The translations under genes were made by a program, and so were the position numbers. DNA of 64,000 nucleotides from a virus (Duplodnaviria > Caudoviricetes): IMG/VR virus record IMGVR_UViG_2799112443_000002, positions 1,254 to 65,253 of that record; one strand, written 5' to 3'. The notes beneath the pieces were generated by a model. The model worked only from the letters and a program-made list of their open reading frames with translations, was not told the DNA's origin and made no database searches. How positions within the stretch are numbered: the stretch's first letter is position 1; every line of letters starts with the position of its first letter. Positions 1 through 64,000 of the stretch are shown one piece after another.

Positions 1-733
1 CGCGTTCCTTCAGCAACTGGATCAACGGTCTTGGGAATTCAAGGTGAAGCGCAAAGCATTCCGCATCATGAAGCTTGGATGTTTCAACCGGATTCTTTGA
101 GTGTCCAAGATAAATGTGACCAAGTTCAACAGCCAACGCCAGCCGGATCTTCCCAATCGGTGCGTCCCGGTTTACCGCAAAGATATAATGTTGCTGTCCT
201 TCTGAGGTCGTATGGATCGTAGACATAACCATATCATTTGCCTGACGGAATGCGGAAAGATTCGTATTCTGAATCAGCCGGTCCAGTTCTTTTGGTTCTG
301 AAAAGGAAATCATCGTTGCCAGTTGTGACTGTTGAAGGATCTTGTGCGGATAAATCGGAGCTCTGGATACACCGAACTTAATCAATGCCCGTGTCGCCTG
401 TGTTGCTGCCGTCGTGCAGTCCAGTGCGGACAGCGTCGTTGCCGACCAGTAATTTCCATTTATATTGCCAGCCTGTTCACGAAGACGCTCCGCAACCATG
501 TCCAGGTTCTCCGACGGATTGGCTTTCCGCTCGTCCGTCCACCCCATCAGGTACGGTCTGGAAACCCCGAACAGATTTGCAAGCTGATGAACCCGGTTCG
601 TCGGGATGTTCGCAATCTGTCCGTTTTCATATTTAAGAACCGTCGCCCGTCCAACCCCGATCTGAGACGCAACGTCCTCAAGGGTCATCTTGTTCTCTTT
701 CCGAAGGGCTTTGATCCGCTCTCCTGTCGTCAT
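1..733 (-). CDS. XRE-family HTH regulator fused to an ImmA/IrrE-like (DUF955-type) domain; runs off the left edge
   Basis: Translated by hand; absent from the ORF track because it has no stop in the window. ATG at 733 with AGGAGG RBS. MTTGERIKALRKENKMTLEDVASQIGVGRATVLKYENG is an HTH; C-terminal LAVELGHIYLGH...DAECFA resembles the HExxH-type metallopeptidase-like domain, with the first His replaced by Val. Confidence 0.8.
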   Translation of the reverse strand, partial: MTTGERIKALRKENKMTLEDVASQIGVGRATVLKYENGQIANIPTNRVHQLANLFGVSRPYLMGWTDERKANPSENLDMVAERLREQAGNINGNYWSATTLSALDCTTAATQATRALIKFGVSRAPIYPHKILQQSQLATMISFSEPKELDRLIQNTNLSAFRQANDMVMSTIHTTSEGQQHYIFAVNRDAPIGKIRLALAVELGHIYLGHSKNPVETSKLHDAECFALHLEFPRPLIQLLKER

Positions 734-806
734 CTTTCTTCGCCTCCTGCCGGAAGTATATCACAAAATTTCCTTTTATGAAACTATTTAACAAAATTTT
801 AATACT

Positions 807-863
807 TTGTTTCTTTCAATGAAACAATTTATCCGGTATAATTTGTTTCGTTACATGAAACAA
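807..863. promoter_or_regulatory. Two palindromic operators TTGTTTC-N7-GAAACAA flanking a TATAAT -10 box
   Basis: 807-827 TTGTTTCtttcaatGAAACAA and 843-863 TTGTTTCgttacatGAAACAA. TATAAT at 837-842 with TTTCAA 17 bp upstream. Lies between divergent genes. Confidence 0.75.
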
Positions 864-887
864 AAGTTGCATGAAAGGAGATGTAAC

Positions 888-1157
888 ATGAGAAGAGCAC
901 TTGAAAGGATGGTCAGAGCAGCATCAAAAGCAAAAAGCATGGATGAAGGATTAATGGCTAAAGGATATCCTTCCAATCCATACGGGGACATCTTCGGAGA
1001 AATCGCCGACGCAATTTTTTACCTACTGAATGAAAAAACATGCAGGTTCGAAGACTCACTGACGTATATTGCATTGAACACAGATGCGATCACAGAGGAA
1101 AGCAAAGTCGAAATCCTCATGATGCAATATAAAAAGAATCAGCCCGCTCTTTTTTGA
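888..1157 (+). CDS. Hypothetical protein (89 aa)
   Basis: GAAAGGAG RBS before ATG 888 (the track start at 807 is probably too long); followed by a terminator. Confidence 0.65.
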   Translation: MRRALERMVRAASKAKSMDEGLMAKGYPSNPYGDIFGEIADAIFYLLNEKTCRFEDSLTYIALNTDAITEESKVEILMMQYKKNQPALF

Positions 1158-1170
1158 GCGGGCCTTTTCA
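1142..1170. terminator. Intrinsic terminator between convergent genes
   Basis: GCCCGCTC/GAGCGGGC stem followed by CTTTT; A-run upstream. Confidence 0.65.
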
Positions 1171-1536
1171 TTAGTACCTGGGATACATCGGAGGCATCCA
1201 GTCCGGATAATGTCCGGAGTATCCGTCCATATCACGGCTGGTATACCGACCCATCGCATCCCGTCCACGGGCATAGGATCTTCCGGAACCGCCGCGACCG
1301 TAGTAACTACGTCCGCCACGGGGCATCCGTCCTTCTCCGGAACCTTCCATGTCCTCGTCCCAATCTTCAGCATCCTTCATCGCATGATAGGTTGCCGCAG
1401 ATTTCAGTGCATGATAAAGGATATCAGCTTTCTCAACGTCCTGTGCAGACATCTCAGGCACATCGCCTGCATATTTTTTGTCCAGCTTTTCCAGTTCCTT
1501 GCACAGCATCTCTTCCAGGTTGTCATAATGTTTCAT
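1171..1536 (-). CDS. Hypothetical protein, acidic N-terminus and Gly/Arg/Tyr-rich C-terminus (last gene of six-gene cassette)
   Basis: ORF track; AGGAGG RBS; GRSYARGRDAMGRYTSRD low-complexity tail. Confidence 0.75.
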   Translation of the reverse strand: MKHYDNLEEMLCKELEKLDKKYAGDVPEMSAQDVEKADILYHALKSAATYHAMKDAEDWDEDMEGSGEGRMPRGGRSYYGRGGSGRSYARGRDAMGRYTSRDMDGYSGHYPDWMPPMYPRY

Positions 1537-1555
1537 CTGCGTGTCCTCCTTCCCA

Positions 1556-2008
1556 TCAAGCTATTCTGGATACAGTCATGTTGGCATTCTGCACGTTGAT
1601 CTCCGGTGCAACACCGTCAACAACCGCAGAAGCGTTCTCAACCGCCACTGTGAAACAGCATCCGCGCGGCACGGTAATGATCGCCGTGCTTGTCACGTTG
1701 CCGTATTCATCCACAGCAGCCGGAGTATAGATGGCTCTGCTGGTTTGAACAGGTTCTCCGTCAATGGCAAGTGCAACGCTGATCGGGACGATTGCAGTCG
1801 CATCCGCAGGCAGGGCAATGTTGCCATTGAAAGTCACCTGATACCTGGCAAAGCAGTTGTTCGTGATCCCACGTAGAATAACAATCCCTGATTCTTCCCG
1901 ATGCAGAACATATCCACGACGGCAAGGAATATTGTCATTGAGAATAACGTTTTGCCCTGGTTCAACTAATTGCACGGGGTTATATGTATATTCTGACATT
2001 GGAATCAC
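1556..2008 (-). CDS. Beta-rich protein, possibly BclA C-terminal/TNF-like fold
   Basis: ORF track; alternating hydrophobic beta pattern (YQVTFNGNIA...ISVALAIDGE...TVAVENAS). Fold assignment is recollection only. Confidence 0.6.
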   Translation of the reverse strand: MIPMSEYTYNPVQLVEPGQNVILNDNIPCRRGYVLHREESGIVILRGITNNCFARYQVTFNGNIALPADATAIVPISVALAIDGEPVQTSRAIYTPAAVDEYGNVTSTAIITVPRGCCFTVAVENASAVVDGVAPEINVQNANMTVSRIA

Positions 2009-2011
2009 CTC

Positions 2012-2830
2012 TTACGCCGCCATACCGCATCCGCAGCTGTTACCGCCGCAGGTAAAGATAGGAGTTCTGCCGTACACCGGAGTACTCGGTACAGGGCAGT
2101 TGTTCAGCCGGTTGTACAGGGCATCCACTTCATTGGAGAAACCCTGCTGGATGAACGCATTCTGTGCCGTCTGGCTCTCACGCAGAGCCGCCATGTTCAG
2201 CTGATTCTGAAGGGAGATATTTTCTCTCTGGGCGGAAGCCAGTTCAGCCTTCACGCCGTCCAGTTCCAGCTGGCAAAGTTTGTCCATAATCGCCTGGGTA
2301 TTCGCAGTTCCGGCGGCGCGGGTATTTGCACCTTCCGTTGCGATGGCATACTTCACGTCAGCCAGGCCGGCCTGCGTGTTGCATCCGACACCGGTAATGG
2401 CAGTCTGGAGACCAAACGTGGACTGCATGTCAGCGATCTGCCGAGCGTTAGCAGCGATCTCAGCCTGGGCAAAGCCGTTGCTGATGTTGCTGTTCACGGT
2501 GCCGAAACCGCTGCACAGAGCGTTCTGCACGTTGCCGAATCCGGTGGTCACAGCGTTCTGGATTCCGTTCAGCCCAGTAATCACGTAGTTCTGGTCAAAT
2601 CCGCGCTGAATGTCGTTGTTCGTGTTGCCCTGGCCGGCCATCATCCACGGGAACATGCCGTTTCCGCCGCCGAAGCCACCGCCGAAGCCGTTGCCCCATC
2701 CGCCAAGGCACAGAAGCAGAAGAATAATCCACCAGCCAGAGGATCCCATGTCGCCGAATCCGCCGTTGCTATACCCGCCGCCGTAATACGGTGCAACAGG
2801 CATTACCATAGAATTGTTTTCACTGGTCAT
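2012..2830 (-). CDS. Gly-rich membrane-anchored/coiled-coil protein with Cys-rich C-terminus
   Basis: WWIILLLLCLGGWG hydrophobic segment, Gly-rich tracts, coiled coil, ends CGGNSCGCGMAA. Confidence 0.75.
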   Translation of the reverse strand: MTSENNSMVMPVAPYYGGGYSNGGFGDMGSSGWWIILLLLCLGGWGNGFGGGFGGGNGMFPWMMAGQGNTNNDIQRGFDQNYVITGLNGIQNAVTTGFGNVQNALCSGFGTVNSNISNGFAQAEIAANARQIADMQSTFGLQTAITGVGCNTQAGLADVKYAIATEGANTRAAGTANTQAIMDKLCQLELDGVKAELASAQRENISLQNQLNMAALRESQTAQNAFIQQGFSNEVDALYNRLNNCPVPSTPVYGRTPIFTCGGNSCGCGMAA

Positions 2831-2996
2831 TGTTCTTGATTCCTTTCGTATATATTTCCTAATCGTCTATGCGCATCTCGACGAAAAGAATCAAAACAGA
2901 TATTTTCATTGGATTCTTTGCAAAAATTCTGCAAATTTTCCATTTATATTGTTATTTCAGAACGTTATTTGGAAAAAATGATCGGTTTTTTCCAAG

Positions 2997-3281
2997 TTAA
3001 CGTCCGATCATCTGCCGTGCCATCTGCACCATTTGAGGATTTACCTTCCCTGTCTGTTGCATCCAAGCCAGCAGTTGTTCTGGATTCCCAGACACTTCAG
3101 CCGGTGCATCCGGAAAGTATCTGCTGATTAATTGCTGTGGATTCTGAAGCGTATTCGCAAGCTGTTGCATTCTGCCAAATAACCCGCCAAATCCAGCGTT
3201 TGGCATCACGGTTGGAGAAGAAGTCATTGCGTTTTGTGGTGCGTTAAAACCGCCTGTCAAAGCCTGAAAAAGAGGATTCAT
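2997..3281 (-). CDS. Gln/Asn/Met/Pro-rich hypothetical protein
   Basis: ORF track; start overlaps the upstream stop codon. Confidence 0.7.
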   Translation of the reverse strand: MNPLFQALTGGFNAPQNAMTSSPTVMPNAGFGGLFGRMQQLANTLQNPQQLISRYFPDAPAEVSGNPEQLLAWMQQTGKVNPQMVQMARQMIGR

Positions 3282-3760
3282 TACGACTCTCCTTTCACCG
3301 GTCTCCTGTTCGCTCCGCTGGTATTCACGCTGTTAATGGCTTCCATCAGTTCCTGCTTCATCCGCTCCATGTCTTCCTTCTTCACATAATCCGTCATGAC
3401 AGGGGCTTCATCACCTGAAGTGTTGCTCATGGCAGGTCCGGTACCACGATGCTCTTCCAGCGTGTAATGTGCTTTCTGAAGCGGGTTCGGCATCCCCATC
3501 GGGTTCACAGACTTTAGATAGATAATGGTATCGTTCGTGTCCCACAGGGCAATCGGCTGGTTTGCAGGAAGTCCGGACGGCAGCTGATACGCCTTGGCGC
3601 CGACCTCTCCGTCCACCCAGATCAGGCCATGGCTCTGCTGGGTCTGGCTCGTCTGTGGCATGGTCTGCATAGCATTGCTCTGCGGATACTGCGGATACAT
3701 CTGCTGTCCGACTCCGCTGTAGTTCCAGTTGTTCTGATAAGGCACAGGATAGTTAGGCAT
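3281..3760 (-). CDS. Gln/Pro/Tyr-rich hypothetical protein
   Basis: AGAAGGAG RBS before ATG 3760 (MPNYPVPY); globular core GLIWVDGEVGAKAY...IYLKS. Confidence 0.7.
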   Translation of the reverse strand: MPNYPVPYQNNWNYSGVGQQMYPQYPQSNAMQTMPQTSQTQQSHGLIWVDGEVGAKAYQLPSGLPANQPIALWDTNDTIIYLKSVNPMGMPNPLQKAHYTLEEHRGTGPAMSNTSGDEAPVMTDYVKKEDMERMKQELMEAINSVNTSGANRRPVKGES

Positions 3761-4142
3761 GTTTGATCTCCTTCTTTCTGAAAAAATAGGTCGGTCGTTC
3801 ATCTCCGCTGTCCCAGGAATCCATATAATTTCCGGAACGGATACAAACAGCATGATGTCCCGTCCCGATCACATAGGTTCCGTGCGGATACTGTTTTGTA
3901 AACTCACGGACCGTGACGCATTCCGGGCAGGATTCCGGCAGAAGAAACTTTTCAAATCCGCATCGAAACAAGTATTGTTCCCACAGCCAGTTCACACTGG
4001 GCATGGTACACATGGCATGGCTCATGACGCACAGATCCCAGTGGACCTCGTCCCATGTCTGTCCGGTTGCCAGAGCAATGGCACGGACGACACAGTCCGG
4101 TTCCTCACTCCTGCACGGGTTTGGGTTGGCGTATATCCACAT
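3753..4142 (-). CDS. Putative papain-like (Cys-His-Asp) peptidase-fold protein
   Basis: DCVVRAIA, GHHAVCI and YMDSWDS are in the order expected for a Cys-His-Asp triad (inference). Confidence 0.55.
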   Translation of the reverse strand: MWIYANPNPCRSEEPDCVVRAIALATGQTWDEVHWDLCVMSHAMCTMPSVNWLWEQYLFRCGFEKFLLPESCPECVTVREFTKQYPHGTYVIGTGHHAVCIRSGNYMDSWDSGDERPTYFFRKKEIKHA

Positions 4143-4339
4143 CAGGCAATCTGCTTCGGAAAGATTCCGCAGTCCTCCAAGATAATCTCAACGACCTGGT
4201 CATCTTCTGGACGCAGGTCCATTAGGGCGGCGGTCATTAGCATCATGGCGTATGCGGTTTCAACGCTCATACCGACGGCAGAAACAAGCCGTTTAATCTG
4301 CTTCCGGCAATTCTTTGGATAACAGTTCAGAACGTTCAT
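4142..4339 (-). CDS. Hypothetical protein
   Basis: AGGAGGTG RBS before ATG 4339; coupled to the downstream gene. Confidence 0.55.
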   Translation of the reverse strand: MNVLNCYPKNCRKQIKRLVSAVGMSVETAYAMMLMTAALMDLRPEDDQVVEIILEDCGIFPKQIA

Positions 4340-4370
4340 ACAACGCACCTCCTTGCCTGTATTTTTGCAT

Positions 4371-4403
4371 AATAAAACCCCTTGCAGAAGTGACTGCAAG
4401 GGG
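4371..4403 (-). terminator. Intrinsic terminator closing the tail operon
   Basis: 10-bp stem CCCCTTGCAG/CTGCAAGGGG followed on the - strand by TTTTATT. Confidence 0.65.
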
Positions 4404-4429
4404 AAGTCTCGTGTATTTTGCGTGTAGTT

Positions 4430-4693
4430 TTAGTGGCTATATTGTTCCTCGGATTCCTCAATGATGATGACGTTGTTGGCTCCGATGACTACTTTTCGTC
4501 CTTCCATGGTGTGCAATGTGACTGTCCCGGATGCGGATGCAAACCAGCGATCAACTTCAAGTGTGTCCATGGATCCGTCAAAGTACCGGATCTTTGCCGT
4601 TGTGATACAGTTTCCTTCAGTGTTTGTATCACTGCAGCTTGTCAGCAATGCCAACGCAATTGCCAGGACTAGCAGAACAAGCAATTTCTTCAC
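4430..4693 (-). CDS. Small lipoprotein
   Basis: MKK + hydrophobic stretch + LTSC lipobox. Confidence 0.7.
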   Translation of the reverse strand: MKKLLVLLVLAIALALLTSCSDTNTEGNCITTAKIRYFDGSMDTLEVDRWFASASGTVTLHTMEGRKVVIGANNVIIIEESEEQYSH

Positions 4694-4788
4694 CTAATCA
4701 TCTCCTCTGTTTGCAGCAATTAATGCGGCAATCCAGAATCCTAATAGCGTACCGGTCATTACTGCCGGAATCAGTCCCCACCATGGAA

Positions 4789-5046
4789 TCATTCGCCGTC
4801 ACCTTCCGGTTCGGGTTCAGGTTCCGGAGCAGGAGCAGGATCATGGTGAATGTATTCTTTATAGCCTTCAACAACATCCAGCTGCTCGTCCGTAATCATG
4901 ACATAGGCAGTGATTACGTCTTGGGCGTTCCAGAGGGTTTGACAGAGTCCGTGGAACATGGTCTTTGCAGAAGAGATTTCCGTAATTCCCTCTGCATGGA
5001 TGAAGAAATTACCATTGATTACCTTTACGATAGCGAGTTTACCCAT
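4789..5046 (-). CDS. Hypothetical protein with PE-repeat tail
   Basis: ORF track; AGGAG RBS; ends PAPAPEPEPEPEGDGE. Confidence 0.65.
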   Translation of the reverse strand: MGKLAIVKVINGNFFIHAEGITEISSAKTMFHGLCQTLWNAQDVITAYVMITDEQLDVVEGYKEYIHHDPAPAPEPEPEPEGDGE

Positions 5047-5065
5047 AGTTCATTCTCCTCTCTTT

Positions 5066-8000
5066 TTATGCCAGAGCAGCGAGTTCATTCGCCACTGTGG
5101 TTGCAGTTACGTTCGTACCTACGGTTAATGTTGCACCGTTTGCAATGGATGCAGTCGCCTTGTAGAGTGTGCCGTTGACGATCAGCAGATTGCCCGTTGA
5201 GTAGGCTTTCGTGGCTTTCATTTCGTCTTCGTGGTTTGCCGTGACGATCAGTTCCATCAACCGCTGAGAAGCTGACAACTCTTTGGCAATATAGAGCTTG
5301 GTATCCGCAGAATACTCGACAGCATTGATTTTGCCCGTATTGGCAAAGATGTTATTGAGTCCTTTCAGCGTTTTTATGACTTCAAGGGCGGTGAGTTGGT
5401 ATACGATGGGGTCGGCAAGTAAATATGAAACCTGTGTCGGATTGCTTGCAAACCATGCCACTGCCGCTTCAGCCGATGTAACATCTGACGGCATATTCAG
5501 ATAAATGTTTCCGTTCGTGGTTCTTCCATTCAGCATAAATGGTTTTTGTGCCGGCGCAGGATTTTGGATGTAAAACTTATCAGACATAAGTCCTTCACCC
5601 ACATCAACGGATGCCGCCCACTTTTTGCTCGGTGTCGGAATATACCTTGCCTGCATTCCACCGTAGCTCAGCGTTCCGTTGTCTGCAAGTGGTTGCGTTC
5701 CGTTTAATGTGTTTATTGCCCTATCCACAACCAGTTCGCCCGTTCCATCCCTGTTGATGGTCAATATGCCACCATAGACGGTTCCTGCATCTTGTGGGAA
5801 GGTGATGGAGTAGGTGTTAACGTGTCCCGGATGGTACGCCGTATCAGTTGCAGGATAGTTAATGCTGATGTCGTGGTTGTAGGTTGTGCCGTAATTGCTT
5901 GTCATGCCAAACCAAATAAAGTAGCAGTTATCTGGCGTGGTAAAAGGGCCTGCATTGTATCGCACTCCGGCAAGCTGATTTTTGTCCTTGTCATAGTACT
6001 TAATACCATTTGACGGATTCGCAGGTGCACTAAAATAATAAGTCGTGTTTGGTTTGCATGGGATGAAGTTTTTGCTTCTCACATAAGAACCATTTGTGTC
6101 CCACTCTTCATCCCAGATGTTGGTTACCGTCCGTGTGACATTCGCTCCCGTCCATCCGCTGATGGGGCAGATGTTGCTATAGGGTGTCCATTCAGATTGC
6201 GAAGTTTCTGCAACTGTAACTTTGAATTTTATATCAACAGTTTCGCCTTCTGTCCTGTTTATAGCAATAGCAACATCTTTTTCCGTTGATGTCCTAAATC
6301 CATAAATATTGGTAATTGTTCCACCTGTAACATCTTGAGCTTGAACAACAAGATTCCTCCCAGAAAGGCTTGTGTCTGCATATTGGAATATCGCAAATGC
6401 ACCGCTTCCGGGTGTGGTTACGGTTCCATACACTCTGAATATATTGTCCGTTAATGAATACGAAAGCCCATATGCACCATTAAAAAGTGTCACCTTGCTC
6501 AAGTCCAACAGATTCTTCCCACCCCCCGCAGGCCAAGGGTTGTCAAATCCATGAAGATCCTGCATAGGTTCAACCGCAACCCTCAACGCCATCGGAATAT
6601 CGTCCGCTCCATCGCTGAAACTGGCAATGTCTGCAGGCGTATCGATGGACTCCGTGATCATCCCGGCATAGCGTTCGTCGGATTCTTCCTTGCTGTACTG
6701 CCCCAATGTTGGATAGAGCATGGACAGGATATCGCCCGTGTCTGCCCAGACATTGTTAGTGCCATTGAGCAGTTGCACAACCTGCTGAGAGGAGAGTTCG
6801 TAGGTGACGGGGGTGGCGAGTTTAAGAAGTATTTGCAATCCATTTGCACTCGCCCATTGCTTAAATTCTCCAACTGTTGACGCTTCGGATGAATACAAAC
6901 GAACATACAGCGTACTCGCTCCACTTACTGTATATCCCGGTTTCGTTGCGTTTGCTTGTGACGTTGAGTCATGAGGAAGCAAATTTGTTATAATGTCTTC
7001 GGTATAATCAAATTCCAATGGTGATTTGTAATATTTGAAATTAGCAATCCCGTGGTCATTGATTGCATTAAGTGTCCATGTGTTTGATTGTGTGTCAACA
7101 AATCCATGATCCACTACCAGTTCGCCCGTTCCATCCCTGTTGATGGTCAATGTGCCGCCATAGACTGTTCCGGCAGAGGACGGGAAGGAGATGGTGTAGG
7201 TGGAGCCTTGATACTGCTCAAACGATGATCTATTTGAACCAGCAACAAGCCATACCCAATATTTCTTATTTGATAAAGAAGCTCCGGAAGTGATTTTGTA
7301 GTAAGTATACACTATGCTGTCATGATCGAGTGTGAACGCACTATATTTATCTAATCCAATTGTCTTTATTGCCTTATCGCTTCCACCTTCAATATGTTCA
7401 GCAAGGATTGTTGCAACATTTTGAATTTGTTCGCTTTGCTCTATCATATAAGTTCCGGCTTTAAGCAGAAACATTGGAGAATTTCCTATTCCCCAGAACG
7501 TTCCCGTTGCAGTTCCATCGAACGTTACAGAACCATCAGCGTTTTGAGTTCCCGTAATACCTGATTGTGTTTTTGTAGTACCAACCGGATGCGGAATTAT
7601 CAGATTCCTCCCCGCACTCCACACGTTCGCATATTCCCACCCTGATATCGGGCAGGAGTTTTCGTAAGGTGTCCACGCCGTTGCTGTCGAGCCAGATTCA
7701 AGCTGATATTGGACTTTCACGTTATTAAATGCACCATAAGCAGGATATGCAAAAAGCCGAATATCAAATGTGCTTGTTCCATCTGCTGATATTTGCATCG
7801 CTGATTCTGTATTATATGTCCACGATCCGCTCCCAATCCTGTATCCGGTTCTCCACGATGATGTCCCTGCTCCCGTCATGCCATTCAATGTATATGTTCC
7901 AGCAGGAAGAACGCCACTGAAAAGAATGCAAGAAGCATTTGACGTAGCAGTCCCGGACATTTTTATATAATTCCCATCTTGAGTAAAAGTGACCCCGTTA

Positions 8001-8287
8001 TCTGTTGCCGTTGTAATCGGTTGAATTAGGTTTTTCCCGCCCCCAGCAGGCCACGGGTTCGCATATCCATGCAGGTCTTGAACAGGAGCAATCTCGATCT
8101 GCAACTTTTTCACGGCATCGGCAACAGCATCGTCTACCGTAACGATAGAACCGGAAGTTTCTTTGTATGCATACAGATTGTCAGCATTTGCCTTCTCGCT
8201 CAATTCTTCCTTTGTTTTCTTGTCAATCGCAGAAAGCAGCAGTTGCCCGTCTTCCAGGTTCATGAGTTTGTTGTTCTCATAACTCAT
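5066..8287 (-). CDS. Tail fibre / receptor-binding protein with an internally duplicated module
   Basis: 1073 aa after the baseplate genes; NPWPAGGGKNL and GTVYGGxLTINRDGTGELVVD each occur twice. Confidence 0.8.
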   Translation of the reverse strand: MSYENNKLMNLEDGQLLLSAIDKKTKEELSEKANADNLYAYKETSGSIVTVDDAVADAVKKLQIEIAPVQDLHGYANPWPAGGGKNLIQPITTATDNGVTFTQDGNYIKMSGTATSNASCILFSGVLPAGTYTLNGMTGAGTSSWRTGYRIGSGSWTYNTESAMQISADGTSTFDIRLFAYPAYGAFNNVKVQYQLESGSTATAWTPYENSCPISGWEYANVWSAGRNLIIPHPVGTTKTQSGITGTQNADGSVTFDGTATGTFWGIGNSPMFLLKAGTYMIEQSEQIQNVATILAEHIEGGSDKAIKTIGLDKYSAFTLDHDSIVYTYYKITSGASLSNKKYWVWLVAGSNRSSFEQYQGSTYTISFPSSAGTVYGGTLTINRDGTGELVVDHGFVDTQSNTWTLNAINDHGIANFKYYKSPLEFDYTEDIITNLLPHDSTSQANATKPGYTVSGASTLYVRLYSSEASTVGEFKQWASANGLQILLKLATPVTYELSSQQVVQLLNGTNNVWADTGDILSMLYPTLGQYSKEESDERYAGMITESIDTPADIASFSDGADDIPMALRVAVEPMQDLHGFDNPWPAGGGKNLLDLSKVTLFNGAYGLSYSLTDNIFRVYGTVTTPGSGAFAIFQYADTSLSGRNLVVQAQDVTGGTITNIYGFRTSTEKDVAIAINRTEGETVDIKFKVTVAETSQSEWTPYSNICPISGWTGANVTRTVTNIWDEEWDTNGSYVRSKNFIPCKPNTTYYFSAPANPSNGIKYYDKDKNQLAGVRYNAGPFTTPDNCYFIWFGMTSNYGTTYNHDISINYPATDTAYHPGHVNTYSITFPQDAGTVYGGILTINRDGTGELVVDRAINTLNGTQPLADNGTLSYGGMQARYIPTPSKKWAASVDVGEGLMSDKFYIQNPAPAQKPFMLNGRTTNGNIYLNMPSDVTSAEAAVAWFASNPTQVSYLLADPIVYQLTALEVIKTLKGLNNIFANTGKINAVEYSADTKLYIAKELSASQRLMELIVTANHEDEMKATKAYSTGNLLIVNGTLYKATASIANGATLTVGTNVTATTVANELAALA

Positions 8288-9024
8288 TAATTACCACCCC
8301 CATAGAAATCATTTATCATTGCTTCCATTTCTGAAAGCGTTGCCACATCAGAATAAGACAATTCTCCAGGATCTCCCTTTGGGATGCCGATGTTCAATAC
8401 CGGATTCTCAGCAGTTCCAGTTATTGATATCGTCACATCTGAACCAGCGGGAAGCGTGCTCGCCTCTCCAGCAGTTAAGTTTGGCGTTGCGCCTGTATCA
8501 CCCTTTTCCCCAGGATCACCTTTTTCGCCTGTAGCCGGAACATCCGTTGAGATCCATTCTTCACTTGCTTCATCCCATGTGTACCAAAATCCATCGATAA
8601 CCTTTGGATAATGCTCAACGTTTGCCTCCGTTTGATCAACTGCATAATTCAATGCAGCAATCGCTTGAGTAATGACATCCTGTTGTACCGGAGTTGGTTC
8701 CTGATTTGTTGGTTTCGCTCTTTTAATAACAGGAATCATTCCAGTTATAACTGTCTCGCCATCATTTTCTCCACTATGCAGAAACAGCCAGATGTAAATA
8801 TTTTTACCGCTCAACAAGTACTCATCCGGGATATCAATTCCTGTGCTGTCCCCTATAACAGTTTTTGATTCCTCATAAGTGCCATTGGAAAAATGCACTT
8901 CATATGTATTCGGAAGCGGGCAATTATCCAGGATCAATCGTTGCCCATAATCATATTGGTACAACGACTCTGTTTTATTAAATTTCCCTGGATAATATTT
9001 TAGGACCACAATATTATTTCTCAA
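8287..9024 (-). CDS. BppU-like baseplate protein with collagen-like repeats
   Basis: LYQYDYGQRL N-terminal motif; GEKGDPGEKGDTGA Gly-X-Y repeats. Confidence 0.7.
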   Translation of the reverse strand: MRNNIVVLKYYPGKFNKTESLYQYDYGQRLILDNCPLPNTYEVHFSNGTYEESKTVIGDSTGIDIPDEYLLSGKNIYIWLFLHSGENDGETVITGMIPVIKRAKPTNQEPTPVQQDVITQAIAALNYAVDQTEANVEHYPKVIDGFWYTWDEASEEWISTDVPATGEKGDPGEKGDTGATPNLTAGEASTLPAGSDVTISITGTAENPVLNIGIPKGDPGELSYSDVATLSEMEAMINDFYGGGN

Positions 9025-9029
9025 TCAAA

Positions 9030-9737
9030 TCACCCCCCAACATAGTAATCATTAATCATTGCCTGGGTTTCTACGAGTGTGGCAATGTTTGCAACAAGAA
9101 CAAAATCCGCAGCCTTTTTCCCGCTGTCCGTAAGATTCCCACTGGTGTTCAACCCTGCAAAATTCCCATTCGTTGCATTTGAAACCTTATCTGCTTTTCC
9201 GTCTAATGCAGCTTGTTGCAAAGTTGATACCGGCTTATTCTCATCAGATGTATTGTCAACGTTTCCAAGTCCAACATCACTTTTGCTAATATCAAAATCA
9301 TCACTTAAAGCGTGTCCATTAATCTCTCTTGTCACAGGAACGAAATCAGATACCTTTTTCCCACTATCAGTAAGGTTCCCATTTGCATCAAGTGATGCCA
9401 AATCTCCACTGGTCGCATTGTTAACTTTATCTGCTTTTGCCTGGGATAGTTCATCAATTTCTCCTTGTAAGGTTGAACCGGAAGGAACTGTACCAAGCTT
9501 TGCAGCAACAGCATCACTGATTGGCTTGTTTGCATCAGATGTGTTGTCAACATTTCCAAGTCCAACATCACCCTTGGTAACCGTGACATCACTAGTCAAC
9601 GCATGACCATTCACCTTCCGACTATCCGGCACAGCATCGTCAAGGTTGTCCATGTTGTTGTCAATATCCGTAACAACACTGACAAAATCAGATGGTTCCG
9701 GTTTGAACAACCCACGCTTAGTTGTTTGTGTTGACAT
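9030..9737 (-). CDS. Tail-associated protein with duplicated domain
   Basis: NGHALxxD...KxDVGLGNVDNTSDxNKP and KADKV...GNLTDSGKK each occur twice. Confidence 0.75.
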   Translation of the reverse strand: MSTQTTKRGLFKPEPSDFVSVVTDIDNNMDNLDDAVPDSRKVNGHALTSDVTVTKGDVGLGNVDNTSDANKPISDAVAAKLGTVPSGSTLQGEIDELSQAKADKVNNATSGDLASLDANGNLTDSGKKVSDFVPVTREINGHALSDDFDISKSDVGLGNVDNTSDENKPVSTLQQAALDGKADKVSNATNGNFAGLNTSGNLTDSGKKAADFVLVANIATLVETQAMINDYYVGG

Positions 9738-9742
9738 TCTGT

Positions 9743-10315
9743 TTACCCCCTTTCTAATTCTGCCACTCTTTTGCGGAGATCCTGGATCTCTTTAAGCAGT
9801 GCTGGAATTAATTCCACATATGATATTGCCTTATTTGCTTCATCCTGTATGCAAATCTCTGGCATTATCTCGATAGTGTCCTCATAGATTAATCCCATTT
9901 GTTCTTTCTCACTTGTATCATAATCATATATGAATGTTACTGGCGTTAACTTGTCGAGTTTTTCTCCAACAGACATCATCCTTTGAATTCCATGTTTAAC
10001 ATATTTTGATGAATTTGAAGCAAGCGTTCCATATACTGTCCAGGTATTTTTGGATGATCCAAGTGTGCCAGATATATTAGTTGAACTTCCGTTAAGCAAA
10101 TATGTTGCACTAACATTTACTCTTGGTGGATTCAAACCATTAAGTGCAGTTATATCAAAAGAGATATCATCAATTGTTGTTCCTGGTTGCCTAATGCCAA
10201 ACGAGAAAGAACCACCGTATTTAGAATTTATAGTACTTAATACTTGAGATAAAGAATAAACAATTGGAATGTCTTGTGTCGGAAATGGAATGCCAGTTCT
10301 TCCGTACATAAGCAT
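9743..10315 (-). CDS. C-terminal part of a tail spike with an intramolecular chaperone (peptidase S74-like) domain
   Basis: SSKYVK...LTPVTFIY...MGLIYED...ISYVELIPALLKEIQDLRKRVAELE. The frame stays open upstream to ~10490 (see findings). Confidence 0.7.
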   Translation of the reverse strand: MLMYGRTGIPFPTQDIPIVYSLSQVLSTINSKYGGSFSFGIRQPGTTIDDISFDITALNGLNPPRVNVSATYLLNGSSTNISGTLGSSKNTWTVYGTLASNSSKYVKHGIQRMMSVGEKLDKLTPVTFIYDYDTSEKEQMGLIYEDTIEIMPEICIQDEANKAISYVELIPALLKEIQDLRKRVAELERG

Positions 10316-10461
10316 ACAATTCGTTTGTTGTGTTGAATTGTAATATTCCGCTATTAATCCTCTTGATTCAAGCTTCCAATTTCCTGTTTTAACGTATTTA
10401 TTTGTACTGTCTATTTTGAAATTTGTGGCATCAACATCAAGTGACCCACCAGAAGTGATAC

Positions 10462-12057
10462 TTACTTGTTTTGATCCAGTACTCCGTTTGCATCAATGGT
10501 TATCCCACTTTGTCTCTCATAAACCGTATTGTCCGTAACATCGTCCCATGTAGTGCCATTCCATTTCTTCCAGATGTTCTTTGGCGTTGATGTTCCAGAG
10601 ATAACAGATGTATCAACCCAAATAGTCCCTTTCGCAAGTCCAGTTGTTGAAGGTTGAGTTGCTGAATAAATAATATCCGGCTTACTGGCAACAGCCAAAC
10701 TGATTGCTTGTGCTGTCTGCTGCCGTGTAGAATAATTCCCTAATTCGTCCTGGATTTTTTCATAAGATTCATCAACGGTTTGGCGAACAATGTGCATCCG
10801 TCCGCCCTGAACCATCTTTGTATTGTTGTATGGGCTTACCGTTTCACGCTCGATATTTCCAGTGACCTCATAAACATCAGTGCAGCTACCATTCCAATGC
10901 AACTGCCGAACGAAAATCGGCATTCTAATGTGGCTTCCTGCATTGGTTTCAACACTAATGACATCACCAGGCTCAACAAGCCAATTGCCAACACATTCAA
11001 CTGTTGATGGGATATATGTATCGAATGCAATGAGACGATTATAAATTGGAACAAGATAGTCAGTTTCTTCAGTTGAATTAGCCGTTTTAAGAAAAGGATT
11101 GTCAACAATAAGATAAATATTTCTATCTGCGTTCGGAGGGATCAGGACCCCACTGTCTTCTTCCATTTGCCTAACATTAAGGGCATGAATTTTAAAAGGC
11201 TGCTCCATGCCTTCCATTTCTCCCCAGAGATAATCAGAAAGCTGCTCCCAGGTAAAGCCTTCCAGATCGGCCCATGTCTTTTTTAAACTGTTATTTGTGA
11301 TATAATCAATTTCAGAAATGTAAATATCAAATTCATGACTTCTTCCAACATTATAATCATCCATATGGTCATGAAACCATGTCATGACAATATGACCGCT
11401 GGAATTAATCCTGGCATAACATCCACAAGCTTCTGCAATATATGCAATAATATCTCTACAAAGAATTCCATTATTATCAAACGGCAGAGCAGTATAAGAT
11501 CTGCTCATGATATTCGAAAGCTCATCACCTGAATCATAAGTGACTCCGCAATATGTACATATGCCATGATAAAGATTCGCAACAGTAATTGGATGATCTT
11601 CGTCAACTGTCAGCGTTTTTAAGTAATCATCTGCAGGTTTGTCAAACAGACTCATTCTGTCAACAAGCATGAATTCAATAACATTGTTTAATACAGATCG
11701 TTCTGGTCGTTTCCCAATGTAATATCCAATTGTAACCCAATTAATTGTGTCAACAATCTGTACACCCATTTCAAGTTTAAATTCACCAGACCAAACAATT
11801 TTTTCCGTCTTTTCGTTTCTAAACAGAGAAACTCTTAATTCATCCATCACTGCTCTGCCCATTGTCAAATCTATATCACCATTTAAAATGGATGACAATG
11901 TAAGGCCGGAAGATTCAATGTCTTCTTCAGTAAAAACAATGGGATCGTCATGCTCACCATATGTTTGCCCGATAGCAGAGATCTTTACACTTGTCTTGTT
12001 TCCGCTCATTAAGGCAGCAATATATTCACTTGTTGTTACTCCTGTCGGCGTAAGCAT
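10462..12057 (-). CDS. Baseplate hub / tail tip protein (N-terminal part, apparently frameshifted)
   Basis: 531 aa after the distal tail gene; ends abruptly in GVLDQNK* while another frame continues as tail-like sequence. Confidence 0.65.
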   Translation of the reverse strand: MLTPTGVTTSEYIAALMSGNKTSVKISAIGQTYGEHDDPIVFTEEDIESSGLTLSSILNGDIDLTMGRAVMDELRVSLFRNEKTEKIVWSGEFKLEMGVQIVDTINWVTIGYYIGKRPERSVLNNVIEFMLVDRMSLFDKPADDYLKTLTVDEDHPITVANLYHGICTYCGVTYDSGDELSNIMSRSYTALPFDNNGILCRDIIAYIAEACGCYARINSSGHIVMTWFHDHMDDYNVGRSHEFDIYISEIDYITNNSLKKTWADLEGFTWEQLSDYLWGEMEGMEQPFKIHALNVRQMEEDSGVLIPPNADRNIYLIVDNPFLKTANSTEETDYLVPIYNRLIAFDTYIPSTVECVGNWLVEPGDVISVETNAGSHIRMPIFVRQLHWNGSCTDVYEVTGNIERETVSPYNNTKMVQGGRMHIVRQTVDESYEKIQDELGNYSTRQQTAQAISLAVASKPDIIYSATQPSTTGLAKGTIWVDTSVISGTSTPKNIWKKWNGTTWDDVTDNTVYERQSGITIDANGVLDQNK

Positions 12058-12071
12058 CTTCTTTCACCACC

Positions 12072-12497
12072 TTAATACTCAATGAATTTAAATGTGATAT
12101 CCTTGTAATAAACTACGTTCCCATCAATGTGATCAATCTGAAACTTAATATCCGGCATATAAAATGTTCCTGTTTTATATTCTCCTGTTTCCATGTCGTA
12201 GTATTCCAAATCAAGTTTCCGTTCGATAACACTTGTCCAGGCATTGCCAAGCAGACCCATGATTGCGTGAACATCCTTGTCTGTTACCACAGGTGTCTTA
12301 ACCTCTATCTTTGTAGCAGTGTGTTCTGTGGTAGTACGCACTAACAATCCTGTTACCGTTCTTTTCGCCTCGGATTCCATCCTCTGGTTTGGCGTGATAT
12401 CATACCCTTCCAGTTTGATGAATTGCATTGGGAACACAGCGCCACTGGATCCACCAATCTTAATCAGATATCCGTTATATCCTGGCATCGTCATCAA
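12072..12497 (-). CDS. Distal tail protein-like (DUF6711-like)
   Basis: Directly after the tape measure gene; size and YNGYLIKIG...FIEY pattern. Confidence 0.6.
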   Translation of the reverse strand: MMTMPGYNGYLIKIGGSSGAVFPMQFIKLEGYDITPNQRMESEAKRTVTGLLVRTTTEHTATKIEVKTPVVTDKDVHAIMGLLGNAWTSVIERKLDLEYYDMETGEYKTGTFYMPDIKFQIDHIDGNVVYYKDITFKFIEY

Positions 12498-15400
12498 CCT
12501 CCAACCATGTTAGCGTACATATCCATGCTCTGCCTTGTAATCCGTCCAAGAGCAGCGGATGCATTCAGCCGAACAGAAGTGTCTTTCTCCAGAATACTTC
12601 TAAGCAAATCGTTCTGCTGACGGAGCAAACTGTTCTGTTCGCTGTTTGCCTCCGCAACGCCACGCTGAATACCTTCGATAATCTGCTCCTGGTTAGCAAC
12701 GGATGTCCGGCCGTTGATGGAACCAACAAGTTCTGCCCCGGCTTCGTTTGCAATGAAGACATCACCACGGTCGATTCCAAAGGCACCTCCAGCATTCAAC
12801 AGATTCTTTGCCTTGGCTTTATCATTGCTGCCATTTGTCTTGGACGATCCACTCGCAACGGCTTTTGCAATATTCCCAATGTTCTGCACTGCATTCGAAA
12901 CAGCATTAACAACAGTTGCTCCTTCAATAACCGGAGTAATCGTTACAGTAGCATCAATCAGAGCAGAGATCGAAGCGGATACAGGGATATCTACGTTTAT
13001 TCCGTTCAGTTTCGCCTCGATTGAATCCGCAGCGTTTTCAACAGCATTTTCAGCAGCTTTGCCATAATCGCTTGGAGCAATAATGTCTGAAAGTTTAACC
13101 TCTCCACCGAATATACCTCTCAGTGTGTCCATGAAACCAGTAGCAATGCTTTGTTGAATCTGCACGAAGCTTTCCATCGAAACCTTTACATTGTTCATGC
13201 CTTCTGTTGGAGGAACAATGCTGTTATTTAAACTGGTTGAAAGATTGTCACCAGTTTTTGTCCCTGTTGCTGTCCCGGCTTCCGGCAAACCACTGTTGAG
13301 GATTTTGTTTTTTAAGTTTGTCAAGAACGTTCCGAAGAATCCAGGCACATCTGCACTGTTGACTCCGGTTTTGTATGAGTTTGCAGTATTTGCACCACTG
13401 TTTTTTGCGACAGTTGATGTGGAAGGATCGGAAAATTTATTTTTTATAGCATCAGTAAGTGCCTGTGCGGAACTCTTTATTGTCGGGATATTCGCTTTTA
13501 ATCCCGTGTTTAATGCATCCGTAATGTCAATGCCGGATTCTTTAACAGCACTGATAACTTCATCTGCTCCATAAGCCTGGGTAAGGCTATCAAGCAGATT
13601 CATCTTCTGTGCATCTGTAAGATTGTTCCAACCGGAAATATTAATGATGTCATTAACATTCAGTTTCAGAAGACTCTTCAATTGTTTGATGGTTGAAGTG
13701 TTCAACGTAAGGCTTGAAAGAATCATGGTTTGGAATTCTTCTGTCAGTGTGTCCCATCCACCAAGGTTGATGAACTCTTCAACGCCAATCGAAGAGATAT
13801 CAGTTCCTTTTTGCATCAGAATATCAGTTAAAAGTTGCCCGAAATCCATTCCACTGCTTTCGTATAGTGATTCAATCCATTCTTTATTGAAATCATCGCT
13901 GTTAACAGTTCCTGCATTGTTTTTAATCCACTCTGCAATGATTTCTCTGCCAGGAGCAGCAAGCTCATCAGCAAAATCATCCAGACCTTTTTCCATTCTT
14001 TTTTTTATAACTGCCAATCCTGCTTCTGCTTCTGCCAGTTGTGCTTGCAATTCTGCACTGTCTGGATTGATTGTAAGCATTTCTTTCAGAACGGCAATCA
14101 TAGTGGATTTAACTCTGTATTCTTCTTTAGTCAGTTCATCCGCAGCTTGTGTCATTTGATCTTTGTAAGAAGCATATTCAGCAAGAGCTTGATTAATATT
14201 GCTCTGATCAAGATCGCTGAGTTTTAAGTCAAAATCGATTTGTGCATTTGTAGCAAAATCCGTTCCTGCCATGATGGATGCAACCTTAGTGGTGAAATTA
14301 AGATACGTTTCAAGAAGTTCTGGCTCATTATTCACCAATTCATCGTTTTGTGCTTTTGTGAACAGATCAGCGAGTTCCTTACCAACTCTTTCCATTTCTT
14401 CTTCTATATATTTCCAGCCTTCAGAATCGGATACATACCACGCCTTTTGTTCTTCTTCAGTATCACCGATAAGTTGAGGCGTGAATTTCAACACAAGCTT
14501 CCCAGTCTGTTCTGCTTCTTCAACCCATGAAGTAATCTGCCCGATCAATCCACCAGTACCGTCAGAACCAACGATTTGTTCTTTCAGTGTGCTATAATCA
14601 TCGCTCGTTGCTAAACCAAGATTTACAACGTTAAGTGTACCAATAATAGATGAAAGAGTATTTTCAATATCCTTAGATTTTACAGTGATAGATTGAATAT
14701 TATCACTGGTAACCTTAATCATGATTTCCGGATCAACAGTGAACATATGACTACGTACATACTGATTAACTTGTTCTTCTGTCAGATGAATCAGATTATC
14801 ATCAACTTCAATTTTATTTTTTGATGTAAGTGCCTTTATTCCAAAGTATGCCAACAGAACAGCCAAAGCTACGCCACCGGAAATTGCCCATCCTGCCCCT
14901 GTCATCCAAAGTCCCAATCCAACAAGTCCGGCAGCATAGAATGCGGATTTAACAGATTCGACAGAGAAAAGTTCAACCTCGTCATCAAGAATTGCTTTGA
15001 TACCAATGGAAGCACCAAGCGTTATTAGTGCAACGCCTCCTGCCTTTTTAAGTGAAAGCATTGTACTATTGTGAAGAATTGATTTTGATACGATAAATGC
15101 TGCTGCACCAAACTTTAAGGCATTTTCAATAGAATCTATTATAGCTTTTTCACTTAATGCTTTTACATCCGTGTCCTGCATCTGTGCAGTAAGCCCTGCA
15201 ACAGCACTCAGCGTAAGAGTAATTACAGCTGCCCAGGCTCCAGCATTACCACCGATAAAATGATTTGCAATTGCCCAAGCTGCCGTAGAGCCAACAGCAG
15301 TTGTGAACAGATCGGCAATAAGCCATCCAATCTTACCCGTCTTCAGATATTCATTGTTGAACATCCAGGACAGTTGCGCTGTTATAGCAATTACTGCTCC

Positions 15401-16663
15401 AGTAGATATTAAACCAAAGAGTTGTGAAAGGATAGGAAGAGATTCAGCAAATGCATCTGCAAGTTTCCATGCAAGAATTGCTGCCCCGATAGCAATGGCA
15501 ATGCCTTCAATGGATGTAAGATTGTCTTTAATGAAATTGACAAGATCCCGAATCCATCCTTCGAATTCATACATCTCTTCGAACATGTTTTCAAAGTCAC
15601 TTACGGCTTCGGATGCTCCGCTACCACCACCACTGGATTCAGATGCAATCACATTTAATTCATCGAAAGCCGCAAGAGTTTCATTTAATCCTCCACCGCC
15701 GCTTCCAGTTTTCTCTACCGCATCTCCAAATTCAGCAACTTGGTTTGTTGCCTTTGACCAACTGCTCTGACCAGTGAGCAATGCAATCAACTGACTCACT
15801 GCATTGAAAGCAGTTGTAGCTGCGCTTGCCAATGCATTAATAACAGGCAATGCTGCAGAAATAGCAGGAGCAATGGACGCGCCCATCTGATTTTTCAATG
15901 TCGCCCAAGATGAAGAGACCTGGTCAAGGCTATTCGCATATTCAAGACTGTTAGCCTTTGCATATTCATAATAGTTACTTAGGCCTTCCTTCATGCCCTT
16001 AAATACAGCCCGCACTCCAGTACGAATTAACATAGTAGATGCAATTCGCATTATTCTGCTGAATGTTTGAAGAAACGGAATACTTTCTTTTAAAGTATTT
16101 TTGAACGTTTTTAATCCACTTGTAAATTTTGAAAAACCAGATTTCGATTTTTCTACATTTCCTTTCGCACTCGTAACATTTTTCGAAAGTTCTCCCATTG
16201 AGCTTGAAACATCACTTGCGTTTTCTTTAACACTGGACGTTGTTTCGGAAAGACCTGCCATCGAGCTACTTGCATTATTTGTCGAAGAACTAAGGTTGTC
16301 CATGGATTCCTTACATTCAACAACCCTTGAGTTAGTATTTTCCAGTTCTTCTGCAACATCGTTCGCCCCACTAACCTTTACGGTCCCGGTGCTTGTTGTA
16401 AGCTCACTTTTTAGTTCTGCAAGACTTTCTGTACTTTCGTGTATTTTTTTTGTCGATGCCTCTAACCCTGTAAACTTAATGCTTTTATTCTTTGACAAAG
16501 TCTCAAGTTCTCTGTTTAACGCAGAAAGCTTGGATGTCGTTTGCTGTACCTTTGATGACAAAGAAGTCAGGGAGTCCATTAACCGGCTCAACCCTTTTGC
16601 AGCACTATCCGCATTTGCGTTTATAGTAAGCTTCAGTGTTTCAAGGTTTGCCATGTTAATCAA
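12494..16663 (-). CDS. Tail tape measure protein
   Basis: 1389 aa, helical Ala/Ser/Leu-rich with central hydrophobic segments; canonical position. Confidence 0.9.
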   Translation of the reverse strand: MINMANLETLKLTINANADSAAKGLSRLMDSLTSLSSKVQQTTSKLSALNRELETLSKNKSIKFTGLEASTKKIHESTESLAELKSELTTSTGTVKVSGANDVAEELENTNSRVVECKESMDNLSSSTNNASSSMAGLSETTSSVKENASDVSSSMGELSKNVTSAKGNVEKSKSGFSKFTSGLKTFKNTLKESIPFLQTFSRIMRIASTMLIRTGVRAVFKGMKEGLSNYYEYAKANSLEYANSLDQVSSSWATLKNQMGASIAPAISAALPVINALASAATTAFNAVSQLIALLTGQSSWSKATNQVAEFGDAVEKTGSGGGGLNETLAAFDELNVIASESSGGGSGASEAVSDFENMFEEMYEFEGWIRDLVNFIKDNLTSIEGIAIAIGAAILAWKLADAFAESLPILSQLFGLISTGAVIAITAQLSWMFNNEYLKTGKIGWLIADLFTTAVGSTAAWAIANHFIGGNAGAWAAVITLTLSAVAGLTAQMQDTDVKALSEKAIIDSIENALKFGAAAFIVSKSILHNSTMLSLKKAGGVALITLGASIGIKAILDDEVELFSVESVKSAFYAAGLVGLGLWMTGAGWAISGGVALAVLLAYFGIKALTSKNKIEVDDNLIHLTEEQVNQYVRSHMFTVDPEIMIKVTSDNIQSITVKSKDIENTLSSIIGTLNVVNLGLATSDDYSTLKEQIVGSDGTGGLIGQITSWVEEAEQTGKLVLKFTPQLIGDTEEEQKAWYVSDSEGWKYIEEEMERVGKELADLFTKAQNDELVNNEPELLETYLNFTTKVASIMAGTDFATNAQIDFDLKLSDLDQSNINQALAEYASYKDQMTQAADELTKEEYRVKSTMIAVLKEMLTINPDSAELQAQLAEAEAGLAVIKKRMEKGLDDFADELAAPGREIIAEWIKNNAGTVNSDDFNKEWIESLYESSGMDFGQLLTDILMQKGTDISSIGVEEFINLGGWDTLTEEFQTMILSSLTLNTSTIKQLKSLLKLNVNDIINISGWNNLTDAQKMNLLDSLTQAYGADEVISAVKESGIDITDALNTGLKANIPTIKSSAQALTDAIKNKFSDPSTSTVAKNSGANTANSYKTGVNSADVPGFFGTFLTNLKNKILNSGLPEAGTATGTKTGDNLSTSLNNSIVPPTEGMNNVKVSMESFVQIQQSIATGFMDTLRGIFGGEVKLSDIIAPSDYGKAAENAVENAADSIEAKLNGINVDIPVSASISALIDATVTITPVIEGATVVNAVSNAVQNIGNIAKAVASGSSKTNGSNDKAKAKNLLNAGGAFGIDRGDVFIANEAGAELVGSINGRTSVANQEQIIEGIQRGVAEANSEQNSLLRQQNDLLRSILEKDTSVRLNASAALGRITRQSMDMYANMVGG

Positions 16664-16991
16664 CTCCCTGCTTCTTGTTCGAAAACTGCTTCAGATGATT
16701 CAGCCAGTCAATCAGTTTCTGCCGTTCCTTACGAATCTCATGTTGTTTCTCTGCTTCAGTCTTCTCGAATATATCAAGCGGCTTTTCGAGATATTTCAGT
16801 TTCCTTTTACTGAATGCGTTCCCCAATACTGTTTGGAATGCATTGGCGACGTAGATCCCATTGAGCCACAGTTCCTCATTCATCTGCCTGCGTTTAAGCA
16901 AATAGTACTGTGCGTATGTCTTTGCCATCCATGGATCTCCATACCAGAATTGGTCGTACGTCATTCCATACAGCATATATATGGGGCACAA
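16656..16991 (-). CDS. Tail assembly chaperone, frameshifted C-terminal extension (gpGT-like)
   Basis: In the -1 frame of the upstream chaperone, open from the slippery site at 17075-17081. Confidence 0.8.
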   Translation of the reverse strand: MCPIYMLYGMTYDQFWYGDPWMAKTYAQYYLLKRRQMNEELWLNGIYVANAFQTVLGNAFSKRKLKYLEKPLDIFEKTEAEKQHEIRKERQKLIDWLNHLKQFSNKKQGVD

Positions 16992-17050
16992 ATCATTAAA
17001 AACTTCTGTATAAGTAACCCGCTGTGACGGTGCCTGTTCCTCGCTGTCGC

Positions 17051-17416
17051 TTAGAACTCCACCGTCATCTTGGAGTTTTTTGCCTGCTTACCCTCCGAAT
17101 TCGTCAGTGCTTCGAACGGAGCGGCATACAATGCGCCAAGCCGTTCAGCCATACCGGACGGCATACCGCCCAGATCGTCGAACAGAATCCGGTCCGTTTT
17201 TTCCCGGGAAACGTTTTTATGATGCATGCGGAACGAATAGTAAAACAGTTCCGGAAGTTTGCTCATCGGAAACCGGCTGACATCGTCAATGTCAAATCCC
17301 CTGGCTTCCGCAAACCTGATCGTTTCTCGGTTAAATTCAAGCGTGTAGTCAATTCCATTCTCTTCGTCGTGAATAATAATGGGTTTTACCTGTTCATTGA
17401 TTTCCTTGTTTGCCAT
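17051..17416 (-). CDS. Tail assembly chaperone (gpG-like)
   Basis: Between tail tube and tape measure genes; A AAA AAC heptamer near its end. Confidence 0.8.
   Translation of the reverse strand: MANKEINEQVKPIIIHDEENGIDYTLEFNRETIRFAEARGFDIDDVSRFPMSKLPELFYYSFRMHHKNVSREKTDRILFDDLGGMPSGMAERLGALYAAPFEALTNSEGKQAKNSKMTVEF
17075..17081 (-). other. Programmed -1 frameshift slippery site A AAA AAC
   Basis: GCA AAA AAC TCC; the -1 frame reads LQDDGGVLSDSEEQAPSQRVTYTEVFNDLCPIYMLYG into the next ORF without a stop. Confidence 0.8.
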
Positions 17417-17530
17417 TGTTTTTTACCTCCCGTATCGGTTGATTCATTTATGTAATGGGCAGTAATCTGATGATACGGGCACCAGAAACGGACATGCCGC
17501 TGTCCTGCCTCATTACAAGCGGATAAATAA

Positions 17531-17992
17531 TTAGGTCGTGGACTTTGTCGCCCAGCCGGCAATCTGATTGGGAATAATATGCAGGCTAGCTTCGGCAACA
17601 GCATCGACACCCATTTCGTTGAAGCCCATCTCCGACGGGATTCCAGCAAAATAGAAGGAATCAAAATTCGGAATAGAAACTTCAAACCAGGTAGACTTTC
17701 CGGACGACCAGGCAGACGAAGCAGCGGACACCAGCGCTGCCCAGATGGTCTTCAGGGAAGCCGTCAGGTTTGCGACGACGTTAATATCATCGCCCGCGTC
17801 CATCACGCCGCTAATGTACCTTTTGTAACGATCGACCAAATTTGTTACGTCCAGTCTGGACGGCGTCAGTTCGACCGCAGGGATGCTCTTGATATCCGGA
17901 ATGTTCGTATAGCCGGACGTCGGACGAGTTCCGGCAGTTGCTTCCACCGCGTACCCCAGCTTGACACCAATCGTGTTAAACTCAAGCGCCAT
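17531..17992 (-). CDS. Major tail tube protein
   Basis: 153 aa; IPDIKSIP...LDVTNL...RYISG pattern; position. Confidence 0.8.
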   Translation of the reverse strand: MALEFNTIGVKLGYAVEATAGTRPTSGYTNIPDIKSIPAVELTPSRLDVTNLVDRYKRYISGVMDAGDDINVVANLTASLKTIWAALVSAASSAWSSGKSTWFEVSIPNFDSFYFAGIPSEMGFNEMGVDAVAEASLHIIPNQIAGWATKSTT

Positions 17993-18160
17993 ATGATCAA
18001 CTCCTTATTCGTTTTCTCGAAACATGAATCTGTTCTTCCTGAACTTCTTCATGTTTTGATTCATCTTCTTTGGGCTCCATAAGCCCGGCACAGCAACGTC
18101 CGCAATTTGCAGCGTTGTCTTCATTTTCCAAACCACAGTAAGGACACTTTTTCATGCCGC

Positions 18161-18586
18161 TTACCTCCGATACATCTGATATATGATGTTGTCTCCATCG
18201 ACGATGGCTTTCCCAACGATGACTTCCCACCTGCCGTACTGTTTGAAAATGGTTCTGGCAATGTTCATTGGTTTGTTTTTTCGTACCCGGCGAAATTTAA
18301 GGCCTTGCATAGCATCATCCACCGCTGCAAGAATTGCCTTCCCTTCTGACTTTGCAGAGTCCATGCTGTTGGCATACACGCTGACTTCATACGTAAGCCT
18401 CGTATAATTCTCCGCGCAGTCATCCGTGTTAAATCTCTGCACAGGTGTGTTATCCGTTTCCTCCACTACAACACAAGGGAAAATGGCAGTTGTCTCGTCA
18501 AAACCAGTTGTAACGTCTGCATCAGGATAGATTGCGGTAACGGCATTGAAAATCGTGTCAACGATTTTGCTTTCAATGTCAATCAA
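18161..18586 (-). CDS. Tail terminator/completion protein
   Basis: FPCVVVEE...YEVSVYA pattern; position. Confidence 0.7.
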   Translation of the reverse strand: MIDIESKIVDTIFNAVTAIYPDADVTTGFDETTAIFPCVVVEETDNTPVQRFNTDDCAENYTRLTYEVSVYANSMDSAKSEGKAILAAVDDAMQGLKFRRVRKNKPMNIARTIFKQYGRWEVIVGKAIVDGDNIIYQMYRR

Positions 18587-19088
18587 ACCGAATCACCTCC
18601 TGCGCAACCTGGACCGCATTCTCAACAATGTATGTATAAGCGTCCAGCAATCCATGTCTTGGCTCCACACTGCTCATTTTTTTGCCGCCGAATTCCCAAA
18701 AACCGCCGCCAGGATTCATGCTGTCAGTAAGGAAAAACATACCGCCATGCATGTCGCCAACATGCTCTTCCGAATAGGATCCAACATGTACCGGTACCGG
18801 AGCAGCCCCTGCAAACGGATGCTCTTCCATCGTTGCGTATCCAGCGCCGAACTCAGCTATAATGGCCTTGTCTCCGCCGCTTACATACACAATCGCTTCA
18901 TTTCCGTGTGCTTCAGACTCAGCCGAAACCATGTTTCCATATGCGCTATTTGCTACGTCTTCCGCTTCACGCGCAATGATTTCAACCGTTTCGTTTGTTT
19001 TGATCTCAAGGATATCCTTGATGGTCTGGAGCTCAATCAGTGCGGCCTCAATGGATTCCGTCGAAAGTAAAATGTCAATATTGATCAT
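18579..19088 (-). CDS. Neck / tail completion protein
   Basis: IIAEFGAG motif; position in the head-tail cluster. Confidence 0.6.
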   Translation of the reverse strand: MINIDILLSTESIEAALIELQTIKDILEIKTNETVEIIAREAEDVANSAYGNMVSAESEAHGNEAIVYVSGGDKAIIAEFGAGYATMEEHPFAGAAPVPVHVGSYSEEHVGDMHGGMFFLTDSMNPGGGFWEFGGKKMSSVEPRHGLLDAYTYIVENAVQVAQEVIRFD

Positions 19089-19504
19089 TTGACATCCACT
19101 TCCTTCAGGTAGTAAATCAGATGATTCAGTCCAGCCGTCTTGTAGACAACCTCATAGTTATGAGGAACATGTTCTTCACGCTCAACTCCGTCTTCTATGA
19201 CGGTAATTGTCGGCGTAATTCCATACCATACTCTGGACTCTTCGCTCATAGAGCATTTCATGTCCGTCGTAAAGGCTCGGTGTGTGTATCCGGTAACCAT
19301 TCCGTAAGGTTCAATGGTGGCCAGGCTTTGTGTTCCAAAACTGTTTGTTCCAAGAGAAGGCGCCACAGACATTCTCACCTTAACTGGCTCGCTGTAGGAA
19401 ACCTCCTTGTCCCCTGTTTTGAAACCATTTGCATCCTGCGCATATGTCCATCCGGTTGGATTCGCATAGTACACATCCTGCAAATTCCTCAACAGAAGCC
19501 TCAT
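19085..19504 (-). CDS. Head closure / head-tail adaptor protein
   Basis: Position and size (inference). Confidence 0.55.
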   Translation of the reverse strand: MRLLLRNLQDVYYANPTGWTYAQDANGFKTGDKEVSYSEPVKVRMSVAPSLGTNSFGTQSLATIEPYGMVTGYTHRAFTTDMKCSMSEESRVWYGITPTITVIEDGVEREEHVPHNYEVVYKTAGLNHLIYYLKEVDVK

Positions 19505-19529
19505 TCTTAACCACCAACCTTTGCGGATA

Positions 19530-20549
19530 TCACACGCCTTGCTCCTCTACAGGAATCGGTTGAACATCACGCATGATGTGCTCAATCCATTCCATTAATG
19601 TTTCTGATTCCATAATCATGGTCTTCTTCATAACGTTCCTGGCCCTGGCTACGTTTGCAATCTCGCCGATCTGCCGGACATCTGCCTGCATGTAGTACAG
19701 CGCAAACCGTTTCAGATAAGCGCAGAACCATCGTTCGGCTTTTTCTTTCCTGGCGCGGTTCTTTGGAAGCCACCATTCATGCTGCTGAAAGTCGTAATAA
19801 GCATCAACAATGCTTTTAATCACGGCTATCGTTGTTTCTTCTGCCATTCCTCTGCTGATAAAAGCATCGGTCAAAGCAATGCGCTGGCGGATCAGATGAT
19901 CATATGTATCAAGTACATAGTCATCAGTCTGTCCCTTGCGCACCACGCTTTCCTCATTCCACGCCCAGAGATAAATCGACGTCTGGATCTTTTTATCCCG
20001 GCTTTTTGCCAAGGAATACACCAGTATGTTGAAATACCCGTCCTCGTGAATGGTCAGCGCATCATGAAATCTCAAGCCATTTGCTTTCAGGAACTCTTTC
20101 CGCATGACCTTCCCGTGAACAAACACGGTATCGTCATCATGGGCAACCAAGTGAATCGTTCCGTTATCGTCTTTTGTTTCTTCTGTAAACGCGCATCGGA
20201 TCAAATCATATTTGTCTTCAGCGATCTCGCAGAAGATCAGATACAATCCGAACAGTGATTGGAAACAATCGTCAAAATCACAGAACATCACCCAGCTGGC
20301 ATCGGATACATCAAGCCCTGCGTTTCGTGCCCTGGAGACGCCGCCTTTCGGAATGCTGATCTGATGGATTTCATATGGATAACCCTCAAAACATTCCTCC
20401 GGAAGTCTGTTCTCCTCCCCGTCATTTACGAGAATCACACGCACATCATCAAACTGAATGCTTCGTTGAAGAGCAATCGAATCAAAAAGCTTTTTCCCAA
20501 CGCTCCATGGTTCCTGATAGTGTGTAACAATCAGATCGAGATTTCCCGT
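19530..20549 (-). CDS. Glycosyltransferase family 2 (GT-A fold); likely true start is ACG at 20549
   Basis: LIVTHYQEP...VILVNDG...GGVSRARNAGL...FCDFDD...HEDGYF. The track start (GTG 20444) omits the first GT-A strand. Confidence 0.8.
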   Translation of the reverse strand, partial: TGNLDLIVTHYQEPWSVGKKLFDSIALQRSIQFDDVRVILVNDGEENRLPEECFEGYPYEIHQISIPKGGVSRARNAGLDVSDASWVMFCDFDDCFQSLFGLYLIFCEIAEDKYDLIRCAFTEETKDDNGTIHLVAHDDDTVFVHGKVMRKEFLKANGLRFHDALTIHEDGYFNILVYSLAKSRDKKIQTSIYLWAWNEESVVRKGQTDDYVLDTYDHLIRQRIALTDAFISRGMAEETTIAVIKSIVDAYYDFQQHEWWLPKNRARKEKAERWFCAYLKRFALYYMQADVRQIGEIANVARARNVMKKTMIMESETLMEWIEHIMRDVQPIPVEEQGV

Positions 20550-20577
20550 ATAAATCTCCCCTTCTTGTTTTGCCCGC

Positions 20578-20922
20578 TTACCGGATTACCCGGGCAAACG
20601 GGACAACGTCGTTCAGCATTGTTTCCGGAATATCGGCAGAGCCGTAATTCCGATGTATGCCGTTTTCAATGTGCTGAATCTCGCCCTCCGCTCCACGCTT
20701 ATTCAGCATGTAGCACGCCATGTTCAGCTGGATTGCAACGTATCTGTCCGGAACATCAACGTCCCCGTCATATTCATAATCATCCGGGAACTGGTACATC
20801 CGGTTGAGAATCTTGTGCTTTGCAAGGTCCAGATAAACAGTCAGAATGTCGTCTGAATCTTCGATATCACCCATCATGGTTCGAAGCAATTCAATCTTTT
20901 TGTCCATCGTCATTCTGACCAT
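20578..20922 (-). CDS. Head-tail connector protein (gp6/gp15-like)
   Basis: YLDLAKHKILNR...KRGAEGEIQHIENGIHRNY pattern. Confidence 0.75.
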   Translation of the reverse strand: MVRMTMDKKIELLRTMMGDIEDSDDILTVYLDLAKHKILNRMYQFPDDYEYDGDVDVPDRYVAIQLNMACYMLNKRGAEGEIQHIENGIHRNYGSADIPETMLNDVVPFARVIR

Positions 20923-20931
20923 CTCCTTTCC

Positions 20932-21183
20932 TTACTTTCCGTTCTTGCGCCTTCCGGAATTCCGCTGCCGAACAGGTTCTTCCGCCTTCTCTTCAGGCTC
21001 ATTTTCATGAACTTCTTCTGCTACAGTTTCCACTACAGGTTCTTCTTTCGGAGCAGAACGTTTGGTTTTCCCAGAGCTCAAAATCTCAACACATTCACCA
21101 AGCGTTTCGCTTGTCTCAAAAACCTCTCCAGGTTTATGCCATCCATTTGCATCTTTCACGTTCCATCTGGCCTTTACCAACAT
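20932..21183 (-). CDS. Small head-associated protein
   Basis: AAAGGGG RBS before ATG 21183; directly after the major capsid gene. Confidence 0.6.
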   Translation of the reverse strand: MLVKARWNVKDANGWHKPGEVFETSETLGECVEILSSGKTKRSAPKEEPVVETVAEEVHENEPEEKAEEPVRQRNSGRRKNGK

Positions 21184-21248
21184 GATGGTTTCCCCTTTCT
21201 GTTGGATTCCAGGCGACGGCATGACCTCTACCGCCGCCTGGAATGTCA

Positions 21249-22322
21249 TTACTTCACCTTAATCAGGGCGACCTCGTTCATCCGCTCAAAGGACGGCAGA
21301 ACGATTTCAGAAGCAAAGGTATTGATGTTCACGGGATGCGGATCCACGATCTGGGTCAGTGCGATACCGTTATTCACGATGACCACGTCCGCCTGGCCAC
21401 TGCCCATCAGGTCAGCTTCCTCGGGAGTGGTTCCGCGCCAGGTGTTGCCCAGTGCGCCATTCGGGATCACGGACACATAATTGTCCGGAACGAACTTATG
21501 GGTCACGCCATCTTCGTCCTTGTACTGTTTGTCATACACGACGATGCCAGCCAGGCCCAGGGCGTCCTTCAGCACGGTAATGATCTGCGCGTCGGTCAGA
21601 TAACCAACCGCAAGTCCGTTCGTGGTTAGGAACAGGTCCTTAATGGCCTTAATGCTACGGAACAGTTTGAAGGTCTCATTGTTCATAATGATCAGAGTGC
21701 CTTCGCCGCCCTGGGCACGAATCGCATCCTGCGCAGTACGGATGTCCGTCAGCGGGTCAGCAGCATTCGGCTTGTCCCAGGTATAGGAACTGTTCACTTC
21801 AAAGTAGTTGGTAGCTTTCCATGCGCCATTGGGGTCATAGTTGTAGGTGTAATTCACGCCGTTCGCCTCAATGGTAATGCCGGCATTGCCACTATCCGCA
21901 AACAGCAGCTGCATAATCATCCGTTCCGGAACGACCAGGGCGCCTTCCAGCAGGTTGCTCGCATCATCAAACACCTTGTTCAGCGCGTCGTTCATATACG
22001 GATCATTCTTTTCCTTAATCCGCAGGATTTCCTGACGATCCTTTTCCTTGATCTTGAAGCCCTCCCGGAAGAAAGGCATCTCAGTCTCCAGCATCTTGAC
22101 GCCTTCCCGGCTGCGGAACGTAGCTTTCGCATCAAAGGCGCTGGGCATCAGGGATACCGGAACACCCTTGCTGCCTTTAATCCACTTCAGGTCGAGACCG
22201 GCCTTCTGCTTGGATGGGAACAGGGTTTCGCCAAGATAGGGAATCTTGTTGCTCTGGGCTTCCGTCCAGTTTGCAGCGATAACAGTAGGCGTTACCAGCT
22301 TACGAAACTCGGTAAGATTCAT
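21249..22322 (-). CDS. Major capsid protein (lambda gpE-like family)
   Basis: 357 aa; YLGETLFP...MPFFRE...ERMIMQLL...IVLPSFE. Confidence 0.85.
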   Translation of the reverse strand: MNLTEFRKLVTPTVIAANWTEAQSNKIPYLGETLFPSKQKAGLDLKWIKGSKGVPVSLMPSAFDAKATFRSREGVKMLETEMPFFREGFKIKEKDRQEILRIKEKNDPYMNDALNKVFDDASNLLEGALVVPERMIMQLLFADSGNAGITIEANGVNYTYNYDPNGAWKATNYFEVNSSYTWDKPNAADPLTDIRTAQDAIRAQGGEGTLIIMNNETFKLFRSIKAIKDLFLTTNGLAVGYLTDAQIITVLKDALGLAGIVVYDKQYKDEDGVTHKFVPDNYVSVIPNGALGNTWRGTTPEEADLMGSGQADVVIVNNGIALTQIVDPHPVNINTFASEIVLPSFERMNEVALIKVK

Positions 22323-22398
22323 AATTTTTGTCTCCTTTCGCTTGTTATTGTGTTTCCTGTATCACGTATCGTGATTCTCCGGTCTAAAAAAATTATTT

Positions 22399-23046
22399 TT
22401 AGTCCGGCCACTGTACATGCCGAAGCAAATGTCCACATCCGACACGTACGTCCGCATAGATCGAAATTCCGCATGTTCGGCAAAGACTGCAAAAGTACAG
22501 ATCTTCGCTAAGCATTCCTTTGTTCGCATCTCCGTAATTGACCCAGTCATACCACGGATGCGACGCTTTCCGAAACACTTCTGTCCGGATCAATGCACAT
22601 CCCATGCCGCCGCCATGGACCTCAATCTTGCTGCCCCCAGCCTCCGCCATGGCGTGCATTTCTGTTGCGGAATACACACTCTCCAACGGATAGTGGTAAT
22701 ACTCTTTGCCTTCCGAATCCTTGAGCCTGCATATACAGGTGTTACCCCTGTAAATGTTGTCCGTTCCCCTGTGAGCATAATACCCAAGGTTTACGTCGCG
22801 GGCATCTTCCATCAAAAGCTTCAGCGCATTCTGAGGAATCACAACATCGTTATCGACCATCAGCACAAAGTCTGTTTCAAGATCCATAGCTTTCTGGGCG
22901 ATTTTGTTCCTTGCCGTTGCGACATCATAGCCGCGAACAGATTCAAACGGTGTTTCATGCCCGCATTTATCCAGGTCCCACAAGCTTTTGTAAGTGTCCG
23001 GATAAATCGTTTCAAAGGTTGGAACCGCAATGAGTATCTTAGCCAT
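22399..23046 (-). CDS. Glycosyltransferase (GT-A/GT2-like)
   Basis: ILIAVPT...ARNKIAQ...LMVDND (DxD)...GGMGCALIR...SEDLYFC...GH. Confidence 0.8.
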   Translation of the reverse strand: MAKILIAVPTFETIYPDTYKSLWDLDKCGHETPFESVRGYDVATARNKIAQKAMDLETDFVLMVDNDVVIPQNALKLLMEDARDVNLGYYAHRGTDNIYRGNTCICRLKDSEGKEYYHYPLESVYSATEMHAMAEAGGSKIEVHGGGMGCALIRTEVFRKASHPWYDWVNYGDANKGMLSEDLYFCSLCRTCGISIYADVRVGCGHLLRHVQWPD

Positions 23047-23767
23047 GCAGTACTTCCTTCCACGTTAGTTTCCGCGCTTCTTCCAGATACTCAACCCGAT
23101 CAATCTGCGGATCGTTCTGCCAGTTTTTAATCCCGGCGTAATGAACCACCGCAGGACGATCAGAAAGGTGCGTTACGCGGCTTTCATTGAACCGACCTGG
23201 AATCTGTACAGCTTTTGTCTGCCAGTACATATTCCACGCATCCTGGTCGATATACGGCATCTTGCGCGTATTCAGCGTGTAGATCATCAGATCATCCGCA
23301 AAGTCCTCACGAATCTGTTTCAGGTTAAACATCGTTACGCCGATGTTATAGTACACAGGCCCGAACGGTTTATATGTGGACTTATCCTCCACAACTGCCG
23401 CGAACCACTTCCCTTCCAGATCCACGTCCCACAGTTCGTCTATATCATCCGTTACAATAGTGTCCACATCCAGCTGGAGAATCTTATCAATGCTCTCCGG
23501 AAGGATTTTTGTGTAGCACACCCGCAACAGACTCATATAGGAAAACGGGGTTAGGAAGTTTACTCCCCTTTGCGGGAAAAACTGCTGGCCGCTGACATTG
23601 ATGGTTTCGACAATGGATGGCAGCTTTTCGGGGAATGTATCATCCTCAATCAGGAAGTAAATCTTCTCAACGGAACTGTGTTTTACAAGCGTTTTCGCTG
23701 CTGTAACCATATCCGGATACAGGTTTCTTGTTCCTGAGTAAACAGCTGTCTTCATGCCGGCCACCAA
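23039..23767 (-). CDS. Glycosyltransferase family 8
   Basis: KILQLDVDTIV (DxD), YYNIGVTMFNL, DQDAWN, VVHYAG motifs. Confidence 0.85.
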   Translation of the reverse strand: MVAGMKTAVYSGTRNLYPDMVTAAKTLVKHSSVEKIYFLIEDDTFPEKLPSIVETINVSGQQFFPQRGVNFLTPFSYMSLLRVCYTKILPESIDKILQLDVDTIVTDDIDELWDVDLEGKWFAAVVEDKSTYKPFGPVYYNIGVTMFNLKQIREDFADDLMIYTLNTRKMPYIDQDAWNMYWQTKAVQIPGRFNESRVTHLSDRPAVVHYAGIKNWQNDPQIDRVEYLEEARKLTWKEVLHG

Positions 23768-23775
23768 TTGTCAAA

Positions 23776-24138
23776 TTAGGTCTCGCCGGTCTCGCCTGTC
23801 TGGCCGTTCACGCCGATGTTCGTCCGGAATACAATCCCGGGCAGCGCAGAGTACAGTGCAGACACATAAGTCACGCCACTATGCGCCTGGGCAACCTTGG
23901 CATTGATGATGCCCTGCACAACCGCAGCACCATTGGGATTCTCGGCAGTGTCCACATCATACAGCAGAACACCGACAGCGCCAGCGCCAGTGGTCGAAGC
24001 GCCAGCAGCAGTCAGAGGCGTACCAGCCTTCACAACCGTTCCGCTACCAGGCGCAGCAACAGTCACAGGAATCGCCTGGAAGTCTTTGCTGGCAAGGATT
24101 TCAACGCCGCCGCCAACCGCAGTTTCAGTATACTTCAT
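23776..24138 (-). CDS. Head decoration protein
   Basis: VKAGTPL...GVLLYDVD pattern; between scaffold and major capsid genes. Confidence 0.75.
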   Translation of the reverse strand: MKYTETAVGGGVEILASKDFQAIPVTVAAPGSGTVVKAGTPLTAAGASTTGAGAVGVLLYDVDTAENPNGAAVVQGIINAKVAQAHSGVTYVSALYSALPGIVFRTNIGVNGQTGETGET

Positions 24139-24210
24139 ACCTTTTCTCTCCTTTCAAAAGAGTAATAATATTGTCCATCGGTCCAAGCCTTCAGGCCGAA
24201 CCTTCCAGCT

Positions 24211-24900
24211 TTACCGGATGTACCCTTTCAATCCTTCGGTAATAGACTTATCAGCCTCCGCCCGGCTGCGCCCAAGACGTTTTGCAATCTCGATTGCTGC
24301 CTTTTCTTCGGCATCCTCTTCATTGCTTCCGCCGGCACCAGGTCCCGGGATCTTACCGAACTCAATACGAATCGCTTTCTCTTTGGCTTCCCACGCTTTC
24401 TGAATCAGCAGCAGTGCATTGTCAACGTCCTCGCACCCAGCAAGACATTCAGCAATCTTTCCTGCCGCCTCTTCATCCACCGAAAGCTTCGCCATAACAG
24501 ACTTTGTGGACTTTGCCCTGGCAACCTCTCGCTCAAGCTCTGCAAGCCTTGCCGCAGCTTTCTCTTCCGCTTCCTTTTTGTTGGCCGCGTCAATCTCTTC
24601 CTGCGTCTGCTTTGCCCTGAGCTCTTTCTTGTACTTCCCGGCCTCGCTCGTTGCCGCGTCTAGCGCTGCTTTTTGCTTGGCCATGTCCGCCTTCAGTTGC
24701 TCAATAACAGCTGCAAGTGACTTCGTATCCTCTGCGCCTTTCCCATCCGGGTTATCGCCGCCAGGATTGTTTTCTCCGCCACTCGGATCGCCACCAGCAG
24801 GATCTCCGCCGGCCGGATCGTCTCCACCGTTTCCGCCTCCGTCATCCGGCGCAAACATGAACTTCGGGCTCATCCAGAAACCATTGCGATTGCGTACCAT
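24211..24900 (-). CDS. Capsid scaffolding protein (DUF4355-like)
   Basis: FAPDDGGG acidic Gly-rich N-terminus followed by long coiled coil. Confidence 0.8.
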   Translation of the reverse strand: MVRNRNGFWMSPKFMFAPDDGGGNGGDDPAGGDPAGGDPSGGENNPGGDNPDGKGAEDTKSLAAVIEQLKADMAKQKAALDAATSEAGKYKKELRAKQTQEEIDAANKKEAEEKAAARLAELEREVARAKSTKSVMAKLSVDEEAAGKIAECLAGCEDVDNALLLIQKAWEAKEKAIRIEFGKIPGPGAGGSNEEDAEEKAAIEIAKRLGRSRAEADKSITEGLKGYIR

Positions 24901-25031
24901 AAACCATTTCTCCTTTGCGTTTTAACGTCTTCTCTGACACTTTGTTTTGCGATTATAGCCTTCTCTGGCTTTTTGCGTTTTAACGTCTTCTCTGACAATC
25001 TATTTCAAACAGCTTTCGCTGTTGAAAGCAA

Positions 25032-25691
25032 TCACTCTTTTACTTCGTCATCCAGAACAGGAACCCATGTGCACCTGCATTTCGGATGTGGCTTCACTGG
25101 CAATTCATCAATCTTGAACTTCTTCCCGTCGAGCGACATGCACTCCCGGCAAACCCGTTCATCCGCCTCGCTTTCCCACTCAACCACCTCAATCTTTGCG
25201 TCCAGGAACGCATCAATCAAAGCATAGTCCGTTGCGTTGATCGCGTATTGACCCAGCTGCTGACTCCACAGTTTCAGTGCTTTATCGATCTCCAGCGCTT
25301 TATCCTGTGCCACTTCCAGCGCTTCCGCAAGCTTGTACGCTTTGCGCTCCATTTCTGTATCAAACCGATACAGCGTCATGAAGTCCGTATCATGCAGCAT
25401 CTTGCGAACCCACTCTTCTGTGATCGCCTTCTCTGCCATAGCATGTGCCTTCTTCGGTTCTATTCTGCACAATGCCATGGCCAGCAGGTACGCCTCAAAC
25501 GCCACCTCGTAATAGCGTTTCTGGGCTCGCTTTGCGGACTTCTCGTACACTTCTTTCACAGTCCGGATGATATTAATTCTGTCAAAGTTCGCTGTCTTCA
25601 GGCGCCAAAACGCTTCCACGTTTTCTCTGTTCATCGCCTGAATGGCCTTATCACAAGCGGCGTAGACGTTTATTCTCTTCACGTCCGTCAC
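25032..25691 (-). CDS. Minor capsid / head morphogenesis protein (Mu gpF/SPP1 gp7-like)
   Basis: WESEADERVCREC...KPHPKCRC C-terminal motif. Confidence 0.8.
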   Translation of the reverse strand: MTDVKRINVYAACDKAIQAMNRENVEAFWRLKTANFDRINIIRTVKEVYEKSAKRAQKRYYEVAFEAYLLAMALCRIEPKKAHAMAEKAITEEWVRKMLHDTDFMTLYRFDTEMERKAYKLAEALEVAQDKALEIDKALKLWSQQLGQYAINATDYALIDAFLDAKIEVVEWESEADERVCRECMSLDGKKFKIDELPVKPHPKCRCTWVPVLDDEVKE

Positions 25692-27442
25692 CGCCCAACG
25701 CTAACGCCATTTCCACGTCTCGCACGGTTGGAGCAGGACAAAGAGTCATAAATCTGGTTACTCTCCTTCTTCAGGAAACGCTTTCCACACACCGGGCAGA
25801 TCGCCCACTGTCCGCTTCTTTCCTGCTTCTCGCCGCCGCCAGATCCGCCGCCGCCTTCAGCTTCTGCTTGAGCCTGAATGCCATCCGATGACACCGGATT
25901 GGTCGTGTCATTCTCCTTCAGCGGGAGCTCTCCGTCATCCAGAACACCGTTCATCCGGTCCAGTTCGTCTGCCAGCATCTGCTGATAATCGTCATACACA
26001 ATCGCGTCACTCTCAGGATCACGACTCAGATGGCTGAACTTAAACGCCTGAATGGACGGCATACCGCTTGTTCTCAGTGTTGCAAACGCCTGTGTCTTTA
26101 CCATCAGATCTTCGTAGCTCTGCCGCCAGAATCTCGGCTCAAGGTCACTGATCTTCAGTCCTGTCAGCTTGTTTGTGTCATTGCAGATCTTCAGCACCAC
26201 TTTCAGAAAATCCGTCTCCGCTTTCTTCCACATGTTCTGTGTCTGAAGCGCCCGGCCTTCCGCATGCCACCAGCCATTTCGCATGATCACCGCGCCGTTA
26301 TTGCTGCTGTCTCCCGTGCTGCCATCGCTCATCCCAGGCATACCAACAATCTGCAGGATCGTCTGCTTCATGTCGTTCACCAGCGTCTGCGTCTGGCTCT
26401 GATCCAGCTGCTCCGTCAGGTAATACAGTTTCTTTCCACTGCTGTTCCCGCCATTCTGCGTTGCCGGCAGCTTAATCGCTCCCAGATCTTTCAGTTCCAG
26501 GAAATCCTCCCGGCTGATATCCACGCCGTCAAACACCATCAGTGCCTGGATGAACTGCTCAATCCCGTCCAGCCTGTTCGACTGGCACAGGTTCAGCGCG
26601 TCCAGCAGCGGAATCACCGGCTCAAAGGCACCCATATAGTCCGGATTGCACGGGTACTCAATCAGACTGACCATCCCGAAGTTATGCCGCTTCTCGTCCG
26701 TGATCTTCAGCCCACTATCCGTGCCGACCACATATGGCATCCCTTCAATCGTGTACGTTACGTTCTTTGTGTATACGGTATATTCAACGCTGTTGTCCGG
26801 CGGGTCCCTATAAACATAAGTAACACCCATAACTACCGGTTTCTTTGCGTTGTTGTACCGCACGACAAACGTGTTCTCCACGTCCGGGATTGCGATCTCA
26901 AACGGAGCCTCGTCAAGATATTCATTTCCTTTAGTCGCGTCATCCTGATAAACCAGTCGATACGCAACCCCATTAATGAACATCTTATGTGCAAGCTCAA
27001 GGTCCAGCGTCTGCTTCCCTTCGGAAAGCATCATGTCATTAACCTCTGCAACCTTTTCCGGAACATCCCGCTTATCATTCTCAACGCCTTTATTGCCTTT
27101 CCGACTCACATATTGAATCGGCTCTCCGGCAAACTCAGACTCCTTGAACGTAACAATCGAGCTCGCAAGATTTACAACAATCCTGTTGTTAATCTCCGCA
27201 TTGTACATCTTCGTACGTTCCAGAATCGGCTGGATCCCGCGCTCATACTTCTGAAGATACAGGATCTCTCTCCGGTTCTTATCATGAACAGACAGCGCCT
27301 TCATCAGCACGTCAATCACGTTCTTCCGGGTAATCTCTTTCTCTCCTGTATAAATCACGCGACGACCATGTAAGTCTTTGGAGATATCCAGCTGGTTATT
27401 CTCCGCCGTGGTCACGTCATAAACCTCCAGGCTTTTTCCCAA
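25688..27442 (-). CDS. Portal protein (SPP1-like)
   Basis: 584 aa after terminase; NNRIVVNLASSIV...GEPIQY pattern. Confidence 0.85.
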   Translation of the reverse strand: MGKSLEVYDVTTAENNQLDISKDLHGRRVIYTGEKEITRKNVIDVLMKALSVHDKNRREILYLQKYERGIQPILERTKMYNAEINNRIVVNLASSIVTFKESEFAGEPIQYVSRKGNKGVENDKRDVPEKVAEVNDMMLSEGKQTLDLELAHKMFINGVAYRLVYQDDATKGNEYLDEAPFEIAIPDVENTFVVRYNNAKKPVVMGVTYVYRDPPDNSVEYTVYTKNVTYTIEGMPYVVGTDSGLKITDEKRHNFGMVSLIEYPCNPDYMGAFEPVIPLLDALNLCQSNRLDGIEQFIQALMVFDGVDISREDFLELKDLGAIKLPATQNGGNSSGKKLYYLTEQLDQSQTQTLVNDMKQTILQIVGMPGMSDGSTGDSSNNGAVIMRNGWWHAEGRALQTQNMWKKAETDFLKVVLKICNDTNKLTGLKISDLEPRFWRQSYEDLMVKTQAFATLRTSGMPSIQAFKFSHLSRDPESDAIVYDDYQQMLADELDRMNGVLDDGELPLKENDTTNPVSSDGIQAQAEAEGGGGSGGGEKQERSGQWAICPVCGKRFLKKESNQIYDSLSCSNRARRGNGVSVGR

Positions 27443-27468
27443 ACCGGACCCTCCTCTCTTTTCTCTGT

Positions 27469-27511
27469 AAAAAAAGGCACTGAATAGCGGCTCTCCTCGC
27501 TATTCAGCGCC
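27469..27511 (-). terminator. Intrinsic terminator upstream of the portal gene
   Basis: GGCGCTGAATAGCG/CGCTATTCAGTGCC stem followed by 7 T on the - strand. Confidence 0.8.
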
Positions 27512-27590
27512 TTCGTACTGTTCTTCTTGGTGATTGTCCTTGTCCCATTAATGGGTCGTAAAGAAAAGAAGAACAGTGTTCATCAAGCAC

Positions 27591-27619
27591 ATTATATAGT
27601 TCAATCCGTTAATTGTCAA
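27591..27619 (-). promoter_or_regulatory. Consensus sigmaA/70 promoter
   Basis: TTGACA (27619-27614) - 17 bp - TATAAT (27596-27591). Confidence 0.85.
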
Positions 27620-27659
27620 CACGTTTCGCGTTTTTATTATCTCTTTTTGATATTTCCAT

Positions 27660-30416
27660 CTAAAATGGTCTCCGAATGACCTCAACCTTTCCCCCACTCA
27701 TCGTCCGGATCATCTCAGATAACTGCGCTAGCCCATCCGGCGCGTCATCATGCGGCACCTTCCCAGACCGCGTATATGTACACAACTCCTTTATAAACGC
27801 CCCATACTCATCGCCTGGCTTGTACAGCGACCTATCTAGAAAGTAAAAATGTTTCAAAATAAAATCACTCTCTACCTCAATCCGCGTCGTCTTTCTCGCC
27901 AGGGACCGCTTCAGCCGGATGCTCGTCTTCCCGCCTTGCTTCTTCATCAGATCCTCAACGTCCCGGGCATAATACTCTCCGGCACTGTTGCTTTCAAACT
28001 GCGCAAGCCCAACCTTATGCTTCACAAGCTTCATCGCACACTCCGGCTTTGTGTGCTCAGGCGTCCCATTATTGAACACCACATCCGCAATCATCACCTC
28101 ATCCCCATAAACATACCCAATCGGCATGCTCACACTGTCACTGCCCTTTTCAGCTGTATCGCACGCCGCCATGATCGCATCAGGCGCTCTCTCCGGTAAC
28201 TGAAAAAACCGATTCAGCTGGTCCTCCGGAAACAGCCGCCCCTTCGATTCAAAAGGATGCTGCTGAAACTGGCTCTCCCACTGCATCTCCGTCACCAGTT
28301 CCCGCTCATGCTGATAATACGCACTCGTAAACATCTTCTTCCCATTCAACTCAATCTCAAAATTGCTCTTGTCATCCTCTCCCAACGCCGGAATCTCCAG
28401 TACCTTCGTCCGCCAACCCATCTCCGGCGCGACTTCCTGCAGCCTCCCTATCGGATCGTACAAACTGTACCTCGTACCCTGCGCTACAATCGGGCATCCT
28501 TCCAGCCGCCGGCCCAGGATGTCGCCGCGCACCTTGTCCCACAGGAAATCTAGCCGGTCCCGGTTCACCGCTTCTTCCTCATTCTTAACCGTATCATCCA
28601 GGTAAATCAGCCCGTCTGGCGTGGCTTCCGTAGATCCTGTGATCTGTCCGTCAATCGGCCTGCACGTTACCGTCGCAAACCGCTTCCGCTCCTTCAAGTT
28701 AAACGTCTTATCATCCGCGTTCGTACTTACCAGCTTCGCTTCCGGAAAAATATCATAGTACGCATACTTGTCCTTTTGCTGCAACACCTCCAGCATCCCC
28801 GCATAGAAACTCTTTACCAGCATATCACCAGCTCCAGAACATACCGACGACCCATTTGGCGCCTGCCCCGCACGAAACAATACAAACCACGTGCCAACCG
28901 TTGTATTGTGCGTCGGAATCATGCTGTCACCGATAATATATTGCTTTGACTCGTCCGCAACGGAAATGCACACCATCTCTTTATATTCGTCTGTTGGCTC
29001 AATTGAATCAATAAAATGATGCAGCTTCGTCATTTTTGAATTACAAGCTTTGGCTTTCCGATGAATATAGAACGGATTGATTGTGTTCAGAAATTTGCAG
29101 AATACCCTGAAATTTAAACGGGTTTCTTTTCTTTCTCCGTTAACTTTATAACTTCCAATCCGGCTTGTTATTCTGCATCTTCCGCCGAGACTCCTGACCA
29201 GGAAACAAACGTCTTTCGCAAGTTGTTCGGATGTAGTGGAATACTCGCACCCATTGCTGACCGCACTTCCATCCGAATCAAACAAACCACGCATTAATTC
29301 TATCCTGTCATCAATCGGCGCGTACAAATATTCTTTCGGAATATGCTTTTCGTATGCATATTTCTCCCACAGTCCGTATTTCACCAGTGCCTGTCCAGTA
29401 TATGACTTGACAGGATATCCGTGCTCGTCCGTTCTTTTCTCTTTGCTGGCAACGGCATAGTCGTACTTCCCAACGTTCTTTACAATGTCTGGCAGTTCAT
29501 GCGTAACACGGGAAACAATCAGTTCGTCACCCATTGAAATGCGGATGCTGCCACCTGTAAAGCCACCTTCCGCAATAAGTACGCCCATCGTGTATGGCTT
29601 GATTAAAAGTTCTCCGAACGGCTCAAACTGCACTGGCTGAACATAGTCAACAGAATAGTTCCTATGTCTGTCATGGCCCCTGTACATAGTGCCATTCAAC
29701 ATATCTTCCGTTGAAATTACACGATGCTTCCCGCTTGCACGGTCTTCTTCTGTTTGCACGGTCCACAAATGATCCTTGCAACACTCAACCGTTGTAAACT
29801 CGCGACACTTGCCCGTTTCACCAAACGTGACCTTGTACACCTGTTTCTTCCCCTGCGGGTATACGCCAGTCACAGTTGTGCTGTTTCCGCTAACAGATAT
29901 GACTTGATCACCTACAGACAGATCGCCTATCCGAACAAACCCGTTCGGAGTCAGCACTTTCGTGTCTACAGGCACAGCCTTCCCTGTCCGCTTCGGCTGG
30001 CTCACTGTCAGCAAGTCCAGTTTGCCATCCGATACCTCCTGAAACGCCTCCACAATCGGCCGCAATACCTTCCGCCTCGGAACGTAAAACTTGTCCGCTG
30101 GCTTTCTATTCCTCTCCAGGTACAGCATAAACGCATCAAAATCTACCGGCGCGTCCACCAGCAAACTCTTGTAATACGTGTCATTCAGTTCCTCTGCATC
30201 CTTTAGCTTCAGATTCTCAGCCCGCATCCTCGCAGAGATCCTTCTCCGCAACTCCTTGTTCACTTCTCGCAGTTCCGTCTTCCCACGCTGTATCCCGTCA
30301 TACACCACAGCAACAGCATCCATATACACCCTGGGATCGTCCGGATGCATCGCCAGATTCCGCTCTATCAGTTCACGCTCCGTCATGCTCTCATCACCCT
30401 TCTCCGCTGATTCCAT
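27660..30416 (-). CDS. terL: Terminase large subunit containing an intein
   Basis: Walker A QPKRTGK|T split by the intein; IYLDD Walker B; C-terminal nuclease with HDDAPD. Confidence 0.92.
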   Translation of the reverse strand: MESAEKGDESMTERELIERNLAMHPDDPRVYMDAVAVVYDGIQRGKTELREVNKELRRRISARMRAENLKLKDAEELNDTYYKSLLVDAPVDFDAFMLYLERNRKPADKFYVPRRKVLRPIVEAFQEVSDGKLDLLTVSQPKRTGKAVPVDTKVLTPNGFVRIGDLSVGDQVISVSGNSTTVTGVYPQGKKQVYKVTFGETGKCREFTTVECCKDHLWTVQTEEDRASGKHRVISTEDMLNGTMYRGHDRHRNYSVDYVQPVQFEPFGELLIKPYTMGVLIAEGGFTGGSIRISMGDELIVSRVTHELPDIVKNVGKYDYAVASKEKRTDEHGYPVKSYTGQALVKYGLWEKYAYEKHIPKEYLYAPIDDRIELMRGLFDSDGSAVSNGCEYSTTSEQLAKDVCFLVRSLGGRCRITSRIGSYKVNGERKETRLNFRVFCKFLNTINPFYIHRKAKACNSKMTKLHHFIDSIEPTDEYKEMVCISVADESKQYIIGDSMIPTHNTTVGTWFVLFRAGQAPNGSSVCSGAGDMLVKSFYAGMLEVLQQKDKYAYYDIFPEAKLVSTNADDKTFNLKERKRFATVTCRPIDGQITGSTEATPDGLIYLDDTVKNEEEAVNRDRLDFLWDKVRGDILGRRLEGCPIVAQGTRYSLYDPIGRLQEVAPEMGWRTKVLEIPALGEDDKSNFEIELNGKKMFTSAYYQHERELVTEMQWESQFQQHPFESKGRLFPEDQLNRFFQLPERAPDAIMAACDTAEKGSDSVSMPIGYVYGDEVMIADVVFNNGTPEHTKPECAMKLVKHKVGLAQFESNSAGEYYARDVEDLMKKQGGKTSIRLKRSLARKTTRIEVESDFILKHFYFLDRSLYKPGDEYGAFIKELCTYTRSGKVPHDDAPDGLAQLSEMIRTMSGGKVEVIRRPF
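28905..29978 (-). mobile_element. Class-3 (Ala1, W-C-T) intein with LAGLIDADG homing endonuclease, 358 aa
   Basis: Starts GK|AVPVDTKV; block B CKDHLW; block F MVCISV; block G IPTHN|T; LAGLIDADG-like GVLIAEG and GLFDSDG. Confidence 0.9.
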
Positions 30417-30622
30417 GCCTCCAGTGCTTCATCTGGATCATGACGCAGCCCGCCTTCAGCGCCACATCCGCCAGCGTCATAATCACAAATCACGCAATAC
30501 TGATCTCTGAATCCGTCCTGTCCGCCAATAACCCGCAGGTATGGATTATCATTTCCACAAAACGGACACTTCTTTGGGTGAAACTTTTCAACAACCCACT
30601 TGTTAAACTCCCTGCTAGTCAT
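30383..30622 (-). CDS. Lar-like restriction-alleviation zinc-finger protein
   Basis: KKCPFCG...C..CGA...AWNQR pattern; GGAGG RBS before ATG 30622. Confidence 0.7.
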   Translation of the reverse strand: MTSREFNKWVVEKFHPKKCPFCGNDNPYLRVIGGQDGFRDQYCVICDYDAGGCGAEGGLRHDPDEALEAWNQRRRVMRA

Positions 30623-30699
30623 ATTTTTCCTCCCCAATAAAAAACGGGAACAAGCCTTCCGGCTCATCCCCGCAATACTGCGTCTCGTTACTTCTCGAC

Positions 30700-31146
30700 T
30701 TATTCCGCACTCAACGTGACATCCACTAACGACATCAGCAGCTCTAGAAACTCTTCTCTCGTCTTCTTCCCTTCCGTCCAGTCCTTAAAACTGTTCCCTA
30801 ACGTCTCATAGATCAGCAACGAGCCCCTTTCACTTTCTCCAATAGATCCCTTATCAACAATAACTGCTCCGCCAGCCGCCATCTTCGCTTTGTATACTTT
30901 CGCTGCATACAGTACATCCTGCAACGCCATGTCAGTCTTGCAGATCGTGTACGTCAAATAAATATAATCATCGTCAAATTTCTCCGGCGAAAAACTGTAT
31001 ACCGTCTTCAAACCTTCCAGACTGCTCTTGCAATACTCATGAATAGTACTAAATCCTTCATCCATGCTCTCCCCGTATGCGCAAACCACCGAGCACATCA
31101 ACACAATCACTAACAGAATCCCTACAAACCTACGCAATCCATTCAT
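30700..31146 (-). CDS. Secreted/membrane-anchored hypothetical protein
   Basis: N-terminal signal-like hydrophobic segment. Confidence 0.6.
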   Translation of the reverse strand: MNGLRRFVGILLVIVLMCSVVCAYGESMDEGFSTIHEYCKSSLEGLKTVYSFSPEKFDDDYIYLTYTICKTDMALQDVLYAAKVYKAKMAAGGAVIVDKGSIGESERGSLLIYETLGNSFKDWTEGKKTREEFLELLMSLVDVTLSAE

Positions 31147-31157
31147 CTCCTCTCTAC

Positions 31158-31343
31158 TCAGTTCTTCAGTGTCTTCTCCATCCCCGCCTGAACTTCTCTG
31201 ATCCGCCGGTCACACGCATCCCTGCATATCCGCAAGATCTCAACCATGTCCTCCCGCCGCAATACGTCCTGCATTACCGCATCCGCAACACTCCTGACAA
31301 GTAAATCCTTCTCGCCTTGGGTTAATGGTCCTGTTCCATTCAT
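31158..31343 (-). CDS. Hypothetical protein
   Basis: ORF track; co-directional, fills the gap. Confidence 0.5.
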   Translation of the reverse strand: MNGTGPLTQGEKDLLVRSVADAVMQDVLRREDMVEILRICRDACDRRIREVQAGMEKTLKN

Positions 31344-31359
31344 ATCAGTTATAACCTCA

Positions 31360-32484
31360 TTACTCGTATTTTATTGTGTCCTTGCCATAAATTGCATTCA
31401 CATCATCAAACACCTTCTTCATCCCTAATCCTTTTTTAGATGGAACCCAAATCTTTTTCGGATTCCAGTTCTTCCACTCTCCGTCATACTCTGGCGCAAA
31501 AGGATCATAAGATGGATTATCGATCCATTCTCCGCCATACATCAAATACTCATATTGTCTTGGATGAGTCTTCGCAAGATTCTTGAACTTTTCACCGCCA
31601 TTCCTTAAATGCGCACCAAATCCACAAAATATGCATCCGGTTCTTTCACACCCAGTGCATTTCATTTTGCATTTTACTCCAGGCATTGGAGCATGCTCCA
31701 TTCCATCTTCATCAACACAAACTATTTCGCCATAAACACTCGCTATTTCAATGTCGTTTTCAACAATATACATCAAAACATCCTGCTCTGTCCAGAAACT
31801 CATTGGCTGGCTGCTCTTGTGCTTACCTTCAAACACATTACATCCGCCTCGTATCCAGGCTTGCTCTCTTAACTTGCTCTCTTCCGCCAATGTCCCAACA
31901 TACGCCTGTGTCCCTTTCGCCTTCTTATACGCTGCAAATGGATACTTTTTCATCTCGTAACAGCATTTATTAGATATTTGAAACCCAGTCTCCATACATA
32001 AGGCCAACCACTTTGTCTTGTTATATGCACTCCTGCGCTCTTCTTTCCCAAGTAGTTCAGATCTCTTTCTGTCAATCCACGAAACTTTTGAACCTTTCTT
32101 CTCCTTCTGCTTTGTACTTCCGTTTCTTATCCTCCTGGCAACACTTATTGCCTCGGATACTTCCTTGCTTATAATCGGATATCCATATGTCCTTATCACT
32201 TCTGGAAACATTATTTTCGGAGATATAATTTCTGCTCCATTCTTTTCAGCAAATTGCCTAATCTCTGGATATTCAAGACCAGTATTGCTAAATACAATCG
32301 GAACATCCGGATAATACTCATGTACTAAATGCGCAAGAACAGTGCTATCCTTACCTCCACTGAAACTAATAAACACTTCTCCATCCCAGTGATTATACCA
32401 TTCCCTGATCCGGGCTTGGCTCATGCTTACCTTCGCCTTCAAAGGCAATGCTTGATATTGCTTTAATACGTATCTTTCAGGCAT
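31360..32484 (-). CDS. Phosphoadenosine phosphosulfate (PAPS) reductase-family protein
   Basis: ISFSGGKDS PP-loop, SNTGLEYPE, KCC and RTGCIFCGF motifs. Confidence 0.85.
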   Translation of the reverse strand: MPERYVLKQYQALPLKAKVSMSQARIREWYNHWDGEVFISFSGGKDSTVLAHLVHEYYPDVPIVFSNTGLEYPEIRQFAEKNGAEIISPKIMFPEVIRTYGYPIISKEVSEAISVARRIRNGSTKQKEKKGSKVSWIDRKRSELLGKEERRSAYNKTKWLALCMETGFQISNKCCYEMKKYPFAAYKKAKGTQAYVGTLAEESKLREQAWIRGGCNVFEGKHKSSQPMSFWTEQDVLMYIVENDIEIASVYGEIVCVDEDGMEHAPMPGVKCKMKCTGCERTGCIFCGFGAHLRNGGEKFKNLAKTHPRQYEYLMYGGEWIDNPSYDPFAPEYDGEWKNWNPKKIWVPSKKGLGMKKVFDDVNAIYGKDTIKYE

Positions 32485-32597
32485 TTTCCCTCTCCATTTA
32501 TGTTTTTATTATCACGCTTTGTGTTATTAATGTGTTCACAAAAACGCCTTTTTTATTTTTTCGCGATTTTTTAAAATTCACATTTTATGTATGCCTT

Positions 32598-32936
32598 TTA
32601 TTGCTTCGTCGCTATTTTTGCTAGCTCTTCCGCTACAATCGCCCTGATCGCATTCGATACGTCAGGATCAACTTTTATATTCTCCGCTTGCACTCCTTCC
32701 TTCCCGTCAATGACATACTCCGAGCCCTTCCCGTTTCCTTTCCTAACAACTAACTCGTACCCGCATGCATTCAGAATCATTAGCAAACTGTCAACCCTCA
32801 TGCTCTTGCTCTTCAAAAACATGCCAATAGAACTCTGTCCGACACCGCACTTATTCGCGACGTCCGTTTGCGTCATCCCAGCATCCTTCATAACCTTCTT
32901 GGCAACCTCTTGTACAGTCATTTCATCTATCTCCAA
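32598..32936 (-). CDS. XRE-family HTH regulator
   Basis: MTQTDVANKCGVGQSSIGMFL helix-turn-helix. Confidence 0.75.
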   Translation of the reverse strand: MEIDEMTVQEVAKKVMKDAGMTQTDVANKCGVGQSSIGMFLKSKSMRVDSLLMILNACGYELVVRKGNGKGSEYVIDGKEGVQAENIKVDPDVSNAIRAIVAEELAKIATKQ

Positions 32937-33140
32937 TCGTTATCATGTTTTCTAGATAATAACACACGTTTTGTTGATTGTAAAGCTTTTTTTATTTTTT
33001 CGGGGCGGATGGGGGTAACGCGGCAAAATCGGCCAGGCTGATTTTCCCCCGGGCCCCCTTCGGCCGCAGCCATGGCCGAAAACTATACCCGGGACAATTT
33101 TGTCCCGGGTATTTTCCCGGATCTGGAACAAAAAACAACA

Positions 33141-33540
33141 GGCAGGCAGCAGGCAGGAGGCGGCAGGAGGCAGGCAGCAGGCAGGCAGGAGGCGGCAGGA
33201 GGCAGGCAGGAGGCGGCAGGAGGCAGCAGGAGGCAGCAGGAGGCAGCAGCAGGCAGCAGCAGACAGCAGCAGGCGGCAGGAGGCAGCTGCAGGCAGCAGC
33301 AGGCAGCAGCAGGCAGCAGCAGGCAGCAGCAGGCAGCAGGAGGCAGCAGGAGGCAGCTGCAGGCAGCAGCAGGCAGCAGTAGGCAGCAGCAGGCGGCAGG
33401 AGGCAGCTGCAGGCAGCAGCAGGCAGCAGCAGGCAGCAGCAGGCAGCAGGAGGCAGCAGGAGGCAGCAGGAGGCAGCTGCAGGCAGCAGCAGGCAGCAGT
33501 AGGCAGCAGCAGGCGGCAGGAGGCAGCTGGAGGCAGCAAA
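33141..33540 (+). repeat. Decamer satellite (AGGCRGCWGS)n with 120-bp higher-order repeat
   Basis: 32 in-register decamers 33221-33540; more degenerate GGCAGG-rich copies 33141-33220. Confidence 0.95.
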
Positions 33541-33655
33541 AAAGAATATTTTTTTGATAAAAAATCAAAATTATTTTTCCCGTTTTCATCGAAAAACGGC
33601 TGGAAGCGTTGATTTTACTGCGTTTTAACCATTTTAAAAAATATCAAATAAACTG

Positions 33656-33684
33656 TTGACATTATCAATAAAACATGATAGACT
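33656..33684 (+). promoter_or_regulatory. Strong sigmaA promoter for the + strand island
   Basis: TTGACA - 17 bp - TAGACT with extended TG; AT-rich upstream element. Confidence 0.8.
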
Positions 33685-34044
33685 ATAACCGTCGAAAGGA
33701 ACACAGCAAGCCGAGCCGGTTAACCCGGCGGGCGGGGGGGAAGCCCCCGCGAGCGTACCTTGAAAATTGAACAGCAAACGCGGGAAAGTGTACAGGGCCC
33801 GGCGCGTTTAGAGTCGACGCGCATAAACGGGAGCCGCGACACAGGCCGGATCATAGGCCCTATGCAGGGCCGGCGGGCATTCTTGCCCTGCTGATGTAAC
33901 AATCTCGAACGACTGTACAAACGCCGCGAAAATCCTGCTTTTTTCCTCCGCCTGCCATGCTCTGCATGGCAGGCGTCCCGGGAATATGCGCAGCATGGAT
34001 CCGGGACGCCTGCCAAGGGCGAACAATGAAAGGTGGATAAGAAA

Positions 34045-34737
34045 ATGAAGCATTCAGTTGAAAGCATCAAAAAGGCCATGGACAACCTGAAAACAGCGAT
34101 TGATAAGTACATGAAGACGCAATACACGGAATTGAGATTGCATATATCCGCCGGAAATAAAAAGATCGGCCGCGTATACAATTTCAGCATGGCGCCCGGA
34201 ATCACTTGCCCTAACTGTGCAGGTTGTCTCCCGTATTGTTACGACGTGAAGGCTGTTCTTCAGTATAAGAACGTCGTAAACGCGCGGGCGGAAAATACTG
34301 CCATGATGTTCATGAACATGGACGACACGTTTGCACAGATTGACGCCTTTATCACGCACACACACCGCAGGAACAAGTTTTTCAGGTGGCACGTGTCCGG
34401 CGACATTATCAATTATGAGTACCTTTGCAATATGGTATGGATCGCAAAAAGGCATCCAGACTGGACATTCTGGACGTACACAAAAGCGTATACCATCGTC
34501 AACCGGTTCATGGAAATCAATGGCGCGGATGCAATCCCGGCGAACCTGTCAATCATGTTTAGCGTATGGAATGGCATGGACTGCCCGAACCCGTTCCAGA
34601 TGCCCACTTTTACATGCATTCAGGAAGGCATGGAACCCGCTCCTGGTGAATGGAAATGCCCCGGGAATTGTGATATCTGCCTCCGCTCCGGCCATGGCTG
34701 CCCGTTCCGTGAATCTGCTCACGTGAATGAGCACTGA
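34045..34737 (+). CDS. GP88-like protein (radical-SAM-like Cys cluster)
   Basis: GNKKIG...TCPNCAGCLPYCY...FRWHVSGD...WTYTK motifs. Confidence 0.7.
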   Translation: MKHSVESIKKAMDNLKTAIDKYMKTQYTELRLHISAGNKKIGRVYNFSMAPGITCPNCAGCLPYCYDVKAVLQYKNVVNARAENTAMMFMNMDDTFAQIDAFITHTHRRNKFFRWHVSGDIINYEYLCNMVWIAKRHPDWTFWTYTKAYTIVNRFMEINGADAIPANLSIMFSVWNGMDCPNPFQMPTFTCIQEGMEPAPGEWKCPGNCDICLRSGHGCPFRESAHVNEH

Positions 34738-34833
34738 CCCGCTCCGGCCGCTCCGGCGGCCGCTCCGGCTCTGCACCCGCTCCGGCGGATGCAGACCCGG
34801 GGCCCGACCCCGAAAATAAAGGAGGAAAAAAAC

Positions 34834-35106
34834 ATGGAAAACCGCGAGATGATCGAAAAAATCAGCGAGCTTCAGGAGCTGAAGCGCATGCGCGACGACC
34901 TAGATGCAGCTATTGAATCCGCTTCGGATGCAATCAAAGCCGCAATGGGCGCCACTGAATCCGCCGTATACGGACCGTACAAGGTCACCTATAGGGAAGT
35001 GACCAGCACCCGCCTGGATACAACCGGAATCAAGAAGGCTTTCCCGGCGGAGGCTCTCGCTCCGTACCTGAAGACCAGTACCAGCCGCCCACTGAAGATC
35101 ACCTAA
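34834..35106 (+). CDS. Hypothetical protein (coiled-coil N-terminus)
   Basis: AAAGGAGG RBS before ATG 34834. Confidence 0.7.
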   Translation: MENREMIEKISELQELKRMRDDLDAAIESASDAIKAAMGATESAVYGPYKVTYREVTSTRLDTTGIKKAFPAEALAPYLKTSTSRPLKIT

Positions 35107-35204
35107 CAGGACCAGCCCGCTCCGGCGGGCCTCCTGACCTGCACCCGCTCCGGCGGATGTAGGTCAGGGGCTACGGCCCCAACAAAAAGCAGGAGGACAG
35201 AACA

Positions 35205-35375
35205 ATGGAAGATTGGACCTATGAGGACCGTCTGAGCTTCACCGACGCGCTCCGGTTCCTTCCGGTGGATGAGATCGCAGACAATGCGGAACTGTCCCGG
35301 CTGGACGAACGCGCAGAAGTGTACGCAACGCTGCAGGATGCCGGCATGCTCCGGTACCGGCTGCAGATTGCCTGA
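35205..35375 (+). CDS. Hypothetical protein (56 aa, not in the track)
   Basis: AGGAGG RBS; MEDWTYEDRLSF...RLQIA*; stop overlaps the next repeat element. Confidence 0.6.
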   Translation: MEDWTYEDRLSFTDALRFLPVDEIADNAELSRLDERAEVYATLQDAGMLRYRLQIA

Positions 35376-35449
35376 CATTGACAGACAGCACCCGGACCCG
35401 CTCCGGATGCTGTAGTCAGGGCCAGGCCCTGAAGAAGGAGGAAAAAAGA

Positions 35450-35782
35450 ATGAGAGCACCAATCAAAGATCTCCCGCTCTCTGGGATTGTAAGAGTGTTC
35501 GACACTATATCAGAAACCGTTATGTATTCCGGAACAGAGGATCTAATCTCGCTCAAGATCGGCCTCCAGATCCCGAAATTGATATATAGCGTGAATGATA
35601 TCACATATATCGATATCGAGTATCAAAAAGTGTACTACGATGCAGAGGCTGAATGGTACTACTATGAAAGCTTCTTCCGCTCAATCTATGACGAAGAAAC
35701 AGAAGAATACCGGTCTTCTCAAACATTCGAACAATTCATGCAATACCAACTAAAATGCGAACCAATCTGGGAAATAACCTGA
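35450..35782 (+). CDS. Hypothetical acidic Tyr-rich protein
   Basis: AAGGAGG RBS before ATG 35450. Confidence 0.65.
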   Translation: MRAPIKDLPLSGIVRVFDTISETVMYSGTEDLISLKIGLQIPKLIYSVNDITYIDIEYQKVYYDAEAEWYYYESFFRSIYDEETEEYRSSQTFEQFMQYQLKCEPIWEIT

Positions 35783-35854
35783 CCTCGACACACGGGACCC
35801 GCTCTGGCGGATCTCGCAGTCGGTGCCAGGCACCGAAAAAAGCAGGAATAGGTG

Positions 35855-35883
35855 TTGACAGATATCACAATACGTGATATCCT
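35855..35883 (+). promoter_or_regulatory. sigmaA promoter with palindromic operator GATATCAC-N5-GTGATATC
   Basis: TTGACA 35855-35860, 17 bp, TGaTATCCT; the palindrome 35861-35881 fills the spacer and overlaps -10. Confidence 0.75.
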
Positions 35884-35928
35884 ATCCTTGTGATAGGTGC
35901 CTACCTATTCCAAGAAGGAGGGAAAAAC

Positions 35929-36681
35929 ATGTTTCGTTCGGTTCCGAAAGCTTACCGGACGCCTGCAGGAAAGTTCTACAGGCCATTCCTGAGACTGGCT
36001 GATCGGCCGCACCTGCTGATCGCAGGGGCCACCGGCTCCGGGAAATCCGTAGCATTGAACGGGATTATCCACTCGCTCCTGATGACGAAGGCCCCGTCCG
36101 AATGCCGGTTCGTCCTGATCGACCCCAAGAAGGTCGAGCTTGTCCAGTACGCAGACGTTCCTCACACCGTCCGGTACGCATCCGAGCACGCCGAGATCGT
36201 CGATGCTCTGAACTGGGCCGCGCAGGAAACTGACCGCAGGTTCGCCCTGATGCAGAAGAACAGGATCAGAGAGTACAACGGATCGCATATCTACGTCATC
36301 ATCGACGAGCTCGCTGATCTGATGGTTTCGCTGAAGAAGCAGACACTCCCCAACCTCCAACATCTCGCCCAGGTTGGCCGAGCCGCTCGTGTCCATGTGA
36401 TCGCATGCAGCCAGAACATCCTGGCCGAAACGATCCCGACCCCGCTCAAGTGCAACTTCTCCACGATCCTGGGCCTCCGCACAGCGAACGCGCAGCAATC
36501 CAGATTCCTGATCTCAGCGACCGGATGCGAGCAACTCCCTGATCCGAAGCGTGAAGGCGTCGGTTACGGATACCTTCGCGACGGAGCCGATCTCGAGCGG
36601 CTGCTGATCTACAAGTACCCGAGCAGCGAGATCGACAGAGCGATTGACTGGTGGACATCCTCCGCCTGCATCGCCGGCTAA
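35929..36681 (+). CDS. FtsK/SpoIIIE-family ATPase (single motor domain)
   Basis: IAGATGSGKS Walker A, IDPKKVEL, IIDELADL Walker B, GRAA. Confidence 0.9.
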   Translation: MFRSVPKAYRTPAGKFYRPFLRLADRPHLLIAGATGSGKSVALNGIIHSLLMTKAPSECRFVLIDPKKVELVQYADVPHTVRYASEHAEIVDALNWAAQETDRRFALMQKNRIREYNGSHIYVIIDELADLMVSLKKQTLPNLQHLAQVGRAARVHVIACSQNILAETIPTPLKCNFSTILGLRTANAQQSRFLISATGCEQLPDPKREGVGYGYLRDGADLERLLIYKYPSSEIDRAIDWWTSSACIAG

Positions 36682-36760
36682 CCCAAGTGACATTGACAGA
36701 CGGCACCCGGTCATCACGGATGCCGTAGTCAGTGCCATCGCACTGAAGAAGGAGGAAAAT

Positions 36761-37024
36761 ATGAGCAAGACAACCTACACCGACCTGTTCGAAGACGAGG
36801 TGGCGGAGGTTCTCCGGGATGCAACCCGCTCCGGTGGAATCATCCTGGAAGGCTGCAACGAATGGTATCCGGCCCATATGATCAATGAGGACGGGATCTA
36901 CTCCTCCGGTTCCGGGATGTTCACACAGTACATCAACGGGACAAGATGCGGATACGTCAGCGCAAGCTACCTCATCAGCCTGCTGGCCCACAAGCCATTC
37001 ACGGTCGTAGCAAACCGTTCCTGA
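36761..37024 (+). CDS. Hypothetical protein
   Basis: AAGGAGG RBS after a repeat element. Confidence 0.65.
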   Translation: MSKTTYTDLFEDEVAEVLRDATRSGGIILEGCNEWYPAHMINEDGIYSSGSGMFTQYINGTRCGYVSASYLISLLAHKPFTVVANRS

Positions 37025-37094
37025 CCCTGACACTCGGTACCTCCGCCGGAGATCCCGCAGTCAGCGCCAGACGCTGAAAAAAGGAGGAAAAAAC

Positions 37095-37394
37095 ATGAAG
37101 ATCTACTGCGTAACGTTCGACGTCCAGTCCTTCGCTTTCCGGGAAACAAAGGATTATATCTTCCATTGTATGGCTAATACCGCGAAGGAAGCCAAGGACC
37201 TCTGTAAAGCAGAATGGCCAAAGCTGTTCAACGCTCCGAACGCAAAGGTACCGCATCAGTTCCACCTCTACGCCCGCGCTTCCAAGATCCAGGACGACGA
37301 GCTTCTCGGATGCAGGACCTGGTTCGGCGCTCCGATCCGTGAAAAAGACTGCTTCGGCTTCATCTGTACCGCAGCCAGACGGTGGCAGAAGTGA
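37095..37394 (+). CDS. Hypothetical protein
   Basis: AAGGAGG RBS after a repeat element. Confidence 0.65.
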   Translation: MKIYCVTFDVQSFAFRETKDYIFHCMANTAKEAKDLCKAEWPKLFNAPNAKVPHQFHLYARASKIQDDELLGCRTWFGAPIREKDCFGFICTAARRWQK

Positions 37395-37479
37395 CCGGTA
37401 ATCGCTGACATTGGCACTCGGGGCCTCCGCTGGAGACCCCGCCGCCAGCGCCAGCTGGAGAAAAAAGGAGGAAGAAGTT

Positions 37480-37794
37480 ATGGAAGGCATCAAGATCGAG
37501 ACCAAGACAAACGGTTATGAAGCCGAGGCGCTTCAGGAAATGATCGAAAGATTTAACAATGTCGCCGCAGACATGTTTCCAGGTTGCACAGTCTATCATT
37601 TCTACTATGGAAATCGCTGCGATATGGCGGATATTGAAATCGGCTCAGGAAACTACGCTCACTTCAATATCTACCCCAACCGAGTAAGCCTGTGCGGCTA
37701 CACCGGCGAAAACGAGGACGTTAGAAAGTGGGAGCATATGACCCACAACGATGAACTGTACGACGGGAAACTGATTGAGCTTGCTGGTTTCTGA
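37480..37794 (+). CDS. Hypothetical protein
   Basis: AAGGAGG RBS before ATG 37480. Confidence 0.65.
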   Translation: MEGIKIETKTNGYEAEALQEMIERFNNVAADMFPGCTVYHFYYGNRCDMADIEIGSGNYAHFNIYPNRVSLCGYTGENEDVRKWEHMTHNDELYDGKLIELAGF

Positions 37795-37866
37795 CATTGG
37801 CACATGGGAGCCGGGCCCCGGCTCTCATAGCCAGCGCCAGACGCTGGGGAAAAAGGAGGAGATTAA

Positions 37867-38085
37867 ATGAGGTACAACAACAAGTTCTTCAGCACCGAGG
37901 CGGAGGCTAAAGCTTTCCGTAAAGAGCATGGCGGCGTCCTGCTCCACTGTACGCCTCGAAGCCACTCAAGCACCAAGATGGAGTTCCACGCTGAGATGAT
38001 GGTAGCTATGGACGCAAGAGGAGAACAGGTAGATCCAGAAAAGACTCCATATTGCGTAGCCTGGAACGAAGGAACACCAGACTGA
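37867..38085 (+). CDS. Hypothetical protein
   Basis: AAGGAGG RBS after a repeat element. Confidence 0.65.
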   Translation: MRYNNKFFSTEAEAKAFRKEHGGVLLHCTPRSHSSTKMEFHAEMMVAMDARGEQVDPEKTPYCVAWNEGTPD

Positions 38086-38152
38086 TCCCGGCACCCGGGA
38101 GCCGCTCCGGCGGCTCTCGTAGCCGGCACCAGACCGGAGAAGGAGGATCATC

Positions 38153-38344
38153 ATGAAACGCTACTTCCGCGATTTCTACGGATGCACAGCAAGCATCCGC
38201 ACCCACCGCAACGGGCAGTCCGACCTGGTCATTCGCACCGGACAGGGCGGGCTGGTCCTCCGCCGGACCTACAACTCCGAGCGCGGTGCCCGCATTGCCC
38301 TGGGTCAGTACAGCGACCGCTGGACCGAAACGACGAGGAGGTGA
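38153..38344 (+). CDS. Hypothetical basic protein
   Basis: AAGGAGG RBS after a repeat element. Confidence 0.65.
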   Translation: MKRYFRDFYGCTASIRTHRNGQSDLVIRTGQGGLVLRRTYNSERGARIALGQYSDRWTETTRR

Positions 38345-38348
38345 AAAG

Positions 38349-38678
38349 ATGGACCCGTTCGAAGATGTCCGGCGCGAGTACGTCAACCGCTACCGTGAAA
38401 CCCATGGCATTCTCCTGGCAAACGACTACGACTCGTTCGTAAATAAGATGTTGGACGCCATCCAGATCACGATGAACGAATCCGACGTCGGCCAAGAGAT
38501 CATCGATGAAGCACTCGGTGTTGCGCTCGCTCGGAATCTCACTCCGGAACAATGGAGCCTGCAGAAAGCAAACCTCATGATTGTTTTGTTCTGCATGGCG
38601 CTGGATGCCTGCCCGTTCCTGAAACACGAGATGGCGCATCACCTGTACAACGAGCTCAGAAAGGAGGCGAACGATTGA
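38349..38678 (+). CDS. Hypothetical helical protein
   Basis: GAGGAGG RBS before ATG 38349. Confidence 0.65.
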   Translation: MDPFEDVRREYVNRYRETHGILLANDYDSFVNKMLDAIQITMNESDVGQEIIDEALGVALARNLTPEQWSLQKANLMIVLFCMALDACPFLKHEMAHHLYNELRKEAND

Positions 38679-38704
38679 CCGGATCCGCTCCAGGAGATTA
38701 TAAT
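38675..38704 (+). promoter_or_regulatory. Putative sigmaA promoter
   Basis: TTGACC - 18 bp - TATAAT. Confidence 0.55.
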
Positions 38705-38737
38705 AAGTCTCCACCCATCGCACGAGGAGGACGCACA

Positions 38738-39109
38738 ATGCCAAAGAGCAGCACCCTGGCGCAGCGCAAGTACGACGCTGCAAACTGTAAGTTCTATCAC
38801 CTGAAGTTTAACCTACGCACCGACGCGGACGTCATTGCAAAGCTCGAATCCGTCCGTTCAAAACAAGACTACATCCGGAAACTTATCCGGAAAGATAATG
38901 AGGAGGAAGCAACTATGGAAAAGACGCTGTATACTGCCATCATCGAGAACGACGAAGGTATCCACCTGATCCGGAAGGCCATTGCTGATCCGACCGCTGA
39001 GTACGAAGACTTCGAATACGCCATGCAGAACAAGGCGGAGGAGCTCGGCGGCGAACTGTACTGCATCTACGATCAGGCCGACATCGTCGAGGACATCACC
39101 CTGGATTAA
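38738..39109 (+). CDS. Ribbon-helix-helix-like protein running in frame into a second acidic protein (internal RBS and ATG at 38915)
   Basis: AQRKYD...HLKFNLRTDADVIAKLESVRSKQDYIRKLIR; GAGGAGG before both 38738 and 38915. Confidence 0.6.
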   Translation: MPKSSTLAQRKYDAANCKFYHLKFNLRTDADVIAKLESVRSKQDYIRKLIRKDNEEEATMEKTLYTAIIENDEGIHLIRKAIADPTAEYEDFEYAMQNKAEELGGELYCIYDQADIVEDITLD

Positions 39110-39123
39110 TGGATCGTTCACTA

Positions 39124-39158
39124 CCCGCTCCGGCTTCGGCCGGACGGGCTTTTTTTTT
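39124..39158 (+). terminator. Intrinsic terminator ending the + strand island
   Basis: GC-rich stem, C(UUCG)G loop, long T run. Confidence 0.85.
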
Positions 39159-39631
39159 GCCCATTTTTATATGCAATTCCGGTCAGACCACGCATGCATA
39201 TATGCACCCAATCCACCCAGGAAAATGAATATCTTCAATCTTTTATGCGCATTAATATTCAAAATGGATTATATAGTACCTCTCCTATTGAGGTACACAA
39301 TATATAGTGTTTCAACTATTCGCTAAACATACGTTTTACGAATAGTTGTGCAGCATGGCCATAATCCGCTCCGCATTTTCGTGCAGGATCTGCATTGTTT
39401 CATCCGGTTAAGCAGAATCCTATGCTTCGTCTGCTTTTCCGGAATGAGTAGCCCATACACAGCTCCTTCCCTTTCGGACCAGCTGCCTTCCAAAACAAAT
39501 TCATCACACAAGAGAGCAACCTGTCACGTCGTTAAGGTAATATATATATAATATTCGTACATAATATATATTATATAGATTATAGATATATATAAAACAA
39601 GCGTAGAACTATATCTACGCCTGCATGTATG

Positions 39632-40225
39632 TCATTCGTCGTCATCTTCTACCGGTATAGCGTCCACGAGTCGTTTACGTGCATCCTCCGCATCCAGGTC
39701 CTGCATCGGATTGGTAGGTGTGATAACGTGTTCCACCTGATCCACGTATCCGAAGTTATTCTTCCCCAGGAAGATCCCGTTAGGCGGAGATACCTTACCA
39801 TTTTGCATGTAATACTCCCACATTTCTTCCAGCAAAACGTACGCTTTTTTTATCGTGTCTGTTAGTGCCGCATTAGGCACTGCCCTTTTATCGCCACTCT
39901 TCCACTCCCACAACGTCCGTCTATCCACGCCCAGAGCGTTAGCGAGACCGACGACACCGGGTTTCATGTCGTTGTCGAAGCAGCGCTGGAAATACCACTG
40001 GATACGTTCTTGTACGGCAGGGATATTGTTGTAATCAAGCTTAGGCATTTTAAATGATTCGAGAGCGAACGCGATGCCACGTGCGTTATCGCCTGGTTCG
40101 CATAGGTCTGCGCCGAAGTTAGCGAGATCAGGGCGGTTACGTTTTTTCTTTTGAGTTGAGATAATTTGTTCGTTAGAGATAGGTTGTTTATTCATTGTTA
40201 GACTCCTTTCTGTCGAGAAGGCCAA
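39632..40225 (-). CDS. terS: Terminase small subunit (HTH, gp3-like)
   Basis: GVVGLANALGVDRRTLWEWK HTH...IKKAY...GIFLGKNNFGYVD pattern. Confidence 0.8.
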   Translation of the reverse strand: MAFSTERSLTMNKQPISNEQIISTQKKKRNRPDLANFGADLCEPGDNARGIAFALESFKMPKLDYNNIPAVQERIQWYFQRCFDNDMKPGVVGLANALGVDRRTLWEWKSGDKRAVPNAALTDTIKKAYVLLEEMWEYYMQNGKVSPPNGIFLGKNNFGYVDQVEHVITPTNPMQDLDAEDARKRLVDAIPVEDDDE

Positions 40226-40550
40226 GTTCTTCTATTGCGGTACGGTTAGCGCGTTTAATGATCATCCAGATTATTTTAGGGTTAATGTTATGAGTAGCTG
40301 CATAGTTAGAGACGTATGTGCGGTCGTCGCCCCAAGGTGAAGTAAAGTACATGCGGAGGATATCCTGGTCGTGAGGAGAGAACTTAGATGAGAAGATATT
40401 GTGGCATGTGGTATAGAATTTACGATCAGGGGGAGAGAGTGTGTTAATGTCTGCGTTATCGAGGAGGAGAGTGAAGTATGTACGCCACATGTGGGTAGCG
40501 ATACCGCGCCACCAATCAGGTTGTTTTTGTTTGTCGATCAATCGGATCAC
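40188..40550 (-). CDS. Hypothetical protein, possibly late transcription regulator
   Basis: C-terminal HTH-like segment and position upstream of terS (inference). Confidence 0.45.
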   Translation of the reverse strand: MIRLIDKQKQPDWWRGIATHMWRTYFTLLLDNADINTLSPPDRKFYTTCHNIFSSKFSPHDQDILRMYFTSPWGDDRTYVSNYAATHNINPKIIWMIIKRANRTAIEELGLLDRKESNNE

Positions 40551-40731
40551 CTCCAGAGTTATAATCTAATTCTGACATAATAGCGACGCGTTCATCGAGT
40601 TCTTCGAGGCGGTCAGCGGATTCGATGAGAGTTTTAATACGGTCGCGAGTGAGTACGCCGCCAGCGTCAGCCATGAGGCGAACGCGGTGGATAAGTTTGT
40701 CAGTGGGTGTACGTTGGCCAAGACCTTTCAT
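40516..40731 (-). CDS. Hypothetical protein
   Basis: GAGGTG RBS; coupled to the next gene. Confidence 0.55.
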   Translation of the reverse strand: MKGLGQRTPTDKLIHRVRLMADAGGVLTRDRIKTLIESADRLEELDERVAIMSELDYNSGGDPIDRQTKTT

Positions 40732-40757
40732 TGTGTATCACCTCAATTCTGTGTTTC

Positions 40758-41050
40758 GTGTACGGTGCGTGTACGGAAAAAACGTGATTTTCAATTTTCC
40801 GTACATGTCTACGAGCGTTGATTTATAAGGGTTTCAGGCATGTCGTGTACGGAATGTACGGAATGTACGGAAAGTTTTTTCTCTTACGCGCGCGAGCACG
40901 CGTACTTTTTCTACATTTTTGAAAAAAATATACTCCATATATATAGTGTGTGTCTAAACACCGTACATTCCGTACAAGGACCCTCTAAGCCTTATGGCAT
41001 AAGGGTTTGACCGTGTACGGTCGGAAAAGTGCCACCGTACATTCCGTACA
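40758..41050. repeat. Iteron-like TGTACGG repeats (11 copies, both orientations); candidate replication origin
   Basis: Copies at 40759, 40770, 40799, 40846, 40855, 40864, 40961, 40970, 41014, 41035, 41044 around an AT-rich core; directly downstream of the helicase gene. Confidence 0.7.
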
Positions 41051-41056
41051 TCTGGA

Positions 41057-42949
41057 TTAGAAAGGCATGTCATCACCTGGATCCACCTCCACGTATTCTT
41101 TATATTTTTCCTGCTCAGATTTTTCATCTTCGGGAAGCTTAATTGCGTAATGTGGGATGCCTTTAACGCGGCGAGTAAGGCGGTTATTTTTGTTTCCGTG
41201 GCCGTATGATTCAGGCATGAGAATGTCTTTACGTTTAGCCCAGTCAATGAAGGCTCCGGGGGAATAGCCGTTGTTCTTGAGGATGTTTTCGAATGACGTA
41301 CGGTTGATGAACAGGCAGTCAAAGCCGTCCACGCGGTCATACTTACCCCAGATTTCGCCGTTTGCCTGGTCCTCGCTGTCAAAGCGGCGTGGGTTAGCGG
41401 CGCAGAAACCGATGAGCCACTGATAGCAGCGGAGGTTGATATCTGTCTCTGCCCTGCTTACGAGGTAGCCTTTAATGTCATCAACGGATAGAGCGCGTTT
41501 GTCCTTAAAGATTCCTTTTGTAGCGAGAGCATCTGCCGCGAGGAGAATTGAAGCTGAGAGCACCTGTTTATCCTGGACATCTTCCTGCATCAGTTCAGCA
41601 TAGAACTTTTTCTGTAAGGCTTTAAGGGCATCGATCACGCCATCTTTGTGAAGCATTTTTATGAACTCATTGCCGGCAAATCCGTAGTGTTCCTTTAGGA
41701 GGTTAGCTGTTCCCCTGGCATCTGAGAAGAGCGGTATTCCGCCGAAGTTTACCTCAACGATACGGGCCACAGCGCCACCGCCGGAGTTGCCCTGGGTAAT
41801 AGGCATTTCTCCTGTTGTGATGATGCAAGAGGACCAGCGTTTCTGGACCTGTAGCCCGCCTTCCTTTGCTCCGCGACCTTTACTAACGCCTTCGCAAAGC
41901 ATATAGACGATATCGTCGAATGTCTTGCGGTCGGAGATCACCTGGAGCTCGTCGAATAAGATTGGCAGGTTGCAGCAGAAAGCGGCGTACAACTCCATGC
42001 TGACCTTTGTGCCGGAGAAAGTCTTGATGTACCGGCCGACGTCCGGATTGCCCCATACAGACGCTGCCAGCATCAACGCGACAGTCTTTCCGCATCCGGT
42101 TTCACCCCAGAAGTGAACGAAGAAAGGCAAGCCTCCGAGAATCTGTACGAGCGGTGCTGCAAAGGAAGCAGCCAGGGCGATCCGAGCGGGAACGGAGTCT
42201 GCTGCGCGGATGGACTTAGCACAGTCAAGCCAGGTTTGTCTGTCTCCGGTAGGCTTGAATTCATCGTACATGCGAAGGAACTCAGGGCTATCGCCGTCGT
42301 AGGATACATCCTTCACATATGGCATAAACTGTCCATCTGCGAGCCAGCCCATGTGTGATACGGAATCCTGCCTGGGGAGACTGTCGTAGTTTAGTGACTC
42401 TAAACTTCCCATGTATCGGACAACTTCTTTTGCGTTCTCAGAGTTAACTGCGATTCCCTGACGAGAGAGCCCGATGATTTTCTGAGCGGAAGCCAGCTGT
42501 TCCCGTGAGACTGTAAGAAATTTCCATGGATCTTGGCCTCTGCAGTAAGCAATTTCAAGCTTTTCCTCGAACGTTTCGATATTAGTTACACGGCGAACTG
42601 GCATCAGTGGATGTGATATAACCTCAACATCTGCGCCCATTTCATTCATCCTGGTAACGCCGTATTCATCAGCAATGTATGTTCCGCAATCAAGCTGGGA
42701 TGGTTGCTTTGGGAACATGGTTTGGTTATTGCCGAGGATGGTTGCTTTCGGGGATTTGCTTTCAACATAAGCGTTCCAAGTTTTTATAAACCCAGTGAAT
42801 TTAAGTTCCTTAGCTACGGCCTGCATTTTTGAAAGCAGGATCTGGAGCATAAACTTATTATCCTTTTGTGAATACAGCCATTCATATGGTCGTTCAGAAA
42901 GAAAGTCATCGTACGTCCAGTTAGGGATTAATTGTTTTGCTTCTGACAC
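41057..42949 (-). CDS. DUF927-domain superfamily-3 helicase/primase-associated protein
   Basis: HFWGETGCGKT Walker A, ILFDELQ Walker B, IITTGE motif C. Confidence 0.85.
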   Translation of the reverse strand: MSEAKQLIPNWTYDDFLSERPYEWLYSQKDNKFMLQILLSKMQAVAKELKFTGFIKTWNAYVESKSPKATILGNNQTMFPKQPSQLDCGTYIADEYGVTRMNEMGADVEVISHPLMPVRRVTNIETFEEKLEIAYCRGQDPWKFLTVSREQLASAQKIIGLSRQGIAVNSENAKEVVRYMGSLESLNYDSLPRQDSVSHMGWLADGQFMPYVKDVSYDGDSPEFLRMYDEFKPTGDRQTWLDCAKSIRAADSVPARIALAASFAAPLVQILGGLPFFVHFWGETGCGKTVALMLAASVWGNPDVGRYIKTFSGTKVSMELYAAFCCNLPILFDELQVISDRKTFDDIVYMLCEGVSKGRGAKEGGLQVQKRWSSCIITTGEMPITQGNSGGGAVARIVEVNFGGIPLFSDARGTANLLKEHYGFAGNEFIKMLHKDGVIDALKALQKKFYAELMQEDVQDKQVLSASILLAADALATKGIFKDKRALSVDDIKGYLVSRAETDINLRCYQWLIGFCAANPRRFDSEDQANGEIWGKYDRVDGFDCLFINRTSFENILKNNGYSPGAFIDWAKRKDILMPESYGHGNKNNRLTRRVKGIPHYAIKLPEDEKSEQEKYKEYVEVDPGDDMPF

Positions 42950-43117
42950 ATGAACTCACCTCCTTTTTCAAAATTGAAAAACCGCCTTCTGATTTTCCTC
43001 ATGAGCGGTAGCGTTGGTTTTGATCATTGTCTTCCCCCTTACTAAAGGTCTAATAGTTATTGATGTAAGTTTATCACGAAACGTTGTTTAATTCAATAAA
43101 TGAAAAACGGCAATAGG

Positions 43118-43453
43118 TTATGTGTTGTGAAAATTATCTGATTTGCTGCAGCCCCACCAGCAGTAATTATTATCATAGGTTTTGATACTGTGTAGGATGC
43201 ATGTATTCCATGTTTCACCTGGATTTTTAACGTAGAATTGGCAGTCATTGCAGATCACTATCGGCTGCATTTTTAGCTGGAATTCTTTTCTCTGTGTCTC
43301 GATCAGTTCAAGCGCATCCTTAGCAAGATTCTGAGCACAAAACTTTCCCATGTATGGGCAGTCTTCACAGTGAACATTTTTGATATTGGAGCATATTTCA
43401 AGGCCTTTCATTGTTTTTTCTGTATCCATTGTGTTGCTCCTTTCATCGATCAT
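43118..43453 (-). CDS. Hypothetical Cys-rich protein
   Basis: CxxCPY and CxDCxF motifs. Confidence 0.6.
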   Translation of the reverse strand: MIDERSNTMDTEKTMKGLEICSNIKNVHCEDCPYMGKFCAQNLAKDALELIETQRKEFQLKMQPIVICNDCQFYVKNPGETWNTCILHSIKTYDNNYCWWGCSKSDNFHNT

Positions 43454-43679
43454 CTATAATCATCAAACTCTTCCCGAGTGCCTGGCATATCTTCTGAAGG
43501 TTCCGAAGCTTTGGAGGTCTTGCATTGCTCAGATAGTTTGCCAGCGTACTATCCGACACGCCGGATTCGAAGGACAGATCATAAATATTCCAATCCAATT
43601 TATGCATTTCATTTTTCATCCACGTGCCAAACTGAAACGATTCATCTGTGATATCAATCTGTTTGCTCATTATCATCAT
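43443..43679 (-). CDS. XRE-family HTH protein
   Basis: LSFESGVSDSTLANYL...PKLRNLQKIC. Confidence 0.75.
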   Translation of the reverse strand: MMIMSKQIDITDESFQFGTWMKNEMHKLDWNIYDLSFESGVSDSTLANYLSNARPPKLRNLQKICQALGKSLMIIDDR

Positions 43680-44160
43680 CTCCAGTTATATTTGGATTAA
43701 ATCCGCAATGGTCGCACCATGGTTCCAGCTCTCCATTGTCATTTACAATGTAATCATCTCCAAGCCCACGGCATTCATAACACCTGTCATACTCATCCCA
43801 ATACTTTTGATCTTCCAGATATTCTTCATAAGCTGCGCAGTATTCTTTTGCGGAACAGCCATTGCATTCATCCGGATCGAAACTATCTTCGTCACATCTG
43901 AAGCCGGCATCACGTACCATTGCAAGTCGATCCTCAGCGTTGTACCAATCCATCTCAGTCTGCCCACGATAGTACTTGTCAAGCTCAGGAACACGCCGGA
44001 CATGTATGTCTTTAAACTCCAGGTCTTCACCAATTAACTCAGATCTCATGACAATGTATCGTGCTTTGCTGGCTGTTTCTGCGAACACAATCGTTGAACA
44101 CATGTCAATGTCCTGCCTGCAGCAATACGCCTTCATTTCAGTTTCACCCACCTTGTCCAA
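43654..44160 (-). CDS. Hypothetical protein with Cys clusters
   Basis: ORF track; translational coupling. Confidence 0.6.
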   Translation of the reverse strand: MDKVGETEMKAYCCRQDIDMCSTIVFAETASKARYIVMRSELIGEDLEFKDIHVRRVPELDKYYRGQTEMDWYNAEDRLAMVRDAGFRCDEDSFDPDECNGCSAKEYCAAYEEYLEDQKYWDEYDRCYECRGLGDDYIVNDNGELEPWCDHCGFNPNITGDDDNEQTD

Positions 44161-44275
44161 CCACAGCAGTCAATTGGTCTGTTGTCGATCCGAACAAAAA
44201 TGTGCCGGCCGATTTTGTCTGTGTAAACAAGATATCTCATTTAAGTTTCACCGCCATCGAATTCTTTTTACAAAT

Positions 44276-44482
44276 TTACATCGTAACTATATTTCCAAGA
44301 GTTTCCTTTGCAAACCGCCTGATGTCTTCTACCATTTCAATCGGCAATCTCACCGCAGCATAATGTTTGTGACAATCATTGGTATACGGGCATGTTTCAC
44401 AACTCATCATTGATTCTGTTACAGTTTCAGGCAGACAATGAGCCAGGCCATCAATGATCTTTCTTGCTCTTACTATTTCCAT
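44276..44482 (-). CDS. Hypothetical protein
   Basis: ORF track; CxxCPY motif. Confidence 0.5.
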   Translation of the reverse strand: MEIVRARKIIDGLAHCLPETVTESMMSCETCPYTNDCHKHYAAVRLPIEMVEDIRRFAKETLGNIVTM

Positions 44483-44690
44483 TATCTTCTCCTTTCGAAA
44501 AGAACGATTTTAAATCGCCATCATAGCGTGCCTCCTTGCAAGCATTTTTTTCTTTTTCTTCAATTGCGTTTACGTACTCTTCAAATTCATTAACTGTCAA
44601 AGTCCTTTTCCCAAGTTCTACAATCCTGTTGTTCAGTTTGAGTATGGCCTCTGAAATTTGTTCAAACGCTTTCTGATAAGGATCTTTCAT
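44451..44690 (-). CDS. Hypothetical coiled-coil protein
   Basis: ORF track. Confidence 0.5.
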   Translation of the reverse strand: MKDPYQKAFEQISEAILKLNNRIVELGKRTLTVNEFEEYVNAIEEKEKNACKEARYDGDLKSFFSKGEDNGNSKSKKDH

Positions 44691-44715
44691 TTTTTATAAC
44701 ACCCCAATTCATAAA

Positions 44716-45120
44716 TTACTGCTGTTCAAAATGTTCGCAGGTTTCATGCCTATGCATCAGGCAACTTTTAATCAAACTGCACGTACCATATGGAGAATCC
44801 TTCTTGTTTTCTGGTGTCCAGTTTTTACAGTTTAGGCAATACGCATTTGATATGCCAAATGAATCCAGAACTTCTTTTCTGATTTCAGCTAGGTATTTTT
44901 CAATGCGTTCATCTCTGCTGTGCTTACCGAACCACTTCTTCTTGAACGCATCTCGTGCTTCGACCCAGGCACCTTCACCTGTATCAGATGACAGGAACCA
45001 TTCCCGATCATGGAACAGATTTGCCAGATCCTTTACGAGTTCGTCCAGTTCCCTATCACCAAAGTCTCCAACGTGACTATCAAGATCACTGTAAAAATAC
45101 TGCAAACTTCCTCCACTCAT
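44716..45120 (-). CDS. Hypothetical protein
   Basis: MSGGSLQYFY N-terminus; C-terminal Cys cluster. Confidence 0.65.
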   Translation of the reverse strand: MSGGSLQYFYSDLDSHVGDFGDRELDELVKDLANLFHDREWFLSSDTGEGAWVEARDAFKKKWFGKHSRDERIEKYLAEIRKEVLDSFGISNAYCLNCKNWTPENKKDSPYGTCSLIKSCLMHRHETCEHFEQQ

Positions 45121-45151
45121 CTTTCACGATACGCTCCTTTTACAAAATTGC

Positions 45152-46091
45152 TTACTTGTCCCTTGTCGGGATATAATCCTCAAATCGAGGACAAGATTTG
45201 AATACTATCTTGTTATTGCACCATCGTTGCAAATCTTTGATTTCAATCGGAGCATCCGGCTTGTTGTAAATCATCACATAAGGGTCATACCCAAGATCCC
45301 GAAGCGTATAGATTCTGTACAAGTTTTCTTCCATCGTGCTGTTATAGTTCGTAAGGCAGTACACCATTCCGATATTGCTCTTCCGTCTGAAACCTTGTGC
45401 AAAATTCCGAAACCGTCCTTCCAGATCGTCCTTTGGGTTGTCCCATGCAAAATGCAATGTTCTCAATCTCATATGGTTGATATCGTCAATGTCTGCATCA
45501 TTAAGGCATCTGATATCTAACCCTTGAGTAAAATCAAGCAATGCCCCTGTTTCCCGATACTGTGCCATCAAATCACGCTTTTCTCTGCAAGCTGTGATAT
45601 TTGGGTCAAGGATTCGGATCTCTTTCTGTCCGTTCCAGAAATCCTTCACATCCGCAACCTTCACGGCACATCTGCCTTCCTTTGCAGCTACATCTCTAAT
45701 GGCAAAAACTACAGCCACGGGGACATCCTCGACTCGTCATACTGACCGCAAAATCGAATTGCGGATAGATACTGTAATCGGGAAACATCCTTTCAATCTC
45801 TGGAGGAAGGCTTTTGTTTTTGCTCTGGTCAAACACCTCCTTCCCGTCTTCACCCAAACTGATGCAGTATCCGGTTCCACCCTTAATCACTTTGTCAGCG
45901 TTCATCGGCTCCGGCACATCTGGAGAATAAGCATCAGAAAAGATTTTGCTCATATAGACGATGTCATAATGAACCAGATCCGACCACCACCATTCCACCA
46001 AGTCACCCTGTGCCTTGTGCCATGCTGATATCCGCATCAGAGCAAGATTTGGGAAATTGTGACCGTCTACATCAATCAATCCGATATCCAT
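45152..46091 (-). pseudogene. Radical SAM protein interrupted by a 7-bp insertion right after the CxxxCxxC motif
   Basis: SRGCPRGCSFCH is followed by TAGAGAT (45698-45692); removing it gives FCHVAAKEGR in one frame to 45152. Confidence 0.8.
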
Positions 46092-46161
46092 TTATTTCGC
46101 AATACTCCTTTTTATTCAAAGTTGTATTTAAGTCACTTGCACAAACTTGCACTCGTGCAAG

Positions 46162-46347
46162 TTATGTCCATTGAACGTTGCTCCCGTGCGAGTAAGGTAT
46201 CCGTCTACATTTCTTCTGTTCTTCTGACATAGTAGATACAAGTCCTATTGCCATGTCATAATATTCCGTTTCTTCTTTTGACATTTCTGTTCGTTCTGCT
46301 ATATTGCAAAGAGTTTCTATAATCTTTGCTATTGTTTGATTGTCCAT
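46162..46347 (-). CDS. Hypothetical protein
   Basis: ORF track; GAGG RBS. Confidence 0.45.
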   Translation of the reverse strand: MDNQTIAKIIETLCNIAERTEMSKEETEYYDMAIGLVSTMSEEQKKCRRIPYSHGSNVQWT

Positions 46348-46393
46348 ATTATTCCCTCACTTGAATCGTCATTTACTTCGCAATACTCCCCTT

Positions 46394-46621
46394 TTATTTA
46401 CTATCATCCTGGCCCACAAGCTTGTTGTAAATGGCTCCGCATATATCCACAAGCAAACCAAGACTAACACTGATATCCATGAGCAGAACATTACGTTCAA
46501 CGTTTTTATCCAGGAGTCCATTGTTCTCTTTGTTTGTTTTGTGGAGTCTTTCAATAGAAATATTGATCTCATCTGTTCTACTTTCTGGTTTTTTTTCGCC
46601 TGTTTTCTCATCAAATTTCAC
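46394..46621 (-). CDS. Hypothetical protein with C-terminal hydrophobic segment
   Basis: ORF track; AGGAG RBS. Confidence 0.45.
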   Translation of the reverse strand: MKFDEKTGEKKPESRTDEINISIERLHKTNKENNGLLDKNVERNVLLMDISVSLGLLVDICGAIYNKLVGQDDSK

Positions 46622-46913
46622 TTTTTATTTCTCCTTTTATTCTTCCAAACGTCTTTCCGGTTATAGGGTTAAAGAGAACCTCTGTACCACCAGCCATCCG
46701 GGCAATCATCCTTGCATCAGAACGTGAACTGAATTGTGCAGCATCATATGGACTGTCTGACAATCGGCATACACCGGTGTCTTCATAAGGAATACCAACC
46801 AGAAACACGTTCTTGATTTGCACAATGTAAACGTCATATTCCTTAATGTTCATCTCGTTTGGCGTACTCCTTATTGCGTATCGTGATTCGATTAAGTAAA
46901 AAATTAATCGCAT
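46611..46913 (-). CDS. Hypothetical protein
   Basis: ORF track; similar to 55433-55654 (FLVG...A..F...A.....GG..VLFNP). Confidence 0.55.
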   Translation of the reverse strand: MRLIFYLIESRYAIRSTPNEMNIKEYDVYIVQIKNVFLVGIPYEDTGVCRLSDSPYDAAQFSSRSDARMIARMAGGTEVLFNPITGKTFGRIKGEIKSEI

Positions 46914-47197
46914 GATTTCCCAATGTTCATATATGCCGCTTCATTATCAAACCACATGCCGTACACACCGTATCCACATCTCCAGGCTGTACCGATGTTT
47001 CCGTTTCTGTAATTAAGCATATCGATCAGCGCATCCATTGCTTCATTATGTTCCATGCTTTTAAGCTCGCTTAATTCTGCGTCGGTAAAGCCAGTAATCT
47101 TCATTGTATCAAGCCCCGAGTTTCCGTAGTTTGTTCTCTCAATCGTGAGTTTCATGCTCATCTCTCCTTTTCTTATATTCCTCATCGAGGTAATCAC
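46904..47197 (-). CDS. Hypothetical protein
   Basis: ORF track; the true start is probably downstream (MKLTIER). Confidence 0.55.
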   Translation of the reverse strand: MITSMRNIRKGEMSMKLTIERTNYGNSGLDTMKITGFTDAELSELKSMEHNEAMDALIDMLNYRNGNIGTAWRCGYGVYGMWFDNEAAYMNIGKSCD

Positions 47198-47411
47198 TGA
47201 TAGCGGAAAGCATCCCGTTTACAAGAGGTCCACCTTTTGCTTTGGTATAAGCTTTTTCAACGTCTTCAGCATAATGTATCCACCATTCTTTATTTTCACC
47301 AGGTGGAAAATGATCGTTCAAAAAGTCAAACATTAATCTGAATACCATTTTATGATATGTAGCATACTCTTCTGGTTTCCAGATTTCCTGATCCGTGTAC
47401 GTTTTTCTCAC
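47139..47411 (-). CDS. Hypothetical protein
   Basis: ORF track. Confidence 0.55.
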   Translation of the reverse strand: MRKTYTDQEIWKPEEYATYHKMVFRLMFDFLNDHFPPGENKEWWIHYAEDVEKAYTKAKGGPLVNGMLSAISDYLDEEYKKRRDEHETHD

Positions 47412-47447
47412 CGCCTTCAGATAATACTTCCTTTAAATTTTTAGTCT

Positions 47448-48032
47448 TCAACGTATATGATCCAGAAATGGTTTAACGTCAACATGTTTGCCTGTTTTTA
47501 CTGGATAATTAACATCATCCGGTGTCATTTCATAGAATCGTACTGTGCCATCTGAAGCAATACCGCCAATGCAACAAGTTTCATCCAAATCCGTAACAAT
47601 AAATACTGCTCCAGTTTTTGGGTCTTGTACTTCATCGCCAATTTCTATTTGATCCGACGCAATGGTAAGTTTTGCAATATTGTTGTTTCGATTTTTTCTT
47701 ATTTCTTCTGCTTTTTCTATAATCTCTTTTGCATCCTTCAGAAGAAAATCCACAGTTCCGCAATCAGGAAATACAGATTCTATTTCCTCCGATGTAAAAG
47801 CAGTAAACAATACTTTTTGTGACAATGAGAAGTGCCTGATAGCATCAAGCATTTCTTCTGCTCCAATATTAAATGCTTGCTCATCATGCGTTTTTTCTCC
47901 TTCACGTTTGCCTTCGTTGTAAGCATGGAAGATCATTCCATACAGGATGTTCTTAACCTTCTGACTGTATTTTTCAATACATATGTCAAAATTTTTTGTT
48001 GCGTTATCGTAAAGTCTGTCTTTAGAATCCAT
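47448..48032 (-). CDS. Hypothetical protein
   Basis: ORF track; GGAGGAG RBS. Confidence 0.6.
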   Translation of the reverse strand: MDSKDRLYDNATKNFDICIEKYSQKVKNILYGMIFHAYNEGKREGEKTHDEQAFNIGAEEMLDAIRHFSLSQKVLFTAFTSEEIESVFPDCGTVDFLLKDAKEIIEKAEEIRKNRNNNIAKLTIASDQIEIGDEVQDPKTGAVFIVTDLDETCCIGGIASDGTVRFYEMTPDDVNYPVKTGKHVDVKPFLDHIR

Positions 48033-48236
48033 TCACTCCTCCGTCCTTTCTTTTTCCGGCCTACTATCGTACCATTTGCCGCCCTTTTTATAATTTTCAT
48101 GCAGTCTCCATGCTTTGCATTTCACTGGCTCTTGGCAGTACAGATAACCAATAGTTGCCTCATTTAAAGTGCAGTAGTATGGTTCATAGTGCTTGCAGGT
48201 AATACACATCCTTGGAACTCGTTCTTTCATTCCCAC
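48033..48236 (-). CDS. Hypothetical Cys-rich protein
   Basis: CxxCxH and C motifs. Confidence 0.5.
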   Translation of the reverse strand: MGMKERVPRMCITCKHYEPYYCTLNEATIGYLYCQEPVKCKAWRLHENYKKGGKWYDSRPEKERTEE

Positions 48237-48331
48237 TTCACCTACCTTTAAACATCAACCCCGTTTCCGGGGCAACATATCTGAGGTACACTCCAACGTT
48301 TATCAAACGTATCAGTTACGGTCATTCGGCA

Positions 48332-48589
48332 TCACCTGCCGTTATCTATGTGCGTATCATTTGCACGAATTTCAGTCCAGTTTCCGTCTGGATTAAGTTT
48401 CACACCGACAACAGGATTTTCTACGATGCATTGATACTGTTCTCCATCCCTAAATCGTCTGAACTCCTTTTTCAGTTCATACACTTCGTAATAGATTCTG
48501 TTGACGATTACAAACACGGAAATGCACAGCGCAATAATGAAAGCACTGACCAAGCCGAAAAAGATAAAGTATTGCTGGCTCATTCCCAC
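48332..48589 (-). CDS. Hypothetical membrane protein
   Basis: N-terminal transmembrane segment. Confidence 0.5.
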   Translation of the reverse strand: MGMSQQYFIFFGLVSAFIIALCISVFVIVNRIYYEVYELKKEFRRFRDGEQYQCIVENPVVGVKLNPDGNWTEIRANDTHIDNGR

Positions 48590-48990
48590 TTCACCGCCTG
48601 TTCACACTTACTGCAAAACCGGATGGCATCAAGTTTTTTCCTTTGGCTAATCATGTACTCACATTTTGGACAATGATAATTTCCTCTGTATTCCATTACC
48701 ATCTGTGGTTCATCATGTTTAATTGCCATCAATTTTTCCTTTGGCTCGATTCGGAACTGCCCATGTTCCCAATCAAAACCCATGCCAACATACCTTACAT
48801 TCATACACGGGCGTTGACCGCAAGTCATGTACGGTAATTCCGTTGAGATAACAACATCAATGTTCTCTGGATTCTTTTCAAATTGTAAGGCTGTATCAAT
48901 CGCATTTTTGAGTTCACGCAATGTCATTCCCACTTCACCGACCTTCCCATTCAATACGTTTCCCACAGCAACGGCAGAAATTGTCCTCAC
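48580..48990 (-). CDS. Hypothetical protein with C-terminal zinc ribbon
   Basis: CPKC...CSKC. Confidence 0.6.
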   Translation of the reverse strand: MRTISAVAVGNVLNGKVGEVGMTLRELKNAIDTALQFEKNPENIDVVISTELPYMTCGQRPCMNVRYVGMGFDWEHGQFRIEPKEKLMAIKHDEPQMVMEYRGNYHCPKCEYMISQRKKLDAIRFCSKCEQAVKWE

Positions 48991-49210
48991 GAATCAACTG
49001 AACACCGCACAAATCACAACAACAATCCGTGATGTAAGTCATTACGCATGACGATTCTGGGTGAACAACCACATCCTGCTCTTTCAGCAGTTCAAGAGCA
49101 TCCGTCAAAATGTTCTGATACGCTTCAAATACTGGCGTTTGGCTCGGTAATCCGAATCCGAAGAACTCACGCATTGCTTCCAGCCCTTCTATAACATTCT
49201 CCCTGCCCAT
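48935..49210 (-). CDS. Hypothetical zinc-ribbon protein
   Basis: CDLCG...CRCCGKRIEW. Confidence 0.6.
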   Translation of the reverse strand: MGRENVIEGLEAMREFFGFGLPSQTPVFEAYQNILTDALELLKEQDVVVHPESSCVMTYITDCCCDLCGVQLIREDNFCRCCGKRIEWEGR

Positions 49211-49252
49211 TTCATCAACTCCTGCGTTATCTTTAAGTCAGATAATGGCACT

Positions 49253-49501
49253 TTAAGTCTTGTACCCATTTTTGACGGCATCATAATAATTCTGATTCCA
49301 CTTACGGATTGCACCTCTGATAGTCATGGCTCTCGTTGTTGTCCAGTGACAAGTTTCACATTCGCAATAATACTTATTGAACCGTCTGGTTAATGACTCA
49401 TTAAGTCCGACAATGCCACCACAGGCACAACGGTGTAGATTTGGTTTGAGCCGCAACCATTTTTGATGAATGCGATTGTGATGCCGGTCTACTTCAGCCA
49501 C
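49253..49501 (-). CDS. Lar-like zinc-finger protein
   Basis: CACGG...CETC...AIRKWN. Confidence 0.5.
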   Translation of the reverse strand: MAEVDRHHNRIHQKWLRLKPNLHRCACGGIVGLNESLTRRFNKYYCECETCHWTTTRAMTIRGAIRKWNQNYYDAVKNGYKT

Positions 49502-49503
49502 TT

Positions 49504-49974
49504 TTAATCATCTCCCCATAGAGATTGAAATGCTTTATTCAATCTTTCCCCGTTTTCATCGGACAGAAAAGCATCCCGCTTATCCATTGCTTCTTCGTCT
49601 GGATGAACCATTTCTTTCCATCCAATAGTTGCCTGATTCGTGATATCCTTACCGCATTTCTGGCAGAACGGAGGAAACGGTTTCTCTTCCCACCAACTAT
49701 GTCCGCAGAACGGACAGGTCAGATGAAATTTCTGATCTGTTGATATGTAATACGAATCGGACTGAAACTCTTTTTCTTCCTGCTCTTTCAGCGGGCACCG
49801 AATGTCACGCCGACCTGTCCGAAAAGCGCATCCAACGTTTATCCCGATTCCGTCATATTCTGATGCAACACAGTTGCAGCTATCACCGCAGAAAATGCAA
49901 TCCTCACATTTCTCCGGCATCGGCATATCAATCTGAATCATTCCCACTTCACCGGCTTTCCGCAAACACAACAA
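49504..49974 (-). CDS. Hypothetical Cys-rich/zinc-ribbon protein
   Basis: MPEKCEDC...RCPL...CPFCG...CQKCG. Confidence 0.6.
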   Translation of the reverse strand: MLCLRKAGEVGMIQIDMPMPEKCEDCIFCGDSCNCVASEYDGIGINVGCAFRTGRRDIRCPLKEQEEKEFQSDSYYISTDQKFHLTCPFCGHSWWEEKPFPPFCQKCGKDITNQATIGWKEMVHPDEEAMDKRDAFLSDENGERLNKAFQSLWGDD

Positions 49975-50171
49975 AACAAATCTGGGTTCATTATGCTCTG
50001 CAACTTATAACCACAATTACCGCACCGTTTGTTACCGTATTCGTCTGTTGTCGGTTCAATCCCTTTCTGCGCTTGCAGCATGGCAATGGCATCGTCTATC
50101 GGTTCCCACATGGTTGATGGGAGAAAACGTTTAAGTTCAATCAGCCCTTTGCTTACATTTTCAATGTCCAT
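49938..50171 (-). CDS. Hypothetical zinc-ribbon protein
   Basis: CGNCG...CCVCGKPVKW. Confidence 0.6.
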   Translation of the reverse strand: MDIENVSKGLIELKRFLPSTMWEPIDDAIAMLQAQKGIEPTTDEYGNKRCGNCGYKLQSIMNPDLFCCVCGKPVKWE

Positions 50172-50193
50172 TTTTTCAACACTCCCACAACAA

Positions 50194-50388
50194 TTAATAA
50201 GGCCACATTGCTCTCATACATCTTGTAATTGCTTCCGTAATTTCTTTTCCGCATACTTTCACCGTTTTATCCCCAATCGTTATTCTTACCATATCACTAT
50301 CTGGCCCTGAATCTCTGACTACTACACGAGGATTTTCAAATGCTTTATCTCTTTCCTCATAGTCCATCAACTCAATTCGTACATCCAT
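50194..50388 (-). CDS. Hypothetical protein
   Basis: ORF track. Confidence 0.5.
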   Translation of the reverse strand: MDVRIELMDYEERDKAFENPRVVVRDSGPDSDMVRITIGDKTVKVCGKEITEAITRCMRAMWPY

Positions 50389-50941
50389 GCTTGCAACACT
50401 CCATTAAACAGTTTTCAACGAATCGCTTTGCAGCTGGTATGGTTTTTATTGCCTGGCAAAACTGCTCGTTCCACGCTTCATCCGGCGTCTGCGGCACATT
50501 TCTGTCCCTTTGTTCTTCAAGCTTACAAAGAATTTCATCCGCAACCAGGAACAAATCAAATTTCATCTTGTCCTTCCATGCTTCCGCCTCAATAGCTTCC
50601 TTTCGCATTTTAACAGCCATTTCAGCGCGTCTTGATTCTTCCGGATCGATCTTGCCGTCAAGATCCAGACCAAGGTGGAAGGCACTGTTTATCCACGCTA
50701 CGGTATCTTTGAACGACGTTTTGTGATATTCCTGGGCAAACTTAATAACATCCCCACCGGACTTACAAACGTGGCAGTAGTATCCACGGTCGCCTTTATA
50801 AAGGACACAATTGAAATCTTTTCCGCCGTGAATTGGGCACTGACATCTTCCGTGTCGGATTTCAAGGCCAAGCGCCTGGCCTATGTCCAGCGCAGACACA
50901 GATGATTTAATCTTGTCAACCGCTAACACTAATGCATTCAT
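50372..50941 (-). CDS. CHC2 zinc-finger protein (primase N-terminal-like)
   Basis: CPIH...YYCHVCKSGGDVIKF. Confidence 0.8.
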   Translation of the reverse strand: MNALVLAVDKIKSSVSALDIGQALGLEIRHGRCQCPIHGGKDFNCVLYKGDRGYYCHVCKSGGDVIKFAQEYHKTSFKDTVAWINSAFHLGLDLDGKIDPEESRRAEMAVKMRKEAIEAEAWKDKMKFDLFLVADEILCKLEEQRDRNVPQTPDEAWNEQFCQAIKTIPAAKRFVENCLMECCKHGCTN

Positions 50942-51158
50942 ATCTTTGCTGCGAACGGATATGTTCGATGATGTCGTTTATTGTTCCTTTAACATACAAA
51001 CATCCACCAACAAAACTAATTGTCGTTATCGGATTGTCCGGATCATCATCGTCTGTAATCCATCGAATAAGATCTGGATTAATATAAACAAACTTTCCAC
51101 TAGTATCCATCAACCTTACAAGATTCATATTAAAACCCCTTTGCAATAACTGCTCCAA
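50916..51158 (-). CDS. Hypothetical protein
   Basis: ORF track; FVYINPDLI motif. Confidence 0.5.
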   Translation of the reverse strand: MEQLLQRGFNMNLVRLMDTSGKFVYINPDLIRWITDDDDPDNPITTISFVGGCLYVKGTINDIIEHIRSQQRYECISVSG

Positions 51159-52530
51159 TTTTCCTGTAGCTGCGGCGTCTTTCTTTATAGGCTTTCATAC
51201 AATAGTCAATGTCTTCATCCACAAAATCCATCACGATTGGCATATCTTTTCCTTCAGCCGTACGACGGATCCGACCAACTGCCTGTTCAATTACGGTGCT
51301 GTATTTTGCCGGGCTTGCAAGAAACAATCTATCCAAGCATGGAATATCAAGTCCTTCCTTTGCCAGACTGTATGACGCGAACAAATACTTATACTTCCCT
51401 GTTCGCATATTCTCAATTGCCTGTTCACGTTTAGCTTTTGCTTCTTTGCTGGTCATCTTTCCGTTGATAAATGCGCTCTCCTCTTGCATTTCGTACGGCA
51501 ACAGCATCCGTATCGCTTCAAGCTGATTGAGACGGTCTGAAAGAATTAAACAGCTATGCCCTTTGCAATTCATAATCTCACGAGCGATCTGCCTATTTCG
51601 GTCAGGATGTGTTGTAATGTATTCAATCAACTTTGCGTAGCTCTTTGTGCCATCTGGATTCAGACACTTATCCTCGTCAAGCTTAATCCCTGTCGTTTTT
51701 TCATACACCTTAACATTCATAACGCGATCCGCAATGGCTGCATCCGGCACCTCATAAGCGACTTTCCCGATCAATGCAAATGTTGCGCGAATCAAGCCAT
51801 CACTTCGAGCCGGTGTAGCCGTTAATCCGATCTTGTGCCTGGCAGACAGATGGTTTAGAACCTTCTCGTACCTGGTAAAAGACGTTGCAGAACTACTTAC
51901 GCGATGGCATTCATCTACGATCACAACATCCCAGTAATCTCGGTACTGTGTAAGTTCCAGGTTTGCCATGGTCTGTACAGTCGCAAACGTAACGCCTGAG
52001 CCAACGTTTACTTTCCCTTCCGTAATGGTCCCGATCAAGTTCTCGTCCATGTATTGCAGTGCTCGGTCGCGGCTCTGGTTCAGCAGATCTGCCGTATGGC
52101 ATAGCCACAATGCGCGGCGGCGAAAGGCCTTGATCAGTGCAATCCCCATTTGCGTCTTTCCTGATCCAGTTGTCGCTTTCAGGATTCCGTACTTTGCTTC
52201 GATCATCCGAATGACAGCTTCTTTTTGATAGTCATACAACGCCATGCTTTTACCGCCATAGCTGATGATCGTATCCTGTCTGAAGTCAGTGTAAAGTGTA
52301 GTTCCTTTAAGCAGAGGCATGATCTCTCGGCAAACACCAAACGGAAGGATCAGCGTGTTCCCGTTCCATTCAAAAAGCCGTAGCTCCTTCGGCGTCCGTC
52401 CAACCCAGTATCCCATACGCTGTTTCTTTTCATATTCAGGATTTGGGAATCGCAGGTTTTCTTTTACCCAGGACACAACCTCATCCGAAGGATCTTCAAT
52501 GAAAATTCGGTTTGCTATTGTTGTGTTCAT
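51130..52530 (-). CDS. Superfamily-2 (DEAD/DEAH, ResIII-like) helicase
   Basis: ATTGSGKT, VDECH, GLTATP, EGLDIP, QAVGRIRR. Confidence 0.92.
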   Translation of the reverse strand: MNTTIANRIFIEDPSDEVVSWVKENLRFPNPEYEKKQRMGYWVGRTPKELRLFEWNGNTLILPFGVCREIMPLLKGTTLYTDFRQDTIISYGGKSMALYDYQKEAVIRMIEAKYGILKATTGSGKTQMGIALIKAFRRRALWLCHTADLLNQSRDRALQYMDENLIGTITEGKVNVGSGVTFATVQTMANLELTQYRDYWDVVIVDECHRVSSSATSFTRYEKVLNHLSARHKIGLTATPARSDGLIRATFALIGKVAYEVPDAAIADRVMNVKVYEKTTGIKLDEDKCLNPDGTKSYAKLIEYITTHPDRNRQIAREIMNCKGHSCLILSDRLNQLEAIRMLLPYEMQEESAFINGKMTSKEAKAKREQAIENMRTGKYKYLFASYSLAKEGLDIPCLDRLFLASPAKYSTVIEQAVGRIRRTAEGKDMPIVMDFVDEDIDYCMKAYKERRRSYRKIGAVIAKGF

Positions 52531-52967
52531 ACATCGTCTCCCCATACGTCGCTGGAATCCAGCCACTTTTCCAGTGACCATGTCTGTTGTTCAAAATCTT
52601 TTTCTGTCAACTGAGTTCTGCCACGATGCTTTAACGTCTCAATACGTTCAATATTAATCATCCGAATTTCATCAGTGCCTGAAATGTTTACTTTCAAAGC
52701 AAAGTAGCAAAGCTCTCCGGTCCTCCTGGTGAACATTCGCATAGCGTACTTTTGGTTCTCTTCTACGCGCCTAAAAGGAAAAGTATTATTCTCACAAACC
52801 TTGCAATCGATCAGCGTATGGAACTTTCCTTTCACTGCGATAATGTCTGCTGGCTGACCGGATTTGTTCTGCTGCATAACATGGCACCAGAACCCGTTTT
52901 GATAAAGAATCTCGGCAAGTTCCTGCTCAAATCTTCCACCAACGGTCCGGTTATCTGTCTTCTGCAC
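52527..52967 (-). CDS. Holliday junction resolvase-like PD-(D/E)XK nuclease
   Basis: GGRFEQEL...PADIIAV...IDCK; AGGAG RBS before GTG 52967. Confidence 0.75.
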   Translation of the reverse strand: MQKTDNRTVGGRFEQELAEILYQNGFWCHVMQQNKSGQPADIIAVKGKFHTLIDCKVCENNTFPFRRVEENQKYAMRMFTRRTGELCYFALKVNISGTDEIRMINIERIETLKHRGRTQLTEKDFEQQTWSLEKWLDSSDVWGDDV

Positions 52968-52971
52968 AGGA

Positions 52972-53256
52972 TCACTCCTCTTCCAGCTTGTCGTAGAACA
53001 TCTCAATTTCCATCTTTCCGACAACCGGCTTCAGATCCTTGAATGTCCGGCCATAAAAGTTCAAAAGCTGTTCCTCGTTGATCCAGAACGCAGGAGTAAT
53101 GCACCGCCCGATTTCATTATTGCTTTTCTTTGTCTTGCACAGGACATAATCACCAATATGAAGCGGAACACCTTCCGGTGCCCGGAAGGTATACTGAACG
53201 CCACAATTCGGGTGTTTAATGAGTACGATTTTGATTTCCTTCATGATTTCCTCCAT
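52972..53256 (-). CDS. Hypothetical protein
   Basis: AAAGGAG RBS before ATG 53256. Confidence 0.55.
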   Translation of the reverse strand: MEEIMKEIKIVLIKHPNCGVQYTFRAPEGVPLHIGDYVLCKTKKSNNEIGRCITPAFWINEEQLLNFYGRTFKDLKPVVGKMEIEMFYDKLEEE

Positions 53257-53325
53257 GGTTTTCTCCTTTCTGTTTCGTCTTCGGATGCTGTGTCTCTGCA
53301 CCATCCTTAATCCGAAGTAAATATT

Positions 53326-53530
53326 CATGATGCGGGTGAGGATTTGCACCTCACATGGCTATTACGTATGTTGGTTTTATCCTGCCGCCAGCCAACAAGC
53401 TGCGTCTACTATTGTCTTCCTGGCTTACCTGTCCAGTGCTGCCATGGTCAGCCGACTTTACCATGTTTCTGATCTCACCGGTTACTTCGGCATCTTGATT
53501 TTCACATGTCTATTCCGCCACCGCATCATG
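53326..53530 (-). ncRNA. tRNA-like structured RNA with ~100-nt insertion in the D-loop
   Basis: 10-bp terminal stem CATGATGCGG/CCGCATCATG, T-arm TGAGG-TGCAAAT-CCTCA, split D-arm GCGGAATAG...TAGACGC. Confidence 0.6.
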
Positions 53531-53592
53531 CTATATCACAGGACGTTCCTGGATCGGTTTCCAATCTTCAGAACACATGTGGCATCACCTCC

Positions 53593-53985
53593 TCAAAAAG
53601 GAAGTTCTCCGTCCATGTTTACAGGTGTCATGTTTGGCTGCACGTCTCCGGAAGAAGACTGCTTTGAACCACAAAAATGAGTATTAGATACGAGCAAAAC
53701 AATCTTGCTGCGTTTCTGCCCGTCCTGATTTTCCCATTCTTCAGTGTTTAGTTTTCCTTCAACGGCAATCTCCTGCCCCTTCTTGAAGTACTTGCTGATA
53801 AATTCTGCCTGTCCTGAAAAAGTTTTGCATTCAAGAAAACATTTGTTTTCCTTCTCATTGTTTTCACGGTCCTTATACTTTTCACTCCAGGCAATCCGGA
53901 AATTAAGCACCTTTGCTCCAGAGTTTGTTTCCTTCAGTTCAGGATCTGCTACCATACGTCCCTGCATAACCAGATGATTAACCAT
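53593..53985 (-). CDS. ssb: Single-stranded DNA-binding protein
   Basis: GRMVADPEL...KGQEIAVEGKL...ELPF acidic C-terminus. Confidence 0.92.
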   Translation of the reverse strand: MVNHLVMQGRMVADPELKETNSGAKVLNFRIAWSEKYKDRENNEKENKCFLECKTFSGQAEFISKYFKKGQEIAVEGKLNTEEWENQDGQKRSKIVLLVSNTHFCGSKQSSSGDVQPNMTPVNMDGELPF

Positions 53986-54000
53986 TTCTTTTCCTCCTTG

Positions 54001-54621
54001 TTACTCGGCATCAGCCATAAGTTCCGCAGCCAGGTTGTCCTGCTGTTCTTCGTGAGATTCCTGAGCGGCTTCCATTTCTGCCTTTTTCTTCTGTCCACAA
54101 TCCACACAGAGTTGCTTCCCGTATTTCTGCTTGCTTGCGGCAACGATCTGTTCTGCCGTAAAGTTACTGACACCAACGATTTCTTTGCCACATTCGGCAC
54201 ACTTGAAAGTCTTTGGTGCCTTTCCGTCTTTCGGGATAAAATCGCGAATACGGATTCCATCCGTCAATTCATTCTTGCTTGGATTTCTTACGCCGTGCTC
54301 AATCCATAGCTGGATCTTTTTCCCTTCTAGTGCATTAGCAGTTACCTGCTTGTACAGCCGCTTCAGCGTCTGGCGATTTGTGCTGTTAACAATCAGCGGG
54401 CGAACCTCACTGATCCCTGGAACAGACTCTTCCGCAAACGTCAACACGTTTTTGATCTCTTTTCCTCTGGACAGGGTAACCTTGCCACGATAAATGTTTT
54501 TAATCGTCAGCACCGGTTCAATGCCTTCAGCAATATCATCCGCGCCCATGTATTCACTGTCTCGCTGAAGGTACTCGTCTCCTTTAAGCGGCCGCATGTG
54601 TTCAAGGTCCTTCGTAATCAT
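54001..54621 (-). CDS. Recombination-associated protein with C-terminal zinc ribbon
   Basis: Between exonuclease and ssb; CAECG...CVDC. Confidence 0.55.
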   Translation of the reverse strand: MITKDLEHMRPLKGDEYLQRDSEYMGADDIAEGIEPVLTIKNIYRGKVTLSRGKEIKNVLTFAEESVPGISEVRPLIVNSTNRQTLKRLYKQVTANALEGKKIQLWIEHGVRNPSKNELTDGIRIRDFIPKDGKAPKTFKCAECGKEIVGVSNFTAEQIVAASKQKYGKQLCVDCGQKKKAEMEAAQESHEEQQDNLAAELMADAE

Positions 54622-54623
54622 CT

Positions 54624-55454
54624 TTAAATCTCCTCTCCTAATTCATTCAACATCCACCCGGGAACAAATGCATCATTCGGTACATCGCTGACGTATCCCG
54701 GGTACATATCCAGTACTTTGCAGTTATGATACTTGCCAAGCAATTCATGGAACTTCGTCACGCCAGCATTCATAACTTCCTCACTGACCTCAATCACATT
54801 CACGCTGTATGGCGCCTTCTTTTCCTGGGCAACAAACAAGAATCCAGGGCGCTTCCGCAGCTTCTTTGCATGCATCACGCCTTCCGTATACATGCCGGCC
54901 TGAAAGTAATATCCCATCTTCCAGATATCGCTGTTAAACCGGAAAGTATCTGCGCACTGTGTTGTCTTGTAATCCACAACGTACCAGCGACGATTATACT
55001 TCACCAGTCTGTCCGTCTTGATCTTGCATTTTTCTCCTGTCTCCGGATCCGTCCAGAAAAATGCCTGTTCAGTTTCGCCTTTCCCATAAATCAGCTTGTT
55101 CGCGAGCTTGCATTGTTCAATAGCGTTTGCCATTTCACGCATAATTTCAACATCTTCAGCGCTTACAATGGTTTTACCGGCCGTTGCTTCCTGATATTCT
55201 TCCCAGGCTTTTTTCCCTTCTTTTGTCCGGCGGTCAATCTGTGGTGCAATCGCGTACTCTGCACCAAAGTCCTTCGGTTCCAGGACCATCTTATGGCAAG
55301 CGCTACCGAAAACCATTGCAGGCGTTTGTTCTACAGGATGTTCTAGAAAATATTTAAACTTTTCCGGGCTGTCCTCCATCTTCCAAAGATCGCTTCTACG
55401 AATTCCTTCTGCAATGTTGTACTCTTGTTCATTCATAACTTCTGTGTCCTCCAT
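54624..55454 (-). CDS. RecE/ExoVIII-like PD-(D/E)XK exonuclease (DUF3799-like)
   Basis: FGSACH...CKIKTD...VVDYKTT...YYFQAGMY. Confidence 0.85.
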   Translation of the reverse strand: MEDTEVMNEQEYNIAEGIRRSDLWKMEDSPEKFKYFLEHPVEQTPAMVFGSACHKMVLEPKDFGAEYAIAPQIDRRTKEGKKAWEEYQEATAGKTIVSAEDVEIMREMANAIEQCKLANKLIYGKGETEQAFFWTDPETGEKCKIKTDRLVKYNRRWYVVDYKTTQCADTFRFNSDIWKMGYYFQAGMYTEGVMHAKKLRKRPGFLFVAQEKKAPYSVNVIEVSEEVMNAGVTKFHELLGKYHNCKVLDMYPGYVSDVPNDAFVPGWMLNELGEEI

Positions 55455-55654
55455 AAAATAGGATTGAATAACATCAATGTGCCACCATATTCATCTGCGA
55501 CCTGCAACGCCTTTTCCTTGTCCCTTGTTGTCCATGCATTGCTCAGATGATCGTCCCATCGAACCGTGCCAAGAAACGTTCCGTAACCGGCCAGATATTT
55601 GCCGTCCTTTTCAATCACCAGGCACGTCTTTGTCCGAATGATGTCCAGTTTCAT
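55433..55654 (-). CDS. Hypothetical protein
   Basis: ORF track. Confidence 0.55.
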   Translation of the reverse strand: MKLDIIRTKTCLVIEKDGKYLAGYGTFLGTVRWDDHLSNAWTTRDKEKALQVADEYGGTLMLFNPILWRTQKL

Positions 55655-55793
55655 TTTTCTGTTTCTTCATCTCCTCTAACTTTACATGTATACTTTCCGA
55701 ATATCTTTCGGACCACCATCCTGCGAACATCACCGTACCAACAACACCGGATACCCATCCGGCCAGGAAATACCAGATCAATGCATCATCTCC

Positions 55794-56024
55794 TTACAAA
55801 TTCCATAAGTCCCGAATAATCAAAACCGCAAAGAAAATCGTGACAAGAGCTACAGCAATCAATGAATATCCTTGCCATGGTTGTAAAACAAATCCATTTA
55901 TGTTCCACACATTAGCTGACATTTCTGTTTCTCCTATCACGTTACGTAATATTGATGGGGATTTAAAAAGCCGATTAACGGCTCCGGCTGCTCCCCGACC
56001 GGTTGGCATAGTTCCCCTTTCCAT
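55794..56024 (-). CDS. Small membrane protein
   Basis: C-terminal transmembrane segment. Confidence 0.4.
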   Translation of the reverse strand: MERGTMPTGRGAAGAVNRLFKSPSILRNVIGETEMSANVWNINGFVLQPWQGYSLIAVALVTIFFAVLIIRDLWNL

Positions 56025-56145
56025 TATGTCCCATTAGAAGAAAGTTGAAAAAGAAGGAAGCTTTCGAGGGGAACGCACGAGAGGTTTTGTGCTCTGGCTT
56101 ATAGCCATTGCCTTATTATGGTTTATCGGCATTGCCGATGATCAA

Positions 56146-56379
56146 TCATATTCTGGATCTCCTGTTCTTGTACCGTTGCTTATACCAGATCTGACGAAGC
56201 TTTGCGTCGCTGACGGTACCGTACTTTGCATTCTCCTTTTGTATCAGTTCCCTGCGTTCTTTATTCTTCGCTTCAAACGCAAGATATTTTTCGCATTTAC
56301 CATGACAGTCGCTGGAACGGTCCTGGCAATCTGGCAAGCACGGGTTGTCCTTTGACGGCGCATGATTGAATCTGTTCAT
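56146..56379 (-). CDS. Hypothetical protein with CxxC...CxxC motif
   Basis: PCLPDCQDRSSDCHGKCEKY. Confidence 0.6.
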   Translation of the reverse strand: MNRFNHAPSKDNPCLPDCQDRSSDCHGKCEKYLAFEAKNKERRELIQKENAKYGTVSDAKLRQIWYKQRYKNRRSRI

Positions 56380-56382
56380 CTG

Positions 56383-56883
56383 TCAGTTCCCCCACTTTCC
56401 AAGATTATACGGGCAAAGGAACTGCCCTTTGTAATCTTCAAGCGGGAGAATCACTGTAAGTAACTGGAATAACCCGCAGCTTTCACAATCCGTATCGTCC
56501 AGTGTACAATCCTTGCACGTTGCTCTCGCGTAATCCACAAGTTCCCGAAACTCTTCCTTCTGCATCACAACGTTCGTGGTGCTCGGCGTAGCTTTCGGTG
56601 TCAGTCGCATTTCAAAATCCATCGCCGTGTTCTGAAGCTGCTTTCTCTGATTCAGCGGGATCGTCCGCCTGATCTCATTCAGCAGTTCATCCGACTTGTC
56701 AGCAAGTTCCTTCATTCTTTCAGAACCGTTCACCACCATTTCAAGACGATCTGAAAGTTCTTCCCGCAGGTCACTCAGAACAGTCGCGGCATAGGACATC
56801 AGAATCATGCTCATCTTCTCTGAACGGGTAAGCTTCACCGCATCGTCATTCGACGGTTCCCTGAGTTTTTTCACAATCACCAT
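56383..56883 (-). CDS. Hypothetical protein
   Basis: ORF track; C-terminal Cys cluster. Confidence 0.6.
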   Translation of the reverse strand: MVIVKKLREPSNDDAVKLTRSEKMSMILMSYAATVLSDLREELSDRLEMVVNGSERMKELADKSDELLNEIRRTIPLNQRKQLQNTAMDFEMRLTPKATPSTTNVVMQKEEFRELVDYARATCKDCTLDDTDCESCGLFQLLTVILPLEDYKGQFLCPYNLGKWGN

Positions 56884-57401
56884 CCGTAATCACCTACCCA
56901 TTCCAAGTAATCTGTCATGACATACCCATAATTTGTCATGCACCATTCACTGCTGTAGATCGTGATGGTCACTTCCGTCATCGGCTTCAGCCAGGTTCTC
57001 ACCTTCCCGCCGATTCCTTTCCTTGCCGCCAGCCGTCCGTTGCTGACGACAATGGCTTTCTGGTTCATCCGGACTGGTTCGTCGTACACAATATGCTGTG
57101 CGCTGATCCATCCTTCTGTTTCCTCTGCCGGAACATTAATGACGTGAATGTATCCGTTCTTTTCCTTCCCGTCTGTTTCAAGTTTGGTCCCGAGAATCGA
57201 TCCGCCGAAACCGTCTGAAGTTTTCTTTGGCTTTTCCCGGATGCAGACGTACGATTCCGGATCGCACATCACCCAGCAGTCCTCCGCCAGGCCAATATCA
57301 GTCAGTAAGAGTAATACGCCGACCACGATTAGTGATATAATAAAGAATTCAAAAAGTGCAATGAGCAGCCTACCCTTGTTAGACCGGGAAAAAATTTTCA
57401 T
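56877..57401 (-). CDS. Membrane-anchored SH3-domain protein
   Basis: N-terminal TM, then two SH3b-like repeats (YVCIRE...GWISA; LAARK...GYVMT). Confidence 0.6.
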   Translation of the reverse strand: MKIFSRSNKGRLLIALFEFFIISLIVVGVLLLLTDIGLAEDCWVMCDPESYVCIREKPKKTSDGFGGSILGTKLETDGKEKNGYIHVINVPAEETEGWISAQHIVYDEPVRMNQKAIVVSNGRLAARKGIGGKVRTWLKPMTEVTITIYSSEWCMTNYGYVMTDYLEWVGDYGW

Positions 57402-57422
57402 CGTAAATAGCTCCTCATATTT

Positions 57423-57902
57423 TCATGCTTCATTTTCCTGGAGAATCTCAAGTGCTTTTTCAATTTCTACTTTCGCCCCTGTCCATTCAAGAACATTCCT
57501 ATATTTGCCCATGTAGCTATTCAATTCTTTCTGCGCCTGCTCACGCAATGCGTCTCTTCCGTTCTGTGTGCGAATTAACACCGCTGTGCTTTCATACTGT
57601 GAATTGTCTACCTGGGCCACTTTGAAAAAAGCACGGATTGGTTCTTTTTCCTTTAAACTGGTTTCTTCCGGAATCATCAGAAGGCTGTTAATCATGCATC
57701 TGCCCTGCTGTTTCCGCCAGTTCTCTGCTGCCTTTGTATCGTCCCATTCAAAGTCATCATGAAGAGGTGCATTCTTCGGACGACTGACTTCAACCAGGTT
57801 TTCAGCGTTCAACTGTCCTGTTTTTGCAAGCTTGTTCATAACCTTCGCAGCTTTTTCCGGATCGGCTTTAAAGTTGTATCCAATCCGCCATTTGTAAACC
57901 AT
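57423..57902 (-). CDS. Conserved hypothetical protein directly downstream of the pentamer array (159 aa)
   Basis: AAAGGAGG RBS before ATG 57902; MVYKW...SRPKNAPLHDDFEWDD..AAENWR. The longer track ORF reads through the array. Confidence 0.75.
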   Translation of the reverse strand: MVYKWRIGYNFKADPEKAAKVMNKLAKTGQLNAENLVEVSRPKNAPLHDDFEWDDTKAAENWRKQQGRCMINSLLMIPEETSLKEKEPIRAFFKVAQVDNSQYESTAVLIRTQNGRDALREQAQKELNSYMGKYRNVLEWTGAKVEIEKALEILQENEA

Positions 57903-57934
57903 TCCATTTCCTCCTTTATTCTTGTGAATCCACA

Positions 57935-58778
57935 CCTGCCACGCCATTCCTTGCCTTACCGGTCCGCGCCTCGCCAATCCGGGCCACGCCCTTCCTAACC
58001 ACACCATTCCTCGCCCCGCCTGCCATGCCTTACCTTGCCCCACCGGTCCACGCCATGCCCAACCCGACCGAACCTCGCCAGCCATTCCACGCCTTACCAA
58101 GCCTCGCCCATCCACACCGAACCTGTCCGCTCCTCGCCGTGCCCCACCTCGCCTCGCCTGCCTTGCCTCGCCAATCCATGCCACGCCAATCCTCACCCAG
58201 CCCGGACATACCGTGCCTTGCCTGCCATACCTTACCGCTCCTGTCCGCTCCATACCATACCACGCCACGCCTTTCCATTCCCCGCCTGCCAAACCTTGCC
58301 TAACCGTACCTATCCCGACCTTGACCCGCCGTACCAAGCCATTCCACGCATTGCCATTCCTGCCATTCCACGCCAAGCCTTACCTATCCTGACCGTTCCA
58401 AGCCACGCCTCTCCATGCAGGACCTTACCTTGCCTGCCATGCCACACCTTACCTATCCTCGCCCATCCACACCGCACCTGTCCGCTCCTCGCCGTGCCCC
58501 GCCTCGCCTGCCAAGCCAAGCCATACCGTGCCCAAACGCACCATTCCTCGCCCGACCGAGCCATGCCCTGCCTGCCATACCTCGCCAGTCCAAGCCAAAC
58601 CCGTCCGCTCCGCGCCCGACCTCGCCTTGCCATGCCTGCCACACCAAACCTATCCAGTCCACACCTGACCTAACCTTGCCAGACCGAACCCTGCCTTGCC
58701 CCACCAAGCCTGCCAAGCCGTACCGCGCCTTGCCAATCCGCACCCAACCTTTCCGTACCACGCCCCGCCACGCCTGCC
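57935..58778 (-). ncRNA. GGH-NN pentamer array, 12 units separated by GGCA(GG); putative guide-RNA array
   Basis: 158 pentamers, 153 starting GGC/GGT/GGA; unit lengths are all 5n+4. Confidence 0.85.
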
Positions 58779-58832
58779 TCGACGGAGGAAGGAGAAGAAA
58801 TCCCCTTCCTCCAGCCTGCCACGATTGTTGAA

Positions 58833-59531
58833 TTAACCTTCAACTTCAGTCTTGCTTTCAACGGCGAAAGTGCCAAAACTTCCATCTTTTTCCGGTCGCC
58901 ATTCGCCAACACCCCCACAGAAACCACTCAGATTAATGAGGTTGATAATCTGTTCCAGGCTAATCGCGCCGCCCTTGTTATAACGGATGCGAAGATCAGC
59001 ATACCAGTCATCGAACTGTGCCCTATGTCGGATATCGGCGGCTTTTGATATTCCGCCAACACGAACCATATCCTCGCGGATATGTGGTACACTTCCCTTG
59101 ATTTCAACCAACTGATCTGGTCCTTCACCTTCAATAAAGAAGGAAGCACGGATTTGTGTGCCTTTCAGATCAAGTCCATTCCGGCTGGCTGCCATAATCG
59201 CTGCTTGTTTAAATGCTGTGGCCGGGAATCCCCATCTGGCTCCGTTCTTCACGGCTTCTTCAAAATTGGCAATGCACTCTTCGTCAGTTTCTCCGGTCGG
59301 TTCCGGCGTCAGCCAGTAAGCGGAATTGATGAAGTCACGGGCCGGGATCTTTTTCTCACGCTTGGAGTCCACCTTGGTTTCCTGGGTCTGTGTATCCAGG
59401 ATCATCTTCTTTGCCTTTTCAGACCACTTGTGGCTGATCAACGGGGCGGTTCCACGAATCCGTACGTCAACTGTCCGGATGTCAAAAGATTTGATTTCTA
59501 CAACTTCCTGCGCATTCTTCTTAGTAGCCAT
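58833..59531 (-). CDS. RAMP/Cas7-like RNA-binding protein (Vipr-like)
   Basis: IRGTAPLISH first strand, GFPATAFKQA helix, C-terminal Gly-rich loop GFCGGVGEWRPEKDGSFGTF; GAAAGGA RBS before ATG 59531. Confidence 0.75.
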   Translation of the reverse strand: MATKKNAQEVVEIKSFDIRTVDVRIRGTAPLISHKWSEKAKKMILDTQTQETKVDSKREKKIPARDFINSAYWLTPEPTGETDEECIANFEEAVKNGARWGFPATAFKQAAIMAASRNGLDLKGTQIRASFFIEGEGPDQLVEIKGSVPHIREDMVRVGGISKAADIRHRAQFDDWYADLRIRYNKGGAISLEQIINLINLSGFCGGVGEWRPEKDGSFGTFAVESKTEVEG

Positions 59532-59650
59532 TTCAATTTCCTTTCTCCGCATATGCGGCCTTGATTTATTTTCTTTTTTGATTTACAATGAACATACTGT
59601 ATCACCTCTGGAACCGTCTGACCTCGCACGTCAGCGGTTCTTTCTTTTTG

Positions 59651-59932
59651 TCACAAGCAATCACATACACCCCTTTCAATCAGTTCTTTCATTTGGTCAT
59701 ATGTCCATGGCCATTTCACAATTGGGATCTGGCCTTTGACCCAGTTGATAAACGCAAGTCTCGGAATCTTATAGGAATGTCCAATCTTTGTAATCATGAA
59801 TCCGAGATACTTTGGATTCTTTGCCGCTTCATCTCTGACTAATTGAGGATCGCATCCAATGAATTCCGAAACCTGCTTGACTGTCAGCATATTGCAATCC
59901 ATTGCTTCAAGCTCTGCCAACGTCATTTCCAA
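59651..59932 (-). CDS. Excisionase-like HTH protein
   Basis: LTVKQVSEFIGCDPQLVR...YKIPRLAFINW. Confidence 0.7.
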   Translation of the reverse strand: MEMTLAELEAMDCNMLTVKQVSEFIGCDPQLVRDEAAKNPKYLGFMITKIGHSYKIPRLAFINWVKGQIPIVKWPWTYDQMKELIERGVCDCL

Positions 59933-60324
59933 TCTCCTTCCGGCGATTGATATCCGCCGTTCTCGTTAAACATTTTGAAGATTTCAGCTGTAGTACAAAT
60001 GTTCGGCTTCGGCATCCGCACTTCAACTTTTCCATCCAGTCTATTCCGAATCCGATCCTTCAAAACAAACCAGTCCGCAACAGCTTCATCGCTCATATCC
60101 CCTGTCAAAACCATCATGGTTGCGGAGTCTTTGAAGAAATCCTGACCAGATTCCAGTTTTTCTCCACTGATTTCAAACAGTGCGTCTGCCAGCTGACCTG
60201 CAATCTCATCTGCCCATGACCAGCACTTACCATCAACCAACAGTTTGTTCATGTTCTCTGCTAACCGGATCGATGCACGCGCTGCTTTAACTACACACAA
60301 TAATGCGTCTCTCTGAATATCCAT
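59923..60324 (-). CDS. Hypothetical protein
   Basis: ORF track; AAAGGAG RBS. Confidence 0.6.
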   Translation of the reverse strand: MDIQRDALLCVVKAARASIRLAENMNKLLVDGKCWSWADEIAGQLADALFEISGEKLESGQDFFKDSATMMVLTGDMSDEAVADWFVLKDRIRNRLDGKVEVRMPKPNICTTAEIFKMFNENGGYQSPEGDWK

Positions 60325-60341
60325 AACATTTCTCCTTTAGC

Positions 60342-60566
60342 TTATCTCGTTTCGTTATTGCCTTCTGCAAAAAAAAGATCTCCAACCGTTGTTCCAAAGA
60401 AATCCGCCAGGATAACTTTATTCTGATCGCTTGGGGCTCTTTCCCCATATTCATAAGAGCAAAGCGTCCGGTAATTAATTTTAGTTTTCTTTGCAACAAA
60501 TCGTTTTGTCATTCCACGCTCTTCCCGCATGGACTTTAAACGCTCTCCGATTTTTTCCTTAGTCAT
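60342..60566 (-). CDS. Cro-like XRE HTH regulator
   Basis: RLKSMREERGMTKRFVAKKTKINYRTLCSYEYGERAP; divergent from the repressor. Confidence 0.85.
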   Translation of the reverse strand: MTKEKIGERLKSMREERGMTKRFVAKKTKINYRTLCSYEYGERAPSDQNKVILADFFGTTVGDLFFAEGNNETR

Positions 60567-60734
60567 TGTTTGTGTCTCACCTCCTGTGCATTATATTATC
60601 ACTTTTCACGATAAAATCAATATGATTCGAGATTAATTTATTATTACAAAAATATGTTGACTTTGTAATACTTTGTGTGATAACATTATTTACGGTTAAC
60701 ACGCATTGTGGTAACATTAGAAAGGAGAATAATA
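60567..60734. promoter_or_regulatory. Lysis-lysogeny switch intergenic region with divergent promoters
   Basis: TTGACT...TGaTAACAT on +; TTGATT...TGaTAATAT on -; inverted repeat ATTACAAA-N10-TTTGTAAT. Confidence 0.55.
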
Positions 60735-61085
60735 ATGACATTCGGAGAAAAACTCAGAAATTTAAGGCAGTCCAGGTTTATTTCCCAGCAAAAACTTGCC
60801 GATGCTATTGGTCTGAGTCAAGCGGCAATCGCCAGTTATGAGACTGGTGTCAGAGAGCCTGCTTTCAGCGTCATTGAGAAATTTGCAAAATATTTTAATG
60901 TTCCTTTTTCATCTTTAACACCTTCTAACATAGAATCAGATGATGATTTTCTGATTCGGCTGAGTGAAAGCCTGCAAACAAATCCGAAGCTAAAGGATTT
61001 GTTTAAAATTTCAATGACACTTGATAATGATAAAATCGATACATTACTTGTTGTTGCAAAATCTCTGGATATAAAGGCTGAATAA
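60735..61085 (+). CDS. CI-like repressor (XRE HTH)
   Basis: FGEKLRNLRQSRFISQQKLADAIGLSQAAIASYETGVREP; no S24 peptidase domain. Confidence 0.85.
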   Translation: MTFGEKLRNLRQSRFISQQKLADAIGLSQAAIASYETGVREPAFSVIEKFAKYFNVPFSSLTPSNIESDDDFLIRLSESLQTNPKLKDLFKISMTLDNDKIDTLLVVAKSLDIKAE

Positions 61086-61090
61086 TAATT

Positions 61091-62263
61091 ATGGGTGAAA
61101 ACAAACGCAAACCAAAGTCCCGTGGCAATGGGCAAGGTACGGCATATCGACGACCTGGGCAAACTGAATGGACCGTGGAAGTTGTCGTTGGCTGGAAATA
61201 CGTGGACGGAGATCCGACAAGGCCAAAGCGTCCTGTTAGAAAAACAAAGGGCGGTTTTAAAACAAAAAAAGATGCACTTGCCTATGCACCGACTCTGTTG
61301 TTGCAAGGAGATAAACGTGTCCGCATGTCCATGGAAGAAGTATGGCTTGCCTGGAAGACATTCTATTCTTCCAGAATCATACCTTCTACCATGGATGGGT
61401 ACTACTATGCCTACAAGCATTTTGCTCCACTTCATGGCACATACATGGATCTTATAACAGCAGATGATTTGCAGAAATGCATGGATGATTGCCAGTCCGG
61501 GAAACGCACACATGAAAACATGCGGTGCATTGCAAACCTCTTGTGGAAATATGCCATTGATAAGAACATTATAGACCGAAATGTTGCAGCAAACCTCTTC
61601 ACAGGTAAAGGTGTGTCAGTTCAGCGGGAAGCACTTACAGATCAGGAAGAAGCAGCTATAAAATCTGCTATTGGAAATGAACGTTATGCGGAATATGTTT
61701 ACTGCCTTTGCTGGCTTGGATACCGCCCTGGCGAAATGCTTCAGCTTCGAAAGGATCAGCTGTTCTGTGCACCGGTAAAGACAGAAGATGAAACACTAAA
61801 CATATGGTATTTTGTTAACGGGAAAAAGACAGATGCAGGGCGTGACCGGATTGTTATTGTGCCGGATGAAATTCTCCAGTTTATTCTGGAACGTTTGTAT
61901 ATTCCCGGAACGGATCTTATCTTTCCACAGTACCAATTTAACAGAAAAAAAGAACCAACGTTTGTTGGCTTTAAAGAAATGACTGATGCATACTTCCGTG
62001 TTGAGATTTTCAAACCGATGATGGCAAGACTCGGAATTGCATCCGGAAAAGTTCCGTATGCCGGGCGGCATTCCTATGCAGATAAACTAAAATCTGCATC
62101 CGGAGCTGAAAAAGATAAAGCCGCATTGATCGGTCATAGCAACTATCTGTTCACGCAAAACAAGTATCAAAGCACCCACTTAAAAGACCTTTACGACCTC
62201 GTAAACAGCTTTTCTACTCCCATCTTACTCCCATCATCAAACGCTGAAACCGTTGAAAAATAA
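61091..62263 (+). CDS. int: Tyrosine integrase
   Basis: Arm-binding N-terminus (RGNGQGT), GYRPGEM catalytic Arg, YAGRHSY, IGH, KY catalytic Tyr. Confidence 0.92.
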   Translation: MGENKRKPKSRGNGQGTAYRRPGQTEWTVEVVVGWKYVDGDPTRPKRPVRKTKGGFKTKKDALAYAPTLLLQGDKRVRMSMEEVWLAWKTFYSSRIIPSTMDGYYYAYKHFAPLHGTYMDLITADDLQKCMDDCQSGKRTHENMRCIANLLWKYAIDKNIIDRNVAANLFTGKGVSVQREALTDQEEAAIKSAIGNERYAEYVYCLCWLGYRPGEMLQLRKDQLFCAPVKTEDETLNIWYFVNGKKTDAGRDRIVIVPDEILQFILERLYIPGTDLIFPQYQFNRKKEPTFVGFKEMTDAYFRVEIFKPMMARLGIASGKVPYAGRHSYADKLKSASGAEKDKAALIGHSNYLFTQNKYQSTHLKDLYDLVNSFSTPILLPSSNAETVEK

Positions 62264-62274
62264 GGCTTGCACTT

Positions 62275-62321
62275 TTGAATGGGGTTCAAGAGGCCGGAGG
62301 TTCGAATCCTCTCACCCAGAC
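62275..62321 (+). other. attP core: 3' half of tRNA-Pro(GGG)
   Basis: TTGA-ATGGGGT-TCAAG anticodon arm, GGAGG-TTCGAAT-CCTCT T-arm, acceptor 3' strand; no 5' half or D-arm upstream. Confidence 0.85.
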
Positions 62322-62322
62322 T

Positions 62323-62359
62323 TCCCGGAAGCCAATAAAATCAAGGCTTCCGGGATTTT
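62323..62359 (+). terminator. Terminator after the att core
   Basis: TCCCGGAAGCC/GGCTTCCGGGA stem followed by T6. Confidence 0.7.
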
Positions 62360-62502
62360 TTGTTCCGTGATATATTTATAACGTAACATGATAAATGGCG
62401 ATAAATTGTGTTCTACTCCCATCACTACTCCCATCATTATTTGCAAAAAGGAAACCGCCGATGATGCGGGCATCTCCGGCGGCGGACGTTTCCGTCCTGA
62501 TA

Positions 62503-62787
62503 TCATATGTGTTTGAAAAGTTCTTCTTTCCTTTTTCGGACAACCTTCTTGATCTGGTCAATGCTTAATCCGTACTTCGGAGCGTTCAGTTCCCGTGACA
62601 TCTGGTCAAGCCGTCTTTGCATCCTCTCATAAGTGATACCATCGAACAGATACATCCGCAGGATGTGCCTGTCTCTTTCAGCATTCCGTCCGAGGATCCA
62701 TTGGTCAATCGCATGGTCGTACTGATCCCGGTTCAGACGTTTGTTATGAACAGCAAGCACAGCATGAGCATGAATGCGGTGAACCAC
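62503..62787 (-). CDS. Sigma-70 region 4-like HTH protein; start uncertain
   Basis: RDRHILRMYLFDGITYE...IKKVV pattern; no clear RBS at the track start. Confidence 0.5.
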   Translation of the reverse strand: MVHRIHAHAVLAVHNKRLNRDQYDHAIDQWILGRNAERDRHILRMYLFDGITYERMQRRLDQMSRELNAPKYGLSIDQIKKVVRKRKEELFKHI

Positions 62788-62909
62788 CGGTCGCTTTGGA
62801 TCTCAATCCGTGTCATCTCCCGCTCATGCTGGGCTGCTGTATAGTTCATTTTCTCCGCCATGTGGTATTCCTCCCATCACATCATAGGATAAGAATACCA
62901 CATATCGCT

Positions 62910-63335
62910 TTATTCTTCAACCGGAGCTGTTTTCTTTTTGTCGTCCAGATGCCGGAAAGTAAGTTCGTAGGCACCCATCGCCGCCAGGGCAACGATCACC
63001 GCATTGATTGCAGCTAGGCCGGCATTGCTCCAGGTCAGACCAACAGTGAACTGTGTCGCAACCAGCATGATGATCAGGGCAATCACATACGCAATAATTC
63101 TGGTCGGAATCTTCCAGACCTTATCCATCGGCAGTTTCAGCAGTTGAACAATCAGCAGCGTTGCTGTCGTGGCACCGGCGATGGTAGCCAGCTGTTCCCA
63201 GGAGAACGGCTCAACGGGCAGTTCATTCGTAACCACCGGTTCTCCGGTCACGGGGGCAACTTCTTCAGCCATCGCCATTCCGCAAAACAAAGCACAGATC
63301 ATGATGGCACCGAGCATACATAGAATCTTTTTCAT
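62910..63335 (-). CDS. Holin-like membrane protein
   Basis: Signal-like N-terminus plus three hydrophobic segments and a basic C-terminus. Confidence 0.7.
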   Translation of the reverse strand: MKKILCMLGAIMICALFCGMAMAEEVAPVTGEPVVTNELPVEPFSWEQLATIAGATTATLLIVQLLKLPMDKVWKIPTRIIAYVIALIIMLVATQFTVGLTWSNAGLAAINAVIVALAAMGAYELTFRHLDDKKKTAPVEE

Positions 63336-63853
63336 ATTTTCCAGTCCTCCTCGTTATACTTTCTGTCGATCAGGTAATTCTTCATAACACCGTCGACCTT
63401 CTTAACCTTGTCTACGCTGTTGCCGGTTGATATGTGACTCAGCAGGGCGGACATTCCGTGGAGTAACGCCTTTGTGTCATTGTCCAGCCGGTCCACCCGC
63501 TCTTCCTGTGCGTTCAGCTGGCGTGTATGCATCTCAATTGTTTCCTTGTCTGCCGCAAGTTTCCTGTCAATCTCAGCAAACTTTTCATTAAAGTTTTTTT
63601 CGAATGATTTAAACTTCTCGTCAATCTGAGTCTTGATGTTTTCCGTTACCTTGGTTGCAATCTTGTCTGTGATGCCTTCGCCTTGAAGTTCTTTCTTTTC
63701 TTTGTTCTTCCGGATCTCATCCTTAATCAGCACGACACCCTTGAACACAGCTACAAAAACACCAAACAAAACCAACAGAACAATAATCGCGTTCCAAATG
63801 TCTGTCGGAAGCAGACCTTCCAACAGCATTTTCTTTTCTTCCATTGTGCTCAC
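63332..63853 (-). CDS. Lysis-cassette membrane protein (TM plus coiled coil)
   Basis: IIVLLVLFGVFVAVF followed by coiled coil; between endolysin and holin. Confidence 0.65.
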   Translation of the reverse strand: MSTMEEKKMLLEGLLPTDIWNAIIVLLVLFGVFVAVFKGVVLIKDEIRKNKEKKELQGEGITDKIATKVTENIKTQIDEKFKSFEKNFNEKFAEIDRKLAADKETIEMHTRQLNAQEERVDRLDNDTKALLHGMSALLSHISTGNSVDKVKKVDGVMKNYLIDRKYNEEDWKI

Positions 63854-63856
63854 CCC

Positions 63857-64000
63857 TTACTCTTTAATCACTTCTGCGTTTGCATACTGTGCTTTCAGGG
63901 TGTCAGCTTGATCTTTTGTCAGATGCCTGATCGTAACGGTATACAGCGTTTCAGATGGTTCCGGACCAACAGCCTGGTCAAGGGCTCCCCAGGTCATCGG
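63857..64000 (-). CDS. C-terminus of endolysin (peptidoglycan-binding region); runs off the right edge
   Basis: PMTWGAL...YTVTIRHLTKDQADTLKAQY...*; GPxTWxAL is the end of a PG-binding domain. Confidence 0.6.
   Translation of the reverse strand, partial: PMTWGALDQAVGPEPSETLYTVTIRHLTKDQADTLKAQYANAEVIKE

Follow-up and report, generated by a model that had tools for sequence, protein, structure and literature searches.

Since the work on T7 and SP82, structured hairpins have been known to occur between the cistrons of phages. In the early region of T7, five RNase III sites yield mRNAs of one or two cistrons (PMC4858673), and SP82 is cited as carrying Bs-RNase III sites (PMC4838370, refs 19 and 20). 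The element described here resembles these sites in forming multiple irregular hairpins, each with an internal loop, between the cistrons of one long phage transcript and in conserving structure more than sequence, and the host of SP82 is Gram-positive, as is the host here. It differs from them in its shorter hairpin, which has about 15-16 pairs, 5 bp of them in the lower stem, and in having a second, overlapping hairpin, a conserved N-RCCA-G motif and a built-in stop and SD. The two share no sequence similarity, and our element, known here from its sequence, is a candidate for cleavage only. A second enzyme offers a further comparison: bacterial RNase P reads a 3' RCCA and prefers a U at -1, and its substrates extend to operon mRNAs and to regulatory RNAs of phages (PMC4919922). 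Like the non-tRNA hairpin substrates of RNase P that we compared (pre-4.5S RNA, the P1/P7 C4 RNA precursor and operon mRNAs), the element has a helix followed by a single-stranded RCCA at its 3' side and a pyrimidine just 5' of the helix. Unlike them, it has no T-loop, its RCCA stands one nucleotide further out than the discriminator-CCA of tRNA, and its CCA can enter the loop of the hairpin P4.

Other repeated elements are similar in part. The start-associated and extended start-associated sequences (SAS/ESAS) of Cluster K mycobacteriophages (PMC3203893) are also repeated, fixed in orientation and directly upstream of many starts, among the non-structural genes of temperate phages; they include an inverted repeat whose spacer varies, and the authors found little support for its folding as an mRNA hairpin. 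In our element, by contrast, the pairing covaries strongly, the sequence is unrelated, and the upstream stop is included. The PeSL cassettes of T4-type phages (PMC2839356), which consist of a sigma-70 promoter and a terminator and were shown to mediate shuffling, are likewise repeated intergenic stem-loops in a hyperplastic region of small accessory genes, but our element lacks a -10 box and a U-tract and is not enriched at breakpoints. Finally, the attC sites of integrons (PMC5027507) share imperfect hairpins of ~60-80 nt with structure conserved over sequence, an internal unpaired region, a variable tip, one copy per gene and a single orientation. The attC loop has 5-6 nucleotides per arm and it is the bottom strand that folds, whereas our element has a 3x2 loop, a sense strand that folds better, and a fixed spacing to the SD.

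An element repeated along one phage operon

The window, the whole stretch of 64,000 nucleotides that we analysed, belongs to a temperate phage whose host is an uncultured bacterium of gut or rumen type. It carries seven canonical and two variant copies of the element (c1 to c9), one at each of nine junctions in an accessory operon, all on the + strand and confined to 34.7-38.2 kb; the initial annotation had placed nine copies there, and the covariance model and the folds bear out all of them. The model was trained on c3-c9, recovered c1 and c2, which were not training copies, and found no further copy on either strand of the 64 kb. A loose IUPAC pattern gave 5 matches against 0.00 expected (100 shuffles). 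The copies and the other features of the operon are the following:

33656-39154 (+): probable transcription unit carrying the elements (consensus scan and ORF layout; putative limits)
33656-33684: promoter-like site at the start of the unit
34735-34833 (+): c1, variant (model match 34764-34832, 31.4 bits, E 2e-7; 41.3 bits with R2); TGA stop of a GP88-like gene, then extra CCGCUCCGG hairpins; a long hairpin (1x1 loop, C.A, C(UCCG)G tip) whose 3' arm is overlapped by a second hairpin, CGGGG/CCCCG, then A-run and SD
35104-35204 (+): c2, variant (model match 35134-35194, 21.3 bits, E 4e-4; fold z = -5.1); extra 5' hairpin, continuous stem of 11 bp bearing C.A and tipped by C(UCCG)G, separate GGGGC(UACG)GCCCC hairpin, then A-run and SD
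35373-35449 (+): c3, canonical, 80.9 bits (sequence read directly, folded and parsed)
35373-35375: c3, TGA stop
35378-35382: c3, X (5' arm of P1, TTGAC)
35383-35385: c3, loop AGA
35386-35390: c3, 5' arm of P2
35391: c3, C of the C.A
35392-35406: c3, P3 and its loop
35407: c3, A of the C.A
35408-35412: c3, 3' arm of P2
35413-35414: c3, loop UA
35415-35419: c3, X' (GTCAG)
35416-35432: c3, P4 (TCAGGGC-CAG-GCCCTGA)
35433-35441: c3, purine tract and SD
35450: c3, ATG
35780-35853 (+): c4, canonical, 79.7 bits; X TCGAC, X' GTCGG, X'' CCGA
35855: internal promoter-like site
35855-35929: promoter/operator region 3' of c4, followed by an FtsK-like gene
36688-36763 (+): c5, canonical, 72.3 bits
37022-37094 (+): c6, canonical, CTGAC / GTCAG / CTGA, 88 bits
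37406-37478 (+): c7, canonical, TTGGC / GCCAG / CTGG, 82.9 bits
37792-37864 (+): c8, canonical, TTGGC / GCCAG / CTGG, G-C replacing C.A, 82 bits
38083-38156 (+): c9, canonical, CCGGC / GCCGG / CCGG, G-C replacing C.A, C(UCCG)G tip, 61 bits
38675: internal promoter-like site
39129-39154: terminator-like hairpin and T-run at the end of the unit

The element measures ~70 bases and stretches between the stop of the upstream gene and the ribosome-binding site of the downstream one. It opens with UGAY, followed by P1 (the 5-bp outer helix, with arms X and X'), a 3x2 internal loop, P2 (5 bp), a C.A or G-C position and a variable P3 hairpin; 3' of P1 stand the small hairpin P4, with the conserved N-R-CCA-G, and then the purine tract and SD. 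The helix amounts to 5 + 5 + 1 + 4-5 pairs, with the internal loop present and only 5 bp below it. This is the architecture that the initial annotation had read in seven copies, correctly, with outer stems GAC/GTC or GGC/GCC, the 3x2 loop, the 5-bp stem, C.A or G-C, and a distal stem. Folds and parse agree with it also on the second hairpin overlapping the 3' arm of the outer stem, the A-run and AGGAGG, and the UNCG loops C(UCCG)G and C(UACG)G that it had reported are present in c1 and c2. In c2, P4 and P1 do not overlap; the ortholog of this copy lies at 4071-4169 of L010, and a spacer of the c1 type is found at the orthologous junction in both L010 and L024. The minimum-free-energy fold of c8 contains P1.

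The spacing from stop to P1 is fixed at 2 nt, and that from P4 to the SD is also fixed. Among 51 copies, the TGA of the element is the true stop in 36 and the start codon follows 68-92 nt downstream, behind the SD; in the other 15 the true stop lies 5-14 nt upstream or within X, and the structure is fully intact there. The claim that copies start at or just after the preceding stop stands for most of them; it fails for c5 and c7, which begin 9 and 14 nt past the true stops (TAA at 36679-36681, ahead of the TGA of c5; 37392-37394 for c7). The description of the island as early found no support as regards timing. As at sites of the T7/SP82 type, each copy sits between a stop and the next SD and start of a co-directional operon. 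The element fills each junction that is free of translational coupling, from the upstream UGAY to the downstream SD; operon junctions without it are tightly coupled, by overlaps or gaps of 0-20 nt.

Covariation and two competing folds

Structure is kept while sequence varies, as the initial annotation had proposed from fewer copies. Across 57 copies, 92.6% of the pairs are standard, against 65.9% after shuffling and 27-45% when slid, and double changes occur at 15 of the 17 pairs. An unfitted MAFFT alignment of the seven canonical window copies gives a similar picture: 90.8% of cells are paired (75.8% shuffled, 30-51% slid), with compensatory changes at 10/17 pairs. Orthologous copies of the window and of L010 differ by 3 compensatory substitutions each, with 0-1 disruptions (none for c4 against L010:5850 or for c9 against L010:9558), so the pairing has been maintained in place over ~30% sequence divergence. 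The sense strand holds 63 G.U pairs against 18 A.C pairs (the latter being the antisense G.T positions), the C.A position left out. Together with the sense orientation and the fixed stop-to-SD spacings, this systematic excess makes action at the RNA level most likely, as had been suggested.

The element has two mutually exclusive folds, each with helices backed by covariation; this competition is newly described here and goes beyond the overlap seen in the initial annotation. Fold A is one long irregular hairpin made of P1, the 3x2 loop, P2, the C.A position and P3. In fold B, P2-P3 are retained, and positions 2-5 of X' leave P1 to pair with X'', lengthening the CCA-loop hairpin into P4-long. 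These four bases can hence pair with the 5' arm of P1 or the 3' arm of P4, and both pairings covary. P4-long shows 84.6% pairing and double changes at 6/6 pairs, despite some misaligned rows. A P4 of at least 5 bp starts exactly at position 2 of X' in 43 of 50 copies, compared with 3.5% of shuffles, and position 1 is never part of it in those 50. The covariation of X, X' and X'' is three-way: one position reads U-A-U in 20-21 copies and C-G-C in 21-22, another A-U-A in 15-16 and G-C-G in 23. The two folds are nearly isoenergetic (ddG -0.8 +/- 4.2 kcal/mol), fold A being the better in 33/50 copies.

The stems vary freely, and it is the unpaired positions that are conserved in sequence: the loop A-S-N / Y-A, the C.A position and the near-invariant CCA-G. 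Columns 11 and 63 are both A in 39 copies and both G in 5, and C.A is found in 30 copies and G-C in 21. Such a pattern could suit an operator bound in trans by an RNA-binding protein from phage or host; this protein would recognise the loop, the C.A position and the N-R-CCA-G loop and co-regulate the genes preceded by the element through translational repression, activation or protection. In favour of it, many small proteins of the island have no known function; still, no RNA-binding domain appeared in the ten island proteins scanned, an unsystematic look identified no gene tracking copy number, and an operator would leave the competition of P1 and P4 unexplained. We regard this explanation as rather improbable.

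Distribution among relatives and comparison with catalogued elements

The covariance model collects its 57 copies from related uncultured phages and two MAGs of the same genus. Complete related genomes carry 0-12 copies, in the same operon each time and in sense orientation in every genome. The element was not found in the rest of the phage or in the other 196 contigs of the host MAG; the link between phage and MAG is putative and rests on binning and on the two MAGs of the same genus. Variable copy number is one of several features that a DNA-level element would predict, be it a single-stranded DNA hairpin recombination site like attC or PeSL or a small mobile insertion with its own ribosome-binding site, its RNA features being secondary. 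Orthologous junctions may have or lack the element with clean edges between stop and SD (L022 has a 4-nt gap where L026 carries the element, and L032 an 18-nt gap). Identity reaches 88% between copies that sit at non-orthologous junctions in different genomes (88.6% for c6 and L010:7800), with flanking genes at ~70%. The island is highly mosaic, and in five copies X is mismatched to X' yet X' matches X'', the outcome expected if crossing-over took place between X and X'. However, copies are restricted to one operon, they are old and diverged and show compensatory changes at orthologous sites, unlike decaying MITEs, and the initial proposal that they make each gene an exchangeable cassette gains nothing from synteny. 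Elements lie at 39 of 198 breakpoints (20%) and at 7 of 38 conserved adjacencies (18%) in a crude test among very diverged relatives; the frequency at breakpoints being no higher, there is no positive support for cassette exchange. Given also the missing attC, PeSL and relay-ORF features described below, a DNA-level origin seems a poor prospect.

The element does not fit several known classes. Rfam 15 returned no match at gathering thresholds across the 64-kb window, and a search of 34500-38800 with E up to 10 gave only chance microRNA-type matches, far below threshold and on the minus strand; the initial annotation, too, could match it to no named motif. The attC analogy drawn at first does not hold (PMC5027507): the arms read YYGRC / GYCRG, with no RYYYAAC/GTTRRRY boxes and no AAC or GTT, the G.T pairs are on the wrong strand, and the 3x2 loop and C.A mismatch come with no extrahelical or bulged bases. 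No IntI is encoded nearby; the sole integrase-like gene (61091-62260) is 23 kb off and has a phage Arm-binding domain. The stem-loop cassettes of T4-type phages, also invoked at first, are set aside since the promoter and terminator scan finds no site inside any copy, which excludes promoter identity as well. An intrinsic terminator or attenuator is rejected: A/G runs, not T runs, follow the hairpins, the scan calls no copy, and the terminator-like site of the operon is separate from them all. A MIRU-like repeat with a relay ORF is rejected too, for X-to-start is in frame in about one-third of copies (hand count), the level expected by chance, and the copies are not dispersed over the genome.

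Possible processing or switching at gene junctions

The two best readings are mRNA processing with stabilisation and a translational switch: to judge from sequence and fold, the element most likely marks a site of cutting and capping along a long message, or a point at which translation passes to the next gene. We tentatively favor the former, a cis-acting structured punctuation of the mRNA giving endonucleolytic processing with hairpin-capped ends, while granting it somewhat less than even chances. An endonuclease would cut fold A at P1, at the internal loop or close to either. Candidates are RNase III, acting on the Y-A side of the loop, and RNase P, which would act at UGAY|N by way of the helix and N-RCCA. 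The upstream message would then end in or adjoining a stable hairpin, and the downstream message would start with a hairpin directly 5' of a purine-rich SD, which we propose could protect it against 5'-3' decay in hosts having RNase J and RNase Y. After a cut in the loop, the freed X' could refold into P4-long, which would account for the three-segment covariation. The analysis shows the structure, the two alternative helices, the position and the conservation; cleavage, the nuclease and the stabilising effect are what we infer here. RNase III (225 bits, above cut-off), RNase Y, RNase J and a type A RNase P RNA are all encoded in the putative host MAG, and the intercistronic hairpin with its internal loop resembles the T7 and SP82 sites.

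Several observations sit less well with punctuation. With 5 bp below the loop and ~15-16 pairs in total, the hairpin is short for a classical RNase III substrate, and a cut by RNase III would leave the RCCA unexplained. Features relevant to RNase P are conserved: column 4 is a pyrimidine in 55/55 copies having a base there, column 70 is always a purine, CCA follows in 47-55 of the 57, and RCCA stands exactly 2 nt past P1 in 50/57. Yet this is one nucleotide off the tRNA position, the would-be first pair (columns 5 and 69) forms in 27/57 copies, and an RNase P cut alone would leave the competition of P1 and P4 unexplained. The element is also dispensable at orthologous junctions of relatives (L022 and L032), and one complete relative has zero copies, which we count against punctuation. 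A bolder version, and a doubtful one, is that the element is a self-capping signal mimicking a tRNA acceptor arm (UGAY | helix, N-RCCA), at which RNase P or RNase III would cut the mRNA right after the stop codon; the X/X'/X'' switch, thrown either by the cut or by a ribosome as it terminates, would decide on processing of the junction and capping of the next 5' end.

The main rival to processing is a switch tied to the termination of translation. On terminating at UGAY, a ribosome would cover the 5' arm of P1, 2 nt past the stop, freeing X' for P4-long; the spacer would collapse to two hairpins and bring the stop near the next SD, such that translation of one gene promotes or tunes initiation at the next. 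If the upstream gene is not translated, fold A would prevail. The fixed spacings on both sides, a stop within the element in most copies, the near isoenergetic and covarying folds and the tight coupling of all other junctions of the operon are consistent with this, as is the retention of TGA although the long minus-strand frames of the phage end in TAA 23, TGA 21 and TAG 5 times. On the other hand, predicted SD accessibility is 0.61 for real and 0.60 for shuffled hairpins, neither fold hiding the SD, and the structure is fully kept in the 15 copies whose true stop lies elsewhere. In addition, a TGA unused as stop often decays to GGA, indicating that the T is held by stop function and not by the switch. 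We consider such switching possible, if on the unlikely side.

Whether it serves processing or switching, the element family is uncatalogued, has 57 diverged examples and could well be proposed to Rfam as a clean new family. It is restricted to a narrow range of phages, a single clade of uncultured temperate ones. Few intercistronic elements show so clearly two competing helices backed by compensatory changes, and the stop of one gene is here linked to the ribosome-binding site of the next within ~70 nt. If its function is confirmed, it could become a portable intercistronic part. If the mimicry of an acceptor arm were true, bacterial viruses would have, in a minimal two-state hairpin, their own counterpart of the tRNA punctuation of mitochondria. 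The element offers a compact natural system for how phages set the mRNA stability and translation of single genes within long operons, in hosts with RNase J and RNase Y.

Copies and anatomy of the element

The initial annotation had described nine copies of a two-hairpin element in the + strand gene island, and all nine are real. These spacers of about 70 nt (c1 to c9, 34764-38156) run from the stop codon of one gene to the SD of the next. A covariance model, R1, built on the seven canonical copies (c3 to c9) gives them 61 to 88 bits and recovers the two variant copies (c1 at 31 bits, c2 at 21 bits), and its search of both strands of the 64-kb window revealed no further copies. A loose IUPAC pattern had five matches in the window, against 0.00 expected. 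The Rfam search proposed in the initial annotation gave no match at gathering or permissive thresholds, leaving the element uncatalogued, and blastn against a phage GenBank collection found no DNA similar to the island. We then retrieved 80 IMG/VR loci with the FtsK-like protein of the island and built a second model, R2, from 51 copies. R1 and R2 together identify 57 distinct copies, every one on the gene strand, with the following parts.

Parts of the element, 5' to 3'
5' end: U-G-A-Y, then one variable nucleotide; column 4 is a pyrimidine in 55/55 copies with a base there
X: 5-nt 5' arm of P1, YYGRC, then a 3-nt loop, A-S-N
P2: 5 bp, then a single C.A (30 copies) or G-C (21 copies) position
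P3: at least 4 bp, tip freely variable, some tips C(UCCG)G; then the P2 3' arm and Y-A
X': 3' arm of P1, GYCRG, then N-R-C-C-A-G
P4: small hairpin, its 3' arm ending in X'' (YYGR), then a purine tract with the SD (AGAAAGGAGG)

The R of N-R-C-C-A-G is a purine in every copy, CCA starts exactly 2 nt past X' in 50/57 copies, and the start codon lies 68-92 nt beyond the first base of the element. In 36/51 copies, an open frame of 45 codons or more ends at the element's own TGA; the other 15 have their real stop 5-14 nt upstream or at a TGA within X. Since the long minus-strand frames of the phage stop at TAA (23), TGA (21) or TAG (5), uniform use of TGA belongs to the element itself. This TGA has turned into GGA in several copies where it does not serve as a stop. 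A P1 arm reading TTGAC or CTGAC creates a second in-frame stop, TGA-NNN-TGA (e.g., 35373-35381 and 36688-36696), and in three relatives (L015:3694, L014:3970, and L021:2032) the upstream gene actually ends at this inner TGA.

Covariation and two exclusive folds

The claim of a covarying structure stands. In the 57-copy alignment, standard pairs occupy 92.6% of the cells, against 65.9% after shuffling (0/500 reach the observed value) and 27-45% with slid partners, and 15/17 pairs have changes on both sides. Because this alignment was fitted to the model, we also counted an unfitted MAFFT alignment of the seven window copies, which agrees (90.8% paired vs 75.8%; double changes in 10/17 pairs), and RNAalifold predicts P1, P2, and P3 unaided. 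The cleanest test comes from orthologous copies. The pairs c3/L010:4316, c4/L010:5850, and c9/L010:9558 (L010 being the locus of a relative) each have three compensatory double substitutions and 0-1 disruption, at 70-77% identity. Pairing has therefore persisted at these sites, which argues against the view of the copies as decaying insertions.

The chief new finding beyond the initial annotation is that the element has two exclusive folds. P4 has at least 5 bp and starts exactly at base 2 of X' in 43/50 copies (3.5% with shuffled downstream sequence), and the first base of X' is never inside P4. Hence, bases 2-5 of X' can pair with X (P1) or with X'' (P4-long), never both. Fold A consists of P1, the 3x2 loop, P2, the C.A position, and P3; fold B keeps P2-P3 and pairs X' with X''. 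Both pairings covary, giving triples that are U-A-U in 20-21 copies and C-G-C in 21-22 at one position, and A-U-A in 15-16 and G-C-G in 23 at another. P1 is paired in 94.4% of cells of the 57-copy alignment; P4-long reaches 84.6%, with double changes in 6/6 pairs, despite misaligned rows with shorter stems. If either helix is imperfect, P1 is the one affected, with a mismatch in ~10/51 copies. The predicted energy gap between P1 forced and X held single-stranded is -0.8 +/- 4.2 kcal/mol, and the minimum-free-energy fold is A for roughly half of the copies and B for the others.

The phage, its probable operon, and its relatives

The window covers positions 1254-65253 of C94, a contig of 65,253 bp binned in a 4.26-Mb MAG, the putative host. 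The first 25 bases of C94 are repeated at 65,154 of 65,253, a terminal overlap of ~100 bp, so C94 is most likely a complete phage genome, either circular or terminally redundant. C94 has a GC content of 46.7% and the MAG one of 53.4%, 7 points higher. The phage carrying the elements is temperate.

Features of the phage genome (window positions)
1-32.5 kb, - strand: structural and terminase genes
33656, 35855, and 38675: promoter-like sites from a promoter scan
34045-34737, + strand: GP88-family gene, in the island
35929-36681, + strand: FtsK/SpoIIIE-like ATPase gene, in the island
39129-39154: terminator-like hairpin (TCCGGCTTCGGCCGGA) and T-run, 3' of the gene at 38738-39109
Minus strand: replication block, including a helicase and a PD-(D/E)XK nuclease
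41057-42946, - strand: DUF927/Cch primase-helicase, part of the replication block
61091-62260: integrase-like gene

The island sits between the structural/terminase block and the replication block, and many of its small ORFs lack any family match. Its promoter-like sites and the hairpin at 39129-39154 suggest a single operon with internal promoters, and this hairpin is the likely operon end. Just after c1, a 90-aa protein (34834-35106) matches the C-terminal part of PHROG 434, a RecE-like recombination exonuclease (E 1.6e-9), and is kept beside the GP88-like gene in most relatives. Between c4 and the FtsK-like gene, 35855-35929 holds a promoter-like TTGACA, 17 nt, TATCCT, with TG, set within the palindromes GATATCAC..GTGATATC and AATAGGT..ACCTATT; the same junction in L010 has a comparable ATAGGT..ACCTAT arrangement. 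This is probably an internal promoter under operator control. A near-consensus sigma-70 site (38675-38704; TTGACC, 18 nt, TATAAT, 11/12 matches) lies across the end of the 38349-38678 gene, shortly 5' of the gene starting at 38738. The + strand of the window has 11 occurrences of the motif CCGCTCCGG, the - strand none. The motif is found in element tips and at 39125, and it opens the terminator-like hairpin; the sites at 34683 and 36826 are within coding sequence, and the latter could make an in-gene CCGC-UCCG-GUGG hairpin.

Copies occur only in contigs with an FtsK-like protein at least ~51% identical. Five complete or near-complete relatives have 12, 8, 4, 1, and 0 copies, and the copies cluster in that island every time. 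Of 121 genomes related to the MAG, just two more have matches, both in the same genus (2/53 there; 0 in the other genera sampled): two copies at G044:C51:4181-4533 and one at G011:C9:6855-6931 (loci L090 and L091). Searching the genome contigs with the FtsK-like protein gave distant homologues only (at most 40% identity), and the proteins at 37480-37791 and 37095-37391 had no usable relatives in IMG/VR. Orthologous junctions can lack the element cleanly: locus L022 reads TAA-catc-ATG where L026 carries it, and the junction that carries c1 in the window is an 18-nt gap in L032. Copies at non-orthologous junctions of different genomes are up to 88% identical.

A probable intercistronic RNA and its possible roles

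The features of the element point to the mRNA level. Its orientation is always that of the genes, its spacings to stop and SD are fixed, and its wobbles, systematic at two positions, fit the sense strand (U.G at the P1 base in 30/57 copies and G.U in P2 in 23/57; with the C.A site excluded, 63 G.U pairs vs 18 A.C). That it acts instead as a DNA-level site or mobile element appears very unlikely. The wide copy-number range, the clean absences, and the 88%-identical non-orthologous copies do leave room for a DNA-level history, so that past spread by recombination, alongside a present RNA function, is possible; relatives are ~70% identical, too diverged for recent events to show. The DNA-level analogies first proposed did not hold. 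Integron attC sites have RYYYAAC/GTTRRRY boxes, bottom-strand folding, extrahelical bases, a 5-6 nt spacer per arm, and the IntI integrase (PMC5027507), a description that the element does not fit. The stem-loop cassettes of T4-type phages (PeSL) combine promoter and terminator (PMC2839356), and scans found neither in the element. As for exchangeable gene cassettes, the element lies at 39/198 non-conserved vs 7/38 conserved gene adjacencies, no enrichment in this crude test.

Several other readings were set aside. Neither fold hides the SD (predicted SD-start unpaired probability 0.61 for real vs 0.60 for shuffled hairpins). The TTGACA-like P1 arm has no -10 box at the right spacing, and the scan called no promoter there. 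A terminator was dropped because the hairpins have no T-run, and a CCAG loop-X pseudoknot because the loop stays constant as X varies. Programmed bypass or readthrough was dropped because the take-off and landing codons differ and copies with X = TTGAC have a second in-frame TGA (TGA-CAT-TGA), and a relay ORF would be in phase in only ~1/3 of the copies (offsets counted by hand). A role as operator for an RNA-binding protein, ranked level with the DNA-level reading, appears very unlikely.

What remains, as a model, is an intercistronic RNA that may be cut, or may sense the terminating ribosome, or both. We tentatively rank first the processing and capping of the mRNA at the element. The closest functional analogues are the processing sites of T7 and SP82, irregular hairpins with an internal loop (PMC4858673 for T7; SP82 as cited in PMC4838370). 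The element resembles these RNase III sites in its own irregular hairpin and internal loop, and may be cleaved. If the Y-A side of the internal loop were cut, the upstream message would end in P2-P3 as its 3' cap. X' would then be released and could form P4-long, so that the downstream message would open with this hairpin, directly 5' of the purine-rich SD. Such processing would use every conserved helix. Separately, the helix of the element, with N-RCCA on its 3' side and a pyrimidine on its 5' side, recalls RNase P recognition (PMC4919922); its RCCA is, however, one nucleotide too far from the helix for this pattern, and there is no T-loop. The putative host encodes RNase III, RNase Y, RNase J, and a type A RNase P RNA, and ~43% of its tRNA genes encode CCA. 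Ranked second, and rather unlikely, is a termination-coupled switch, in which the element would sense the terminating ribosome: the P1 5' arm starts 2 nt past the stop, within the footprint of that ribosome, but the stop is elsewhere in 15/51 well-formed copies.

The closest positional analogue is the SAS/ESAS of Cluster K mycobacteriophages; PMC3203893 reports little support for mRNA hairpins in that system. The element represents an uncatalogued family, distinguished by three-way covariation for two exclusive folds, a built-in stop and SD, and a conserved RCCA.

What the first reader, a model, noticed from the sequence alone, without database searches (positions are those of the whole stretch)
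57423..59552. Minimal RNA-guided-looking system: RAMP/Cas7-like gene + array of GGH-NN pentamers + conserved downstream gene
SEEN: after the stop of a 232-aa ORF with RAMP hallmarks (N-terminal IRGTAPL strand, GFPATAFKQA helix, C-terminal Gly-rich loop GGVGEWRPEKDGSFG) comes a hairpin leader and then ~840 nt with strict 5-nt periodicity on the - strand. 153 of 158 pentamers begin GGC, GGT or GGA (never GGG; 36 are GGA) and the last two bases are free. A 4-nt GGCA (once GGCT) insert resets the phase, giving 12 units of 64,74,64,64,74,74,74,64,64,79,59,84 nt, all 5n+4. KNOWN: Cas7-family RAMPs polymerise along crRNA with a fixed nucleotide step per subunit. INFERENCE: each unit is a processed guide; one protomer binds each constant GGH and presents NN for pairing, so the target is written as a gapped code of 22-32 informative bases rather than a contiguous spacer. 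There is no cas1/cas2, nuclease or helicase nearby, suggesting silencing or roadblocking, e.g. against competing phages. The locus is in the early lytic operon behind Cro and Xis. I recall a recent report of 'VIPR' systems (Vipr protein plus GGY/NN RNAs) that this would match; I cannot verify that here. The frequent GGA triplets would be a variant.
Basis: partly seen in the sequence, partly recalled or inferred. Interest (0 to 1): 0.97.

Follow-up and report, generated by a model that had tools for sequence, protein, structure and literature searches.

The report
Phage VIPR guide-RNA system, staggered array
A temperate phage carries a VIPR system, a CRISPR-related RNA-guided DNA silencer first described in 2026 preprints, made of a small Cas7-like protein, 12 guide RNAs written in five-base repeats and a partner gene. 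Five of the guides spell conserved motifs of a rival phage family's DNA-replication genes, so this is a well-supported new example of a known kind.

Summary
The interpretation, including the recalled name VIPR, is essentially right. VIPR is a published system (bioRxiv 10.64898/2026.04.26.720920, .720927 and 10.64898/2026.10.15.759431).

- **Vipr protein:** the 232-aa ORF is a Vipr. It has a Cas7/Csm3 fold (Z 11.6), and its family profile hits the solved SUSP1 Vipr (E 2.4e-7). The five residues that hold the two guanines are invariant in its clade.
- **Array:** the 840-nt stretch holds 12 units of GGH-NN pentamers. Units are separated by an invariant GGCA, which is a 1-nt overlap, the 'staggered array' the paper mentions.
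- **Accessory gene:** the downstream 159-aa gene lies next to vipr in 147 of 160 related loci, so it is a vap-type gene. Its fold is unknown.
- **Array linkage:** 148 of 161 loci carry such arrays on the vipr strand.
- **Unit turnover:** unit content turns over between near-identical phages.
- **Targets:** under the published 1-nt-skip code, units 1, 4, 5, 8 and 10 match conserved motifs of DNA polymerase A, a DUF2800 nuclease and a Sak4-like ATPase of another phage family. The skipped base falls on the codon wobble position. There were 129 hits, against 0, 1 and 0 for other skip rules and 0.3 for shuffled guides.
- **Same assembly:** two contigs of this genome assembly carry such targets.

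The scan has found VIPR arrays before on other DNA (91 notes). Verdict: new member of a known kind. Expression and processing were not tested.

The parts
58833..59531 (-). vipr: 232-aa Vipr protein, a minimal Cas7-like RAMP
   Evidence: AF2 model pLDDT 84.8. Foldseek best hits are Csm3 and type VII Cas7, E 9e-6. VIA-align Z 11.6 over 160 residues. phmmer hits PDB 36pp 'SUSP1 Vipr protein' at E 7e-4, and the family profile hits it at E 2.4e-7. H34, R170, E210, W211 and R212 are invariant in the clade and align with SUSP1 H17, R138, D177, W178 and R179. Also phrog_4652.
58775..58820 (-). Leader: GGCAGG junction motif (58820-58815), 12-13 bp hairpin (58812-58784), then a second GGCA junction (58778-58775)
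   Evidence: RNAfold gives -31.7 kcal/mol. L161, L003/L005 and L008 have hairpins of different sequence at the same place between two GGCAGG motifs. L162, L164 and L012 start the array directly at GGCAGG. No T-run follows, so it is not terminator-like.
57937..58774 (-). vrRNA array: 12 staggered units of 11-16 GGH-NN pentamers, each closed by GGCA (once GGCT). Unit borders: 58774, 58710, 58636, 58572, 58508, 58434, 58360, 58286, 58222, 58158, 58079, 58020
   Evidence: Parse. In 227 distinct junctions from related loci the junction reads GG-C(100%)-A(94%)-GG. No Rfam family matches, so no hammerhead and no CRISPR repeat. Units 1 and 4 match DNA pol A, units 5 and 10 match DUF2800, and unit 8 matches AAA_24/Sak4 of rival phages.
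57927..57936 (-). Two trailing pentamers (GGTGT GGATT) after the last junction, running into the ribosome-binding site of vap
   Evidence: The AGGAGG at 57915-57910 lies 7 nt before the ATG at 57902.
57423..57902 (-). vap-type accessory gene, 159 aa, function unknown
   Evidence: tblastn finds it in 147 of 160 vipr loci, always on the same strand and downstream. It is also present in 33 of the 34 cultured phages that have the Vipr. phrog_15946. AF2 pLDDT 92.7. No convincing fold match, no Pfam family, no PDB sequence relative.
60342..60566 (-). Cro-like HTH_3 gene that heads the early operon containing vipr. It diverges from a cI-like HTH_3 gene (60708-61085, +) and an integrase (61091-62263, +)
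   Evidence: Pfam. Divergent promoter-like sites at 60640-60714. The 98%-identical relative L161 has the same gene order.

Best explanation
This is a VIPR (Viral Interference Programmable Repeat) system of a temperate phage. The gene order is vipr, a staggered vrRNA array, then a vap-type accessory gene.

**Shown here:**
- The protein is a Vipr-family RAMP with the guanine-binding residues intact.
- The array follows the GG-(not G)-NN grammar with an invariant GGCA punctuation.
- Protein, array and accessory gene travel together across about 160 loci.
- Five of the 12 units match conserved motifs of replication genes of another phage family under the published NN-x code. The genes are DNA polymerase A, a DUF2800 PD-(D/E)XK nuclease and an AAA_24/Sak4-like ATPase. 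The matches lie on either DNA strand, with x on the codon wobble base.

**Inferred from the SUSP1 work:**
- The early operon transcribes vipr, array and vap as one RNA after infection or induction.
- That RNA is cut or trimmed at the GGCAG|G junctions into 12 vrRNAs of 11-16 repeats.
- One Vipr protomer binds each repeat, sequestering GGH and presenting NN.
- The filament binds double-stranded DNA of a competing phage or co-resident prophage at those motifs and blocks transcription of its replication module.
- Skipping the wobble base keeps the guide effective against synonymous escape mutations.

The role of Vap is unknown. [quoted passage not shown]
For: - **Literature:**
- **Protein:**
- **Array grammar and junction:**
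- **Linkage of array to vipr:** 148 of 161 loci have at least 10 in-phase GG pentamers on the vipr strand, against 7 on the other strand. In 264 cases the borders between runs are -1 nt.
- **Linkage of vap to vipr:** vap is found in 147 of 160 loci. The array lies between vipr and vap in 95 loci, after vap in 34 and before vipr in 19.
- **Unit turnover:** units are gained, lost and reordered between phages whose Vipr is 84-98% identical. In homologous units NN is kept while the third base drifts.
- **Unit 8 target:** it matches the Sak4-like gene on contig C176 of the same assembly at 22 of 24 positions, where the null maximum is 17-20. It reaches 23 of 24 in IMG/VR Sak4 loci and at least 78% in 74 hits across 81 loci.
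- **Other targets:** units 5 and 10 reach 24/28 and 25/30 on the DUF2800 motif EGT[DE]AH. Unit 1 reaches 21/24 and unit 4 reaches 22/24 (opposite strand) inside DNA pol A.
- **Skip-rule control:** in 1.49 Mb of such loci, hits at 80% or more number 129 for the 1-nt skip, 0, 1 and 0 for skips 0, 2 and 3, 0.3 for shuffled guides and 0 for reversed guides.
- **Codon register:** x is at codon position 3 in 51 of the 52 hits with a single open frame.
- **Contig C113:** the best hits in the whole 4.26-Mb genome for units 1, 4, 5 and 10 all fall within 3.5 kb of contig C113, at the homologous motifs.
- **Independent guides:** guides of the related arrays L161 and L162 hit the same genes, and L162 unit 4 hits another site of the Sak4-like gene.
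- **No self-targeting:** the best self-match in the window is at noise level.
Against: - No expression, processing or binding data exist for this locus.
- Seven of the 12 units have no target in anything searched.
- The Sak4 and DUF2800 loci were collected because units 8, 5 and 10 had pointed to those genes. Only the DNA pol A hits of units 1 and 4 are free of that selection, and homologous loci are not independent.
- Staggered arrays are described in the paper from sequence only. They are not among the architectures the paper confirmed by small-RNA sequencing.
- The Vipr type (I-VII) and the identity of this vap with vap1-6 could not be determined, because the supplementary files are not held.
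- The contigs C113 and C176 belong to a 197-contig assembly of 89% completeness. Co-residence in one cell is therefore not proven.
Confidence: 0.88

Rival explanations
1. It is the same VIPR machinery, but used as prophage-encoded superinfection immunity. The locus would be expressed from the lysogen, from a promoter of its own in the 118-nt gap before vipr, and would protect the host and prophage against incoming phages that carry the targeted replication module. Under this reading it is not a weapon switched on only in the lytic cycle.
For: - The published reprogrammed system protects cells against lambda.
- The targets are replication genes that an invading phage needs early.
- There is a hairpin and a 118-nt untranslated gap upstream of vipr.
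Against: - vipr lies on the Cro side of the divergent immunity promoters. No - strand promoter-like site was found between 59532 and 59650, and no terminator-like site separates it from the early genes.
- This differs from the main reading only in timing, and sequence cannot decide it.
Confidence: 0.25
2. The pentamer tract is not a guide array. It would instead be a structural or recombinogenic G-rich repeat, since GG every 5 nt can form two-tetrad G-quadruplexes, or a translated Gly/Trp/Arg-rich low-complexity extension of the downstream gene. A 317-aa ORF (57423-58376) runs through it.
For: - Long ORFs are open across the tract on both strands.
- Gene callers call such ORFs in relatives, for example a 324-aa product in L162.
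- The sequence has G4 potential. This is my own inference and was not computed.
Against: - A 5-nt period with -1 slips cannot keep a reading frame.
- The GG and the GGCA junction are conserved while every frame's 'protein' changes.
- The downstream gene has its own ribosome-binding site and ATG, and homologues are 145-185 aa.
- The NN strings spell conserved motifs of foreign genes only under the 1-nt skip rule. Neither alternative predicts that.
Confidence: 0.02
3. It is a degenerate or minimal CRISPR-Cas relative (type IV-like or type III-like) that uses contiguous spacers and targets RNA.
For: The closest solved folds are Csm3 and Cas7 of types III and VII.
Against: - There is no repeat-spacer array and no CRISPR repeat family.
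- No other cas gene occurs among the conserved neighbours.
- Contiguous (skip 0) reading of the NN strings gives no hits.
- Four guides have the same sense as the coding strand, so they cannot pair with the mRNA.
Confidence: 0.02

Closest known systems
VIPR systems with 'staggered' vrRNA arrays (bioRxiv 10.64898/2026.04.26.720920, main text and the legend of fig. S18)
   Same: - A Vipr RAMP gene, an adjacent array of GG-pyrimidine-NN pentamers and a vap gene, in a provirus and without cas genes.
- Successive vrRNAs overlap by 1 nt, so the end of one marks the start of the next. Here that is the GGCA/GG junction, found in 264 run borders of related loci.
   Different: - The third base is H, not Y: 22% GGA here, 21-43% in the immediate subclade, against a clade median of 5%.
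- With 12 units the array is at the large end of those seen: at most 8 in-phase runs in the 80 IMG/VR loci, though the relatives L161 and L162 have 13 and 12.
- A hairpin lies between two junction motifs ahead of unit 1.
- The type number could not be assigned.
Type II VIPR of Escherichia phage SUSP1 (Vipr, Vap1 and four vrRNAs; PDB 36pp; bioRxiv 10.64898/2026.04.26.720927 and 10.64898/2026.10.15.759431)
   Same: - The protein family is the same (profile E 2.4e-7), with the same G-loop motif G-V/I-G-D/E-W-R-P.
- H, R, D/E, W and R occupy the guanine-binding positions.
- Guides have 9-16 repeats.
- The 1-nt skip code has the skip on the wobble base of conserved codons in a competitor's genes.
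- The accessory gene is of about 150 aa.
   Different: - Sequence identity is too low for tblastn.
- There is no 3' tail or pseudoknot between units, which abut directly.
- Gly stands at the position of SUSP1 C173, which lines the pocket said to exclude purines at repeat position 3.
- The predicted targets are replication genes of other phages, not a satellite's recombinase.
- Homology of this vap to Vap1 was not testable.
Cas7/Csm3 backbone subunits of class 1 CRISPR-Cas (types III and VII)
   Same: An RRM core, a glycine-rich loop and a thumb. One subunit binds per fixed step along a guide RNA, with periodic flipped bases.
   Different: - The step is 5 nt, of which 3 are sequestered, instead of a 6-nt step with 1 flipped.
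- There is no repeat-derived handle, no Cas5, Cas6, Cas10 or large subunit, no acquisition genes and no spacers.

Membership tests
VIPR system | Vipr protein: a single-RRM RAMP with a G-loop and thumb, related to the founding Vipr proteins | tested here: met
   Fold Z 11.6 to Csm3 over 160 residues at rmsd 3.7. Foldseek E 9e-6. HMM profile to PDB 36pp SUSP1 Vipr at E 2.4e-7. The guanine-contact residues are conserved.
VIPR system | An adjacent non-coding array of YNNGG/GGYNN pentamers (at least 4 repeats) with variable NN | tested here: met
   153 of 158 pentamers start with GG, but the third base is C, T or A. NN differs between related phages. The paper itself allows 'a related consensus'.
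VIPR system | A minimal locus with a vipr-accessory (vap) gene and no cas genes or CRISPR array | tested here: met
   The accessory gene is conserved in 147 of 160 loci and no other neighbour is conserved. No Rfam CRISPR repeat matches. Which of vap1-6 it is could not be tested.
VIPR system | Viral or proviral context | tested here: met
   Integrase, cI-like and Cro-like genes adjoin the locus. An exonuclease VIII-like gene lies downstream. 566 relatives were found in IMG/VR.
VIPR system | Non-contiguous recognition with one skipped target base per NN (1-nt skip rule) | tested here: met
   Tested in silico only: 129 hits at 80% or more under skip 1, against 0, 1 and 0 under skips 0, 2 and 3, and 0.3 for shuffled guides. 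The wobble register holds in 51 of 52 hits.
VIPR system | vrRNAs are expressed, processed and bound by Vipr as a filament, which represses the DNA target | not testable with these tools
VIPR system, staggered-array architecture | Successive vrRNAs overlap by 1 nt, with no tail or ribozyme between them | tested here: met
   All 11 internal borders slip by -1. No hammerhead or other Rfam match.
CRISPR-Cas (class 1) | A repeat-spacer array with contiguous spacers, plus further cas genes (Cas5, Cas6, a large subunit, Cas1 and Cas2) | tested here: not met
   There is no such array or Rfam repeat, no conserved cas neighbours, and the contiguous reading finds nothing.

The most novel reading that the evidence does not exclude
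In this lineage the repeat grammar may have relaxed from GGY to GGH because the Vipr pocket for repeat base 3 changed. Gly stands where SUSP1 has C173, in the G-loop FCGGVGEW rather than FxCG[IV]GEW. If so, the repeat grammar and the Vipr pocket co-evolve, and Vipr/vrRNA pairs with different grammars could be orthogonal. A second point is that the co-assembled contig C113 carries the targeted DUF2800 and Pol A motifs at only 73-79% match. That would fit an escape variant tolerated beside the VIPR phage.
Probability: 0.2. Interest if true: 0.5.

Novelty: new member of a known kind. Interest (0 to 1): 0.35.

Why it matters
- **Staggered class:** this is a clean natural example of the staggered-array class of VIPR, which the founding paper describes from sequence only.
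- **Predicted targets:** it comes with predicted natural targets, the most conserved motifs of DNA polymerase A, a DUF2800 nuclease and a Sak4-like ATPase of another phage family. This supports the view that VIPR is a tool of phage-against-phage competition and that skipping the wobble base makes guides hard to escape.
- **Testable material:** the locus offers 12 guides, a GGH repeat variant, a universally linked accessory protein of unknown fold, and a hairpin-plus-junction leader. These could be used to work out how tail-less arrays are processed.
- **Scope:** it does not change the picture already published.

Tried and rejected
- **Vap function:** nothing usable came from Pfam, PDB sequence search with the protein or the profile, Foldseek, the wide VIA search (only the C-terminal helical hairpin matched, Z up to 6.9) or the ESM Atlas (viral hypotheticals only).
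- **Targets of the seven remaining units (2, 3, 6, 7, 9, 11, 12):**
  - No hit above noise in the own genome, in 160 vipr loci, in four whole rival-phage records or in five whole related VIPR phages and the window itself.
  - The conserved core of unit 6 has no exact match in IMG/VR.
  - The 16-base core of unit 2 gave 12 matches that do not extend, so they are chance.
- **Unit 8 and unit 10 patterns:** the full unit 8 pattern has no exact IMG/VR match, although 23 of 24 exists. Unit 10 with up to 3 mismatches was not found in the 151 genomes of the host's family that were searched.
- **DUF2800 as a single-protein query:** it found no IMG/VR relatives. An alignment was needed.
- **Type I-VII assignment:** not possible, because no supplementary files are held.
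- **G-loop residue against GGA use:** the link is suggestive only. Lineages with Cys at that position also reach 30% GGA, and the comparison is confounded by descent.
Full report
**Observation.** On the - strand a 232-aa ORF (58833-59531) is followed by a short leader and then about 840 nt with a strict 5-nt rhythm. Base identity at lag 5 is 0.52, against 0.20-0.35 at lags that are not multiples of 5. The phase in which GG recurs slips by exactly -1 at eleven places. Parsing gives 12 units of 64, 74, 64, 64, 74, 74, 74, 64, 64, 79, 59 and 84 nt (58774-57937). Each unit is 11-16 pentamers closed by GGCA, once GGCT. The gene after the array starts at the ATG at 57902 (159 aa), behind an AGGAGG site.

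**The literature.** bioRxiv 10.64898/2026.04.26.720920 describes Vipr, a minimal RAMP found by structure search. It also describes vrRNAs of 9-16 GGY/NN repeats and a vap accessory gene, mostly in proviruses and viruses. [quoted passage not shown] The cryo-EM paper (.720927) shows one protomer per repeat. G1 is read by H17 and D177. G2 is held by R138 and W178. Y3 sits in a narrow pocket (E71, M72, C173, T175, R179) that excludes purines, and one target base per repeat is flipped out. A third paper shows that SUSP1 needs vipr and vap1 to beat its satellite, and that the skip base follows codon periodicity.

**The protein.** It has 3,871 relatives in metagenomes and belongs to phrog_4652. The AlphaFold model (pLDDT 84.8) matches Csm3 and Cas7 of type III and VII CRISPR systems, with Foldseek E 9e-6 and VIA-align Z 11.6 over 160 residues at rmsd 3.7. 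By sequence it hits the solved SUSP1 Vipr (PDB 36pp) at E 7e-4, and the family profile hits it at E 2.4e-7. In that alignment SUSP1 H17, R138, D177, W178 and R179 correspond to H34, R170, E210, W211 and R212, all invariant in the clade alignment. The position of C173 is Gly in the window's protein.

**Linkage.** I fetched 80 IMG/VR loci and 80 loci from genomes of many phyla. The IMG/VR scan alone confirmed 566 relatives. Of 161 loci, including the window, 148 have at least 10 in-phase GG pentamers on the vipr strand, against 7 on the opposite strand. Borders between runs are -1 nt in 264 cases. Across 227 distinct junctions the motif is GG, C (100%), A (94%), GG. The staggered architecture is therefore the rule in this clade.

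The 159-aa gene is found in 147 of 160 loci, always downstream on the same strand, while no other neighbour is conserved. It is also in 33 of the 34 cultured phages (Mycobacterium, Gordonia, a cyanophage) that have the Vipr. The array lies between the two genes in 95 loci, after vap in 34 and before vipr in 19. Its model is confident (pLDDT 92.7), but no fold, family or solved relative was found.

**Variation.** A phage with a 98%-identical Vipr (L161) shares most units, but in a different order and with units gained and lost. Phages at 88% and 84% identity (L164, L162) share only three and two units. In homologous units the NN letters are kept while the third base drifts among A, C and T. This is what a guide array under selection for its targets should look like. 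GGA makes up 22% of triplets here and 21-43% in this subclade, which has Gly at the C173 position, against a clade median of 5%. Lineages with Cys there also reach 30%, so the link is only a lead.

**First target leads.** I read each unit as NN-x and searched both strands.
- In the window's own 4.26-Mb assembly, unit 8 matches contig C176 at 22 of 24 positions. Guides of the same length drawn at random from the array's own dinucleotides reach 17-20 at most.
- The site is in frame in a Sak4-like AAA_24 gene. The contig carries a Gam-like gene, this gene, a helicase and a primase, so it is another phage's replication module.
- In 81 loci holding that gene from IMG/VR, unit 8 gives 74 hits at 78% or more, up to 23 of 24. 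A different unit of L162 hits another site of the same gene.
- Units 5 and 10 are near-duplicates. They pointed to a DUF2800 nuclease gene on contig C113.

**Rival-phage module and controls.**
- In 80 DUF2800 loci, units 5 and 10 reach 24/28 and 25/30 at the motif EGT[DE]AH. Units 1 (21/24) and 4 (22/24, opposite strand) hit the DNA polymerase A gene of the same module.
- In 1.49 Mb of these loci, hits at 80% or more number 129 under the 1-nt skip, 0, 1 and 0 under skips 0, 2 and 3, 0.3 for shuffled guides and 0 for reversed guides.
- Where a single frame is open, the skipped base is the codon's third in 51 of 52 hits.
- The best genome-wide hits of units 1, 4, 5 and 10 all fall within 3.5 kb of C113 at the homologous motifs, at 73-79% match.
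- Nothing in the window itself or in five related VIPR phages is matched.
- Caveat: the Sak4 and DUF2800 loci were gathered because of leads from units 8, 5 and 10. Only the polymerase hits are free of that choice, and homologous loci are not independent.
- Seven units remain without a target.

**Context and mechanism.** The locus lies on the Cro side of a divergent cI/Cro pair next to an integrase. No terminator-like site lies between vipr, the array and vap, and no known RNA family matches the region. Ahead of unit 1 a hairpin sits between two GGCAGG motifs. Relatives have hairpins of different sequence at the same place or none.

The most likely working is this. The early transcript is cut or trimmed at the junctions into 12 vrRNAs. 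Vipr protomers coat each of them. The filaments bind a competitor's replication genes on double-stranded DNA and silence them. Only the parts list, the grammar, the linkage and the in-silico targets are shown here. The rest is carried over from SUSP1. Transcription and complex formation could not be examined.

**Verdict.** This is a new member of a known kind, and the scan has already met such arrays on other DNA. Three things are new. The first is the predicted target set, conserved motifs of a rival phage replication module that is partly present in the same assembly. The second is the GGH repeat variant. The third is the near-universal accessory protein of unknown fold.

Noticed in passing
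window 33140-33540 (+): An intergenic tandem repeat of about 400 nt with a 10-nt unit (AGGCRGCWGS), followed by an AT-rich tract and a promoter-like region. My GG-pentamer scan picked it up, but it has no variable NN and no vipr next to it.
   Followed up: partly
G000 contig C113 (L246) 5147-8906: A DUF2800 nuclease and a DNA pol A module in the same assembly carry the motifs targeted by units 1, 4, 5 and 10, but at only 73-79% NN match. That is below the 80% used in the paper. It may be a tolerated or escaped competitor, or a binning companion from another strain.
   Followed up: partly
G000 contig C176 (L165) 1816-8417: A fragment of a second phage replication module: a Mu Gam-like gene, a Sak4-like AAA_24 gene, a helicase and a primase. 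Unit 8 matches the Sak4-like gene at 22 of 24 positions (2847-2882).
   Followed up: yes
window 57423-58376 (-); L162:3546-4520 (-): Stop-free stretches across vrRNA arrays produce long spurious ORFs. Public gene calls list them as proteins (a 324-aa product in L162), so protein databases probably contain many translated VIPR arrays.
   Followed up: no
Mycobacterium phages Saal, Quico, Florinda, Donkeykong, Brocalys and others; Gordonia phages UmaThurman, Pipp, ODay, Ecliptus: These cultured actinobacteriophages carry the same vipr-vap pair (35-37% identity to the window's Vipr), both annotated as hypothetical proteins. They would be tractable models for this Vipr clade.
   Followed up: partly
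junctions in L001-L164 and the window: The last two pentamers before a GGCA junction almost never have G as their fifth base (0-1%, against 11-16% just after the junction). The first pentamer after the junction is GGC in 78% of cases. The punctuation signal may therefore extend beyond the four bases.
   Followed up: partly
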